Shown: positions 1-64,000 of the stretch, one piece after another | How the letters are laid out: each line of letters starts with the position of its first letter | Numbering within the stretch: the stretch's first letter is position 1 | NCBI GenBank assembly: GCA_025786725.1 | Contig: JAHLTZ010000016.1 | Coordinates: forward strand, 62,001 to 126,000 | DNA length: 64,000 nucleotides | Direction: 5' to 3' | From: Syncephalis fuscata S228 | Taxonomy: Eukaryota > Fungi > Zoopagomycota | Translations under genes and position numbers: made by a program | The notes under the pieces: generated by a model | What the model saw: the letters and a program-made list of their open reading frames with translations, nothing else | The model's database searches: none | Told to the model about the DNA's origin: nothing

Positions 1-369
1 AGTATGTTACATTGTTTATTTAAATGTTTAATATTATTATTAATATAATGGCCTATTACATTTAATTATATTCTATGGAAACGATACTAATATTATATTA
101 GATTAATGTTTATTGTAAATGATTATTTAAACACAATTCAATTTAATCAAATTATTACGATCGATTGCGTAAAAAGATTGCTGCCTGGTGGATTAAAATA
201 GATATTTACCAAAAATAAATTAAATTCAAATATCAATAAAATAAAACATTTTTCTTCTTTTTTATTTCTAATCGCTTTAGTTATCGTGTGTGCGTACACG
301 CTTGTGTTTGCGTGTCTGTACTGATTGGCGTCGTGCATTTCTATTTACTTCTTCTTCTTCTTGTTCATC

Positions 370-3003
<2,634 letters not shown>

Positions 3004-3147
3004 TAGATGCGATGCATTATATAAATCAAAGCGCAAATTTACAATAAACACGCTATGATTGTATGTCAATTGAACAAATGAATGTATTTTAGTCAATAAT
3101 ATTAGTATAAAGCATAGCTGTTGTGTTAAATAGCTAAATAGTTTGTT

Positions 3148-4104
3148 TTAATTGCTTTCTTGCTCGTTTGTAAGTTGTTGTTGTTGTTGTTGATTCGCTT
3201 TCCATTCCTCGATACCTTCAACACCAATCTTGCCATCGATACTGACTCCGTCAAGTACCCGTTTTAACTCATCAAGACGTTCTTTACCTTGTACGTCATC
3301 AATACTATTTGATGAATCGCGGTAGTGGGATAGTAGATCGGTTAGTGTACGGGCATATGGCTTCTCTGGATTATTAAAGAATCCATCAATTTTTGCTTCC
3401 AAGTTGGCTTCTGTAACAAAATCGGCCGATCGATGAAACAGTTCAACTAGTGCGTCAGAACGTTGTCGTGATAATTCAGAACTACGGGCCAAGTAATTCG
3501 CGCGTCTCTCCTCCGACGTATCAATATCAATACGCTTTGGTTGACGTAGTGGCATACCAGAAATAGGTGAGAAAATACCTTGTGGCTCAGCAAACAACTT
3601 TTCGGGTGAGAAAGCATCGTTGCTTTTATCGTTGCTCATAGTAGTAGTGGTAGTAGCATGATTACGGCCATGCTTTCTATGGATTGCCGCGTGTTTTCTT
3701 TTGGCTGCTTGAACGCGTGCCAATTCGCGTTCTTGTCGTTCTAGACTTGCTTGCTTGCGATCAATCTCGGCAGTGAGTACATCACGCGCATATTGATGGC
3801 GTAATCCAGTCATGGCAGCACGCTGTTGAGCTGCTTCACCTTTACTGCGCTTTTGCTTCGAAGGTGTTGGTAGATCGGCGAGTTGACGATCGGGTTTAGG
3901 AGGTTCTGGCGCCCGACTACTCTTAGGTGGTGGATTAAATCCAGGTACGTAGCCATATCGGCCGTGTTTGTAATCTGGCTTTGACGTGTCATTAGAGCTA
4001 GCCGTTGTTGATTCGGAACGATATTGGCCCGCAAGCAAATAACGGCCCTCAATAGGAACGGTAGGTATACACCGTGACCAGTGACGGGTCGTAACACGAA
4101 TCAT
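3148..4104 (-). CDS. Probable mitochondrial protein, possibly mitoribosomal small-subunit mS26-like
   Basis: Arg-rich presequence-like N-terminus, coiled coil, and ALVELFHRSADFVTEANLEAKIDGFF segment resembling fungal mS26 (from memory); intronless 318 aa. Confidence 0.5.
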   Translation of the reverse strand: MIRVTTRHWSRCIPTVPIEGRYLLAGQYRSESTTASSNDTSKPDYKHGRYGYVPGFNPPPKSSRAPEPPKPDRQLADLPTPSKQKRSKGEAAQQRAAMTGLRHQYARDVLTAEIDRKQASLERQERELARVQAAKRKHAAIHRKHGRNHATTTTTMSNDKSNDAFSPEKLFAEPQGIFSPISGMPLRQPKRIDIDTSEERRANYLARSSELSRQRSDALVELFHRSADFVTEANLEAKIDGFFNNPEKPYARTLTDLLSHYRDSSNSIDDVQGKERLDELKRVLDGVSIDGKIGVEGIEEWKANQQQQQQLTNEQESN

Positions 4105-4399
4105 GACAATTTCAAAGAAGAAAGAAAGAAGAAAATAGTAAAATATTTAAATCAAAACTAAAAGAATAGTATCAATAAAATGTTAATAACTAATTAATTA
4201 ATTAATTAATTAAACGGTTACATGTACGGTTATTTAATTATCTATTATAGTTGCAATGCTTAATAGTGCTTTAATAGACTAAAAGAAAAAGACACAGTTA
4301 TGAATAGCATTCTTGCTATAGTAAAGCTAGTTGGATTAATCGCATATTGTATATATGTTATATATGTATATATACATTGCATGCCCAATCTTATTTAGT

Positions 4400-6055
4400 C
4401 TATTGCTTGACGCGAGTGGCCAATAAGCCTTGTTCAACACGACGACCGTATTCAGCATCAGCACGCTTAAAGTGAGCAAGCATACGATCTTGAATCGACA
4501 CCTTAGCGCCACCAAGCGCACCAACAATGTTAGAAATAAGTCGGCTCTTTTGGTCGGGTGTTTGTAAGCGGTAGAGTTGACCGGCTTGAACAAAGTCATC
4601 GTCTACTAGATCAACAACATGTCGGCCAGTAAAGCCGTTCAACTTCTCTGCCGCATGCATATCAGAGGCAACAGCAGTTTGTTGCGGTCCACTGAAGCTA
4701 TTAGGCTCATAGTTGGGTGCGACACCGCCATTGCCATTAACACTCATAAGACCATCACGTTGATGGTTGGCTACACGAGTAGCATATGGTGTATTAATAG
4801 GGATTTGGTGATAATTGACACCCAAACGATGACGATGCGTATCTGGATAGCTGAACAAGCGACCTTGAAGCATTTTATCGTGTGATACATCCATGCCAGG
4901 CACTAGATGGGATGGCGAAAAGGCGGCTTGTTCAACTTCAGCAAAGTAGTTTTCTGGATTACGATTCAATACAAATTTGCCGATTTGTTGGAGTGGATAA
5001 TCGCTATGAGGCCACACCTTAGTGACATCAAATGGATTCCAGCGGTAATGAGCTGCATCTTCTGGCTCCATTACTTGGACGTGGACAGTCCACGATGGAT
5101 AGTCGCCTCGTTCAATGGCCTGGAAGAGGTCTTGTGTGGCGTAGTCGGGATTGTTACCAGCCAATTTACCAGCTTCTTCAGCTGTAAAGTTCTTAATACC
5201 TTGATCGGTCTTGAAATGCCACTTGACGTATTTGAACTTGCCCTCAGCATCAACCATCTTAAGCGTATGGCTAGAAAAGCCATCCATATGACGGTATCCC
5301 TATAAACAACAACGGCCATTAGTCAGTAACCTGAATATGGCCATCAGTATTGATAACCTACATCCGGAGTACCACGGTCAGAGAAAAGAATAGTAACTTG
5401 ATGAATAGACTCTGGTACTAGACTAAGGAAATCCCAGAACATATTTGGATCGGGTAAATTAGTTTGTGGATTACGCTTTTGAGTGTGAATAAAATCTATT
5501 AATATTAATAAATGTTAATTGATGTTAATTGTTATTTACTAATCAGTGTAATCTACCTGGAAACTTGGATGGATCACGAATAAAGAACACAGGCGTGTTA
5601 TTACCGACCATATCCCAGTTGCCTATAATTAATGCACATCCATTAGTATTGGCAATTTAGTTAACCATCAAATCACCGCACTATATTGTGCAATACTTAC
5701 CTTCTTCGGTATAGAATTTAAGAGCAAAGCCGCGTGGATCACGAGCTGTATCGGCTGAACCTTTCTCGCCACCTACCGTCGAGAAACGAGCAAAGACAGG
5801 TGTACGCTTGCCAACACGGTCAAGGAATTTGGCGCGGCAAATATTGGAAAAGTCGTTTGTTACTTCAAAATAACCATGGGCACCGGCGCCCTTGGCGTGG
5901 ACTACACGTTCTGGAATACGCTCACGGTCAAAGTGGGCCAGCTTATCAATCAAGTGGAAGTCTTGAATAAGAACTGGACCATCGGCACCAGCGGTCATAG
6001 ACGTCTGGTTATTGTCGACGGGATTGCCGTTACTAGTAGTAAGCGTGGAGCTCAT
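4400..6055 (-). CDS. cat: Monofunctional small-subunit heme catalase; 4 exons (6055-5701, 5622-5557, 5495-5362, 5299-4400)
   Basis: [17 protein letters not shown] active-site signature, [25 protein letters not shown] heme ligand signature. Confidence 0.97.
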
Positions 6056-7170
6056 GGTTTCAATAAAGAGGGCCGATAGACGTGGGGCGTAAGTGTTTAA
6101 TCAGCAATATGGCTGTACAAGTAAGTAAGTGGTAACAATAACCAAAGTAAGTAGAAGAAGAAGAATGAGTGAGTGAGCAGTGGAGGGATACGTAGGCACG
6201 ATAAAAGGCGCCTTAGTATAGCTGTATCTGTGTTAGTGTCGGTGTCGGTGAGTGTGTGAAAATAAACATAGAGCAAACTAGCTTTACTGTAACTACAATT
6301 ACTACAAGTTATTACTGTGTGTGTGTGTTAGCAACAAGCACTACACCTGTGGAACTTATACAGCCGAGTTCCAATCATATTACGTCTTTCTCTCGTGCTA
6401 TAGGCGATACATCCAAATACGGATCCGGGTTTACCGCGATATGTTTGCTAATGTCTCAACTACTCCGTCGATGTTATGCCACTCGGTTAGTGAGAAGCCG
6501 ATCTGTATCCGATTTGTTTCGTTTATTATTATCACGTGTCTAGAACCATTTAGCGTAAATGAACTCATTAATCCATAAAAAATAATGTTTTTTAATATCT
6601 TAACATATTGAACTGTATTTTAATTGGTTTTAATTGGTATTGCTATAAATTGAATTTATTAAAGTAAATTGGCATCAATATATCTTTAAATCAATGCTGC
6701 TTACTTAATTATTCAAATACTTGGCTTATTATTTAAATGATGGTAATTAATGTAAACTAAGCATAAACTTGAAGGTACATAATACAAGAAGTAAATATTC
6801 ACGTAGGACTAAAATAAAACGTGTAATGATCTGGAATATGCAATATTAAGCTATGAATATGAAATCGTACTACAACTATTGGTTATTATTGATCAATTTA
6901 AAGTATTAAAATAATAAATTACTATACTTATTATAGAACTATAAACTGTGATCTATCAATATATTAATCGTCATCGTCACTGTGACCTCTTTAACTGTTG
7001 GTTACCAGTTTATTATTGGCACAATACGTACAATAGCTTCAATTATTTAGTATAATACTGTATTGTGCCACTCTTTCCTCCACAACAATAGCTCAGCTCA
7101 TTTCCATTTGTCTACGTCGCTTTTTGTTTCCATAACAGTATAACGTTGTATTGGTGTGTTTGTCGCTAAT

Positions 7171-9483
7171 ATGGAAGATCACGAAAAAACACCTTTACTA
7201 CCGAGTTATAATGACTCTCCTGCTACAGTAATTCCTATGCCATCAAATGAACACTTGCTCGACGATGACGACGACGACGACCAAGCCTCGGTACAATCGG
7301 TGGTGCCGATTCACCAGCCAAAGCCTATTTATCCAGCAGCAACGCCAATCAGTGCAGACCATAGTCGCAATTCGCCATCGCATCCTTCATTAGTAGGCGG
7401 CCACAATCCAGGTATTTTAGGAGGTGCTGGAGCAATAGCAACTCCTCCACCGCGTAACAATACGCCACGGCTACTGCGTCAACGAGATCGATTCCGCTCG
7501 AATAGACCGTCAGCTCGCAATGTATTCTCCTGTCTAGGCGTTACACTACTTATATTTTTCCTCTATCTTACAGTGACATCACTGATGCATCCACCGCCTA
7601 TGGGACCAGGCCGCAAGTCTGGTATTGATGTTGGTGTACGTCATATATTCGATGAAACATTAAATTCGCGGTAAGCTATGGCTAGTTATATAATAGAAAT
7701 TGCGTTAATTGGTTATAATAATAGACGTGTATGGGATCGATTGGCCGAAATGACTGATTTATATGGGCCACGTATTATTGGCTCAGAAGCATTGGAAAAG
7801 GTAAGTAAATATTTAATAATTTACAATGCTAATATGATATGTAGAGTATTGATTGGATGGTGACAATGATGGAAAGTGATAATTTAACTACAATGACAGA
7901 AGAAGTTGAGGTGATTTAATTAAATGGATTGATATTATAGTGTACTCTATTAATATTAATATTGACAATATATAGGTTGATTATTGGCAACGAAATGAAG
8001 AGTCAGCTGTACTTATTTTGCCCACTCGTCCACCTAAAAAACTGGCTATGCTTGGTCTAGGTGGATCAGTTGGCACAGGACCTGAGGGTATTGAAGCAGA
8101 AGTGGTTGTTGTAGATGATATTGCTCAATTGGCAACGATGGGCAACGATACGATATCTGGTAAAATTGTTCTTTTTGATACAGTTTGGAAGAACTATCAA
8201 ACAACGGTGCCTTCACAATCTCGCGGTGCTTTAGAAGCAGAGAATTATGGTAAATAGTAAAGTAAATAATAGTTTAATTAAATAGTTTTAACACTATTAT
8301 ATTGTTAGGTGCAAAGGCTGTACTTGTACGATCGGTTACTCCATATTCACTTGGAACGCCACATACAGGTCAGATGTCCCCATCGAGGTAATTAAACACG
8401 CCAAAACCTGATATCTAGTTAACGCTATATAATCTAGTATTCCAGCTGCAGCTATTACAACAGAAGATGCAGACTATATACGGCGAGTTTACAATCGCTA
8501 TTTAACCGCCCAAAATGACACCTCGCCATTCAAGGATGATTTTGTTGCACCTCGTGTTAAACTAATGATGGGAGCAACACTTGAGCCAAATGGACGCAAG
8601 ACACGTAATATTATTGCAGAGGTAAAAGGACGAATTCATCCAGAAGAAGTGGTTATTATTAGTGGCCATATTGATTCGTAAGTAATAGAATAGACGTACA
8701 ATGACTTTTGCTAACACATTAATAGCTGGGATGTGGGATCTGGTGCGGTCGATGATGGTGCTGGCTTTTTTATTGCTTGGGAAGCATTGCGTGCTATATC
8801 CACCTATGCTATGGCACCACGTCGAACAAGTAAGTATAATGCACTAGATCTATAGCATTAGAAGCTTATTACTCTATAGTACGTGTTGTTGGCTGGACGG
8901 GCGAAGAGACGAAGCAATGGGGAGCCCATGCTTATATGAATAGCCATAAAAAGGAAATACCCAATCACGTATTTGCTCTTGAATCGGATACTGGCGTGTT
9001 TACACCATGGGGTATTATAGCAACAGGTACCGACCATTCAATGGCTATTCTTCACGAAGTCGGTGAACGGTTCCTCAGTGGCGTGGGAGGCGGCAATGTT
9101 AGTAGAACAGGTATGTAGCTATCTAATAGATTACGGCCATGCTAATGATCATAATTAGATGTAGGGGAAAGTGATCTGGGTCCATTAGCCAAAGCTGGTG
9201 TTCCTTGTGCCGGTTTCTTTAGTATAGATCCTATTACACGTAATGCGCCCACTACAGCTGGTGTGGAAACCTATTTCCGCTACCATCATTCGTAAGTTGC
9301 ATTGTCCATTAAACGATCGCCTATTCATTATGCAATGATGATAGAGAAGCCGATGTCGTTTCGGTATTAAAACCGGAAGAATTGGCTGAAGGGGCAGCAA
9401 GTATAGGCACATGGGCCTATGTAGTGGCCGAGATGGAGGACCGTTTGGACCGTAACGAATCTGATGAGGTGCAGGAATTATAA
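7171..9483 (+). CDS. CPQ: Carboxypeptidase Q-like M28 metallopeptidase, type II membrane topology, multi-exon
   Basis: RLAEMTDLYGPRIIGSEALEK, YWQRNEESA, MLGLGGSVGT, PA domain, SGHIDSWDVGSGAVDDGAG, WTGEE, ALESDTG, YFRYHH; TM segment near 7530-7590. Confidence 0.88.
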
Positions 9484-9739
9484 CAATTTGATTTGCGAAA
9501 AGCAATTAAGTTTGTTGTAGTATGAAGAATATATAAAATATATTGTTGTCATTATTATAACATATGAAGTTGAAAATAAATAGCTAGCAATTAACGTTAA
9601 ACGCAGTATAAATTAAACAATTTATATATTATATTTAGTTGGGCAAGTTTGTTTGTATTACTGTAGTAAAAAAGCTAAATTGATTGATTGTAAAAGATTC
9701 TGCTGCACTTGTACAATTTAGCGAGTACGAATGTTTACG

Positions 9740-10903
9740 CTATTTGCACAAGCGCTCACCTTTATCGGTCAATCGAATAAACAACCCGGATGCAGTGTTG
9801 AATCTAAATTGATTATAAATAAAACTTATTGTGATCCGGATAGACTCACTTTTCTATTTGATCAGCGCCTAGCATGTCCCAAACTAGATATTGGTTTTGA
9901 ATCAGTGTAGCGCGTCGTAGCTGCTTTCCGACTACTTGCTATTAAACGTGCATTAGTAATTATGAATAAAATTAGAATAAGCAATCAATAGCCTACATCC
10001 ATAGGTGCTTGTCGATAACGACGACGACGTAGCCATTGTGCCAACTCACGTCGACCATTGCGTAATTGTACGGCAAATCGGCCAATATTCGGTATTGATA
10101 GACCGTAGGTATCTGAGCCCATAGTAACAAGAAATCCTGATGCTACAAGCAAACTTAACTGCTCATCAGCATTTTTTAAGTAACGACGTAGCGTTTGTTC
10201 GTTCAACAAACATTCAAATAGTGCACCACTCGTAGCAGCTTTACCTAAACTTTCTATTAATCGTTGCTATTGTTAGTAAACAATAATTTGTTTTGTTTCG
10301 TTAACATTTACCTAATGCCTCGCGACAATCGGCACTAGTACTTGGGCGTGAACAAGCTTTTTGAATTAATTGATTAAAATCGGTTGACCGCATTATAGCT
10401 TGTTCCTCTTCCTCAGCACCCACACTTAAACCAACAAAGTGGCCACTTTTAAAAAGGCGATCCTATAATACATTTGATGAATATGATGGTCAGCATTGCA
10501 GTACTTACAATTGTGCGATCGATATTAGTGGCATCCAGCGCTGCTATGCCATTATTGTCTTCGTCTGTTACTACATATAGTTGGTGTCGAGTAAATAATC
10601 GAGGTAGAGTTGTATCGACATTGCTTTTCTTTAAAATTTCTTTAGGATGTATACGACTATTAATAGTTGATTAATGAATTTGGTCAATTCTCCTTCAATA
10701 GCATTGTTGTTTGATTGCTTTAATAATGATCGATCAGCATGATTATCTTGGTGATGATGAGTATTATTTTCTTCAAAATCATTTCCGATATTGTCTAATG
10801 CTTTAAATCGCTTTGATGGAATAGCTACGGGTTCGGTTGTGATGCTATCATTTTTACTTGTTCCAGAATCTAGTATACTGGGACTTATTGAACGCTTGCT
10901 CAT
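9740..10903 (-). CDS. STK19: STK19-like protein, multi-exon
   Basis: LPRLFTRHQLY, LSLLVASGFL...YGLSIPNIGRF...GRRELAQWLRRRRYRQ, FNTASGLFIRL C-terminus. Confidence 0.75.
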
Positions 10904-11622
10904 TGTATATCACTAAAAGATGACGGATAGACAGTAATTAAAATAATAAAAAATGAAAGGGGAGAAGATACCAGCTGATGAATAATGTGGCAATGCTGTA
11001 GTAATATGTATGACAATTAGTCATCACCATTCTATAAACAATAACGTTTACATCACATTATGGCTAATACCATCAACAATCCTATTTTTACTGCATCTAT
11101 ACTTAGCCTTTGTGATTAGCAGTTGTAATATATTCATGATTTTTATGATAGATAATATACAACAATTTAACACCACTATACACCAGATTTCTAATCAATA
11201 TTTATTACATTATAACCAAATATTATTTAGCAAAAAGTAGAATGAGAAGCGAGTTGATAAAGTACAATTCTAGCAGTAAGTTGGCATGATTTATCTAAGC
11301 TACAGCAATGACAAACACAAAATACTGTTTGGTGGATACACTGTAAACATAATTTATATAAAAATACAGCCATTATAAAGAATATCATGTGGCCACAACT
11401 TACATCCATTAAAATATATTATAGAATTTTATGTAAGCAAATACTGCGTTGTCCACTGAAGCTGGAGTATACATTATTGGCGTATACGATAATAACATCA
11501 ATTGTTAATTACTGTTGGTAATTCTGGTGTCTATATAAGTATATAATTATGTGATTGTACCATATAATCTTAATAAAATAACTAGTGTTACGTAATAATA
11601 ACAACATAAACTAGCTAGCTTT

Positions 11623-13376
11623 TAAGAATACCGCGTTCCCAAGAGAAAATAGGATGAGAGATGGTGCGTGTGCTTTACGAGTATTTAAACAATTACATTA
11701 GACACATAGAATAACGAATTCAAATCGCTATACGTAGCAGCTGCTTTTATTGATATTCAGAAGCTCAAAAATGCTGCGCGTATATACAATAAGATAAAAA
11801 AAAGAATTGCTTTATTATAATTTATATGGCTGTTGAGCAGTGCAATATGTAACTACGCTGTTTAAACCAATGTTTAGCTTTTTAGTAAAGTTGAAAGAAT
11901 AGTAAGAAAGATGGTGTTTGTTAAATAACAATAGAAAAGAAGTAAATAAGCATTATATTATTAATTGGCCACGTGCTAATATATTCGTTATTTAGACTGA
12001 TGGCTATATTATGATGATAATTGTCTTAGTAATGTTTGCAATTACCACATTCCTGTGGCGTAAAATAATGGATAAAAAGATATAATATTAGTCACAATTA
12101 TAACAATAACTTTACGTATAATCAAGCAAACTGCATGATATTTTGCACAAGCATGCACATGACATACAGACAACTATTAGCGAAGTATACCGTAGTTGTG
12201 TTGCGGTATAGACCAATGGTTGCGATAATACGCTAATAAATGTGCAAAAATGGCCGTTTTTTGCCATTTATGGCTTGTGTAAACAAAATACAGCAAAATG
12301 ATTGCTGGATTCGAGTTGTCCATGCTTAGTTATACACATTGGTATGTTTTATAGAACAATGATTTTTGCAAAAATGTTGGCCAAAAATGCAATTTACGTA
12401 ATATTTGCTAACAAAAACCTAAGTTATATGTATATCAGTAGCATAAATTGCCACTTTACAGCAATATTTCTGCATATTAAATTGCCATTATGCTTGTTTT
12501 GGCGTTGTGAATGCTTTAATTTACTTTATGCCAATTTGATTTTTAATATTAAAATCTTTAAAATCGTATAACTTTAATTGCTTTTGTTAGCAAATATTAC
12601 GTAAATTGCATTTTTGGCCAACATTTTTGCAAAAATCATTGTTCTATAAAACATACCAATGTGTATAACTAAGCATGGACAACTCGAATCCAGCAATCAT
12701 TTTGCTGTATTTTGTTTACACAAGCCATAAATGGTAAAAAAACGGCCATTTTTGCACATTTATTAGCGTATTATCGCAACCATTGGTCTATACCGCAACA
12801 CAACTACGGTATACTTCGCTAATAGTTGTCTGTATGTCATGTGCATGCTTGTGCAAAATATCATGCAGTTTGCTTGATTATACGTAAAGTTATTGTTATA
12901 ATTGTGACTAATATTATATCTTTTTATCCATTATTTTACGCCACAGGAATGTGGTAATTGCAAACATTACTAAGACAATTATCATCATAATATAGCCATC
13001 AGTCTAAATAACGAATATATTAGCACGTGGCCAATTAATAATATAATGCTTATTTACTTCTTTTCTATTGTTATTTAACAAACACCATCTTTCTTACTAT
13101 TCTTTCAACTTTACTAAAAAGCTAAACATTGGTTTAAACAGCGTAGTTACATATTGCACTGCTCAACAGCCATATAAATTATAATAAAGCAATTCTTTTT
13201 TTTATCTTATTGTATATACGCGCAGCATTTTTGAGCTTCTGAATATCAATAAAAGCAGCTGCTACGTATAGCGATTTGAATTCGTTATTCTATGTGTCTA
13301 ATGTAATTGTTTAAATACTCGTAAAGCACACGCACCATCTCTCATCCTATTTTCTCTTGGAAACGCGGTATTCTTA
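11623..13376. repeat. Palindrome P1: arms 11623-12416 and 12582-13376 (~795 bp), 165-bp spacer
   Basis: Right arm is the reverse complement of the left arm with only a few substitutions and one indel seen. Confidence 0.97.
12112..12887. mobile_element. 776-bp foldback/MITE-like core, copy 1 (~305-bp inverted arms plus spacer)
   Basis: Near-identical to 16020-16795; non-coding; no transposase or TSD identifiable. Confidence 0.55.
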
Positions 13377-13427
13377 TACAAAAACAGTCACACCATGTGG
13401 CTGGTGCAAAAATTTAACGATGCAAAA

Positions 13428-13499
13428 TGGAGGTAACGGGGTTTGAACCCGTGGCCTCTCGCATGCAAAGCGAGCGCGCTACCACTGCGCTATACCCCC
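13428..13499 (-). tRNA. tRNA-Ala(UGC)
   Basis: GGGGGTATAGCGCAGTGGTAGCGCGCTCGCTTTGCATGCGAGAGGCCACGGGTTCAAACCCCGTTACCTCCA; G3:U70 pair present. Confidence 0.96.
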
Positions 13500-14299
13500 A
13501 TGGGAAAGCACCTGCTTGCAATTTTACAATTTTTTAAATATATATTCCTATTTTTATTTTTATTTTATTTACTTTTTATGTTGACTTTTTAAACAGTTAG
13601 TTTTACTATATAATTCACTAGTATTTACCCCCAAAATACTAGTTTTTTTTATGTATATTATGTTGTTATTTCAATTTAATGCTAGTAATATATTGTATAA
13701 ATATAAACATAATTTATTTTTAGTTATTTGACACAGCAGTTTATAACATACATTTTTAATTATTCATAATACAATTTGACTAATAATTTAAAAATAGTAA
13801 TTTAATTAAAAAGCTTCATCGATTTTGCATATAATTATAATTATATACTATTCAGAAATATTAAAATTACTTGTATACAAATCTAATGATAATTGATACT
13901 AGTTTGCTACTTAATCTTGCCACTGTTTACAGATAATTTGAATAAACAAGTGTATATAATAACAATTGTATAGAAACTAGAAACAAATACGATTTAGCAA
14001 TGCGGTAGTATTAGTTTGCAATCGTATTATACATATAGGTATATTTGATCAATCATATCGATGCTAATGTTAATAAAATAGTATTTAGCTAATTGTTACT
14101 TTATTAGTATAGCCATTCTTTAAATGTTAGCAACAAATAAATCAATCAATTAAATGGAGTTGCTAAAACCATATTAGTTTATCCTGCATGAGTTGGTCGA
14201 ATCAAATGACGAAAGTGAAGTAACAGTGCGATCTAAAACAGCACGAATGCGGGGAGGGGGAGGCCAATTTGTTTCGTTTTTATTCTCGTATCCTTTCAA

Positions 14300-15268
14300 A
14301 TGTCACTTTTTGAATCCGCAGCAGCAGCTTTACTTGCTCGCGCGCACAGAGATAGCGATGCGCTGCTTTCTCTGTCATGTGCATCTACACGGCAAAGAAT
14401 CGTCCTGCTGAGGGATTCTTTACCTCCTGAAGAGCTATGGCAGTGGCAACAAGAAGATTCCGCGACAGCAAACTGTGATGATACGCAGGCGCTTATTGAG
14501 CACTTATTCACACAGTCTTCAGTAAACGTATCGAAAGTACTTTCGCCAGCAACATTCCGAATAATCGATGGCGCCACACGAAGAGCACGTTTACGTTTTG
14601 CGGTAAAAAAGGTTGGCCAAATTAACAGCTCTCTTGCTGGCTTATCATATGAGTATTATATTATAATGGAGCGTGAGCCAGACGGTATATGGCGCTACTT
14701 TAATACTATTATTGAAAAGCATAGTACAACTATCAACGGAAACGACGGTAGTGCAACTAAATCAATAAAATCTGATTTATGGTTCGACTCTATTGGTATG
14801 GCAGAAGATGCAGCAAGACACGGAGGAAAGCCTGTAGGTACGGATGCTTTAACTACGGAAATAGCATTTGACAAACAAAATAACTATGTTGCCTATGGAC
14901 AACCGAGCATGTATGAAAACAACGAAAATGACGACGAGGATGACGACGACAATTATTGGGCAATGTACGATAGCAGCACGCCGGCCAAAGCATCGCTACC
15001 ATCTCGTGCCAATGTAGCTACTGAGGATGATTATTGGTCACGCTATGATGCTATTGACTCGCAAACACCTCCACCACGCAAAGATGGTGCTAAAGCAGCT
15101 CAAAGTAATGCGGCCAAACATGTTGTTCCTGATAATTCATCGCGTCAGCTATCAAGTATTGGTGACCCACGAGACGTACTACTACAGAATCTTCGTGTTT
15201 TACGACACATGGCTGAACGGATGGGCATTAACAAGAATGAATTCATTGAAATGGCACGACAAGCTTAA
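14300..15268 (+). CDS. Conserved fungal-type hypothetical protein with acidic DDDxYWxxYD motifs
   Basis: Intronless 322-aa ORF; two D-rich YW..YD motifs; C-terminal LRVLRHMAERMGINKNEF helix. Confidence 0.7.
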   Translation: MSLFESAAAALLARAHRDSDALLSLSCASTRQRIVLLRDSLPPEELWQWQQEDSATANCDDTQALIEHLFTQSSVNVSKVLSPATFRIIDGATRRARLRFAVKKVGQINSSLAGLSYEYYIIMEREPDGIWRYFNTIIEKHSTTINGNDGSATKSIKSDLWFDSIGMAEDAARHGGKPVGTDALTTEIAFDKQNNYVAYGQPSMYENNENDDEDDDDNYWAMYDSSTPAKASLPSRANVATEDDYWSRYDAIDSQTPPPRKDGAKAAQSNAAKHVVPDNSSRQLSSIGDPRDVLLQNLRVLRHMAERMGINKNEFIEMARQA

Positions 15269-15488
15269 AGGCATGCTTAGCATAAATGACAAGTAACTTA
15301 TAACTGTGATAAAATATAATTAACAATAAAATAAATATTAAATAACAGCAATTTATTGGTATAAAGTATTTCTATAGCTATTCAACAGATTGATGACATG
15401 AATTACTATCGTTACTTTTTATTATTTTGTTTAGTACCGATAGTAATTAAATTATTTATAATTTTAACTGCAAAATACCATTAAACAG

Positions 15489-17328
15489 TTTATTTTATTA
15501 AACTTATTAAAAATATTATTATTTGGTGGTCAAATAACTATATTTAATATTCACACAATTGGACTACATATTTGTTCTATTGAATATGCGAATGGGCGGT
15601 AAGTTATATTGGCCATCAAATTTACTATATGATAATTCTATTAGCATGATTGTTTTGTGTAAATATATCTATTGCAAATATTGTCACATCGTTACATTTG
15701 CACAACATTGCAATATTGATACTTGCATTGTCTTATTCTCTAGCTTTCTACAGTTCCATGCCGATCTATTTGGCGCTGAATAGCCCAATAATCAATAATC
15801 ATAAATGACCAGTCCAATAAATATAACCATTGCAGAAATGTAATAGCTATATTTCTAACAGCTGTGTTTTAACAGAATACGCTATTTTCATTTATAATAC
15901 CTTGAAATGACGATAAACATTAATTTACAAATTCAGACGTAAAACCATTGCGTCCATGTTATAAAGTATTCTAATAGCAATAATTTACTTAATTAAACAT
16001 TATTAAGGTTGTGCATAACTTACGTATAATGAAGCAAACTGCATGATATTTTGCACAAGCATGCACATGACATATAGATAGCTATTAGCAAAGTATACCG
16101 TAGTTGTGTTGTGGTATAGACCAATGGTTGCGATAATACGCTAATAAATGTGCAAAAATGGCCGTTTTTTGCCATTTATGGCTTGTGTAAACAAAATACA
16201 GCAAAATGATTGCTGGATTCGAGTTGTCCATGCTTAGTTATACACATTGGTATGTTTTATAGAACAATGATTTTTGCAAAAATGTTAGTCAAAAATGCAA
16301 TTTACGTAATATTTGCTAACAAAAGCAATTAAAGTTATACGATTTTAAAGATTTTAATATTAAAAATCAAATTGGCATAAAGTAAATTTAAAGCATTCAC
16401 AACGCCAAAACAAGCATAATGGCAATTTAATATGCAGAAATATTGCTGTAAAGTGGCAATTTATGCTACTGATATACATATAACTTAGGTTTTTGTTAGC
16501 AAATATTACGTAAATTGCATTTTTGACTAACATTTTTGCAAAAATCATTGTTCTATAAAACATACCAATGTGTATAACTAAGCATGGACAACTCGAATCC
16601 AGCAATCATTTTGCTGTATTTTGTTTACACAAGCCATAAATGGCAAAAAACGGCCATTTTTGCACATTTATTAGCGTATTATCGCAACCATTGGTCTATA
16701 CCACAACACAACTACGGTATACTTTGCTAATAGCTATCTATATGTCATGTGCATGCTTGTGCAAAATATCATGCAGTTTGCTTCATTATACGTAAGTTAT
16801 GCACAACCTTAATAATGTTTAATTAAGTAAATTATTGCTATTAGAATACTTTATAACATGGACGCAATGGTTTTACGTCTGAATTTGTAAATTAATGTTT
16901 ATCGTCATTTCAAGGTATTATAAATGAAAATAGCGTATTCTGTTAAAACACAGCTGTTAGAAATATAGCTATTACATTTCTGCAATGGTTATATTTATTG
17001 GACTGGTCATTTATGATTATTGATTATTGGGCTATTCAGCGCCAAATAGATCGGCATGGAACTGTAGAAAGCTAGAGAATAAGACAATGCAAGTATCAAT
17101 ATTGCAATGTTGTGCAAATGTAACGATGTGACAATATTTGCAATAGATATATTTACACAGAACAATCATGCTAATAGAATTATCATATAGTAAATTTGAT
17201 GGCCAATATAACTTACCACCCATTCGCATATTCAATAGAACAAATATGTAGTCCAATTGTGTGAATATTAAATATAGTTATTTGACCACCAAATAATAAT
17301 ATATTTTAATAAGTTTTAATAAAATAAA
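15489..17328. repeat. Palindrome P2: arms ~15489-16324 and 16491-17328 (~835 bp), 166-bp spacer
   Basis: Arms are reverse complements with few differences; mirrored ORFs 15559-15783(+) and 17032-17256(-) translate identically. Confidence 0.97.
16020..16795. mobile_element. 776-bp foldback/MITE-like core, copy 2 (spacer inverted relative to copy 1)
   Basis: Spacer 16325-16490 is the reverse complement of 12417-12581; arms differ from copy 1 at about 8 positions. Confidence 0.55.
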
Positions 17329-18271
17329 GATAATTAAATAAGCTAATAATCTTATTATTTAAATGAATAATATAAATGTATTTATGTTGAGTGTAACTAG
17401 CTATTATATGGTAACAATGTAATAAGATGCACGTGACTAAATCAAATGGTACAACTGCTAACTGCTATATTGTTATTTATATTGTAATAAAGTTATTTAT
17501 TTAAAAGTATGCCATGGGGAAGCTATATAATTGAATTTATATACTATTAAATGTAAAATCAATTGTAACATATAGACATCGTCAACCAAGAGTTAAATAA
17601 TTCGAGTACTAGCTTGATACACCACTGGGCTAAACGGCACTAGTCCAGTTGCTATTAACTTCCACTAGATATGCATTTAAATTATATTATATTGGCAACC
17701 TTAATTACAGCTTCAATTCTAATTAACTTGGCTTTAATAGGAGTATTAGGAAAATAAATAAATAATCTTTTAGTTAATTTTACAGGTTCGTGACAAATTA
17801 GTTTGATTTGGCGTTCATCACGAATGTAATGGCTACAAAAGTTATGAATAATGTGCAGACAGTAGTAAATGTAAGCTTCAGTGTAATGTCGATTTGTTCA
17901 AATAAACAAGTATAATAAAAATAGTTGTTCAGTGTAAATTGAGTATTAAATAGTATTTGGCAGAAAGTAGAATGTAAAAATTCTACCATTAATTCATTGT
18001 CGCTGTCATTTGCATGCTATTTGGATCAATAATTATAAAGAGGCATTGAGTGAGGTATAATTTATAAATATATCGCTTGAATGTAATGTGCACCAATAAA
18101 AATACATCCACATGGTAGACTGGAGTGTATAGTATAATATACGCACACGCACATTTAATGTTGTTATGAGTAATAACAGCTAGAATATTTGATAAAATAA
18201 ACCGAATATGCGTTTGTTATTGCATAATAATAGTCTGGAGCATACATATTATTAATCCTAATTCAAACGTC

Positions 18272-18898
18272 TTAGCAACTAATGACGCGATCATGCTTAG
18301 CAATAACTTTTTTGCCATCAGAAGATACAAAAGCTTCATACTCATGCATTGGAAGAGATACGAGAAACTTCCATGCAGGCTCAATAGATATATCCTCAAC
18401 ATGATAATATGTTTTTTCGCCAAATGCACGTTTAGTGCGGTCAGGATTAGTAAAACTTTCTGTTTGCATATCCTCAATGGACTGTTCTCGTCTGTCACCT
18501 TCTACAAGTTGAATATCAGCTGGATCTTGGCCAAGATGACCGGCAAGTGTTTTAAAGGCATCACGGATGGATACATATCGTGGCGATGCCAGACTGGTGG
18601 CAATGTCTCCGTGGAAAAATCTATCCTCATATGTACATACATGATTGTTTCTGTCAACGTGTACCCGAATGCTAGTATTCTCAATAGGTGTCCCATTTAG
18701 CACCTGTTTTAAATCTACATGGGTTACATCCATTCCACTTGACTTGTAATGGCTTAGTACAATGTAGTCATCCTGTTTAACGCCAAGTATTTCATGCGTA
18801 AAAGCCAAAGCTACATCCAATGGACTTCCGGCCGATGCAAATCGCGCACCATCTCTTTGAAGCGTCTCCGAGGTGACGGCAGTTTCGTATTTAACCAT
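18272..18898 (-). CDS. Stand-alone fungalysin (M36)-type propeptide protein (FTP + PepSY-like); no catalytic domain
   Basis: SHYKSSGMDVTHVDLKQVLNGTPIENTSIRVHVDRNNHV (FTP-like) and YEAFVSSDGKKVIAKHDRV (prodomain end); stop follows; no HEXXH. Confidence 0.7.
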   Translation of the reverse strand: MVKYETAVTSETLQRDGARFASAGSPLDVALAFTHEILGVKQDDYIVLSHYKSSGMDVTHVDLKQVLNGTPIENTSIRVHVDRNNHVCTYEDRFFHGDIATSLASPRYVSIRDAFKTLAGHLGQDPADIQLVEGDRREQSIEDMQTESFTNPDRTKRAFGEKTYYHVEDISIEPAWKFLVSLPMHEYEAFVSSDGKKVIAKHDRVISC

Positions 18899-19624
18899 TT
18901 TGTAAACTTGAATGAGAGTAGAAATGAAAATAAAAAAATGACGTATAAAGCCGACGAATTGATCTAATAGGAGCAGAGTGAATAAGGCCTAAATTTAATT
19001 TGTGCTGGCCTTATTGAAGTATTGTTTAATCAGCAACAGCCACCTGTTTTTTCTATTGGCTTAAGCAGGTAAAATGATGACATCATTACTCATTTTAGCA
19101 GCTTTTAGTAGGATGCCAAAGGGCATTTGAATACAGGATAATTCTGAATCCATTACTCTTTGTTTACAGTAAAGTGACAATCAAGCAAAACACAATGATA
19201 GACTATCTGATAAATCTGGAATTAATTTAATAGTTTACATTTCTGGTTTAAATAGCGACGTTTAATAAATACTAAAACAGCGCTGACCTTATAACAACAC
19301 GGCTTGATGACTATTAATCAATTATAGTTTGTATTTGTCAAGTCTGCCATCATCTAGTAATAACTAACTAATAACTTTGGATAGTCTGTATATAGTATAT
19401 AAACTACAGTTCGGCATGGGTATAGAAAATGATGCTATAATAGCTTGTATGTAGATGGCACCTCTACTTTAATTGAGGCCTTATTGCGAATATACCAATG
19501 CTAATGCCTTTTCATTGTAGTGATAGCATGCTATTACCAAATAAAATGCACTAATTTGATCCTTTAATTGTAAGATATCCACACAAATTGCTCGCATAAA
19601 CAGTTTCCTATTGATATACCTAGT

Positions 19625-19711
19625 GCACTGATGATATTCACTGGTGTGGATAGCGGGCTTCAAACCCGTTGGCGATTTGTTTCGCAGCGGTTCGATTCCG
19701 CCTTCGGTGCG
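19625..19711 (+). tRNA. tRNA-Sec (UCA), eukaryotic 9/4 fold
   Basis: Acceptor GCACTGATG/CTTCGGTGC (9 positions incl. U:U), 6-bp D stem with TGGT loop, 6-bp anticodon stem with CTTCAAA loop, long variable arm, 4-bp T stem GCGG/CCGC, G discriminator. Confidence 0.92.
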
Positions 19712-20235
19712 TAGCATGTCCTCATGCGCACGCTGCAAGTGTAGTAAGTTGTTAGTGTTTTGAACGATATATCCGACTATTGGATCCCTATTACAGACAC
19801 AGTTCATGTCTGTTTTTTAAACACCCCTTAGCTCATGCCCAGTTTAAAAACGCTAATGCATCGCATGCTGCGATTTAAGCCATTAGCAGAAATAGCGTAA
19901 TATGTTTTGGATAATAAAATGATATTTTATTAAATAAACGCGTATGTTTTATACTGTTTAATTAAAATATGAAGCCAGTATTTATTCGATGACGGATATA
20001 ATTTGCCACACATTTATCTGTCGGTCAGCATTGGTTAGTTGGCTGATGATTATATCCGAATTACATTTGGTCAGTAAATGGTAAAATAATAGTCCGATAC
20101 GTGTGAATATCTTCATACTTAAACCGTGCACAGACAACATTGTATTCTCATGGAGCAATGAAATAGCAAAGCGATTGTGCTGGAGAGAATTGCCATCAAC
20201 TATCGTAGTATTCAATTACTAGTATTTCTATAATC

Positions 20236-21609
20236 ATGCTTTTTTACAACTTGTCTCATGAACTGCTTGTATTGATATTTTTGCAATTGGATATTAAGTC
20301 ATTATTTGCATTTGCAAAAACTAGCAGCAGTTTATTTTATAGTATAATAGAGGACGATATTTTATGGAAGTGCATCTACAAGCAAACTTTTTTCTTTAAT
20401 CGCTGCGAGCAAGAGTTTTATACAAAGTTAAAATCTTTTCTGGATGCATCAAATACAAGTGGTCGAATAGCAATACATTTGCTACTTTATAGACGGCGCA
20501 TGGAGGTTGAAAATAACTGGTATAGCTGGCGATTTACAACAATAGATCAACAATGTCAATATACAAAAGATATAGACAGCTGTATTAGTCGGCTAACAAT
20601 GTGTATTGCTTTACAGCAACAACAACAACAACATCCTGTCTTATTAGATGACTATGCATCACCCGTAGATATTTCAAAACTAAACACACTATCAAATAAG
20701 CGGCTAAACTCATTTATAAAAACAATAGATAATAGCAAAAAAGAGTCTTTTAGAATCGAGAAGCTGCATTCTACAGCAGTATTTGTTTTTAGTAAAATGA
20801 TAATTCAACAAAAAACTGGAATAAGCTTGAAGCTTCTTACATGGAAAAGCGACTGCTGCACTTTTATTAGTGCAATTAATTTAGACAAATCATTTCAGCT
20901 ATTAGATGTGTTTGATAATTGGATACTGGTCGGAGAAACTAAGCCTGGTGATGCTTTAGTTATTTACAAAATATGCAACCTAATTACTGGAACAACTACT
21001 AGCAGCTTTATTTTTGATAGAAACGCCACCTGCCATTTACAAGCAGCTACACAGTGCAGTGTTTGTATTTATACTGTCACACCACTTGCAAATGGCCAAT
21101 CTGCAAACTGGGAATTGTGGCGAGTTGGCAGAGATAGTCACAAGGAATGTATAAACCATGGATCTATTGCTTTGCCATCCACAGGTGGATATCGATTAGT
21201 TTTGACACGAAGGATTGACAATCAAAGCGTGCTATTACAATTTTGGTCTGGTGGAATTATCGGCGAAGACTGTTATATGACTTTTCACACTCTGGGTAAA
21301 CAATCTATTTCTTGGGGTAGATTGCTGGATGGTAGCATTATAATAGCAATTTTATGCAAGAAGGGCGTTGTTTTTGTAGATGGAGCTGGCGACGCCTGTA
21401 TTGTAGTAAATATTGTTGATGGCGCGACATTGCGAAGCTTAAAATTTTCAAAAAAGTGCTATATAAAACTTAGAATTGGCGCTATCGTTCAAGTATACCA
21501 GTACGATGAACGACGGGCCATTTATACAATAGATTTATCTTCAGGAGCTCAAAGACAATCAATTTGCACTGAAAATCCGATTGATTTTATTCAGCGTGCG
21601 TTAATATGA
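20236..21609 (+). CDS. F-box protein with divergent beta-rich C-terminus
   Basis: N-terminal LSHELLVLIFLQLDIKSLFAFAKTSSSLF...DDILWK F-box pattern; intronless 457 aa. Confidence 0.8.
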   Translation: MLFYNLSHELLVLIFLQLDIKSLFAFAKTSSSLFYSIIEDDILWKCIYKQTFFFNRCEQEFYTKLKSFLDASNTSGRIAIHLLLYRRRMEVENNWYSWRFTTIDQQCQYTKDIDSCISRLTMCIALQQQQQQHPVLLDDYASPVDISKLNTLSNKRLNSFIKTIDNSKKESFRIEKLHSTAVFVFSKMIIQQKTGISLKLLTWKSDCCTFISAINLDKSFQLLDVFDNWILVGETKPGDALVIYKICNLITGTTTSSFIFDRNATCHLQAATQCSVCIYTVTPLANGQSANWELWRVGRDSHKECINHGSIALPSTGGYRLVLTRRIDNQSVLLQFWSGGIIGEDCYMTFHTLGKQSISWGRLLDGSIIIAILCKKGVVFVDGAGDACIVVNIVDGATLRSLKFSKKCYIKLRIGAIVQVYQYDERRAIYTIDLSSGAQRQSICTENPIDFIQRALI

Positions 21610-22785
21610 AATGTAATTGGACGATTTGGAGAAATGCTCAAGTAGTAATGAGCAGAAGCGCTCTGCCTCTTGGACAAAAATAGCATGACCGCATACTCTA
21701 AAAACTTCCAAACGTGCTTTCAAATACTTTGCAAGAAATTCCGAATTGGAGGCAGCAATGATGGCATCTTGGTCGCCAGTGCATACCAATACTGGGAAAC
21801 GGGCGTGTAAGATCCGCTGAAGACCTTCGTTGCAAAGATAATGGTGTTCTACAGCCCAAAGTTGTCTTTCGTAGCCTTCGGGTGTCTGTGGTTTACTGCT
21901 TGACAAAGCGTTACGGAAAAGCTGTGATTAAACGTTGTTAGTAGTGTTGCTGTGTATTGCTAAGTAATATACTGTACATTGGTTATAAAGTCGCGATTGG
22001 TTTGCCTGGGATTGTACTTGTTTGGTGCATCCAGCCAAACCTTGGGATATTCTATTTGAAGCATTTTAGCCTCTTGTTCAGGATTCATTGGTTCTAGCTT
22101 TCGTGGAAGTGCTCCCGGAACCTAATGATATTGTATTGAAAATAAAATAAAAATTAGTTACCCATGCATTAGAAATAGTATATAGCATACTTACTGGAGT
22201 TGGCTGCCACTTGGCCGTAGTGCTCACTAGGCATAGTGATTTAATGTAGCTGGGATAGTCGCTAGCCAGCTGCATTGCAATCATGCCGCCCATGCTGACC
22301 CGATAACATGCACGTTTGATTTCCATCCTAAATGATTCAAAAGTTGTATGGTGTCTTCAGACATATCTTTAACGCTATAAGAGTATATAACAGCAGCATA
22401 ATTATTTAATGTTTTACAAGCTGTTTAAAATAATCTTACACGTAGTTGCCTTGGGGTACATCTAATATTACTTGGTTAGTATGCTATTAGTTCTATAATT
22501 TTATCATAGATGTTTACCAGAATGGCCTACACCGCGATTATCGATCGTTAACACCTGGTATCCTCGTTGCGCCAAGAATTGTGCCTCTATATTCCATGCT
22601 TCACGAGAGTTGTTTAAGCCTGCACGTCTGGTTAGCACTGTTCGTTGTATGACATTGAGTGGCTAAGTGTTCGTACCAGAAAGAAACACAACATGTTGTG
22701 CTCCCGTGCCATGCAACTCGTATGCTATTTGAACCAGTCTTTTGGTACAACGGTCCATGACCTTGAATACTCCTTGTACTGGCAT
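21601..22785 (-). CDS. Alpha/beta hydrolase, multi-exon (apparent 1-nt deletion near 22300)
   Basis: IAYELHGTG, DNRGVGHS, HVIG-VSMGGMIA nucleophile elbow, GDQD, CGH. Confidence 0.85.
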
Positions 22786-23957
22786 GATGCTGCGTAAATC
22801 AAATGAAAGATATGAATTGTGTTATGAATAAGCTCGAACAATGCACCGATAATGGTGTCTATTTATTAATCCGTCGTTTCGGCAAGGAGTCAACAAGACA
22901 AGGCCTTGCTAGATAGTTAAACCGGTATTTCACAAAGCAAATTATTGAAGCAGCAACGGTTTAATATTTTACCTATAAAAAGATAATTCTATTTTACGAA
23001 ACAAATAGTTGCATGTTAATCAAAGGATACATTCACAAACATTCAATGTGACTAATAGGTCATCATTGACAATGAAAATCTATTATTCTGCAATGGACTG
23101 CCATTGCATTTGGGGAAATATGACGTCGGTGTTTATTTTAGCAACGTCCAAAATGGTCAATATTTTAATTAGCCCTTTGGCTAAATTGTATTTTGACTTT
23201 TCTATTTTAAGTCCTCAAAGCAAAGTTTGTTCCAATTGAAGTCATGCTGTTATGCACAACATAATTATATTGCTTTCTAATAAAACGTTGTTAATAAATT
23301 GATTTAAACAAACAATGTAACATACCATTTGATTTCTTTGAAACATTTGAGGCCAATTATTATTGTTGTTGGCCATGTGTAGAAAGATTGATCGAATATT
23401 AATAAAAGCCATATGATTACAATTTTATATCATTCCGCATTTGTTATTATTGCATCTATGTACAACATGAATTATTGCATCTAAATGATTTCTTTTATTT
23501 TCTAATCTTCTACTATTGCATCTTAAGCATATTTGTGATGTAAGATCTGTATTAATATAATTAGTATAAAGTTGTTTATTAAACAGCTACCTTTCCTATA
23601 GCCAATCTGACTAAATAAATGGCATTTTGAACAATTAAATTTATAATGACAATGTATATATTAAAGCAATAATAAAGATAACTAATTAGTTACATTATTG
23701 TATCAATAATTACACATGGATTAATTAATGTTGGATGTAATATTATACATGTTACAGCAATGAGTGAATGTTTAATGGTATTTAAAAGTGTTGAAAAAGG
23801 GGTGAAATAGGTAAATAAAAAATGAAGTCAAAGTACAATAGCTCCCTTTAAGTAAATAAAAGCATTTAATAAAGCTTGGCCAAACAAAAGTTGAGTTGCT
23901 AGCAAGTTATAGATAAATAATACTTTATACAATATCTCAAATTCTATTTGTTTCATC

Positions 23958-25139
23958 ATGGTACGCCCGGTGACGATTCTTGAGATTGAGCTGACCTTTC
24001 TGCTTCCTGGCTTATTCGTCTATTCATTGACGTTTGCAATTCATGTGCGTAATTCCATCCATTCTCTGTTTCTCTTGTATGATTTTTACAAAAAACAAAG
24101 AGCAACAAGATCGTTTTATCTATCACAGGAGCAGGCATCCAATCTGCGTAATCAGCTAGCGTTACATGGATGCCCACTATCCAACAATTTGAAAAAAAGA
24201 GCTGGCGTGCTTTACGATGAATGTGGATCAAAAATCCAAGACCGAACACGACGATTTCCATTGGCAGTATTTGCAAGACGCAACATAAATCGTACTTTTC
24301 CTTACATCTTTGTTATCGCGCTGGTTCAAGCGTTAGGTGGCGCTTGTCTAGCGTTGGTGGCCATAATATACCTTATGTTTTTACCAACAAACTGTATCTT
24401 ACGTGCCGTTCTTACTGGACTGTTTTTTGAAATCAATTCTATAGGACTAGATCTGATTTTAGCAACTAAAGCGTATCTGGTTAACCAGAAATATCTATAT
24501 CAAGGCTCTTCCACCACACCACCACGTTGGTGTAAGTGGATAGGGGTATGCATGCCGATTCAGGTGTATAGTATTACCCGATGGATTCTCTCAATTGGAG
24601 TTTTATTGTTATTGACCAAGCACGGTGTTACAATTGCCACGTTTTCACTTTTTAACGAATACAATCTGATATATGACGGTGGCTGTGCTGCTGTATTTTA
24701 CCCACCACCGTTTATAGTTGCCATTGTTTTAGATGCTTCAGTTTCCTTATTTTTTGGAATAGTGTTCTTGTTTGCTTTAGCCGCACATATAAGGCGTATT
24801 AAGCAGAATGTCGAAGCAACAGGCGTGCTTTCCATCTACCACGGATTACTTCAAAATGACTTGCTTCAACTGACTGTATCTGCCGTAGGCTCAGTTACGG
24901 TCATTCTCATTTATTCACTAGTCAACGTCACCGGTAATCTAGCATTATTTTACCCAATCGTATTGTCTCGTAAGTAGCATAAAGACTGTACTAGCTATTA
25001 TAGCAGACATTTTTTAACATTAAACACAGATGCTGTTGCTGGTTTTTTTACAATAGAGTCGCTTAAAAGCGGTGTAAGAACACGGCGCCATCTTACTCGA
25101 CGACGCGGTAATGCGGATTTTGTCACGCTTCACCTGTAA
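23958..25139 (+). CDS. Multi-pass (~7 TM) membrane protein, 2 exons (intron 24970-25029)
   Basis: Repeated hydrophobic segments, Cys in predicted extracellular loops, basic C-terminal tail after the intron. Confidence 0.6.
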
Positions 25140-25638
25140 TATTAAAACAAATATCATTTAATAATATGCGAATAACATAAATATGCAGTTAAATGTCGAA
25201 AAGACTACGAATTTAGTCATTTGCACGCCTATGAACTAACAGTGATGCTATCTATTAGAGTAGCCAAACGGTCTATGCGACTCATAGTAAAGCAGTATAA
25301 TTTTTTTATCAGATTACTGTTGCATGCTCTTAATGAGCAATTGATTAATATTGATAAAGTTAGCCCAGCAGTACAATACAATAAAATATCACAGACCTAC
25401 AGCTGCTAAATAACCATCAATATTTGCTAAATTTAACCTAATTAAGCAATCCATTTTGATCACTGCAGCTAAGGCATTACCGCCTTTGGAAAGATGCCAC
25501 GCCTTTTGCGTGGATTTGAATAAAGACCTGGGTCCTAAAATAAAATGCTTATTCAATCTATACCTTTTCTTTTTATGTATTCACCTGGCTATTTCGCCTT
25601 CTCAATAATTCACAAGTAGTAGTGCCCTGACTGCCGCC

Positions 25639-26415
25639 ATGCTAAGCTATTTAACGATAATATCGTTACACACTGTATGTAGTGTTATATTTAATTCGAT
25701 AATATACTATAAACCGTCCGAAGCCATTCGATTACATGTCGGTGCTGTTGGCGGGTCTGACTGCGGTCCTGAGTGCTATGTTCCTGTTATTATCGGCTTG
25801 TTAGCCTTAATCTCTATCAGTACTGTTGCAAAACATTATCTCCGAAAGTACCGCGAGTCTAAAGCACAGCCTACTGTTGCATCGGCCAACGAGATGGGTC
25901 AGCAGCAGCAGCCTGTTGTTAATAGCTCGCCTAATACAACAGTACAGAATAATGCAGTATTTGTCCAGCCCGCTGGAGCTATGGGATTACAGCAGCAACA
26001 ACCCGTGTATTACCAGGTCGTCAGTAATGTGAATCAACACCAGTATCAATCTCATGTAACTCAGCCCATACCGCAACAATCTACTGCGATGATGTACGCA
26101 GCCGCTACTACAGTCGGTGGACCTAGCTATCCAGCGGCAAGTTATCCAGCATCCAATCCTCAAATGCAGCCTGTAGTACATACCTCCAGTCCTATTGTTT
26201 CCCCTATGCTATACCCTACTGTAAGAGATAGCACTGATCATGCATCACATCAAGCAGCCTATAGCAATTCCGCTGCACCAATTGTAAATAGTATCTCGGT
26301 ACATGATGCTGGTAAAGAGCCTCAACCAGGCGTGTCAGCTCCCGTTCCACCACCTCCAGAGTTTACTTCAGCTAATTACTCTGAAATACCTCTCTCGACG
26401 GCCACGCCACAATAG
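25639..26415 (+). CDS. Single-pass membrane protein with Gln/Pro/Ser-rich tail (5' end uncertain)
   Basis: CGPEC followed by TM YVPVIIGLLALISISTVA, basic stop-transfer KHYLRKYR, low-complexity tail. Confidence 0.6.
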   Translation: MLSYLTIISLHTVCSVIFNSIIYYKPSEAIRLHVGAVGGSDCGPECYVPVIIGLLALISISTVAKHYLRKYRESKAQPTVASANEMGQQQQPVVNSSPNTTVQNNAVFVQPAGAMGLQQQQPVYYQVVSNVNQHQYQSHVTQPIPQQSTAMMYAAATTVGGPSYPAASYPASNPQMQPVVHTSSPIVSPMLYPTVRDSTDHASHQAAYSNSAAPIVNSISVHDAGKEPQPGVSAPVPPPPEFTSANYSEIPLSTATPQ

Positions 26416-26870
26416 CGATTGATCATTTGATCAACTATTTAATCTGTAGCGTGGCAAAAATACCGTATTATTTAAACAATTTAATTAATTAGTGCCATTA
26501 AAGCCATATTGGTTGATATCAGTCAGCCAATCCTTCCTACACGCTTATTCATTTCCACAATTATAATCATTGAATTATTCATATTCCTGTGCTAGTTTTT
26601 GCTTACATGTAAATAGCTATTTAGCTGAATAGTTCCTACTAAATAATAAATAATATTACATTTTCAATATAGTAAGGATGGTTTTATTTAGCGCTTATCA
26701 ATAAAATTGTAATTATTTTAAGATGAAAGAGTGCAATTTATTATTTCAAATAAACAGTGCCATTTAATAGTATTTTTAGCAATCATCATAACATAACACA
26801 CAATAGGACCAATTTTTATAATTTCTCTTTATTTTACTATTTTTTCGCTTCATTTACGTGATTGTTCAGT

Positions 26871-27305
26871 ATGGCGTCGATCGTTCGTCATTTAACACAA
26901 GTGAATGCCACGTTTCCTTCTTTGAATCGTACAGGTAAATCATGTCGGTAAGCTAGCACAGCATTGCAACGCATGCCTACAAAGCATTATTCTAAATCTA
27001 TTGCAAATAGCGTGTTTTTGACACGGATTATGACAGACGAAGCACGAAGCGAGAATCCAAAGTGTAAATTCCAAGTAAACGTAGTCGATGATTTGAAGCA
27101 ACTACCCAAACTCCAGGTCGTTTTCCGTAAGTACTATATAGTTAGTATAGTAAAATTAACGCCAAGAATTTATTATCATTGGTTATTAGGCGATGGTAAA
27201 GAATTTAATTTAATTACAAACACTTTAAAACCATCCGATATCCAAGATATAATAGGCAAACATGCGCGCAAACTACAAGAAAAAGCAGACGCCATGAATG
27301 GTTAA
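26871..27305 (+). CDS. MRPL44: Mitochondrial ribosomal protein mL53; 3 exons
   Basis: Spliced product MASIVRHLTQVNATF...CRVFLTRI...NPKCKF...PKLQVVFRDGKEF...KHARKLQ fits the mL53 family. Confidence 0.75.
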
Positions 27306-27441
27306 ATTAGCGCTATAGCAACAATAGCAACAATGACGATTTATAAAGCACTAGGCGTATAATTTCATTAACCAAATAAACAACAATTATACAATTTATT
27401 CATAATCACATATAATGTATTAGTATACAATGAAAGTAAAG

Positions 27442-27985
27442 CTATGCATCTTCTAATGGCTCTTTTGCAATTCGAAGTGTTTCGGCCACCTCTCGCGCAT
27501 CTCCTTCGATTACTTTACAAAAATGAGAAACCATACCAAGTTCCTAATAAAGCAAATATAGCAAGGATATACAACCAATTAGGCCGATTTGCGTATGCTA
27601 CAATCTACTAGCCTACCTTAATGGCGCCATTAAGTTTACTTGATAGACTTAACCATTGCTTTGTTAATTCAATAGTACGTGCTGTTTGGCGGTCAAGCTG
27701 ACTGGCTTGTTGTCGTAATTCTCGCTCATTAGCAAATAATTTGCCAACACTATTGGAATGAACTGTTAGTATGCTTATTCTACAGTTGATAATAAACTTA
27801 CCCAGCGTTTAAAGTCTCGGCTAGAGCATCTGTATAGTCGCCCAGTGCTGTTGCCGTTTCCTTTCGTCGCTTTTCTACAACAAACTATAAGTAAAAAGTA
27901 TGAAACGCCATCTATTATCACTACCGTTGTCTCTGCGCAGCTGAGTCTGACGCGCAGCATGTTCCTTGATAAGTTTTGCCGACAT
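27442..27985 (-). CDS. BLOC1S1: BLOC-1 subunit 1 (GCN5L1), multi-exon
   Basis: LIKEHAARQ...KRRKE...LNAGVGKLFANEREL...QWLSL...IKELG...IEGDAREVAETLR. Confidence 0.8.
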
Positions 27986-28256
27986 GACAAACAAAGATGA
28001 GCGTAATACTGAACAAAGTAAGTAAAAGTAGCAAGTTGAGTCGTATTAATTCAGAATGTACAATTATATTTTGTATCATTATTAATAAAATTATTTTATT
28101 TAAATAATAATGATCATTGGGCTTTAAACTAATTAATTGTTTAAACTGATATACTAACAAATGATAAATATGTTTATCGGCATTAAAAGCCAGCTATGTG
28201 TCGTATATTTCATAGATTATCATTACGATTATATTGTTATTATTGAGATTACGCTA

Positions 28257-29564
28257 TTAGTAGCGATAATACCACCAAAGTAGCAGGCCCACCGTGGCTG
28301 CAATAAGTATAAAAGAAATACCCGACATAATACGGTTAAGTAGCCGCCAGCGACGATGCAGCATTGCTCGATGTCGAAGTGCTTCACCGGTGCCTTGTCC
28401 AGCAGGTACACTCTCTTCCGGCTCTTTCCCCTCTTCGGAAACGGCCGCTGTCTCACCAGGAATACTAAGTAGAGCACCAATCCACCAAAGTGGACACAGA
28501 ATAAATCCAAAAGCGAATAGTAAAGCACCTGCCGGCATTTCTCTAGCAAATCGTCGCCGCAAATAATATTCTTCCTCCAAATCATCCGCATTGTAATCAG
28601 GCAATGGCAAATGAAGATACGGCGACGTATGAATAGCATCCTGAACCGAATGGGCATATATTTTGCCCGTAATATCGGTCATTTGCGTCATACTATCTCG
28701 ATAGTGTGAAGCAATACTGGGTGGAGCCCGGTGTTGATAATGATGTGCAGATGACATATCTTGAAATGACATAGGCATGCCTACTGACCCTCTATTGCTT
28801 CCACTATGGACTGACGAGGCAAATGATGAAGTTGACGATGCACGTGTATTGCGAGGCCGTTCAAACGTTTCAGGGGCCGCCATAGATGAAGGTGAGCCTG
28901 GTGTGGGCGAAAATGACCGTGTTATAGATGCACTGGACAGCCGATTACTTGCTTCGGCAGCCCGATTCATCACTGACTTTTTCAATAATGCCGAACCACC
29001 GCTATTGTTGCCACCACCACCACTTTGATTAAACGATACTTGTCGTTGTAGTCGCCGTACTGCCTCACTAGTAACAGCAATGTCTGCAATAGAGTCTGTT
29101 TCTGATTCTGAATGCCCAGATGAGCCTGATCGATCAGCCGCATCGTTGCTATTAGTATTTACAGCCTGATGATTGGCTGAATAGCTATTTAGCTCCTCTT
29201 GATCCATTGCTGCCGTCCCTTCTATATTATCGTCTCTCTCCTGATACTGCTGCTGTGTTGGATCTGGCTGATTGCTAGATGGCCAGGACTGTCGCATAAA
29301 TTCAAGGGTCATTTCCAGCTCCATCGAGCCAGGCATATAGTGCTCACTATGTGTCCCATGAGAGGCTACGCTTTCAGCCTGGCTTGGTTTACGGCGACGA
29401 GGAACAACTGCCGTGGTAGTGGCTCCATCCGCTACTACCCCATCTGACTCCATGGCATTCACAGCCTTTACTTCTATTGCTTCGTTATTACAAATTTCCT
29501 CTTTAGTATCGGTGGTCGGTGATGTCCAATGGCTGTCGTCGTTAGTGTGTCCGTTGGGTGACAT
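28257..29564 (-). CDS. Hypothetical protein, disordered N-terminus and two C-terminal TM helices
   Basis: 435-aa ORF; LLFAFGFILCPLWWIGALL and RWRLLNRIMSGISFILIAATVGLLLWW. Confidence 0.7.
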   Translation of the reverse strand: MSPNGHTNDDSHWTSPTTDTKEEICNNEAIEVKAVNAMESDGVVADGATTTAVVPRRRKPSQAESVASHGTHSEHYMPGSMELEMTLEFMRQSWPSSNQPDPTQQQYQERDDNIEGTAAMDQEELNSYSANHQAVNTNSNDAADRSGSSGHSESETDSIADIAVTSEAVRRLQRQVSFNQSGGGGNNSGGSALLKKSVMNRAAEASNRLSSASITRSFSPTPGSPSSMAAPETFERPRNTRASSTSSFASSVHSGSNRGSVGMPMSFQDMSSAHHYQHRAPPSIASHYRDSMTQMTDITGKIYAHSVQDAIHTSPYLHLPLPDYNADDLEEEYYLRRRFAREMPAGALLFAFGFILCPLWWIGALLSIPGETAAVSEEGKEPEESVPAGQGTGEALRHRAMLHRRWRLLNRIMSGISFILIAATVGLLLWWYYRY

Positions 29565-31001
29565 AAACTGCCACCGTTTTCAATTATCAACTCACAATAA
29601 AGCTTGCTCAATTTAATTGTATTTGAGCAGTGCCAAAGCAGTTGAATGCCAAATATTTGCTATCATGGAATAACAGTAATAGCAGCACTAATATTAATAC
29701 TAAGTTGATTTAGGTTACAAACAACGAGACAAACAAATGGTACGTTCTATTTCCCGTCTATTCCAGTAAAAGATGGCTGACTTGATGAGCGTAAGTAGCT
29801 GCTACACACGTGTAGAGATGTTTCTTCTATTGGCGGCCCGTAACGATGGCTAGATGGAAATGAGAATAAAAGCAGTAGCTACTGTCACCTTGGCAATAGG
29901 AATAGGCGAGTGGCAATAAGGTAATAATAGTTATATAGATGGTATATAGATGTATAGTAAATACAAGTAATAAGATTGCCAGGTGTAAAATATAGCTGGA
30001 AGTGTTAACTAATAGTGGCAGGAGTAATAGTAGTGTAAAAAAAGAATTGATAAAATCCCATGGACTGGTGTAATAAATAGTGTATTAGAACACAGTCTAA
30101 TACTTGAATGTAGCATCTGAAGTGCTTGTCTAAATATAACTGTTAATATTCATGTGTACAATAGACAATGATTTGTGTTGTAATAATTAGCAATTGTTTA
30201 GTGTTAGTAAATGTTGTATTTGTTTAAATCGACAGCTAATTATTTGCACTGGCTATAGAAGCATTGATATCATTTCTATATAGTGTAAATGAACCGCTGC
30301 TATAACTAATCTAGTCAATAACAGACTATATGTTACTGCGTATTTGTATTGCTTGAGTCTATATATTACTCTATAACAAACAATATATTGTAATATTTGC
30401 TAATTGAGCTGTATTCATGTTTATAACTATATTATTTACTGAATATATATTATGCAAGCTATACTATACTATAGCCAATAGTGTTGATTAATTATTTGGT
30501 ATTTGCATATTATTTGCCATTAACTTACCAAAAGTAATAACACTAAATTATTGTGTTTATTAATGTTAATTGTCGCTATAATGTCATTTAAATTCAAATA
30601 GTAAATAGTCATTAAATCATTTATACATTATTAAAGCACCTATATTTAATTAATTATTATAATAATGACTTGATAAAATAGAATAGTAAACATTTATTTA
30701 TTTAATTATGCTATTATTTACAATGCTGTATATTTTAACAAACAATCAGTAATGTCAGACAATTATTAAACGACTATTATATCATTTGTATTAGTTTAGT
30801 AGCTATATCTATAAAATATTAATTAAATAATTAAATACATATTAATAGCATTATTATAGATATAATTACAATGTATACATGTATGACAAAATAACTGATA
30901 AATACAAACAGTTTATTGTTGTAAAGACCAACACACGTGACTTTTGCAATACCTAAAGTTATTCTAAAGTATACTAATGCTGTCGGCAGCGGTCTCTTGT
31001 T

Positions 31002-33271
31002 TTAAGATGAAGTGAAAAGTAATTCGGTGTACTTGGGAATGGGCCAGATCTTATCGGATACGCGATGTTCAAGGAAATCGGCACTGGCACGGACCGCGGC
31101 CATCAATGGGAGAATGCGTTCACAAGCAGCGTGGCTTTGAGCAGCTGCCTCTTCAATCGCCGCCACCTCCTTCGATACTTCATCAAGCTCGGCCGTATCC
31201 TTTTGCAGCTTAGCGATGAATGGTGCCAATTCGTCAAGAATAACACGCTCTGGCATAAGTTCGCTACCAATAGTGGTAAGAGCGGCACAGGTTTCGGCCA
31301 ATGTCTTGCGGTATTCGAAGGCCGCTGGCAATACCATCGTGTTGATCATCGATAGCAAAGTACCTACTTCAATAAGCACGTCTTTGGCGTAGCGTTCGTG
31401 GAGAATGTGGTAACGTGAATGAAGTTCAGATTCGTTAAATACCTTCTGTTTAAGCAGCATATCACGATTGACATCAGCCAATAGCTGTTCAATGGCTACT
31501 GGTGCATTGCGAAGGTTTAGCAGGCCACGCTTTTCAGCCTCAACGACCCATGATTCGGAGTAGTTGTCGCCTTCGAAGCATACTGCTCGGCTGCTAGCAA
31601 TAAACTTCTTGATAACGGCCAATTTGTCAGCATCAGTTGGGTAGGGGCGGTCACCCATCTGTTCGCGCAACGCAGCAGATACTTCAGCAAGCGATGAAGC
31701 AACAGCTGTGTTAAGTAGCGTTACTGGGAAGGATGGCGACTGTTTGGAACCAACAGCACGGAATTCAAACTTATTGCCAGTAAAGGCGAACGGTGAAGTA
31801 CGATTACGATCGGTAAGATCACGGGCAATGTTAGGCAGTGTTGATACCTTCACATCGAGTACACGGCCACCAAGCTTGATGGTTTGAATCTCTGGACGTG
31901 AAAAGTTCTTTACTGGACGTGACTCTTCAATGCTGCGCAATACTTCGGTTAAATGCTCACCCAAAAAGGCAGAAATAATACCGGGTGGTGCTTCATTAGC
32001 ACCAAGACGGTGGTCATTGCTGGCCGATGAAATACCAGCACGCAATAGACCACCATGGACGTGGACGGCGTGAAGGATGGCCACCAAGAAGAGTAAGAAG
32101 CGGTAGTTGGTCTCTGGCTTCTCTGTTGGGTCGAGCAAGTTCTCGCCACGATCGGTAGACATGGACCAGTTACAATGCTTGCCACTGCCGTTAATACCGG
32201 CAAATGGCTTTTCGTGGAACAAAGCCTTTAGCTTGTGGCGATGGGCAACCTTGTGGATGGCATCCATCGTAAGCAAGTTGTGGTCGACGGCCAAAACAGC
32301 CTCTTCGAAGATGGGTGCAACTTCAAACTGAGCTGGGGCCACTTCATTGTGGCGTGTCTTGAGTGGTACACCAAGCTTGTAAAGCTCAAGTTCAACCTCA
32401 CTGATGGCCGATAGCACACGCGATGGAATCTTACCAAAGTAATGGTCTTCAAGCTGTTGATGACGTGGCGGCAAGTTGCCAATCAATGAACGGCCACAGA
32501 TCTTTAGATCAGGTCGAAGTGCATACAATGCACGATCTACCAAAAAAATTCCTGCTCAGTACCTAGTGTAGTAAACACTTGGTTTACAATGCATGGGTGG
32601 CCGGGTGGAGCTGGGTCCAAAAGGTTCAATAGAGTGCATGCATTACGCGATAGAGCTTCACTGGAACGTAATAGCACAGTCTTCTCGTCAAGTGCGTCAC
32701 CGTTGTAGGAAATGAACACAGATGGAATGTAAAGCACAGCAGTACCGTTGACTTGCGGCTGAATGAACATTGGGCTGGTCGTGTCCCAAATGGTGTAACC
32801 ACGCGCCTCAAAGGTAGTGCGCATACCGCCAGAAGGAAAGCTAGAAGCATCCGGCTCTGACTGCAGCAATTCTGAGCCGTGGAACGTATCAATAGCGTGT
32901 ACGCCTTCACCCAAGAATGACGTATTCTTCAATGCCAAAAAGGCATCGTGCTTTTCAGCAGTAGTATCGGTTTGCGGCTGGAACCAGTGAGAGAAGTGGG
33001 TAGCACCACGGTCCATGGCCCAAATACGAACGGCGTGGGCTACGGCATCGCTAGTGGCTTTGTCGAGTGTTTGACGCCCACGCATTTGTCTTAAAAATGA
33101 CGCAAATACCGATTTGGGCAGCGCGTTGGCCATATCCTTTAATGTAAATACATTACGGCCGTATAATTCCGATGGATAATATGGCTTGCCATCGGGGCGT
33201 TGTGGGAACGCGCGGATAGTATGGTCGCGCGATACCGAGGCAATAATGGCATTTTTACGTTGATCCGCCAT
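31002..33271 (-). CDS. glnN: Glutamine synthetase type III, intronless; split by an apparent 1-nt deletion at 32542-32548
   Basis: ATHFSHWFQP, AEKHDAF, EPDASSFPSGGMRTTFEARGYT, EQEFF/LVDR, HNEVAPAQFE, HEKPFAGINGSGKHCNWS, HRLGANEAPP, DRNRTSPFAFTGNKFEFRAVG. Confidence 0.94.
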
Positions 33272-33543
33272 GATGGAGTGATAATCGATGATAGGAAGGG
33301 AAATTGGCGATAATAAACAGAAAAAGCGCGTCAGCTAACAAGGCGAATAGAGGAATGGCTAGTAGTAGTAGTAATGAAGATGAGTATGTTCTTGCGTTCT
33401 GTGTCGTCTCGTAGTCTGCTTCTTAAATAGTCGAATTGACCGCGTGGACAAGGCAGAACCTAACCGGTGACGTATGCACTTGACCAAAAAGAGATGGGCC
33501 AATGTAGCAGATTGATAGCAGAATCAACCAACAAGTTTGTAAC

Positions 33544-33567
33544 TGTGTGTGTGTGTGTGTGTGTGTG
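33544..33567 (+). repeat. (TG)n microsatellite upstream of the GSIII gene
   Basis: tgtgtgtgtgtgtgtgtgtgtgtg read directly. Confidence 0.9.
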
Positions 33568-34149
33568 GATGAATAGTATTGGTGACACTATGTGAGTGAG
33601 TGAGTGGGTAAATGAATGAATAAATGAGTGGTGGTCACAATAGATATACGTGTTGGGGTAATTAATGATGGGCGGTAAGACGATGTATATTTATATGTTA
33701 TTAAAGTGATACTGATCAGCTACATAATGTGAATTAAAAAAGGGAAATGGCCGTTGTGCTGACCGTGGGATAAAGGCGAGTGCACTCATCATACACTCAG
33801 TCTATTGAACTTCTAAGGTCAGCTTGTTTCGTTGCCGACTTATCGCCCAATCAAGCACCATTCCGCGTTCACCCTATCCTTTCATTGGCATGTGTAGAGA
33901 AATGGTTATTTGCTCACACTTCAGATATCCATCAGTCTAGATGGATAAAGGAATAAACAGTATTGCCTTGATCTTTTGTCACTATCCTTATTCATGAGTT
34001 GAGTCATTAATAGTCGCTGTTATTATTAGTATCATCTTTACTATCTTTACTATCTTTACTATCGCTGCTATCATTATAAAATAGTAATCTTTATTTATTA
34101 ATAAATGTACAAATAATTGGCTTGATTAGACGCGTTACCAAGAGACGGA

Positions 34150-37100
34150 TTAGCTGTAGAATCTAAGAGAGAGAAAGGTATGGTAAGCACACTTGTGTAG
34201 CAACTGCCTAATTGGCAATAATGAGGTAGTACTTACTTTTTGTTAATAAGAAAGACCAATAAATTAACATTGACTTTACAGGCACCATCAAATAAGGCTA
34301 ATACAGGCACATTATTAAATTGGGCCTGTAATAAATCTTCTAATCGTAATGTCATTTCACCACCCGGCAATTTGACACCGAGCATGGAGGCCACTACTGT
34401 AAATATGCCTGGCTCGTCCGATGAAATGGTTAGTGTGATGCGATCATAGTGTTTAGGACTGTGTTCATCAATGGAGATAAGCACGCCTTTTTGATAAAGT
34501 TTATCGGCCGAGTACACGTATGAGCCGAATTTTGGTACTCGTCCTGTACGTTCCAGATCTTTAAGATGAAAATATTGTCGAGTGAACGGGAAGGCACGTG
34601 CTTTCTTTGACTTGTGTGTAAATTGAGCCATACAAGCATTAATGTAGTCAAGGTAGGATTGCTTTTGTTCTTCTAAATAGCGGGCCTTTTCTTGTAAATG
34701 GACCTGTGTATCGCGTATTTTACGCAATTCTTCGCCGCGTTGTACACGTCGTCGGTGTTTATTGCGGATATCGGTGGCAATAGCATTGACCATATCTTGA
34801 TAGTCATTGTCACGTGTTACTTTGCCGAGTGCTTCTAATTTCTCCAAGTTTTGACGAGCCAATTGTTTTAATGCTGCAAAACTAACACTGATAAATACAT
34901 GAATTAATAAATAGAATATTGGTATTATAGATTACTATAGTATAGCTATTATATTTATTGACTTACCCTGTAATGTTCATAAGACTGTTACGGTTGGTGC
35001 TAGGTCGTGACATGGCCGCCTTACGAGAGCTTCCTTTAATCGAAGTTGCATGTACTGTTGTTCTTCCCATTGAGTTACAGGTCGATCAATAATATCAAGT
35101 AGTGTACGCCCTGATTGGATACGGATAATATAGAGCAAATAGCGTTTTGTTTCAAAGAACAAGTGCTTAATCTCAGATTCACCATCTAAAAATAGCATTT
35201 CATAATAAGTAATCGATTGCCAAGCCATGATGTCATAGTAGTAGTACTTACCTGAAATGTTCATAACACGAGGTGTTAGTTCAAGCGCAATTTCATTGCC
35301 ATGTCCGGCATCTTCATGAGCCGGTGGATGTCCGAGTTCTTGTAGAATTTCTCTTAAAGGATCATGAACATCCGGTGCCTGATAGTATAGAATAGATATC
35401 CATTAGTATAATCATTATATTACAAATTTAGTCAAGTATAGCCATCTGGCTATCTAATGGTGTATTTATTGCAATTATGCCCATTACTACTTACCAAAGT
35501 ATCTAAATGCGTTTCAAGCATTTCATGGATCGAGTACAATTCATCTTCTGAAATAAATATGGTAGGCTTTGTTGTATTGGTAAGATCCTGGAACTCATCC
35601 ATAGAGAAATGAGCCTCAGGATCCTGTACTTGTGTAACTATACAGTTCATAGTCAATTAATCTGCCATTTGTAATATGAATAATACTTACCAGCCAGTGA
35701 ATATTGCGCAAACTTCTCTGATGTAAAGGCAACATAATTGTTTAATGGCTGTAAGAAAATATTGTCATCGGCAAACATCTTGCCCATTGATACTTGATTA
35801 AGCATTTTAGCAATCTAGTTAATTAAAAATCGCGTTAACAATGGGTCACCTTTAAATAACCTGCTACTTACTTCGGCGAGATTCTTTCGCTGTAAAGGTG
35901 ATATCATCATTTCAATAACATCAAATGATTCAGGTGCACTAGCAATTATTGCTATTATATAAGCATCATTGTACATTATAAATCATTTAACTTACATAAT
36001 AGCTGGATTAATATAACGATAATAGACCAAATGGCCGACAATCTTCATAATGGCCGTTTCACGTTCGTTAGGGAATTTGCGCTAATTATATTTATGATTA
36101 TTAAATTGTCATTTATAGTTATTTATATTTATGCCTACCATGAGTGCTTCTTTTAATTCACGGGCAATTAATCGAATACCAAATGGCATAGTATTTAATG
36201 AAGAATGAATACGATTAATAAACCGTTCTGTATGATCTCGTAATTGTTGTAAATCTAGCGTATTTATATTGATACAACATTAGTATGTTACTCTATTGGT
36301 CAACTATCAATCACCTACGTCGAATAAGCGTTGATCGAGTTTCTGGATCGGTTAAAGCATCTTCGCGCTGTACATCATAAGGACGTTCACTGCGTACACC
36401 AGTACGAGACTCTTCTTCTCGAATCAAACTACGATAAATCTACAATATGAATGTTAGTATTAACTACAATCTAACTAACTATTTATTACTTACCACTAAT
36501 GGATCAGACTCTAAATCCAATTCTGGATTTTCAACTACTTCACGAATTAATGGCTGCAATAAGTCGCGAAGATATTTGCGTTCTTTGCACCACTACAATA
36601 CAAAAGGTCAGTTTATCTAATATCAGCCATATGATTAATAATTACCGATTATAATGAATGGCCAGTTTGATAAATACAGGATTACCACGAAGGAATTCAG
36701 ATACTTCACTAATACTATCAATTTCAATATTGATGGCCGTCTAAATAACAAACATATAAGTATATACATTACACATAATTATAATGTCACTATTTAATTA
36801 CCTGGAATAGCTTTAATAGCAAATATTCTTCTCGTTGATTTTGGGCAAACCCAATAAACTTAGCACAACTGTTTCAATAAACTTCTTGGCCCATTCATTG
36901 GTACCGCGTTGATTCATAATAAATAGCAGTTGGCCTAGGTAGTTGGGCCGGGTCTGCAATAAATAGAATAGCTCTTGGTAGCTGCTTAGTCGTTGTCGGC
37001 TTGACTTGTCCAAGCTGCCAAGCATTCGACTGGCCAATTGTGCATCATTTTCAATCTTGTAATGACGTTTGCTAGCCTTGATAACTTCTTCCAATGAAAT

Positions 37101-39330
37101 ACGGTTACGGACAAGCAATGCAATCTTGACATCAAGATCATTAAGAATCAATTCAGTTTGGTGATTTTCTCGAATCTTTTTCACAGCTTGTTGACGTAAA
37201 CGCTCCAATTCTACACCATAAATCATAAATAACGTGTTGTATGGAATATAATAGCCATTACTTACCAAGTTCATCTTCAAAGTCTTGTTCACTATCATCC
37301 AGTAAATGAACAAAGTTCTTCATGGTGTGGATAGGTGGATTTTCACCAAAAGCTATTATAGAATTAGTATTAAATAATATCTCGTAAACAGTCGAATGAC
37401 TTACTTAGATTTCGATAAGCCCGGTTGGCCAATTTAGCCCGGAACAGGCTTTGAATCTTTACAACCTTATCAACATGGCATATATAGTGTTCTTCTTGTT
37501 CTCGTTGTGCTTTGCGTACTAATGCACCACGCACCAAAGATTGTATCTGTTATGACAATTAGCTATATGTGCATGCATTGTCTATCTATATTTCACCACT
37601 GTCTACCTTAATTGCTGCCTCTTCTTCCTCTTCACGCTGCTGTCTCATTTTTTCAAGACGCTGACGTGCCAAAAGACCACGTGCCTGTGCTTGTACGCGC
37701 ACAACCAAATCATCATGTTGGTGCAAATCTTCTTTTCGAGCAGTCATTAATTTGCGTGCCTTCTGACCTCTAGTCAATGCTTGTAATTGAACAACCATAT
37801 TCTCTTGGCGACGCCATGCTGCTTTACGTGCCTCTTCTTGTTGACGCGCCTTCTGGCCTTTGGCCAATGCTTGTAGTTGAACAACCATATCTTCTTGACG
37901 ACGCCATGCTGCTTTACGTGCCTCTTCCTTTTGACGAGCCAAATAGCCACGTGCCAATGCTTGCAAGCGTTCAACATCAAACGATTGTTGCTTCAATGTC
38001 TCCAATTGACTCGTATGTTGTTGTCGTGCCAAATAACCACGTGCTAATGACTGTAGATTGACAAACTGCATTTCTTGTTGTTTTATCTCATTTTTGCGAT
38101 GCAATTCCTTTTGACGCGTTAAATATCCGCGAGATAGGGCTTGTAGGTTGATTAGGTCGCCCATACGACCCTTCCAATTCAATTCCCATTCTAATATATG
38201 TCAGTAGTCAATTGGTCAGATTAGTTACTATTTACCTTCTTCCTCAGATAATTCCGGCTCTGGTTCTGGTTCTTTTAATTCTCGCGACAATTGACTACCA
38301 ATATTACTGAATGCTGGCATAGCAATTTTAGACAATGCCAACTCTTTCTGCGTGGCCAATAGCTCAGCATCTATCAATCATTCAAATTGATATATTAGTC
38401 GACTATTATAGCCACGTATTAATCACTTACCCGTAAATTCAAGTTTACCAACTAAATTCTTAATATTAGGAGCACGATTTCTACGGGCTAATAAATGACT
38501 AATAAGTATATCCATAGTATTAATTATTTAATTATATTACTATTTAATTGTAGATTAATTACCTAAGAGCGTGTATACAATAAATAACCTTGGGGATGTT
38601 TTTTTTATCGTACAAGTCAGTCAATTCAAAAATAAACGACTAAAATAATATTAATACATTCATTAGTATACCAATTATAGTATATATCTATACATCATTA
38701 TTACCTCTGGCAATCCAATTTGTCTAATACCACGAAAAACATGATTTGCATTATCTGAATGACGAAATTGTAATTTAGCAGCCTATTAATGATCAGTTAT
38801 TAACGATTAGTCTTAATTATTACTCAATCACATATTTCTACATTTGTATTTACAAAACACTTTTTACTCACCTCAAAAATCTTTGGCACACAGTCTGGTT
38901 CAAAATGACGAATCAACTTGGCCAAAATCACACCATTTCGTAACTGTTCATCAAATGTGACAATGGGCGGCAATTCTTCATGAATACACGATTCAATCCA
39001 TCTATTAATCATATTGTAATTCGTATTTAACATACAACTAATTTATTCTATTTAATACTTACTCTTTGGCTTCACCAATATGACATAAATACTCATATGC
39101 TTGAAGACTTTTGCGTTCAAAGTCCATCCATGCACTTGGTCGGAGTAGTTGTGACTCACGTCGTCCACGATAGTCATGCTTTTGTAGCTTGATTCTACCA
39201 TGCATGCCTGTACAGTCCCGTATCAGTAAACCCGTTCACGCTACAACCACAAAGGCCATTTTTACTTACCAGTTACATCCTCGGCATCTTCAATAGTAAA
39301 GTTAAGGTCTTTGGGCAATTCAGGCTTCAT
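34150..39330 (-). CDS. IQG1: IQGAP (CH domain, IQ repeats, GRD, RasGAP_C); many exons, 5' end uncertain; apparent 1-nt deletion near 36850
   Basis: YEYLCHIGEAKEWIE, LRNGVILAKL, LYDKKNIPKVIYCIHAL, QALARGYLAR repeats, YYRYINPAI, FGSYVYSADKLYQKGVL, VNVNLLVFLINKKFY. Confidence 0.93.
37760..37965 (-). repeat. 90-bp tandem coding repeat (30-aa IQ units) in IQGAP
   Basis: caatgcttg recurs at 37775, 37865 and 37955; EEARKAAWRRQE(D/N)MVVQLQAL duplicated. Confidence 0.85.
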
Positions 39331-40315
39331 AGTCGACTGATGGCCAGTTAATTTAGCTGTAGTCCCAAAATATACCAAGAAAGTAGCAATAAAGCAGTAG
39401 AGACTCCCGGGTGGGTTGATGACAAAAGACTAGGCAATACCAGTAGTGACTGGGCACTACCGACTAACTACCTAATTAGCTAGTTAACCAGTTAGTTAGA
39501 AGGACAAAGCAAAAGAAGAAAAGGGAGAGGGCCAGTAAAGATAACAAGTGTAGCAAACCAACAGCAACAATAACAGTAGCCGCAATAGCAAAAGGCTTTT
39601 AGACCAATAGAGCTGTATGTTAAAGTAGCCAAGCCTCACAACAAAAGACGACTTTAATCAACAGTGACAGCGAGGATAGAAAAAGATAATAAAAAGGAAA
39701 GCTGTCTTCAAGACGGTAAATACACAGAAAGAGTAGGCACACAAATAAACAGAGAAAGGAAAGCGATATCAATGGAGAAATAATTAGGACACAGAGTAAT
39801 TCCCGCAACCGGCAACTGAATAAACTGATAAATACCGACACTGCGTGTAGAATCCTCGTTGAACAATATGGAAAGAGAAAGAAAGAACACGGTTAGTAAA
39901 CTGAACGTATACGAGTGAGGCAAGTATGTTTGTGTTGCAGTGGCATCATCGTCATTATCAGTGCTCCAATGGCCATATTGTTGACGTGGCCATCATGTTA
40001 AACATGCTGCATGGTCAGCTGCCTCAATCAAACATTATTCCGTTATGACGATTTATTATAGACCATTCTCGGTCATCCAGTCACTATTAATATATGATGA
40101 CCATTCCTATTGTTTACTGCATGGCATTTTCTTCTCTCTCTCTCTTACTTTCTTACATCACGTGACGGGAAAATAAAAGCTATTTTTAAACATTATTCAT
40201 TCATTCAGTGCATCGTCTATTTCACTGTGTGGCGCGTAGATCATTTTAAATACCACCAGCTTTTATTTCTTTTTGGTTTTCCACGTTTACGGTATACAAT
40301 CAACGACCAGGCAGC

Positions 40316-41023
40316 ATGTGGTGCCGATCGTTGCGTGGTATAACTGCTATACGCGCTGGATCGTATATACAGCGCACTGTCCAACCAGCACGTTTATTTA
40401 GCGATCATACACGAACTGACGTGCCGGAATCAGATCTTGAATCATCGCAAACGACCGCCAATCTCACCACCACTGAAATACTAACGAAAACGCTTAAAAG
40501 TCTTGATACAAGAATAGAAGCAAAAAGGCGTGATCTAAATGCTTCTTCTAACTACCCATCAACGACCCTTAATAGCAATATAAATGCCAATAATCCATAT
40601 GGTGTTAGTGATTATCGAGGTCGTGATCCATTAGGTGCATCGGCCACATCAGCATCATCAGGCTCTGATTTTGTTCTACATATGCTACATGTCAATGCTA
40701 CACCTAATAATACGATTATTACGCTGACCGATAATAATGGTCAAGTATTGATTAATTGTAGTGGAGGTACGGCCGGTTTCCGCAAGGCACAGCGCAGTGG
40801 ACCTGAAGCAGCCTACCAAGCAACACAGCAACTCGTAAATAAAGTATCAGAACGCGGTATTAAAATTGCCGGCCTTCATTTGAAATTGAATGGCTTTGGA
40901 CCAGGCCGTGAAGCTGTTTACCGAGCACTCCGTGTGGTATCTGACTGGGAACTAGTGCGTATATCAGATGCAACACCTATACCATTCAATGGTTGTCGTC
41001 CTCGTAAAAAGCGTCGTCTATAA
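40316..41023 (+). CDS. MRPS18: Mitochondrial ribosomal protein uS11m
   Basis: LHVNATPNNTIITLTD, GTAGFRKAQR, GFGPGRE, DATPIPFNGCRPRKKRRL; presequence-like N-terminus. Confidence 0.93.
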   Translation: MWCRSLRGITAIRAGSYIQRTVQPARLFSDHTRTDVPESDLESSQTTANLTTTEILTKTLKSLDTRIEAKRRDLNASSNYPSTTLNSNINANNPYGVSDYRGRDPLGASATSASSGSDFVLHMLHVNATPNNTIITLTDNNGQVLINCSGGTAGFRKAQRSGPEAAYQATQQLVNKVSERGIKIAGLHLKLNGFGPGREAVYRALRVVSDWELVRISDATPIPFNGCRPRKKRRL

Positions 41024-41212
41024 GCACTTTTCGTTAAATACAATTTGTTAAACATTTACCCAAATAATACAAATTAAAGAAAAAATGTTTATTAATATTA
41101 AATCAATTTATTAACATCAACTATTTAGTTATAATCATTTATATTTATTATATACTATGACACGTAGAATAGTAGCCATAACAACATAAAATTCATCTAC
41201 TAATATTTATAA

Positions 41213-44172
41213 TCATCGTCGACTAACATTACGTGTAACACCTAATGGATCACCGTCATCATCGTCATTGTCGTCATTCTTGTTATCTAGTATTGATTCA
41301 GTAACATTTAGTGTTGTAGTAAGTGGAGCCACTAATTCAGTATGATTGATAGGTGATGTAGGCAATGAATTCGTTCTATCTTCTCGCTTTCTACTCGTTG
41401 TACTACTACTACTACCAACTCGGAATGGACTATGACTATGACTAGCACTATTATTAGTACTACTAATACTCGTGTTCCGACTTGATGTATGGCTTTTAGT
41501 AATGATCCGGGCGTTGTGGTGGTTGGTGGTGGCGATTTAGTTGATCTATTAGCTGATGTAGTTAGAATATCTGCGGCAAATGGATCTCTTATATAGGCCA
41601 GTTCTTCTGGTGACTGATTAGATACAGGTTGGGCTGACCATCCCATAGTAGATAATTTATCGGTAATTAACGCTTCATCTCCATTATCTACTGAATATGG
41701 ATGATAGTCGCTATTACTATGGCCATTAGATGTAGTGGGTGCGGCATCAGTATCAATGTGTAATGGACTAGTGACACCTCTTATTGATATCATGGGTTTA
41801 CCGATAGCTGTATCATTAGGTAGTGGACTGGCTGTTAATGTGCTGTTAGCATTCGTATTACCATTAACAGGCAGTCCATTACTGAATACAGATACAACGC
41901 CGGCCATGGCTGCCGATACAGTGGCCATGGCTGCTGCAGATCGTGGTCTATTAGTATCAGCTGTCATCGCCTCCTCATCAACAACACCATTCACCTCTTC
42001 ATCTCGTCGAGCAAACAAACTGGCCCAGTATTTAAGATAGTTAGTATCAGGCAGCACAACACCTTCATCCATCTCTTCATCTCGCTTCATATCGTAGATA
42101 TCATTAATAAACTCTTCACGTCGTAGATCTAGATAGGGCCATACAGAATAGGTGCTATCACGCACTAGATTGCGTCGTTCTCGTTCCGTATTACACAAAA
42201 AGGTACCAAACTGGCAGGCATAGGCATGATAGTGTAGAGCAATTAGGAATCGCTCATTAAATTCAAATCGCCATGGTGCTTGCGTCCATAATTGATAACA
42301 GCAATCAAGGAATTGGTGGAATACTGGCGATGTTTCGCGTACATGTGATGATTGTTGATGCAGACGAGATTGAATTGAACTAAGTGTCGCTTCAGCTGCT
42401 GATGATTGAGCACCGGCAGCTATTTGAAAGTCGCGTTCATGTGTAAGATGACCACACCGATCAGTAAATTTATGACCAAATGAACACCACTCCTTTTCAA
42501 CTAATACGGCAAATCCTTCAATAGTACGGTAATATGGATCAAGACATAGGGAAGAAAGGCCGGTGAGTTGTGCCGTACGATCCCATCCATCAGAACAGTG
42601 GACTAATACGTGGGCCCGATCATGGTGCACCGTACGTACAATATTGGTGACACCATCGAGTAGTAATTGGATATGCCGTAGCCAATTTGATTTAGATAGC
42701 TGTATCTTATTAACAATGCCATTAACATCGGACGAGCCTATAGCTATATCGGTGGGAGATTTAATACGACGACCCGTTAGTAAACGACAGCATGGACGTG
42801 CCCATATCCAAGCAACGCAGCAACAATCAAACATAGAGTCACAGAGGATGGCGTTAGAAGACCGATTTGTATAACGATTGGCGTAGGCTGTCGTATAAAT
42901 GTATAAAACAAAATATACAAAGCATAATGCCACAACTAAATAACAGATACAGCATCCATACAGTCACTTACCATCAGCAATCTTATTAAGACTATCACGC
43001 ATCACATGGATATTATCAATGCCTAAATAAAGTTTACGGCATTGGCGGTAATTTTCGGTATTTTCACTGCCTGCACCCATTGCTACATTGGCCATGGCAT
43101 TGGCGGTGGGACGGGCATCAATAATAAGATTACGGTTCTGTAAATTTGATGTAATGCCAGTTGATTCATCTCGTTCGCTTGTAAAAATGGCCTCTACCAA
43201 CTTTTCATCTTGAACTGATCGACTTTGTCGTAAACCGACCATAGGTTGACTAGATCGTGTAATAGTAGTCTATATTATATATTATATATGTATATTAGTT
43301 GCAATGTATTGTTATATTGTATTGTTATATTGTATCATATTTGTATTTACTATATTAACTGTATAACTTACCATAGTGGGTCGGTGTAGATAGGATAATA
43401 CGGGTATTCGGCCTTTACTACGGAATTTAGCTGCATGTTCAAGTGTGACATCGCTAATCTTATCTGGTACAACTAGAAAACTGGGATACGTTGGACAGAG
43501 CTAATTGAATAGATTAGAATCCAGTATTGGCTTTATAATATGACTTACTTCATAATTAACATTCTTTTCAGTAAATCTCCATTTATTAGATCGTGTGCCA
43601 ACACCCATACGTTTGTATTCGCGTGCTGGATCATATCGTGTCCAGCCTTCCTCTTTTGACCAACGAGGCGTTGGTTGATAGTAGAAGGCATGGAATTGGT
43701 CCAATTTTTCTACACTTACTTAGTCTAACCTCTATTGGATCTATCCAGTCATACTTACCAACACAGGTAAGCTTCTGCATAACTTCATAAACATCAATGG
43801 CTTTGCTTTCAGTGGTAAAGCTAAGTGTAACGAATAGAAAGTGATGGCAACGGATACGTAATGGATACAGACCATCGTTAGTGACAGGTTGGCGTTCAAC
43901 CGTATGTAATAATGGATACGGAATCTATGGTATAGATTAGCGCATTGTACCGCCACGGCCATCTCTAGTAAATACCCATAGTTCCTCTTTAGGCTGTCTG
44001 AAGATGAGGTGGTGCATCAAGACGTGTAGTGTACCTGTATACTGTTTGCTGCCTCGGTCCAGGCGAACATTCTCGACCTGATAAACAAAACATCGTGGCA
44101 TTAGTTTGGTTAGAACGCGTAAGCAGCACAACACCGCAAACTGTTCACCTTGGACATTTTGATGAGGTCCAT
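41213..44172 (-). CDS. YMR1: Myotubularin-family phosphoinositide 3-phosphatase, multi-exon (apparent 1-nt deletion near 41510)
   Basis: LCPTYP, FRSKGRIP, SSQPMVG, IIDARP, HCSDGWDRT catalytic motif, EKEWCSFGHKF; natural C-terminus ...DPLGVTRNVSRR* lies in a shifted frame. Confidence 0.92.
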
Positions 44173-45282
44173 GCTTAGTGTTATGTTGTGGAATGACTAT
44201 AGATTGGACCACAATATAGAAAGTAGTAAGATGTCGAAGTAAATGCAAAGTGTGGGTGTGTACGGGAATAATCGAATAGAAAGTGCGTGACCAAGTACAC
44301 TGTACTCGCGTGCAGGGGCAAACGAGTATGCTTAGAGGCGCGTGAAGGAGCAGCAAGTAATAGACGAAAGAGACGATAAGGATAAGCAAATGACGACGAT
44401 ACAGACGATGTCGTCAATAAATGGTTGCTGTTCAAGGGAGTTGAATAAGGGCGGAATAAGCAGAGATCAGCGTCACTGATTTAGGAGAGATACAGCCAAA
44501 AGAACAGTCTTTTCTAGATCAATGTCGTTACAGGTATTGGTATTACCGTATATAATGAATAAAGTAATATAATTAACTAGATACTTGGCTTGTTGGCTTA
44601 CTATAGATGGTTGTTGATACTTTTACTAATCTATCAGTGTCTAATGGTCGTATTTAGTTTAATATATATATGCATAAATGTGATATGACAATGTAATACT
44701 ACAATGTACTTGATGGTCACTAGTACTATTAAGCTGATGTAAATGCATAACAGTCTACTATATAGTTGTATATAAGTATTAGTAAATAGATATGGATACA
44801 TTAGCTATAGCAATTAAAAAATATTATATTAACAAATGGTAATAAGTGTCATTAGTAAAAAGTGTTTAGTATATTATTGTTTATTATATTATTAATAACA
44901 TTATTACCCCCGCTTAATCCATTTATAATATTAATATTGATGGATCACAAATAGCTACAAAGGCCTGTCATTAAATAACAACTACGTAATAAACACTGGT
45001 ATACCAAATGTACTCATATCGTTATCAGTTCGGACAATCAATACCAATAACGATGACATAAATGCTGTTTGGTTTAACAAGACTGTGTTCATCAGGGTGT
45101 GAATGACATTCAGTATTTACAAGGAATAAAATGTATTATTTTGTGTTGATCAGTGTTTACAGGTGTAATTAAGCAAAAAAATACTTACACCACCATTTAA
45201 TGGCACTTTTTTACGCATATAGCCGCTATATCGTTCGTTTTTTGAACAAAAAGTAAATATTCTGTTTAAAAACGCAGCAAAA

Positions 45283-45379
45283 TGCTCCCGGTGAGGATCG
45301 AACTCACGACATCCGCGTGACTTTGGTATAGTTTATATCCTATAAGCACGGCGCTCTAAACCAGCTGAGCTACGGGAGC
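45283..45379 (-). tRNA. tRNA-Ile(UAU) with 22-nt intron (45319-45340)
   Basis: GCTCCCGTAGCTCAGCTGGTTTAGAGCGCCGTGCTTATA-[intron]-ACGCGGATGTCGTGAGTTCGATCCTCACCGGGAGCA. Confidence 0.93.
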
Positions 45380-45624
45380 CCAAGGACGCGGTTCAGCGTC
45401 ACCGAAAAGTTAGAATTTTTTGAGTATTTGATAAAGATTTTATATTACAAAAATGGCTTTTTGCACATTTTAATTAGCTAATTAATTTGTATGTGTGTTG
45501 ATTATTATGATGATGATTTATTATTGATAATAAAAAGTAATTTGCCACAAAAAAGCGATTTACAACAACAAATAAAATATTAATAATGAATTGATTATTA
45601 TATCTAATATTGCTGTTATATCCA

Positions 45625-47266
45625 CTATTTTTCTGATACAGGAGTAGTTCTACGTCGTCCTAGTAATTCGTCTTGTACTTGTTCTACCGTCTTGCCTTTA
45701 GTGTCGGTTAGGTAGAACCACATAAAGGCAAAGCCCAGTGCACCGGTGGCAACAAACACCAGGTAGCTGTAGGAGCGAAGGCCCTCGTTGACCAGTGGGA
45801 AAAGTAGGCCGACACAGAAATTACAAAGCCAGTTAATACCAATGGCTAATGAGGAGGCTGCGCCAACTGCTTTAGTTGGGAACATTTCAGGAAGAATGAG
45901 CCAGGGAATAGGCCCAAGTCCTACGGCGAATACGGCAACAAATAGAAAGACGGCGACAATAACGGCAACGTTTTGTTTGTATATACTACCTATTACAACA
46001 AGTACACTCATAAGTGTCATGCCAAATAGACTGACTAGCATAAGTGACTTGCGGCCAGCACGTTCAACTAGAGCCGATGAAACGAATGTCATACCGACAT
46101 TAAGTGCGCCAATGCCAACAGTGACACCGCGGGCTGTTTCGGCACCAAATGCACCGGTAAACATACTTGTGCTGTAAAAGAAAACGCTATTAATACCGGT
46201 GAGCTGTTGTAGCGCATGAATCATAAGGGCGATAAATGCTACTTTGCGCATTGGCGATCGGATAAGCTGGATAATATTCATTGACGTTTCGTCGGCAGCG
46301 GCAGCGTCCAAGTCTTCTTGCTTCTCAACGTGGCTACCGATGGATGTGCTTGAGGTGGGCACGTTCTTTTGCTGGCTGGCAATGATAGCGTCCATTTCTG
46401 CGCGTATATCATAGCCTTTACGTAGACGGGCCATGGCTTTTAAGCCAGCGTCGGTTTGGCCACTGGCGACAAGGCAGGCGGGTGATTCAACGCAAAAGCA
46501 TAGCATAATGCCTTGTACAACTGCTGGTATAATAGTGAGGCCAAGGAGTATACGCCAGCCAGATGCCGTACTCAATGCAAGACCAAGCAATTGAGCAATA
46601 AGAATACCAACGACAAGGAAAAGCTGGACCAGTGAACCAAACGTACCGCGTCGCTTAATAGTTGCTACTTCACCGACGTAGACGGGTGCAGTGACTGAAC
46701 CAATACCTGTGGCAATGCCTACGACAATACGGCCAACAATAAACTGAGCGGCTGTCGTACTGAGTGCCATAAGTAGACCGGCAACAATATAGATAGCGCT
46801 ACTGGCCAGCAGCGTATTGCGTCGTCCGATACGGTTCATCATAGGAGAAGCACTCAAGCCGCCGACAAGTCCGCCTAAGGCAAAGCTGCCAATTGCAAAT
46901 CCCCTATGGACGCGGAATAGCGATCATTGAAATAAAGTAATAAAGCATATACCCTTAATTAGCATAGTGTATGCCGTCTACATGTCTCTAGAGTTGCGCT
47001 TACCAAATACCACTGCTCATAGGAATACAGCCTGGAAAGGTGCCACTTTGCTGGCTTACAGCAACACTTTCACAGTTGCGGATTACAAGTTCGGGTGCAT
47101 TAGGTGCACCAATGTTGTAGCCATTGTTGAATGCTGACAACACAGCAGAGCTGGCGCAGAAAAAGGAGTACAGGGTCCAGGTCGCTTCGCGGGAATCAGT
47201 ATCCGTATCGTGCTTGGATACAGACGCCCTTTGGTCCGTACCACTAGCTTCAGCCTGGGTTGCCAT
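45625..47266 (-). CDS. MFS sugar porter, GLUT/SLC2A-like; 2 exons
   Basis: FNNGYNIG, IGRR, YVGEVA...RG, VESP, QQLTGINSVFFYST, GLGPIPW, TKGKT. Confidence 0.92.
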
Positions 47267-47934
47267 ATAAAAGTCGTTATCTAAAGATGTGCCACCAGTA
47301 TCGATTGCAACCAACTACTGTCGGTTGTTCGTGTAGAAGAGCAAAAAAATTGTGTAGAGAACAAGGCTAGTAGCTACGAACTCAGACTCATTAATAAAGG
47401 TGTGTTAATACTGTTTCATTTCTTTGTTCGTTGTATAGTTGCATGCATATATTCTGGAAATAACCGGATTGACACACGAGATTTGCATCGTTTCGAACGA
47501 CTCCACACCACATGGAACAGACATGGCAACGGACACGAGGTGTCAATAGTCGCAATATAGTCCCAGATACATGTGCCACGGTTTATTAATAAATGATTGG
47601 ACCGGTTTAATGTGACATTTATCCACATTTAATTTGTGGAGTGCATGAATATAGAAGTGCAATGCAAACACTATGTAAATAAACCTCTTTTATTAGAAAC
47701 AACTGTACGTTGAATGAATAGAGCAATGAAAAAGAGTGTGGTCAAATTTAAGACAATGACGTGCATAAAGACACATGATAACCTGCCTAATGTGCATAAA
47801 GATGCATGATGATATACCAAACATGTCATAGCGTAGTGCAATATATCCACAATCCGGTACATCTTCATACTAATATTTTCACCATATGCCAACTATAATG
47901 GCCAATGTGCATTAGGATGGTCGGCCGAGCTTGA

Positions 47935-49486
47935 TTAAAGCACTTTAGTATTTGGCCACAATTTCTGTTCAATAAGCCCGTTGACAATCTCTTCCAAGGC
48001 TGAAAACTCAATACGTGGATACTTGTAAACAAAGCCTGTCTCGCGAACAATCTTTTGCCCATCGACCGATATCGGAGAGGCCAAAAAGTACTCTTGGCTT
48101 AGTGTAGGACTAACTGGGGTAGCGGATATGTTGTGTTCTTCCAAAAGCTCCATCCAAATTGGGCCAGACAGCTCGTTGAGTTCATCGCGCACAGTCATAA
48201 TATCGACCTGCATGGCCGGTCAGTTAATTGATTCAGGCAAATGGATCATGTGTTGGTCACTTACCTCGGCATTGTCGCCGTCGGCTTCCGCTGCTGCTGG
48301 CGCTGCTTCTACACTGCCGGACTTGGTAGCACCGTGTTTGTTTTGATATTTTGAGTAAATGGCAAACATTTCCGAAAAGCCTGTATTAATGTGTGAATAA
48401 ATTACTGCCATTACAACACTATACTGTTAATAACTCACGTGTATCGTTTTGGTCAGATACATTGAATACTTCAATGCCTGTCTGTTGAGTATCACAGTAC
48501 CATTTGGCCAAATGATACATTGCTGACACTACATCAACTACGTGTACGGAGTTGCGTCTTGGATTAGAGGTGTGCGGCTGACTAAGTTGCCATTGTTTAT
48601 ACTGGATAACCGTATTAAGTGCCAAGAACGGAACTAGTAATTGCAAGTATGATTAGCAAGCACAAAGGCGCAAGTTATAACTGCTTACCAAATCGGAAAA
48701 AGTCGCCAGGACCATAGACCAATGCTGGCCGTACAATAACGGCGTTCAATCTATATAAACTATTAACATTGGCTACAAACAGCAGTAGAATACTCGATTA
48801 CTTACCCTGGAATCGCCATAATCTTACGATCAGTCTCAAGGTGGTATTTTGTGCGTGATATATCCTCTTGCACATTTGCTGTTTCATCACATGGTGGCTG
48901 TTTAAATGTACGCCGTAATTGTTAATTAATACTAACCAGCTATTTAATAATAAACCTACATCATTTTCTGTAGCCTGTCGGTAAACACAGCCAGTGGAAA
49001 GCTGTATAAATACTTTAACTTTGCGTTTAGTTGCTTCGTTGGCGCAATTAACGCCGGCTACCATAATGCGTTCTTTGTAGACCTATGATGCTAGCTATAG
49101 CTAATCTTATTTCCAATGCTAATTTAACTGTTATTTACCTGCTCAACTTCGCCATAGCGATCCTCGGTGCAGCAGTTAAATACAAAATCCCAACTATCCT
49201 CTCCTTCTGCTGGCTCAAAGTTTTTGGCCACCGCCTCTATAAACAAACAGTATTAGTCTACACGCCATTATCATTGGCTTGACTGTCCCTTACCTTCATT
49301 AACCAAATTGACCTGACGAAACTCCACTTTACTCAACGCTGCTGAGCAGCCTTGGTTTAGAAAGGCTGCAGCTGGTACACTGCGATCAATAACGCGGATA
49401 GGATGGCAGAGATTGTTTTCGGTAAGGTAGGCCACCAGATTTCGGCCCACCATGTTTAAACCACCAACAACTAATGCGGAAGGCAT
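47935..49486 (-). CDS. NAD-dependent epimerase/dehydratase (extended SDR), multi-exon
   Basis: ALVVGGLNMVGRNLV Rossmann start, FIQLSTG, VRPALVYGPGD, NSVHVVDV, FNVSD, VDGQKI...GFVYKYP. Confidence 0.8.
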
Positions 49487-50795
49487 ATTGCTGTTACTTT
49501 ATATGTATATATACTGAAAAGAGAGAGCGAGAAGAGATGAAAAACGGCAACTACTAACAGGTAGAAACAAGTAGGTAAGTGGATAGATTACGATAAACAC
49601 AAGCTACTGCTGCGAATAAATTGAGAGTTTAGCAAGTAGACAAGATAAGCGACGCTGTTAACGTCACCACAAACGGAGATAGAAAAGGTAGAAGGGCAAG
49701 CTGCCGAATCTGTCGACGTGCCCGTATAGTCAAGTTCAAGGCGGTGCTGCATATGGGTAGCTCGGTGATACACGCTTGCTACTTGTTCTATGAAACACGC
49801 GTCATTCCGGTTCAACAAGCCACGCTGTAGCAAAAAGACTAAACTGGGACATACTTGAACTATATTTGATTGCTCTATATATCCTATTTGAATATTTAGA
49901 ATATAGCAAAGTATACTAGACAGTCAAATTATATCTAGCAGTGTCTTAAATGGCTTGTGAACCAATAGCACTGGCAGGTTATTTGTAAATAGCATCGGCT
50001 ATTGACTATTGTGTGTAACTCGCACAAATTGGTTGTAATAAACTTGTACAGATCCAGCTATGATGAAATAGCTACGTTGTTTAACACATGGTCCTTTACA
50101 TCATTACATCCTACAGACAATTATATAATCACATTGATTAGTCTATTAGTGTAGTATCTAGCAAACTGCTTTATATAAAGTTAAAGCTAAATAAACAATA
50201 TATAGTTATGCATGTCATTATACTTTTCCAAGTTTAAATAATGTATTTATCGAATAGACTGTTAATAAGTTAAAGTGATATTTGGTGTACAATAAATAAT
50301 ATTAGCTATTGTTATTATTACAAATAATCATTAATAATAATTTGAACAAAATAACGCGCCTAATAAATGACATTAAATATAATGATTAAATACAATATAA
50401 CTCGATCAATAACACTAAATTTAACGATACATACTAAATACATTTATTATAATAATGCTAATTGTTATAAATACAAACATATTGATATGTACATCATAAA
50501 CTTTACGTAAATAAATACCTCACTGTTAACAACAGTAGCCAGCTACCAATAATGCTTGCGAAAACACTCAAATAATGTCGTCATAATGATAATGGCGCAG
50601 AAATACATGCATTAACCGGCTATTATTCAACGTGTACCGGATAAACTTACCCACAGCAGCTAAAAATGTGCCAGCTGCATTAAGCTGCTCTAAAACTGAA
50701 GTAGCGTATAGATTTTGGCAAAAAATAAAAATTTACAGCTGTAGTAGACTAAAATAGTGTTGCAAAAAGACTAAAAGCCGCAGCAAAAGTGTACC

Positions 50796-50868
50796 CGAGC
50801 TAGCCAGGACTCGAACCTGGAATTTTTCGATCCGAAGTCGAACGCCTTATCCATTAGGCCACAAGCCC
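50796..50868 (-). tRNA. tRNA-Arg(UCG)
   Basis: GGGCTTGTGGCCTAATGGATAAGGCGTTCGACTTCGGATCGAAAAATTCCAGGTTCGAGTCCTGGCTAGCTCG. Confidence 0.93.
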
Positions 50869-51529
50869 ACTTAAAAAATTATGGAATAAAGTAATAATGT
50901 TCCAAATTTAAAAATAATTACGCTTACAGCTTTAATTCTTAAATAATTATATTGCTATGGCCATATATATTATTTGGCATAATATTAGCAATGTTAAAGT
51001 AATAGGTAACGTGTAGTCATTTTTTAAATAATATTTGTCCTTTTTATGTATTTTTAAACTATCTGTTATAGATTGTCCATTAGTATCGTAAATCTTTATT
51101 ATTTGTATTGTTTATAAATATGTCTTATTCATATACTATTTGTTCATTTACAAGTAAATATACACCGATTACTACCATTGTTTAGTCTAAATGGCACATT
51201 TTATATGTTAATCTATATTATTTATTATTATTAATTAATTAACTACAAGTTATACCCATATAAATACATAGGGCAATGTTATATATTATTCATATATAGA
51301 TGGGTTTATTATAAAAAAAATCGCTAATCTATGACCACTATGCCAATCAAATAGATAGGCAGTCAGATAAGGCTGTGTAGAAACGTAGACTGTCAAGAGT
51401 TGTGAGGAATACGCCGCATGTGCCAGCACTTGAATTACATTATATTTCCAATTCTTTCCTTGACATCATTTCTTCATCTAACGTGAGCGTGGGCCTCCAA
51501 CTCGTCTACACTGTGCAACACCCTTCATC

Positions 51530-52543
51530 ATGCATCTGTTTGGCCGAGCTCGAAACAAGCCCAATCCGCAAGAGGCGATTGTAAAGCTACGAGAGACTTT
51601 ACAGTTACTGCAGAAACGAGAAACCTTTTGCAGACAAAGATCGACAATGAAATCAAAGTTGCTCGGGCTAATGCCACCAAGAACAAACGAGGTAAGTCGT
51701 TGATAGTAATAATAGAGCGGGCTTTACAGCAAAATAGGCTACTACTTATGCGTGCTGTTGGTTACTGTGGCATACGATGATGAACAGTAGACTAAGCTAC
51801 AGTACATGCACTAATCTACCAATACTAACAAGATATACTGGTATTATTCATAACGCAGCGGCTCTGATGGCTTTGAAACGAAAGAAAAAGTACGAAGAGC
51901 AAATCGAACAGACAACAGGAGCACGAATGACGCTCGAAACGCAAGCTATGGCCATTGAAGGCGCCAACATTAATTTGGAGGCAATTAATGCCATGAAAGT
52001 GGGAGCCAAGGCAATTCGTGATATTCACGGCTCAATGTTAGCTACAAAAAAAGAAAAAGCTTTATTTGCGTGTATACTAACTAATATAATAACCATAATG
52101 ATCATGTATGGCTATTTAGGGGTATTGACGAAGTCGACAAGACTATGGATGATATTCGCGAGCAAATGGACTTGGCCAACGAAATATCTGGTGCTATTTC
52201 ACAGCCATTATCGTTTGGTACTGATTTAGATGAGGTCAGTATGAATACAGTGTTAATTAGAAGGCAATTATGCAATTGGGATAGATATGGATACTGACAT
52301 GTGCACCCATATTACAGGATGAACTAGCGGCTGAATTGGAGGCACTTGAACAAGAAGAACTAGATGAAAAACTATTGGGTGCCGAAGTACCGCCTATATT
52401 CATGCCAAATACACCGCAATTGAATACAGGTAGGCATTATATGCATAAATGGCTAGTAATTGGCTAATGCTGCGTGTTATACAGCGCAAGAGGAGGACCA
52501 CGATGCCGAATTGGAAAAACTGCGTGCAGAAATGGCCATGTAA
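51530..52543 (+). CDS. SNF7: ESCRT-III Snf7/Vps32 (CHMP4), multi-exon; apparent 1-nt deletion at 51626-51629
   Basis: QEAIVKLRETLQLLQKRE, KNKRAALMALKRKKKYE, AIEGANIN, DEVDKTMDDIREQ, DEDELAAELEALEQEELD. Confidence 0.93.
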
Positions 52544-52706
52544 TGACAAGACTAGCCTGCAAAACTACGGGTATATTATTGTTTAATAATAATAATAAAT
52601 TTATTATTGCTTCTGTACATAAATGTTACAATATCATTTAATTTATTTTAATAACACTAACTATCCTTTTTATCATCTTTTACTACTACTACCAATGGAC
52701 CTGTTT

Positions 52707-53938
52707 CTACTGGAACAGTGACGCTGGTGTCGTTGTTGTTGTTGTTGTCGCTGCCACTTCTCGTTCCTTTTCTCGTTCTTGAATACTCATATACAGTGCA
52801 TTCTTTTGATGTTCACAAATAGCCGCTTTCTTTTGCTGCAATAAATACTTTATTAGCCGTGTATTTCAATCTACAAACCATAGCTACTTACTTGAATACT
52901 TAACTCTTTGGCTAAATCCATTCGCCGTAATTCAATCCAACCACGATGTCGTCGACATGTTTTACGCAGTTCTTGACAACAATCTGACTCTTGTTCAGCC
53001 TGTTGTTTATCTTTTTGCGTATTGCCATCATCATCATCATCATCATTAGCTAAAATTTCATCATCTGATGCAAGATAGACTTCATTGTAAAACCGCATTG
53101 ATCAGGCGATATAGTCATTGCATGTTCGATGCATTTCTCCAATCGATCCTGGTGTCGAGTGTTTGTTCCAAATTCAACTGTATTAACGCTGAACGAGCAG
53201 ATAGTTTCTCCAATGCTTGCTGTTCAATATCGTTGCCGAATGACTCAAGTTCCTCGTATGATTGCTCCTGTTTACGTATACGTCTTTGTAATAATGCCAC
53301 TCTGATACCACATATATCTGAACAATATTTTGAATTCTCTCTTGCTGCATGTGTACAACCAGTTCGACGACATTCTTTCCTCCACGATATTTGCAATCCT
53401 TTGGCTATCCAAATCTAAGTATATTACTAAATTGACTTTTCTTTACACTTACCGGCGCAGTGCGGACAATAATACTTGTCAAGAAACTCGGCCGTTGCTT
53501 CTTCAACATCGACACAGTCGCCATGAAACCATCGTGCACATCCATCGCATAGAATCATAAATCGCTGCTCTTCATAAACAAGTGCCTGACAAATACATAA
53601 AGGCTCGTCCATAGTTGATCCCGAAAAGCTGCCTGTCCCGTCCGAAGGCTGGCTAGTGCTTATACTGCTTGTTGGACCAGCACCATTATTAGCTGACTGA
53701 TTGGACGGATTATTACCACTGCCGTTGCCATTAGCAGGATTGCCTGTAGTGGTGGGTCCACCACGTCGCTTACGCGCTTTTGCATCGCCAGCAGCAGGTT
53801 TAGATCGCTTTGTCTAGCATATTTAATAAATCATAGACTAGATTACTTACGCGTTACTACTGCATGCACTTGATTGCTTACCTTGGTTGGCTTTGCTGGT
53901 ACCGTGCGTGTGTCCGTACTAATGGCACTATCACTCAT
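52707..53938 (-). CDS. SPP1: COMPASS PHD-finger subunit Spp1/Cfp1-like, multi-exon (3' end uncertain)
   Basis: LCICQ...FMILCDGCARWFHGDCV...YYCPHC PHD; CRRTGC...SKYCSDICG; KTCRRHRGW. Confidence 0.8.
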
Positions 53939-54067
53939 ATGGACGTTGATTATTAATAGTAGCTACAACAGCAACAATAACAATAGTAATAACAGTACAG
54001 TAATAAATATAGTCAACGGTAATAGAGGTCTTTATAGTTTATGGTGTGAAAGCAAGAAAGCAAATTA

Positions 54068-54416
54068 TTACGTATTTGTAGACGCTACAGTCGATGAGGT
54101 AGATACCGCTTCGTTTGTAGTCTCTTTCTTTTTATATGAGGCTTGTGTAGCGCCTATAAGTAAAGCAGCTACGGTAAATCCTTGTGCCAATACTCGGAGA
54201 CGCAGCATTTGGTTGCCCATCTTACGATTACCACGGCGAATATATACACTGGCTGCAATCAAGGCTGTACACGTCAAGCCTAGACCTATATACACGTTTA
54301 AACTATTGTCTATCTACTACTACTACCATTGTATTTAGTAACTTACCTCCAGCTACCACAGGCTGTTCTTTCACTCGATGTTTTAAATTCTCAAAAAAAG
54401 TGTAAGGACGTTCCAT
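54068..54416 (-). CDS. RCF1: HIG1-domain respiratory supercomplex factor; 2 exons
   Basis: KEQPVVAGGLGLTCTAL...NQMLRLRVLAQGFTVAALL. Confidence 0.85.
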
Positions 54417-54616
54417 TGTTAAAAGTAAAAGCGTTGGGAATAGGAATGAGAGTGGAAAATGTTATTCTGTATAATAACTATTGTGCCATCGCTTGTACTG
54501 TTCCGTATTTACCCACAGATAAACTATAAACAACATATGCGGCTATATATTATCTTTATTATAATCGACTCGGTACAAGGCATATAGTTAACGAAGTGTG
54601 TCAATAGTCTGTAAAG

Positions 54617-55111
54617 CTATGGCAGTACCATGGATTTTGTAATCATTTGACGCGTAAGTTGTACCTCTGAACGTAGCTGTACCACGCCTGCTCGCCACAA
54701 GTCATGGTCCTTTTCTAGACCGGCAATCGGTGAACGGAATAGCACGTCAGCATCCGTAATGCCTGCCTCAGTAAGGTGTCGGAACTGTTGACGAAGCATA
54801 ACTTGTATGTTCTAATAGCAAATAAGTTTACCGTGTTATTAGCCATTGTTTGTTACCTCTAACAGCTGGTAATAACGGTCACATTGAGCCTCGATAGCTG
54901 TGGATAGCGTTTCAGTGCTATTCCTTCCTGTCGCTTCAATAGTATCTGTTTGGCCGTTTAGCATTTCTGTTACACTAACGGAAATCTGAAGTAATTCCAA
55001 AATACGCTGTATTATTGTTAGTTAAAATAAAGTATCGCTAGTATTACTAATTACCTGTTCAATAAGTTCTAGTGTTACTAGTCTTTTAGCAGTTGGTAGA
55101 CTATTATCCAT
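54617..55111 (-). CDS. MED11: Mediator subunit 11; 3 exons
   Basis: RLVTLELIEQRILELLQ...IQVMLRQQFRHLTEAGI...EKDHDLW resembles Med11. Confidence 0.65.
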
Positions 55112-55329
55112 GATAGGCGTGTTATTCCACTATTAATGGTATAGAAAGTAAAATAGAACAACAGCAATTGAATGACGAAAGAGATGTATTTAGTAGACAG
55201 CAGAATTAATAAAATTAATAAAAATACTAAATAATGTTAATAAATAATAATCATCGTAATAAGGTGGCGTCTTTATATTTTTCTGTTTTGCACAACTACC
55301 ACAGTTTTTGTAGATTTGCTTTGCTTACA

Positions 55330-56332
55330 ATGACGTCCACTGTTGCGCCTAATCAATCACTATATGTGGCCAATCTAAATATTCAAGTAAAAAAAGATGG
55401 TATGTTGTTTATTATTGAATTGTATGCGTTGCTAACGCGTCTTTGTATTAATTGCTAGAGATGAAGCGGGCTTTATATACGCTGTTTACTGCCTATGGCA
55501 GAATAGTAGATGTTGTTCATCAAAGATCCGATCGTATGCGTGGTGTAGCTTTTGTAATATTTCGTGATATTCAGTCGGCTACTACTGCATTGCGTGGTTT
55601 AAACGGATTTGTATTCTACGATCGTCCACTGGTTAGTAAACATCTGGTGTCATTGGCTAGTTAGTCAGTCGGCCAGTTGTCATCAGTGGCATTGATAATT
55701 GTTTATTTGCTAACAATAACGATTGTAGAAACTTCAATATGCAAAGCGTAAATCAAAGACAATTGCTCTACTGGAAGGTGAATATAATCTACTAGCAGGT
55801 GACAATGTAGTAGAAATGGACGAGGGTGAGTGACTGCATAATGTATATAATCAATGTATTTATTAGTTATTTAGATGAGGAAGAGATGGAACACGAAGGA
55901 TTCAATGAAAAGGGAAGCGATGATGGTAGGCTGATAAAATAGATTTATTTAAATATGTCTAAAATAGCATGATGCAATAGAAATGGAAGATGCCGAGTCA
56001 GAAGAATCTGACCATGAAGAAGACGATAAAGATGCTACGCCACATCATATTCTATTTGTACGTCGTTTGGCCAAGAATACTACACAGTCATTGTTGACTG
56101 AATTATTTAAAAAGTAAGTTAATTCAATCAAATTAATAGGATAGTATATTAATTATTTGATTCATAGACACGAAGGATTTAAAGAAGTACGCATGATCCC
56201 AAGTGGTACTGGTCGAGTCATGGCATTTGTTGAATATGCAACTTCTGCGCAGGCTAGTGTGGCCAAGGATGTAATGCACGGTCTGGCCAGGCATCGGGGC
56301 GGCCCATGAAGGTCACCTATGCCAAACGATAG
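55330..56332 (+). CDS. U1A/U2B''-family two-RRM snRNP protein, multi-exon (apparent 1-nt deletion near 56290)
   Basis: PNQSLYVANLN, LYTLFTAYGRIVDV...RMRGVAFVIF, YDRPLKLQYAK; second RRM PHHILFV...GFKEVRMIP...AFVEY...MKVTYAK. Confidence 0.88.
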
Positions 56333-56532
56333 TTTTGCTGTAATTGTGGAGCCATGGGCTCAGAACCTTGCCTCAAAATAAGATTAAATACATGTCTTTA
56401 ATATTATGAATAGTGAATGGATTGCCAATCTATAATGATGATGCTAAATATACAGTAGTTGTAATAATACATTACGATATATTGTATAGATGAATTATTT
56501 AAGTTGATCTACGCTGTTTATTTAATATTGAG

Positions 56533-57329
56533 TTACATAGTGTTTATAAACAAAAGTGTTAATACGGTAGAAAATAAAACAGTAGACCAGAGCCATTGGT
56601 GGTAAATAGTCTGGATAGGTAACTGAAGTAGACCATGGGCAGCTGAAGACTCGCTGTTGCTTTTTGCGATGACTGCATTAGCGTCAAGATTGGATGGTTG
56701 TGTTGCTTTATTGTTTAGTTGTGTCTTTGTAGTGCTGTTGGTCGTGGTAAATGCTGCTTTTGTTGCTGTAGTGGGCTTTTTATTGCTGTTGTTATTACTA
56801 TTGTTATTACTGTTGTTATTACTGTTATTATTACTGTTGTTACCATTATCGGTATTGCCATCGCTTTTAGGCTGTACTGGATCTTTGAATGCAAAGGTTA
56901 CCGTACCTTCAACTGGTACATCGCCATCTGCATTGTCTACTAAAAAGCATGGAATTTGAGTGGTATTGGCTACTTTTGTTGGTGTTAGCTTGCCAATTAC
57001 GCAGTGGTTAATGGCTTGCCTGGAGGAGCTACACAAGAGTTGGGGCTGTCGTAGCGAATTTTAAATTGTGTTTTTTGATCTTCAGCTCGTCGATTGATCG
57101 CGTAGGAATAAACCTCAGAAGTTACAAGATACACTGCTTTAGGATATCCTTTAACTGTGGTATAGTTGTAGGCTGCATACTGGTAGATGTCGTTTAGACA
57201 GCCGCCAGAGAGAAGGTGAGGGCCTATTTTAATTTGAGAAAAGTTTGGCGCAGTACTTTCTTGAACTGTTTGTCCTTTAGTGCCAACAATGGCCAATACC
57301 AATAATATACAAACAATGTAAGGGAACAT
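56533..57329 (-). CDS. Secreted, probably GPI-anchored Cys-containing protein with Asn-rich linker (apparent 1-nt deletion near 57000)
   Basis: Signal peptide MFPYIVCILLVLAIVGTKG; (NNNS)n stalk; SSAA then hydrophobic C-terminus; two ORFs join with one added base. Confidence 0.7.
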
Positions 57330-58371
57330 GCTAATGCAGGAATACGGAAATGCTAATGAGAAATGCTTCAAGAATATGCTTAAAGGTGAGTATGCTACGG
57401 GAAAGAAAAGAAAGTGCACCAAGGGATGACAATAGTTTGGCATAGCGGGTTTAGAAATTAGTGGCACGGCAAAGGATACACGCAAAGGTATAATGTAAAT
57501 ATGTCTATTTTTAGATAAATAGCATTTATAATAAAAGCTACAAATACCTGTATAATACTCGATTATCATAAAGGTATTATTTTGCACGCTCATATCCTCC
57601 ATCCAACTATATCGTTCATATTGTATACTGCTAGTATTATAGATCATTATAAGTTATACCAACTATACTCTATTCAGTATATGTTTCAATCCATTTTAAT
57701 TAATCCAGTTTGTGAGTTGTACACTCAGCCCAACAATTATTTATATTATTATACATTTTGATAGCTGCATGCTACTTTTAGGGATTGTACATTTATTGTT
57801 ATATATATATATTCGTTGCAGAGTCTGAATCATTGGTTTATTTTCTTTATTAAACTATCCATGCAATAGTAACGTATTGTTTTACAGCTACTCGCGCATA
57901 ACGACTAGTTAATACATATTAACAATGGATTACTAAATAGACTGAGCTACTTAGTATGTTGTTTATAATCAAAAAGTACAACTAATATAATGGAGCGTGA
58001 AAAGTATATTAGGTAGTGGTACATGTGCAACACGTTGCAAAGTATCTTATTAGTTTTAAAGTTTGCTAGTCACTGGATGCAAATCAATCATGGTCATAAA
58101 GTAGTAGGTTGATTACATATGATAAAAATAAATTGGCGTGTCTATTACTGAAAATTTGCATAGCTGAATCGATACAATCAAATGCAGAACTGGTAATGGA
58201 ATAATAAAATTTATTGATTAAAGGGGAGTAGACCGGGATATTGGCTGAGATTAGTATATGCCTGAATTAAACGGCAGTCGTCCAATAATCTTGATTTTTA
58301 AGTGTATATCTAGAATCTCTAGGACTAGCTGTCCAATTATGATTTCAATGTCAATGTCTTGAAACTACTGG

Positions 58372-60831
58372 TTATTCTGTGTTTATAATATAGGCAACCA
58401 TGCCATATAATTAGCATATAGATCATAATGGTTAATGCGACTTACCATCTATAATATAAATCATTAAGTATCCAATGGATAATGCATGTTTAGTGTTTAG
58501 TTAATTGGTATTCAATTCTACTTACCAACTGCTGGTAAAGGTTATTAGATACGGGGTATATTATATATGTTTAGTACATAAATGCTTATATGTAATCATA
58601 CTTACTCTCTATTAATGCAAGTGGTTAAGCACACAGTGCATGGTATATATTTAGCATATATTTAGACAGTGTATAATGCCACTTACTCTCTATTAGTACA
58701 AGTGATTAAATACAGCATATGACATATTTTTAGTGAATAGCTAATTAATATACAATAATATTTACCAACTATCAATATAGGTGATTTAACACACAGTGTA
58801 TGGCATATGCTTAGTTCATGGTTGATCAGTATATAATGCTACTTACTAACTAATGATTCAAGTTATTAAACACATGGTGTGTGGGATATAATTAGCGCTT
58901 GGTTGGTTAACATGAAATCCCACTTACACTCTATTAACACAGGTTATTAAAAATGCAGTGTACGACATATATTTAGTATATTGCTGATTAGTATACAATT
59001 TTACTTACCGTCTAATAATGAAAGTTGTTAAATAAAGGGTATATGGCATATATTTAATTTGTAGCTAATTAATATATAATATTACTTACCAACTAATCGT
59101 ATACATTATTAAGCATAAGAAAAAGAATATGTAATTAGTTTAGTGCATAGATGGTTAGTATACAATGCCACTTACATTCTATTAGCACAAGTTGTTAGAC
59201 ATAAGGTGCATGGTATATGTTTAGTGCATAGCTGGTTGATATAAAAGTTTACTTACGTTCTATTAACAAAGGTTGTTAAACATAAGATGCATGGAATAAG
59301 TTTAGCACATAGTAAAGCAATATATTGTTTCACTTACCAGCTATCAACGCAAATTATTAAACAGGCGGCGCATAGAAAACGCTTAGTGTATGATTAATTA
59401 ATATACAATACCACTTACTAACTAATGGTTCAAGTTGTTAAGCACACGGTATATGGCATATGTTTAATACATATCCAATTGATATATAATATTACTTACG
59501 ATCTATTAAAGCAATTTATTAAACACACAGTGTATGGGATATATTTAGTACATAGTTGGTTGATATACAATGTCACTTACCAGCTAATGATGCAATTTAT
59601 TAAATATTCAGTGTATAAATATATTTAGTATGTAGCTAATCAATATACGATGTTACTTACCAACTATTAGCACAAGTAATTAGACATAAGGGAAATGGTA
59701 TATGTTTAGTACATAGTTGCTTGGTATGAAATGTCACTTACGCTCTATTAACACATTAAACACAAAGCAAAGGCACATGTTTAGCGTATAGCTTATTAGC
59801 ATACAATGGCACTTACTGGCTATTAACAAAAGTTATTAAACATACCGTGTACAACATATTTTTAGCGCATAATGAAGTGATATGTAGCACCACTTACCAG
59901 CTATTAGCACAGATTATAAAACACAAGATGCATGGAAATAGTTAGTGCATATTTGATTGATATATAATATTGCTTACCAACTAATAGTTGGAGTTATTAT
60001 ATAAAAATGCACGGCATACGTTTAGTATATAGTTGGTCAGTATACAATGCCACTTACTAGCTATTAACAAGTTATTAAATACACGTGTGCATCATACTTT
60101 TAGTGCACAGCAAAGTAATATGTAATACCACTTACCCCCTATTTATACAAATGATTAAATACACGCGCATGAAAAATGTTTAATGTATATCCGAGTAATA
60201 TGTGATGCCACTTACTAACTAATGATTCAAGTTATTAGACACAAAATGCACAGTATGTTTTAATGCATATCTGATTAATAGACAATATCACCTACGCTCT
60301 ATCGACATAAGTTGTTAAATACACAGCGCATGACATATATTTAGCATATATTTAGCTAATTTGCAATGCCACTCACGTTCTGTCACTACAAGTTATTAAG
60401 CAAGGTGCATGAAAGACGATTAGTGCATAGTCGATTAATATACGATGCCACTTACCAACTAATGGTTTAAGTTATTAAAAATATATTGCATGACAGGTGT
60501 TTAATACGTAGTTGGTCAATATACAATGCCACTTACGGTCTATTAATGTAAATACAGCATATTAGTATTTCTGATTAATAATTGGTTTGTTCTTTTATAT
60601 TAAGTTTACCTTGAGATGTTAGATCTAATTTCAGCAATTTACATTACAAAACAATGTTTATCATGTTCATCATGTGTATGGCAATCTACATTGAGCATTG
60701 GAACAATGGTTCAAAATCACAACTTACCGACTAGTATCGCCATTAGTTAGCCATAATGTTAATGAGTATATTAATTTACGTATTTATTGCAGTTGTAACA
60801 TACCACGGATAAGGGCCGGCACAGTTTCCAT
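58372..60831 (-). CDS. Predicted micro-exon gene: exons 60831-60804, 60730-60728, 60624-60610, twenty-seven 3-nt exons (60539 down to 58446), 58376-58372; product METVPALIRVDLTSQDLEQLRAIAAKLADLTEQFDEFIEKIDE
   Basis: Every repeat unit has YAG-NNN-GT; in-order phase-1 join is stop-free, amphipathic and ends GAA-TAA at the next acceptor; no transcript evidence available. Confidence 0.75.
58441..60545. repeat. Diverged ~81-bp tandem array, 27 units (intron + 3-nt exon)
   Basis: (ac)ttac-NNN-cta anchor recurs every 75-86 bp with shared gttattaa, cac, tttagt and tacaat blocks. Confidence 0.95.
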
Positions 60832-63800
60832 TATAATTGTATTGATTACAAAAGCTATAATGAGCGGCGCAAACGACGGCTATAGAAAGCTTTGTGTTGA
60901 TACGACTTGTTAAAACAAGCAAACAAATGAAAAATAGAACGTGGCGATGATACCGCTGGTTATTTGTGTGTATCGAGCGGGCTATTTAAATCTGTGGTTA
61001 TACTGGGATATCAGTATATTGTAGTGTGCGGAATGTATTATCAATACTCAATGTAACCAATAAAGCACAGACAGTTGGTGGATTAAAGCACGTGCATATC
61101 GATAAATCAATGGCGCGATAATGTACTGCCAAGCCCTTATATCGTTTTTTTCTTTTACGCAAATGACGCGGCCCTATTAGCATCCAGTACGCATGTGGTA
61201 GGAATCCACCCATTGAGTTTTACAATTTTGTTACACAATTCGACTATGAAACGCAAACTGAATATATCAATTCCACGGAAAAAGGGATAATGTACCGCTG
61301 TGCCTTTGTTGCGTTTTCACCGATAAAATCAGTCTTCATTGTCTGCACGTATTTCGACTGTGCTTAGCATCGATGCAACAGTAGCGATAGTGCATTAAAC
61401 TGGTATTTTTTTTACAAATATGCACTGCTGTGTGTAAAGTAGTCATAGGCCATTAAATGGATGAACCAATCAGTATTTTTCATGATTTAATACATATTGA
61501 TATTGGGTTGGCTATAGGAACAAACAGTTCGTTTTAGCACTGTACCACCAGCTGTCGATACCAGCTCTATTTTTAACAATTAATTGATGGCTTCTGTATA
61601 ACACAGTTTTAATAGTAAAGTATTAAATTTATGTATGGATGCATCAATTGTTTTAACACAGTGTAAAAATACTAGACTGACCTGTCGGGTCGTCTCAGTT
61701 GTATATAATCAATCAAGAGTGTACAGGAGCAATGCAGGTTATATCAAGTTTTTTTTGAAAGCTAGAAAGCAGTCTTTATTAAGGCAAACAATAACATAAA
61801 GGTAAGACTTGTTTTAACTTGCTGCAGCCTCGACAATTCAACGAGGTGGTCGATTTTAAGCATGGGTATGAACGGAGACTGCGTTGTAAGGTAGGATGTA
61901 GCAATGAGTTACACCAATAAGCGTTTGCCGCCTAAAGATTGGTCCGGTAGACATCGGGTTCAGAGCCTCATTGACTTAGAAGGCAAGACTAGTAGTTGAG
62001 CTAGCATTACACCCTTTTGATGTCATAGCATTTTTTTTTCAAAAACCAGTGTTAATTAAGGGCATATCAGACAATGGCAGTCCCATTGTATAATGACTGA
62101 TTTGGGAATAACTCGATGAAGGTGGTTTATAATAGCTGCACACATCAAGATTGCACTAGACGAACGTGGAATCAGAATTTAGCAATGGTAAATCTCATCT
62201 ATATTCTTATCAGTATGCAAATCAATGACAACATACTATCATAGCCTTGAATGTTGAAATTCTTTATTAGAGCTTTTATTTCTTGGATTCTATGTTGTTA
62301 TAATTGCGTGCAAACTACTACACAGGCGGCACGCAAGCAATACAAATATGCACACGCAATCATCTTTTTTAGCAAAGCATTGATTTGCACGCTGCACTAT
62401 TTTATTGATATTAACAGTTTTGTGGCGCTGGCTTATTTGTGGTAATTATATCGATTGTAAACAGCAGAATCATGCATACTGCACATCCGTTCTGATTAGT
62501 ACTTGCTAAAACGACATTTTTGTCGCAGAAAACATGTTGCTATCGAAATAGATAGGTGTTGTGTTATTTTAACAAGCCTACCGATCATATAGATTTGCCA
62601 TAATTGCTATTATTTGAGAAAAAATCATTTTAACCACCATCGCTCACCACACTATCGTAATTTGTACACTTTCAAATAGTGTGAAATCGAAATGTTATGA
62701 CAAGTATAAATATCTATGCTATTGTCAAATCAGTCCGGACTGGACTGGAGGTTGTTTGAACAGCATAGATCAACTGTAATTATATTACAAATGCAAATTT
62801 GTTATAAAATCAAATATTCACAATACATAGCATGAAAGACAAGCGCTCATAATTGCTTTTTGGCGCCTTAAACTCATTCACTACTAATACGCTGCAATGA
62901 TTACGTAACATACTCTTAATTTATTGTTTACTCAATAGGTAGGCTTTACAAACCGACTTTCATCCTATATGTACCAACAAAGAACGATAACAACTATATT
63001 ACGTCGCCGTATCAAAAATCAATCTATTCCATGTGATATTTATGTCATTGATATGTTGGAAATGCATTGCGTTTTCTATTCTCGCACTTTTTGTGTGCTT
63101 ATCTTATCACACCTAATAAAAACCAAGAAATTACTCGTCAAGCTCGATTGTGTTGTCCAATTCTTAAATACGGCTAATGGTGCTAATAAACGTTTGTTGT
63201 AAGTTACCCGTTTAATTGCTGTTACTGTCTGTACACTGTATTAACAACTCAATAGGAATACAATATGCGAGTAAAACTGCGCTTTGGCACTTTTAGCAAT
63301 ATGGCAATGGGAAGCATATACTAAACGCAGCTAATTATTTGAGCCTCTATTAAATTTCCATATTTATTAAGCATAGGACTGAGCGGTGAGTGACATTAAT
63401 CATTGTTCATGTAATTTGTTCTATATAATCCGTATTTACTTGTCTATTATATATAATCAATATTGCTGTCTGTTTATTATTAAATAGTTTTCATGGATGT
63501 CAATCCATGTCGTTCATCTTATCATCGTGCATACTGTGACTCCATCACTAGTATTCACGCATTCTACTTGGTGATTCGTATCATTTGAGATTATTCATAA
63601 TTTATTGCCAAAACACTATTGATAAGCATATTTAGAAGCACATTCACAACCAAGAGAATAGTAATTAACTTCATGCTTATCAATTAATTAACGTGATTGT
63701 TTCATGTGGACAATCCGCACAAAAATATCAGTCCTTGGATCTCATTTTCTCGTTCACACTTCTCTTTCGCTTTCTCTTATATGCACACTTTACACTTCAG

Positions 63801-64000
63801 ATCTCTACATATACCAAAATACAGCTGTACTTTGGGTTACTACAGATCCAGTCTGATTTTTGCATTGTTTCCAAGATCACCGATCGCCAATAAACAACGC
63901 TCTTCACCTGTTCTCTCTTTCTCTTTCTATTACTTTATTGGGCTCATCGTTAAGTAGTGACATTCTGTCAAAAATACCATTTAATTTAGGTAAGTTTGGT

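Follow-up and report, generated by a model that had tools for sequence, protein, structure and literature searches.

A selenocysteine tRNA (tRNA-Sec) gene of the eukaryotic type has been identified in the genome of the fungus Syncephalis fuscata (Zoopagomycota, Zoopagomycotina, Zoopagales, Piptocephalidaceae). The gene lies on the forward strand at positions 19625-19711 of the stretch of 64,000 nucleotides considered in the current analysis, which is referred to as the window (assembly GCA_025786725.1, contig JAHLTZ010000016.1, bases 62001-126000). It is confirmed as a genuine full-length gene. It is likely to be a functional nuclear tRNA-Sec gene, from which we infer real use of selenocysteine (Sec) by S. 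fuscata.

The tRNA-Sec gene and its structure

The region has been called as tRNA-SeC with the anticodon tca by ARAGORN. The Rfam family RF01852 (tRNA-Sec) has been assigned to positions 19625-19710 over the full length of the model (1-91) with a score of 76.9 bits (E-value 4.8e-14), the gathering score of this family being 47. The presence of tRNA-Sec at this locus, which had been suggested by the original prediction, is borne out by both methods. ARAGORN by itself is known to yield false tRNA-Sec calls in fungi (PMC5330540), and hence it is the covariance-model score and the structure that carry weight. The segments of the gene, all on the forward strand, are as follows.

19625..19711, forward strand: tRNA-Sec gene of the eukaryotic 9/4 type, 87 nt, without encoded CCA (ARAGORN, Rfam, syntenic orthologues)
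19625..19633, forward strand: 5' strand of the acceptor stem, 9 bp, with its partner at 19702-19710 (Rfam alignment)
19636..19651, forward strand: D arm with a 6-bp stem and the 4-nt loop UGGU (Rfam alignment, pair counts)
19652..19670, forward strand: anticodon arm with a 6-bp stem and the 7-nt loop CUUCAAA, the anticodon UCA being at 19660-19662 (ARAGORN, Rfam, pair counts)
19671..19686, forward strand: long variable arm, consisting of a stem of 4 bp and a loop of 6 nt (alignments, pair counts)
19687..19701, forward strand: T arm with a 4-bp stem and the loop UUCGAUU (Rfam alignment)
19702..19711, forward strand: 3' strand of the acceptor stem with the discriminator G73 after it, at 19711 (sequence, Rfam alignment)

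The acceptor stem is formed by bases 1-9 with 78-86, and its eighth pair is U:U (19632 with 19703). A connector of 2 nt is present, and the acceptor and T stems make up a helix of 13 bp that is split 9 + 4. The T loop together with the two preceding bases of the stem gives a consensus-like B box, GGTTCGATTCC. The S. fuscata RNA has a better fold than all of 200 shuffled sequences (200/200, z -3.7), and of the cloverleaf stems only the acceptor and D stems appear in the predicted fold. The minimum-energy fold of the orthologue from S. plumigaleata, described below, is exactly the 9/4 cloverleaf.

The gene is similar to the eukaryotic tRNA-Sec represented by RF01852 in the UCA anticodon, the 9 + 4 helix, a D stem of 6 bp closed by a loop of 4 nt, an anticodon stem of 6 bp, the long variable arm, G73, the U:U in eighth position of the acceptor stem and the lack of an encoded CCA. 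The human tRNA[Ser]Sec, the type example, has these features too. The Syncephalis gene differs from the eukaryotic type in its variable arm, with a stem of 4 bp and a loop of 6 nt, and in having neither a conserved TATA-like element near -30 nor a T run close by. The hallmarks on which the original prediction was based (UCA, 9/4 arrangement, U:U pair, D stem, variable arm and G73) are all present, and its segmentation of the molecule is exact. The identity elements of seryl-tRNA synthetase, namely the long variable arm and G73, are found in the S. fuscata tRNA-Sec, and G73 is required for serylation (PMC5330540). The bacterial selC, which has been seen in contaminated assemblies of Dikarya, shares the UCA anticodon, the long variable arm and G73; however, it has an 8/5 fold and CCA is usually encoded, whereas the Syncephalis gene is of 9/4 type and is without CCA.

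Genomic setting and orthologous loci

The protein coding genes of the window are those of a fungus. An open reading frame on the reverse strand (45625-46857) is 100% identical to the 'monosaccharide transporter [Syncephalis fuscata]' encoded on an NCBI contig of 541,153 bp, and its next-best matches are from S. plumigaleata (80%), S. pseudoplumigaleata (76%) and Thamnocephalis (60%). The annotated genes include those for a DEAH helicase, catalase, mS26, a peptidase of family M28, Stk19, an alpha/beta hydrolase, GCN5L1, a type III glutamine synthetase, IQGAP, myotubularin, a sugar transporter and Snf7, which are ordinary fungal genes. The genome is thus fungal and is no contaminant; the suggestion of a fungal-type genome in the original prediction is upheld by the identical S. 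fuscata protein and the next-best matches in Zoopagales.

Two other regions of the window deserve mention. An intron-bearing tRNA gene is found at 45283-45379 on the reverse strand (Rfam, 54.4 bits), which is missed by ARAGORN in its bacterial mode; it is a candidate tRNA-Ile whose anticodon loop appears to read UAU. The region 57650-64000 comprises about 6 kb of AT-rich DNA (33-35% G+C) in which neither an open reading frame longer than 90 aa nor an annotated gene is seen.

The single-exon neighbours of tRNA-Sec have been used as homology seeds for finding the corresponding loci in related fungi. The neighbours considered are as follows.

18272..18898, reverse strand: FTP-propeptide protein P0124, 208 aa, the upstream neighbour, used as the seed for finding the sister locus
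20236..21609, forward strand: F-box open reading frame, 457 aa, the syntenic anchor on the downstream side of tRNA-Sec (Pfam F-box-like)
21601..22785, reverse strand: alpha/beta-hydrolase gene, spliced, 276 aa, the second syntenic anchor (NCBI annotation)

The orthologue of P0124 in S. plumigaleata shares 66% identity with it, and the locus so obtained (L004) encodes a tRNA-Sec at L004:12710-12796 on the forward strand, called by ARAGORN and scoring 74.7 bits in Rfam. The gene order is the same as in the window, with tRNA-Sec followed by the F-box gene on the forward and the hydrolase gene on the reverse strand; the order and strand of the hydrolase gene are alike in L004 and in a further locus, L127. 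The F-box open reading frame, which is missing from the NCBI record of S. fuscata, shares 37% identity over 435 aa with its S. plumigaleata counterpart (L004:13131-14450, E-value 8e-106). A word-index protein search with the S. fuscata F-box sequence gave no match, which is an artefact of sensitivity since an orthologue of 37% identity exists.

A profile made from the S. fuscata and S. plumigaleata F-box proteins has been searched against 1.84 billion representatives. This search revealed a metagenome contig (L129, with raw reads in SRR23978794, and also L130) from an uncultured Syncephalis-like organism, whose FTP protein shares 78% identity with that of S. plumigaleata and 64% with that of S. 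fuscata. A tRNA-Sec is found upstream of the F-box homologue, as expected, at L129:1434-1520 with an Rfam score of 63.9 bits, and also at L130:155-241; that of L129 is missed by ARAGORN. The order of tRNA-Sec, F-box gene (forward) and hydrolase gene (reverse) is retained on these contigs as well. The profile also identifies the orthologue in S. pseudoplumigaleata (assembly GCA_003614755.1), whose contig stops within that gene, before the site where the tRNA would be expected. A more distant F-box match, P0130, was set aside, being located on a metagenome contig of 2.9 kb without a tRNA.

The loci are not entirely collinear. Between S. fuscata and S. plumigaleata, the FTP gene (18272-18898 of the window and L004:10001-10648) and the myotubularin gene (41332-44300 of the window and L001:13647-16470) are inverted relative to their neighbours, and S. 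plumigaleata has an additional gene of 275 aa between the FTP gene and tRNA-Sec. The F-box homologue of the metagenomic organism (L129:1963-2801) shifts frame around residue 80, and no match extends over the final third of the protein; local decay, the presence of an intron or an error of assembly could account for this.

These observations bear on the suggestion that the gene is a false positive, or that it is foreign and derives from a bacterium, from the host fungus or from some other eukaryote. The over-calling of tRNA-Sec by ARAGORN in fungi (PMC5330540) would favour a false positive, but the covariance-model score is about 30 bits above the gathering score. Against a foreign origin, the gene is embedded in a contig of 541 kb whose genes match Zoopagales best, and it is syntenic in the independently sequenced S. 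plumigaleata. A pattern of 43 nt to which all three Syncephalis variants conform had no match in 185,579 bacterial and archaeal species, represented by one genome each. Hence this explanation is already contradicted and its probability is negligible.

Conservation of the gene and its transcription signals

The three Syncephalis tRNAs differ from each other at 3, 5 and 6 of the 87 nt in the pairwise comparisons (93-97% identity). The flanking 200 bp share an identity of 0.50-0.56 among the three lineages, which is to be compared with 0.50-0.53 for shuffled sequence. All four of the substitutions in stems (4/4) keep the pairing. The first pair of the variable stem is G:C in S. fuscata and A:U in S. 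plumigaleata, a double change, and two C-to-U changes in stems of the L129 gene result in G:U pairs. The conservation of the tRNA while the flanks are at the level of shuffled sequence, together with the retained pairing, argues against a relic gene. As judged from these alignments, purifying selection has been shown to act on tRNA-Sec across the three lineages, and the conservation pattern is that of a working RNA gene as opposed to one in decay.

Metagenomes have also been scanned with a degenerate tRNA-Sec pattern, one that is unable to match the L129 variant. At least 120 matches were obtained, the best 40 of which are mostly bacterial tRNA-Sec of the 8/5 type. Among the matches listed, the only ones of eukaryotic type are three contigs (L037, L078 and L087) of one unrelated eukaryote. 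Their gene (L078:2339-2425, forward strand) is similar to that of Syncephalis in its 87 nt, the 9/4 arrangement and the U:U at the eighth acceptor pair; it differs at 12 stem pairs by double changes and in a variable stem of 5 bp with a 4-nt loop. Their source is no close relative of Syncephalis. None of the contigs inspected appeared to be of human origin, most of the 120 metagenome contigs having been read at the tRNA match only.

Pair counts have been made on four sequences, namely the three from Syncephalis and the metagenomic eukaryotic L078. The 9/4 structure has 95.7% of its cells paired, with double changes at 12 pairs; none of the 500 shuffles reached these values and the controls in which the structure was slid along the alignment had 37-51% of the cells paired. 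The T stem and the D stem are 100% paired, the latter with double changes at 3 pairs with respect to L078. The acceptor stem is paired in 86% of the cells, and most of its unpaired cells belong to the constant U:U, which is unpaired at the eighth position in all four sequences (4/4); the other pairs covary. The T loop of L129 reads UCUGAUU in place of UUCGAUU, with changes at the normally invariant positions 55 and 56. Since the T loop is altered and ARAGORN misses the gene, the L129 gene may be under weaker constraint in that lineage.

The transcription signals of tRNA-Sec appear to be unusual. In the window, the three ordinary tRNA genes (tRNA-Ala, tRNA-Arg and the intron-bearing tRNA; 3/3) have a TTTT within 11 nt of the 3' end and an AT-rich upstream region, whereas the first TTTT after tRNA-Sec is at +46 in S. 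fuscata (within 19712-19815) and, in S. plumigaleata, at about +140 (within L004:12797-12940). S. fuscata and S. plumigaleata both have a consensus-like B box, and that of L129 is altered through positions 55 and 56. No TATA-like element near -30 that is common to the three orthologues has been found in the alignments. The only flanking stretch common to the three lineages is given below.

19620..19624, forward strand: CTAGT directly 5' of the tRNA (-5 to -1; alignments)

S. plumigaleata (L004:12650-12700) and the metagenomic organism (L129:1375-1425) have in common a GC-rich block, located some 30-55 nt upstream of tRNA-Sec, which is absent in S. fuscata. It may represent the residual similarity of closer relatives, or a promoter element.

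In vertebrates, the tRNA-Sec genes are equipped with a TATA/PSE promoter upstream and with a nearby terminator. A poly-T motif has been mentioned for tRNA-Sec genes (PMC5330540). The absence of a T run close to the Syncephalis gene, the B-box changes of L129 and the conservation of CTAGT alone hint at a promoter that is upstream-driven or that departs from the standard polymerase III type. It may be speculated that the expression of this gene bypasses the usual internal promoter and terminator.

The apparently unusual transcription signals would also be compatible with the RNA having been put to some other use without Sec synthesis, as a UGA suppressor inserting serine or as a non-translational RNA, and the conservation described above shows that the gene has a function and not which one. 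However, everything that PSTK, SepSecS and eEFSec recognise in the molecule (the helix of 9/4 type, the D stem of 6 bp and the U:U pair) is kept, and would be superfluous for a plain suppressor. We know of no precedent for a tRNA-Sec turned into a suppressor or to another use, and such a role is considered very improbable.

Selenocysteine use in Syncephalis

None of the genes for SecS, PSTK, eEFSec, SBP2 and SPS2 is present among the genes of the 64-kb window and of the Syncephalis loci fetched for comparison, and no known selenoprotein family is represented among the annotated genes of the window. A search of the 64-kb window for SECIS elements gave no match at E-values up to 10. Fungal SECIS elements often go undetected (Mariotti et al. 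preprint, bioRxiv 10.1101/314781), which makes this negative result, covering 64 kb only, a weak one. Six-frame translations of the window, with an X at each TGA, have been compared with those of the sister loci (about 80 kb), resulting in 30 alignments. Among the 30, those checked that have a TGA shared by both species correspond to the tRNA genes or to antisense or off-frame readings of known genes, and revealed no candidate selenoprotein. The annotation, the SECIS search and the TGA screen agree with the original prediction, in which no selenoprotein had been noticed in the window.

Such a neighbourhood is compatible with a relic, in an organism that has recently lost its selenoproteins and Sec enzymes and whose tRNA gene is still undecayed. 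The lack of Sec enzymes, selenoprotein genes and SECIS in the window is consistent with this, as are the absence of a T run near the gene and the features of L129, with two changes at normally invariant positions of the T loop and an adjacent F-box gene that looks disrupted. On the other hand, the flanks are randomised and the F-box protein is down to 37% identity, yet the tRNA remains 93-97% identical, and every change in a stem is pair-preserving, one compensatory double change included. Published surveys, moreover, find that tRNA-Sec does not persist in genomes devoid of selenoproteins (PMC5330540). A relic is therefore considered unlikely. As tRNA-Sec is described as specific to genomes that contain selenoproteins (PMC5330540), this specificity and the selection seen in Syncephalis together favour Sec use.

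The steps of decoding proposed for S. fuscata follow from the established eukaryotic pathway. The transcript would be serylated by seryl-tRNA synthetase, which would recognise the long variable arm together with G73. PSTK, reading the D stem of 6 bp and the acceptor/T helix of 13 bp, would then phosphorylate the serine, and SepSecS would convert it to Sec with selenophosphate supplied by SPS2. The product would be delivered to UGA codons by eEFSec, with the SECIS in the 3' UTR of the mRNA bound by SBP2.

The occurrence of Sec in fungi has been surveyed before. In the 2018 preprint of Mariotti et al., eukaryotic Sec machinery was found in 5 of 1197 fungal genomes, and bona fide Sec machinery co-occurred with tRNA-Sec in this survey (bioRxiv 10.1101/314781). 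Nine Sec-using fungal species, seven of them Harpellales, had been published according to a review of 2023. These nine are Bifiguratus adelaidae, Gonapodya prolifera and seven Harpellales (Mariotti et al. 2019), and for them the Sec enzymes have been found along with selenoproteins, among which are SPS and SelenoH. Of the 137 early-diverging genomes considered by Amses et al. (2022), 11 were reported to have Sec, and these are unnamed in the main text. The literature is thus in agreement with the view of the original prediction that Sec has been retained by only a few of the early-diverging fungi. The searchable literature, whose scope excludes the final species lists of Mariotti et al. and Amses et al., contains no record of Sec use in Syncephalis, Piptocephalis, Zoopagales or Zoopagomycotina, and this fits the earlier suggestion of a lineage possibly unrecorded as Sec-using. 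The assemblies of S. fuscata and S. plumigaleata (GCA_025201365.1 for the latter), judged from their accession numbers, probably postdate the 2018 survey.

Syncephalis is similar to the nine Sec-using fungi in being early-diverging and in having a eukaryotic-type tRNA, and it shares the phylum Zoopagomycota with Harpellales. It is unlike them in its subphylum and order (Zoopagomycotina, Zoopagales) and in its mycoparasitic lifestyle. With the pathway proposed above, the genus Syncephalis would be one that keeps the Sec trait, within a subphylum for which the searchable literature yielded no such record. We regard the chances as about even that Syncephalis, and hence Zoopagomycotina, is a Sec-using lineage absent from the published lists, with an expression of tRNA-Sec that is perhaps unusual.

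Fungi had long been thought to be without selenocysteine, and the nine species named since 2019 include seven Harpellales of the insect gut. A tRNA-Sec conserved in three Syncephalis lineages points to a second subphylum of Zoopagomycota and to a contrasting, mycoparasitic lifestyle. If this is true, the Sec trait would have been present in the common ancestor of the two Zoopagomycota subphyla carrying Sec, more independent losses would have taken place, and the count and timing of the losses of Sec in fungi would be refined. Genes containing UGA are probably mis-annotated in the Syncephalis genomes. Syncephalis would also offer a culturable genus for the study of Sec decoding in fungi, including SECIS elements of the kind mostly missed by the standard tools.

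Follow-up and report, generated by a model that had tools for sequence, protein, structure and literature searches.

A satellite-like stretch of the Syncephalis fuscata genome is very probably a gene with 28 exons of three nucleotides and a 43-residue coiled-coil product

RESULTS

The 81-bp array and its gene model

We asked whether a satellite-like stretch of about 2.5 kb in the genome of the fungus Syncephalis fuscata (Zoopagomycota), an obligate mycoparasite of Mucorales, is a neutral tandem repeat or a gene. The species does not cause disease in humans, animals or crops. The stretch lies in a window of 64,000 nt (contig JAHLTZ010000016.1, assembly GCA_025786725.1), to which all coordinates refer unless a contig is named. 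In the public record no gene is annotated in the gap between about 57330 and 64195, and no open reading frame (ORF) of at least 100 aa was found between 57650 and 64000. From what follows, the unannotated stretch is very probably a gene with 31 exons, 28 of them 3 nt long, that would encode a 43-residue coiled-coil peptide.

The initial annotation had described 27 consecutive units of the form YAG|NNN|GT on the minus strand between 60539 and 58446, each with a 3-nt exon, and we found the same triplets, coordinates and donors. The acceptor is TAG in 25 units and CAG in two; the donor is GTAAGT in 23 units, with GTGAGT, GTAGGT, GTAAGC and GTAAAT once each, and the period is ~81 nt. From the 5′ end of the array, the first bases of exons 1–14 are 60539, 60458, 60379, 60298, 60218, 60138, 60060, 59980, 59900, 59819, 59744, 59663, 59583 and 59502, and those of exons 15–27 are 59421, 59340, 59259, 59178, 59092, 59011, 58930, 58849, 58768, 58689, 58608, 58528 and 58448. 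When YAG-N(k)-GTRAG was counted for k from 0 to 15, the stretch from 58372 to 60831 gave 26 matches at k = 3 and 0–1 at every other k, and the rest of the window gave 2–9 matches per k. A pattern of three consecutive units matched 18 times in the window compared to 0 times in 100 shuffles.

The array (58446..60539, minus strand) contains 15 different triplets. Upstream of it, the predicted first exon (60804..60831; 28 nt) begins with an ATG that has A at −3, and its GTATGT donor places the exon end in phase 1; an ATG at 60743, also in phase 1, could open an alternative first exon. The second exon (60728..60730; TAG|TCG|GTAAGT) also has 3 nt but does not belong to the repeat, and the third (60610..60624; 15 nt, symmetric) has a weaker donor, GTAAAC, and contains a stop in the phase-0 reading. 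Downstream of the array, the last intron (58377..58445) measures 69 nt and the last coding exon (58372..58376) supplies two bases that finish the final codon, followed by TAA. Two further tandem acceptors in this intron, with the next exon starting at 58367 or 58364, would add 3–4 residues. Putative outer signals, both recognised as consensus matches only, are a TATA-like element at 60983..60990, ~150 nt 5′ of the ATG, and the first AATAAA past the stop (58210..58215), a possible polyadenylation signal. The full model spans 2460 nt with introns of 69–103 nt, and its 31 exons join into 132 nt of coding sequence (5% of the span), i.e. 43 codons without an internal stop, which bears out the joined model of the initial annotation. 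The length of 29 of the 31 exons is divisible by three, and most of the coding sequence lies in symmetric micro-exons.

The ~3 kb 5′ of this gene (60900–64000) contain no annotated gene, and the upstream open stretches that were scanned gave no Pfam match. On its other side, the neighbouring gene (56533–57329, minus strand) encodes a secreted, probably GPI-anchored protein and has a frame change near 57010–57020 relative to three intronless homologs, which the annotation spans with a 20-nt gap; this is either an assembly error or a recent pseudogene. Elsewhere in the window, two foldback-like elements (11623–13376 and 15509–17306) consist of long, perfect inverted repeats, whose arms measure 640 and 816 nt and are 100% complementary. 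The two elements are 96–98% alike in their shared parts and flank an unnamed 322-aa ORF (14300–15268), and L123, the locus of a paralog described below, holds a piece (9262–9436) that is 68% related to them. A 90-bp coding repeat at 37655–38143 is ordinary: it lies in an ORF with IQ motifs beside an exon for a RasGAP C-terminal domain (an IQGAP-like gene). The window also holds a propeptide motif of fungalysin (M36), a protease family typical of the genus Syncephalis, at 18272–18898 (minus strand), and a glutamine synthetase III ORF at 31002–32543.

Splice signals are conserved while the triplets vary

We compared the triplets with the 26 introns that separate them (58449..60536, 72–83 nt). 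The initial annotation had both triplets and intron bodies diverging; this stands for the triplets, which share 32% pairwise identity, while the intron bodies are still homologous to each other, with a mean identity of 63%. By column, pairwise identity is 0.29–0.36 in the exons and 0.63 in the intron bodies, and transversion differences are 0.43–0.52 and 0.12, respectively. In variability, the exon columns equal the least conserved columns of the intron bodies. The divergence of the introns consists mostly of transitions and their tree is star-like. GT and AG are nevertheless invariant in 26/26 introns, while body columns with a G or C consensus keep the consensus base in 57% of cases on average and none of them is invariant; given the divergence of the bodies, the rough chance of invariant GT/AG is about 1e-18. 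As judged from the sequence, selection acts on the locus as a substrate for splicing.

The conserved splice dinucleotides together with triplets that are more variable than the introns form a pattern that a neutral satellite does not give. In favour of a neutral 81-bp satellite with splice-like words arising by chance, Tandem Repeats Finder calls part of the array an 81-bp repeat, and CRISPR-like and satellite repeats fit the same three-unit pattern. We looked at the stretches that matched this pattern in other sequences (at least 120 metagenome, at least 120 prokaryote and 44 viral stretches) and counted a chain as an array only if it had 8 or more units and 6 or more different triplets. By this measure there were at least 16 metagenome loci, none among the 120 prokaryote matches listed and none among the 44 viral ones. 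The long chains in the controls were CRISPR-like or satellite repeats whose triplet is nearly fixed, with at most 3 kinds in prokaryotes, among the matches listed. In S. fuscata, in contrast, the triplet is the most variable part of the unit, the flanks are the most conserved part and a coding periodicity lies on top, so that a neutral satellite is hardly credible here.

The introns of the array differ from those of other S. fuscata genes, although the initial annotation had found their sizes and signals to match: the array introns are longer (median 78 nt) and their donors stronger (GTAAGT in 23/27) than in ordinary introns (median about 57 nt, GTAAGT in 13/54), the ordinary set being a rough reconstruction in which 4/13 genes did not resolve. 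A branch-point-like YTAAY begins ~20 nt before the 3′ end of the intron, where ordinary introns have a peak too. A second motif, (C/T)TAA, lies ~45 nt before the 3′ end; its TAA is invariant (26/26), more conserved than the usual branch-point position, and is kept in the last intron. This distal motif is possibly a distal branch point or an enhancer.

Could the introns themselves be the product, with the locus serving as a small-RNA host gene, a splicing sink or a timer and the peptide being incidental? The 5% coding share and the invariant internal TAA motif common to the introns would suit such a role. The array introns, however, have no RNA structure in common (no consensus pairs), and 7/8 introns folded singly did no better than shuffles, with z-scores mostly near or above 0; a search of the array introns against Rfam returned one chance-level match far below the gathering score. 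A snoRNA or mirtron host gene was rejected on these grounds (no Rfam match at the gathering score, no shared fold). As the exons in addition carry a clear protein signature, described below, we consider it very improbable that the introns are what the locus is for.

The arrangement of the introns also bears on their origin. The 5′ part of the last intron is a copy of an array unit (z = 4.7), the 3′ part is not, and introns 1–3 are not significantly related to the array introns. The half-copy and the unrelated introns 1–3 fit a tandem exon–intron duplication rather than a dispersed insertion of introns, and by its sequence relations the last intron is the edge of this duplication. Introners (introner-like elements) are homologous spliceosomal introns, too, but they are scattered insertions that share neither site nor phase, and many of them carry hairpins. 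The S. fuscata introns are, in the sequence examined, strictly tandem, all in phase 1 and unstructured, with a half-copy at the edge. A profile built from these introns was run against the window and ~21 kb from a second S. fuscata contig, and it matched only the 27-unit array. Introner-like elements were rejected because copies occur only in tandem within the array and there is no stable hairpin or set of consensus pairs. Co-ancestry of introns and their exons is weak (r about 0.1–0.16, P 0.02–0.05 in 2/6 tests).

The exons read as a heptad-coding chain in phase 1

We then asked in which frame the array is read. The initial annotation had held that the other two phases hit stops. For phase 2 this was correct (7 stops); in phase 0, on the other hand, the 27-triplet chain alone is open, and phase 0 is closed only by the stop in the 15-nt exon and by the absence of a phase-0 start. 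Codon log-likelihood favours phase 1 (+11.2 bits) over phase 0 (−6.4) and phase 2 (−48). In base composition, exon positions 1, 2 and 3 correspond to codon positions 2, 3 and 1, respectively, which scores +8.8 bits, against −10.8 bits for phase 0. Once the amino acids are given, the choice among synonymous codons agrees with that of the genome in phase 1 (P = 0.48) and misfits it in phase 0 (P = 0.004). The upstream ATGs with a usable donor end in phase 1, the exceptions being two weak phase-2 pairs, one within intron 2 and one within intron 3. Read in phase 1, each array codon is interrupted by an intron behind its first base, and none is contained in a single exon. The phase-0 reading of the array was disfavoured on codon log-likelihood and on the synonymous codon misfit.

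The phase-1 product is predicted to have 43 aa (4.9 kDa, acidic, pI 4.15) and to form an amphipathic helix. The array encodes residues 16–42, and the last ~27 residues contain four heptads with a core of L20, L27, F34 and I41 in position a and I23, L30 and F37 in position d. The hydrophobic moment of the phase-1 peptide has its maximum at 102–103 degrees (P about 0.002 against shuffles of the exon order) and the helix propensity is high (P = 0.0014 against the same kind of shuffles, of which only 54% are stop-free), though several statistics were tried on only 27 triplets and single P values should not be over-read. The weaker helical signal in phase 0 (P 0.01–0.03) is an expected echo because the frames share bases. 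Exons that lie 7, 14 or 21 units apart are 53% identical (reached in 0/2000 shuffles), while the introns at the same lags give P = 0.11, and no higher-order 7-unit repeat was detected in the array introns. As the lag-7 signal is present in the exons and not in the introns, the heptad sits in the coding bases and no visible 7-unit repeat of the DNA explains it; a duplicated block of 7 units whose traces have since vanished from the introns could partly produce such a signal. By codon usage and heptad periodicity, the locus is under selection as a protein read in phase 1. The earlier proposal of a functional micro-exon gene in this frame is thus well supported on the side of sequence, by splice-site conservation, hypervariable exons, codon usage and heptad periodicity.

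The openness of phase 0 raises a further question, whether the array is a relic, i.e. the formerly variable tail of a longer gene read in phase 0, as at the NACHT/ankyrin loci described below, that is now decaying behind a fortuitous upstream ATG exon. In phase 0 the chain is not only open but also leucine-periodic, 37 codons are open after the third acceptor, and the region from 61 to 64 kb is empty of genes. Decay is hard to reconcile, however, with 27/27 units that keep AG, GT and the 3-nt spacing despite an intron divergence of 37%. Moreover, the codon usage misfits phase 0, and neither a phase-0 start nor an upstream remnant was found 5′ of the array. We regard a relic as quite improbable and continue with the phase-1 gene.

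No signal peptide is apparent in its product, as a hydropathy check (which is not a dedicated predictor) gave no N-terminal hydrophobic core and a best 11-residue window of 1.03. From its composition, the peptide is most likely a small intracellular coiled-coil partner that would act as an adaptor or a competitive inhibitor, by self-association or by binding to a partner protein's helix. Its N-terminus may bear a faint likeness to Cdc26/Apc12, a tentative lead, and lacks the MLRR motif.

Similar arrays in metagenomes and in known systems

As the initial annotation had suggested, periodic YAG-NNN-GT arrays were sought elsewhere, and the metagenome scan brought up at least 16 further ones. Four are placed at L081:5233–7523 (plus strand), L043:5565–8174 (plus strand), L042:2828–4469 (plus strand) and on the minus strand of L122; the others are on contigs L025, L084, L076, L047, L038, L054, L103, L015, L069, L008, L093 and L120. 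Each has 8–50 exons of 3 nt with variable triplets, and in nearly all of these arrays the triplets are more variable than the introns (in L043, 0.30 versus 0.90). The loci are probably fungal, judging from intron signals and domains. The arrays of L081 and L043 come after NACHT exons and that of L122 after an ankyrin exon. The metagenome arrays are open in phase 0 with T or A at the third base, apart from a few stops at chain ends or in mis-parsed units. In phase 1 they are interrupted by stops, only L015 being open in all frames, and they give no comparable lag-7 signal. Among the matches listed, the S. fuscata array alone reads as phase 1 with a heptad. A separate run of ~24 or more 3-nt exons was seen at L110:2300–5300 (plus strand), on a contig with a BBE-domain ORF elsewhere; by eye its introns appear unrelated to one another, and it may therefore be a much older array.

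We also looked for the S. fuscata array in relatives, and the neighbouring genes led to no ortholog. A search with the HIG1 exon found, besides S. fuscata, a single syntenic metagenome contig of 2 kb. At the loci reached through the downstream neighbour, no array was found in L123 (a paralog), L124 (non-syntenic, GCA_003614755.1) or L125, a syntenic metagenome contig that stops 375 nt upstream of the neighbour gene. A homolog search with the ORF at 56997–57647 came back blank and has no bearing on longer or shorter kin.

The initial annotation knew of no array made entirely of 3-nt exons and had taken Schistosoma micro-exon genes (MEGs) as its reference. Neither point was sustained. In addition to the metagenome arrays, the NACHT-ankyrin (nank) NLR genes of Tuber melanosporum diversify through alternatively spliced exons of codon size (3 bp), of which they carry multiple or even tens (Iotti et al. 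2012, PMID 22289772, as cited in PMC4986451, PMC13449251 and PMC10197012), and as the citing papers describe them, these truffle arrays are the closest known system. Like them, the S. fuscata locus is a fungal run of tens of 3-nt exons (27 consecutive ones and one more) with canonical splice signals, and its repeating unit, like that of the NACHT/ankyrin loci L043, L081 and L122, consists of one triplet and one short intron that is homologous between units. Unlike the truffle genes as cited, it belongs to Zoopagomycota and has no NACHT, no ankyrin and no long exon of any kind. In contrast to the nank-like metagenome loci, it bears a heptad signal in its exon order and is in phase 1; those loci are open in phase 0 (the exon upstream of the L081 array ends in phase 0), the phase contrast being one with metagenome loci. 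An assignment as a nank gene was rejected because ORF, Pfam and annotation checks found NACHT and ankyrin domains absent.

Schistosoma MEGs, which are found only in Schistosomatidae, have exons mostly of about 15 nt (3–81), introns of 0.1–5 kb and signal peptides, and some are amphipathic (bioRxiv 10.1101/2023.06.21.545858). The S. fuscata gene resembles them in that a small protein comes mostly from symmetric micro-exons, whereas its exons are 3 nt, its introns are 69–103 nt and homologous, and it has no signal peptide. It was rejected as a MEG on signal peptide, exon and intron length and host. In the fungus Coprinopsis cinerea, isolated microexons of 1–3 nt number 27 in 26 genes, approximately one per gene (PMC12230235). 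Fungal spliceosomes thus do splice internal exons of 3 nt, and of the two species S. fuscata alone has a run of 27.

The truffle precedent raises the question of whether S. fuscata, too, includes its exons variably and makes a population of peptides of varied length and sequence, perhaps for interaction with a host or with non-self, the full-length form being one of many. The only published all-3-nt arrays are, as the citing papers present them, alternatively spliced, and all exons of the S. fuscata array are symmetric. Skipping leaves the frame stop-free in 27/27 single and 349/351 double skips, and in 98–100% of cases for skips of one to three exons; as nearly all such isoforms are stop-free, variable inclusion is possible. 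The mycoparasitic life of the organism would also give such peptides a setting. On the other hand, the heptad periodicity and the helix propensity hinge on the order of the exons and on their complete inclusion, a skip in phase 1 alters the neighbouring codon, whereas in the other arrays one exon stands for one residue, and the locus has neither a receptor domain nor a signal peptide. We therefore regard a diversifying role as unlikely, and because the exon order is constrained the S. fuscata locus is probably spliced constitutively.

DISCUSSION

We think it likely that the stretch is a real, unannotated gene that is transcribed from the minus strand, mainly into a full-length mRNA, and encodes a small intracellular coiled-coil peptide. 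Its origin may be pictured as follows: a unit of one 3-nt exon and one ~78-nt intron would have been amplified in tandem ~27 times, probably by unequal crossing-over, after which selection would have held every splice signal and remodelled the triplets. Transcription would start from the TATA-like site near 60990. Intron definition is established for fungi with short introns. As a 3-nt exon is too small for the factors of the 3′ and 5′ splice sites together, splicing here probably proceeds by intron definition, with each intron taken out separately. It would be aided by the near-consensus donors, by the unusual length of the introns and possibly by the distal CTAA, which could act as an enhancer or a second branch point. 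The selected product would take in all exons in order; for 75% of the mRNA to be full-length, inclusion has to reach ~99% per exon.

The S. fuscata array is a stand-alone, phase-1, heptad-coding variant, in Zoopagomycota, of the known but little-studied codon-sized microexon arrays of fungi, as far as the citing papers describe these. We lean slightly towards a more specific reading, in which a constitutively spliced stand-alone gene with every coiled-coil codon split by its own intron is a member of a widespread, unannotated fungal class of codon-exon arrays, of which the tails of truffle NLR genes are the sole described case in the literature as cited there. The metagenome scan suggests that codon-sized exon arrays are far more widespread than published: as one scan gave at least 16 further arrays, several of them ending NACHT or ankyrin genes, many others are probably present in the genomes of fungi. 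Such genes escape ORF finders, gene predictors and spliced aligners, and at the S. fuscata locus the annotation is blank. With 27 consecutive 3-nt exons, the locus offers a compact natural test of the spliceosome, i.e. of the order of intron removal, the rate of skipping and the distal branch-like motif. Moreover, it would illustrate a route to a new protein, in which a one-codon exon is amplified in tandem and selection then acts on the triplets.
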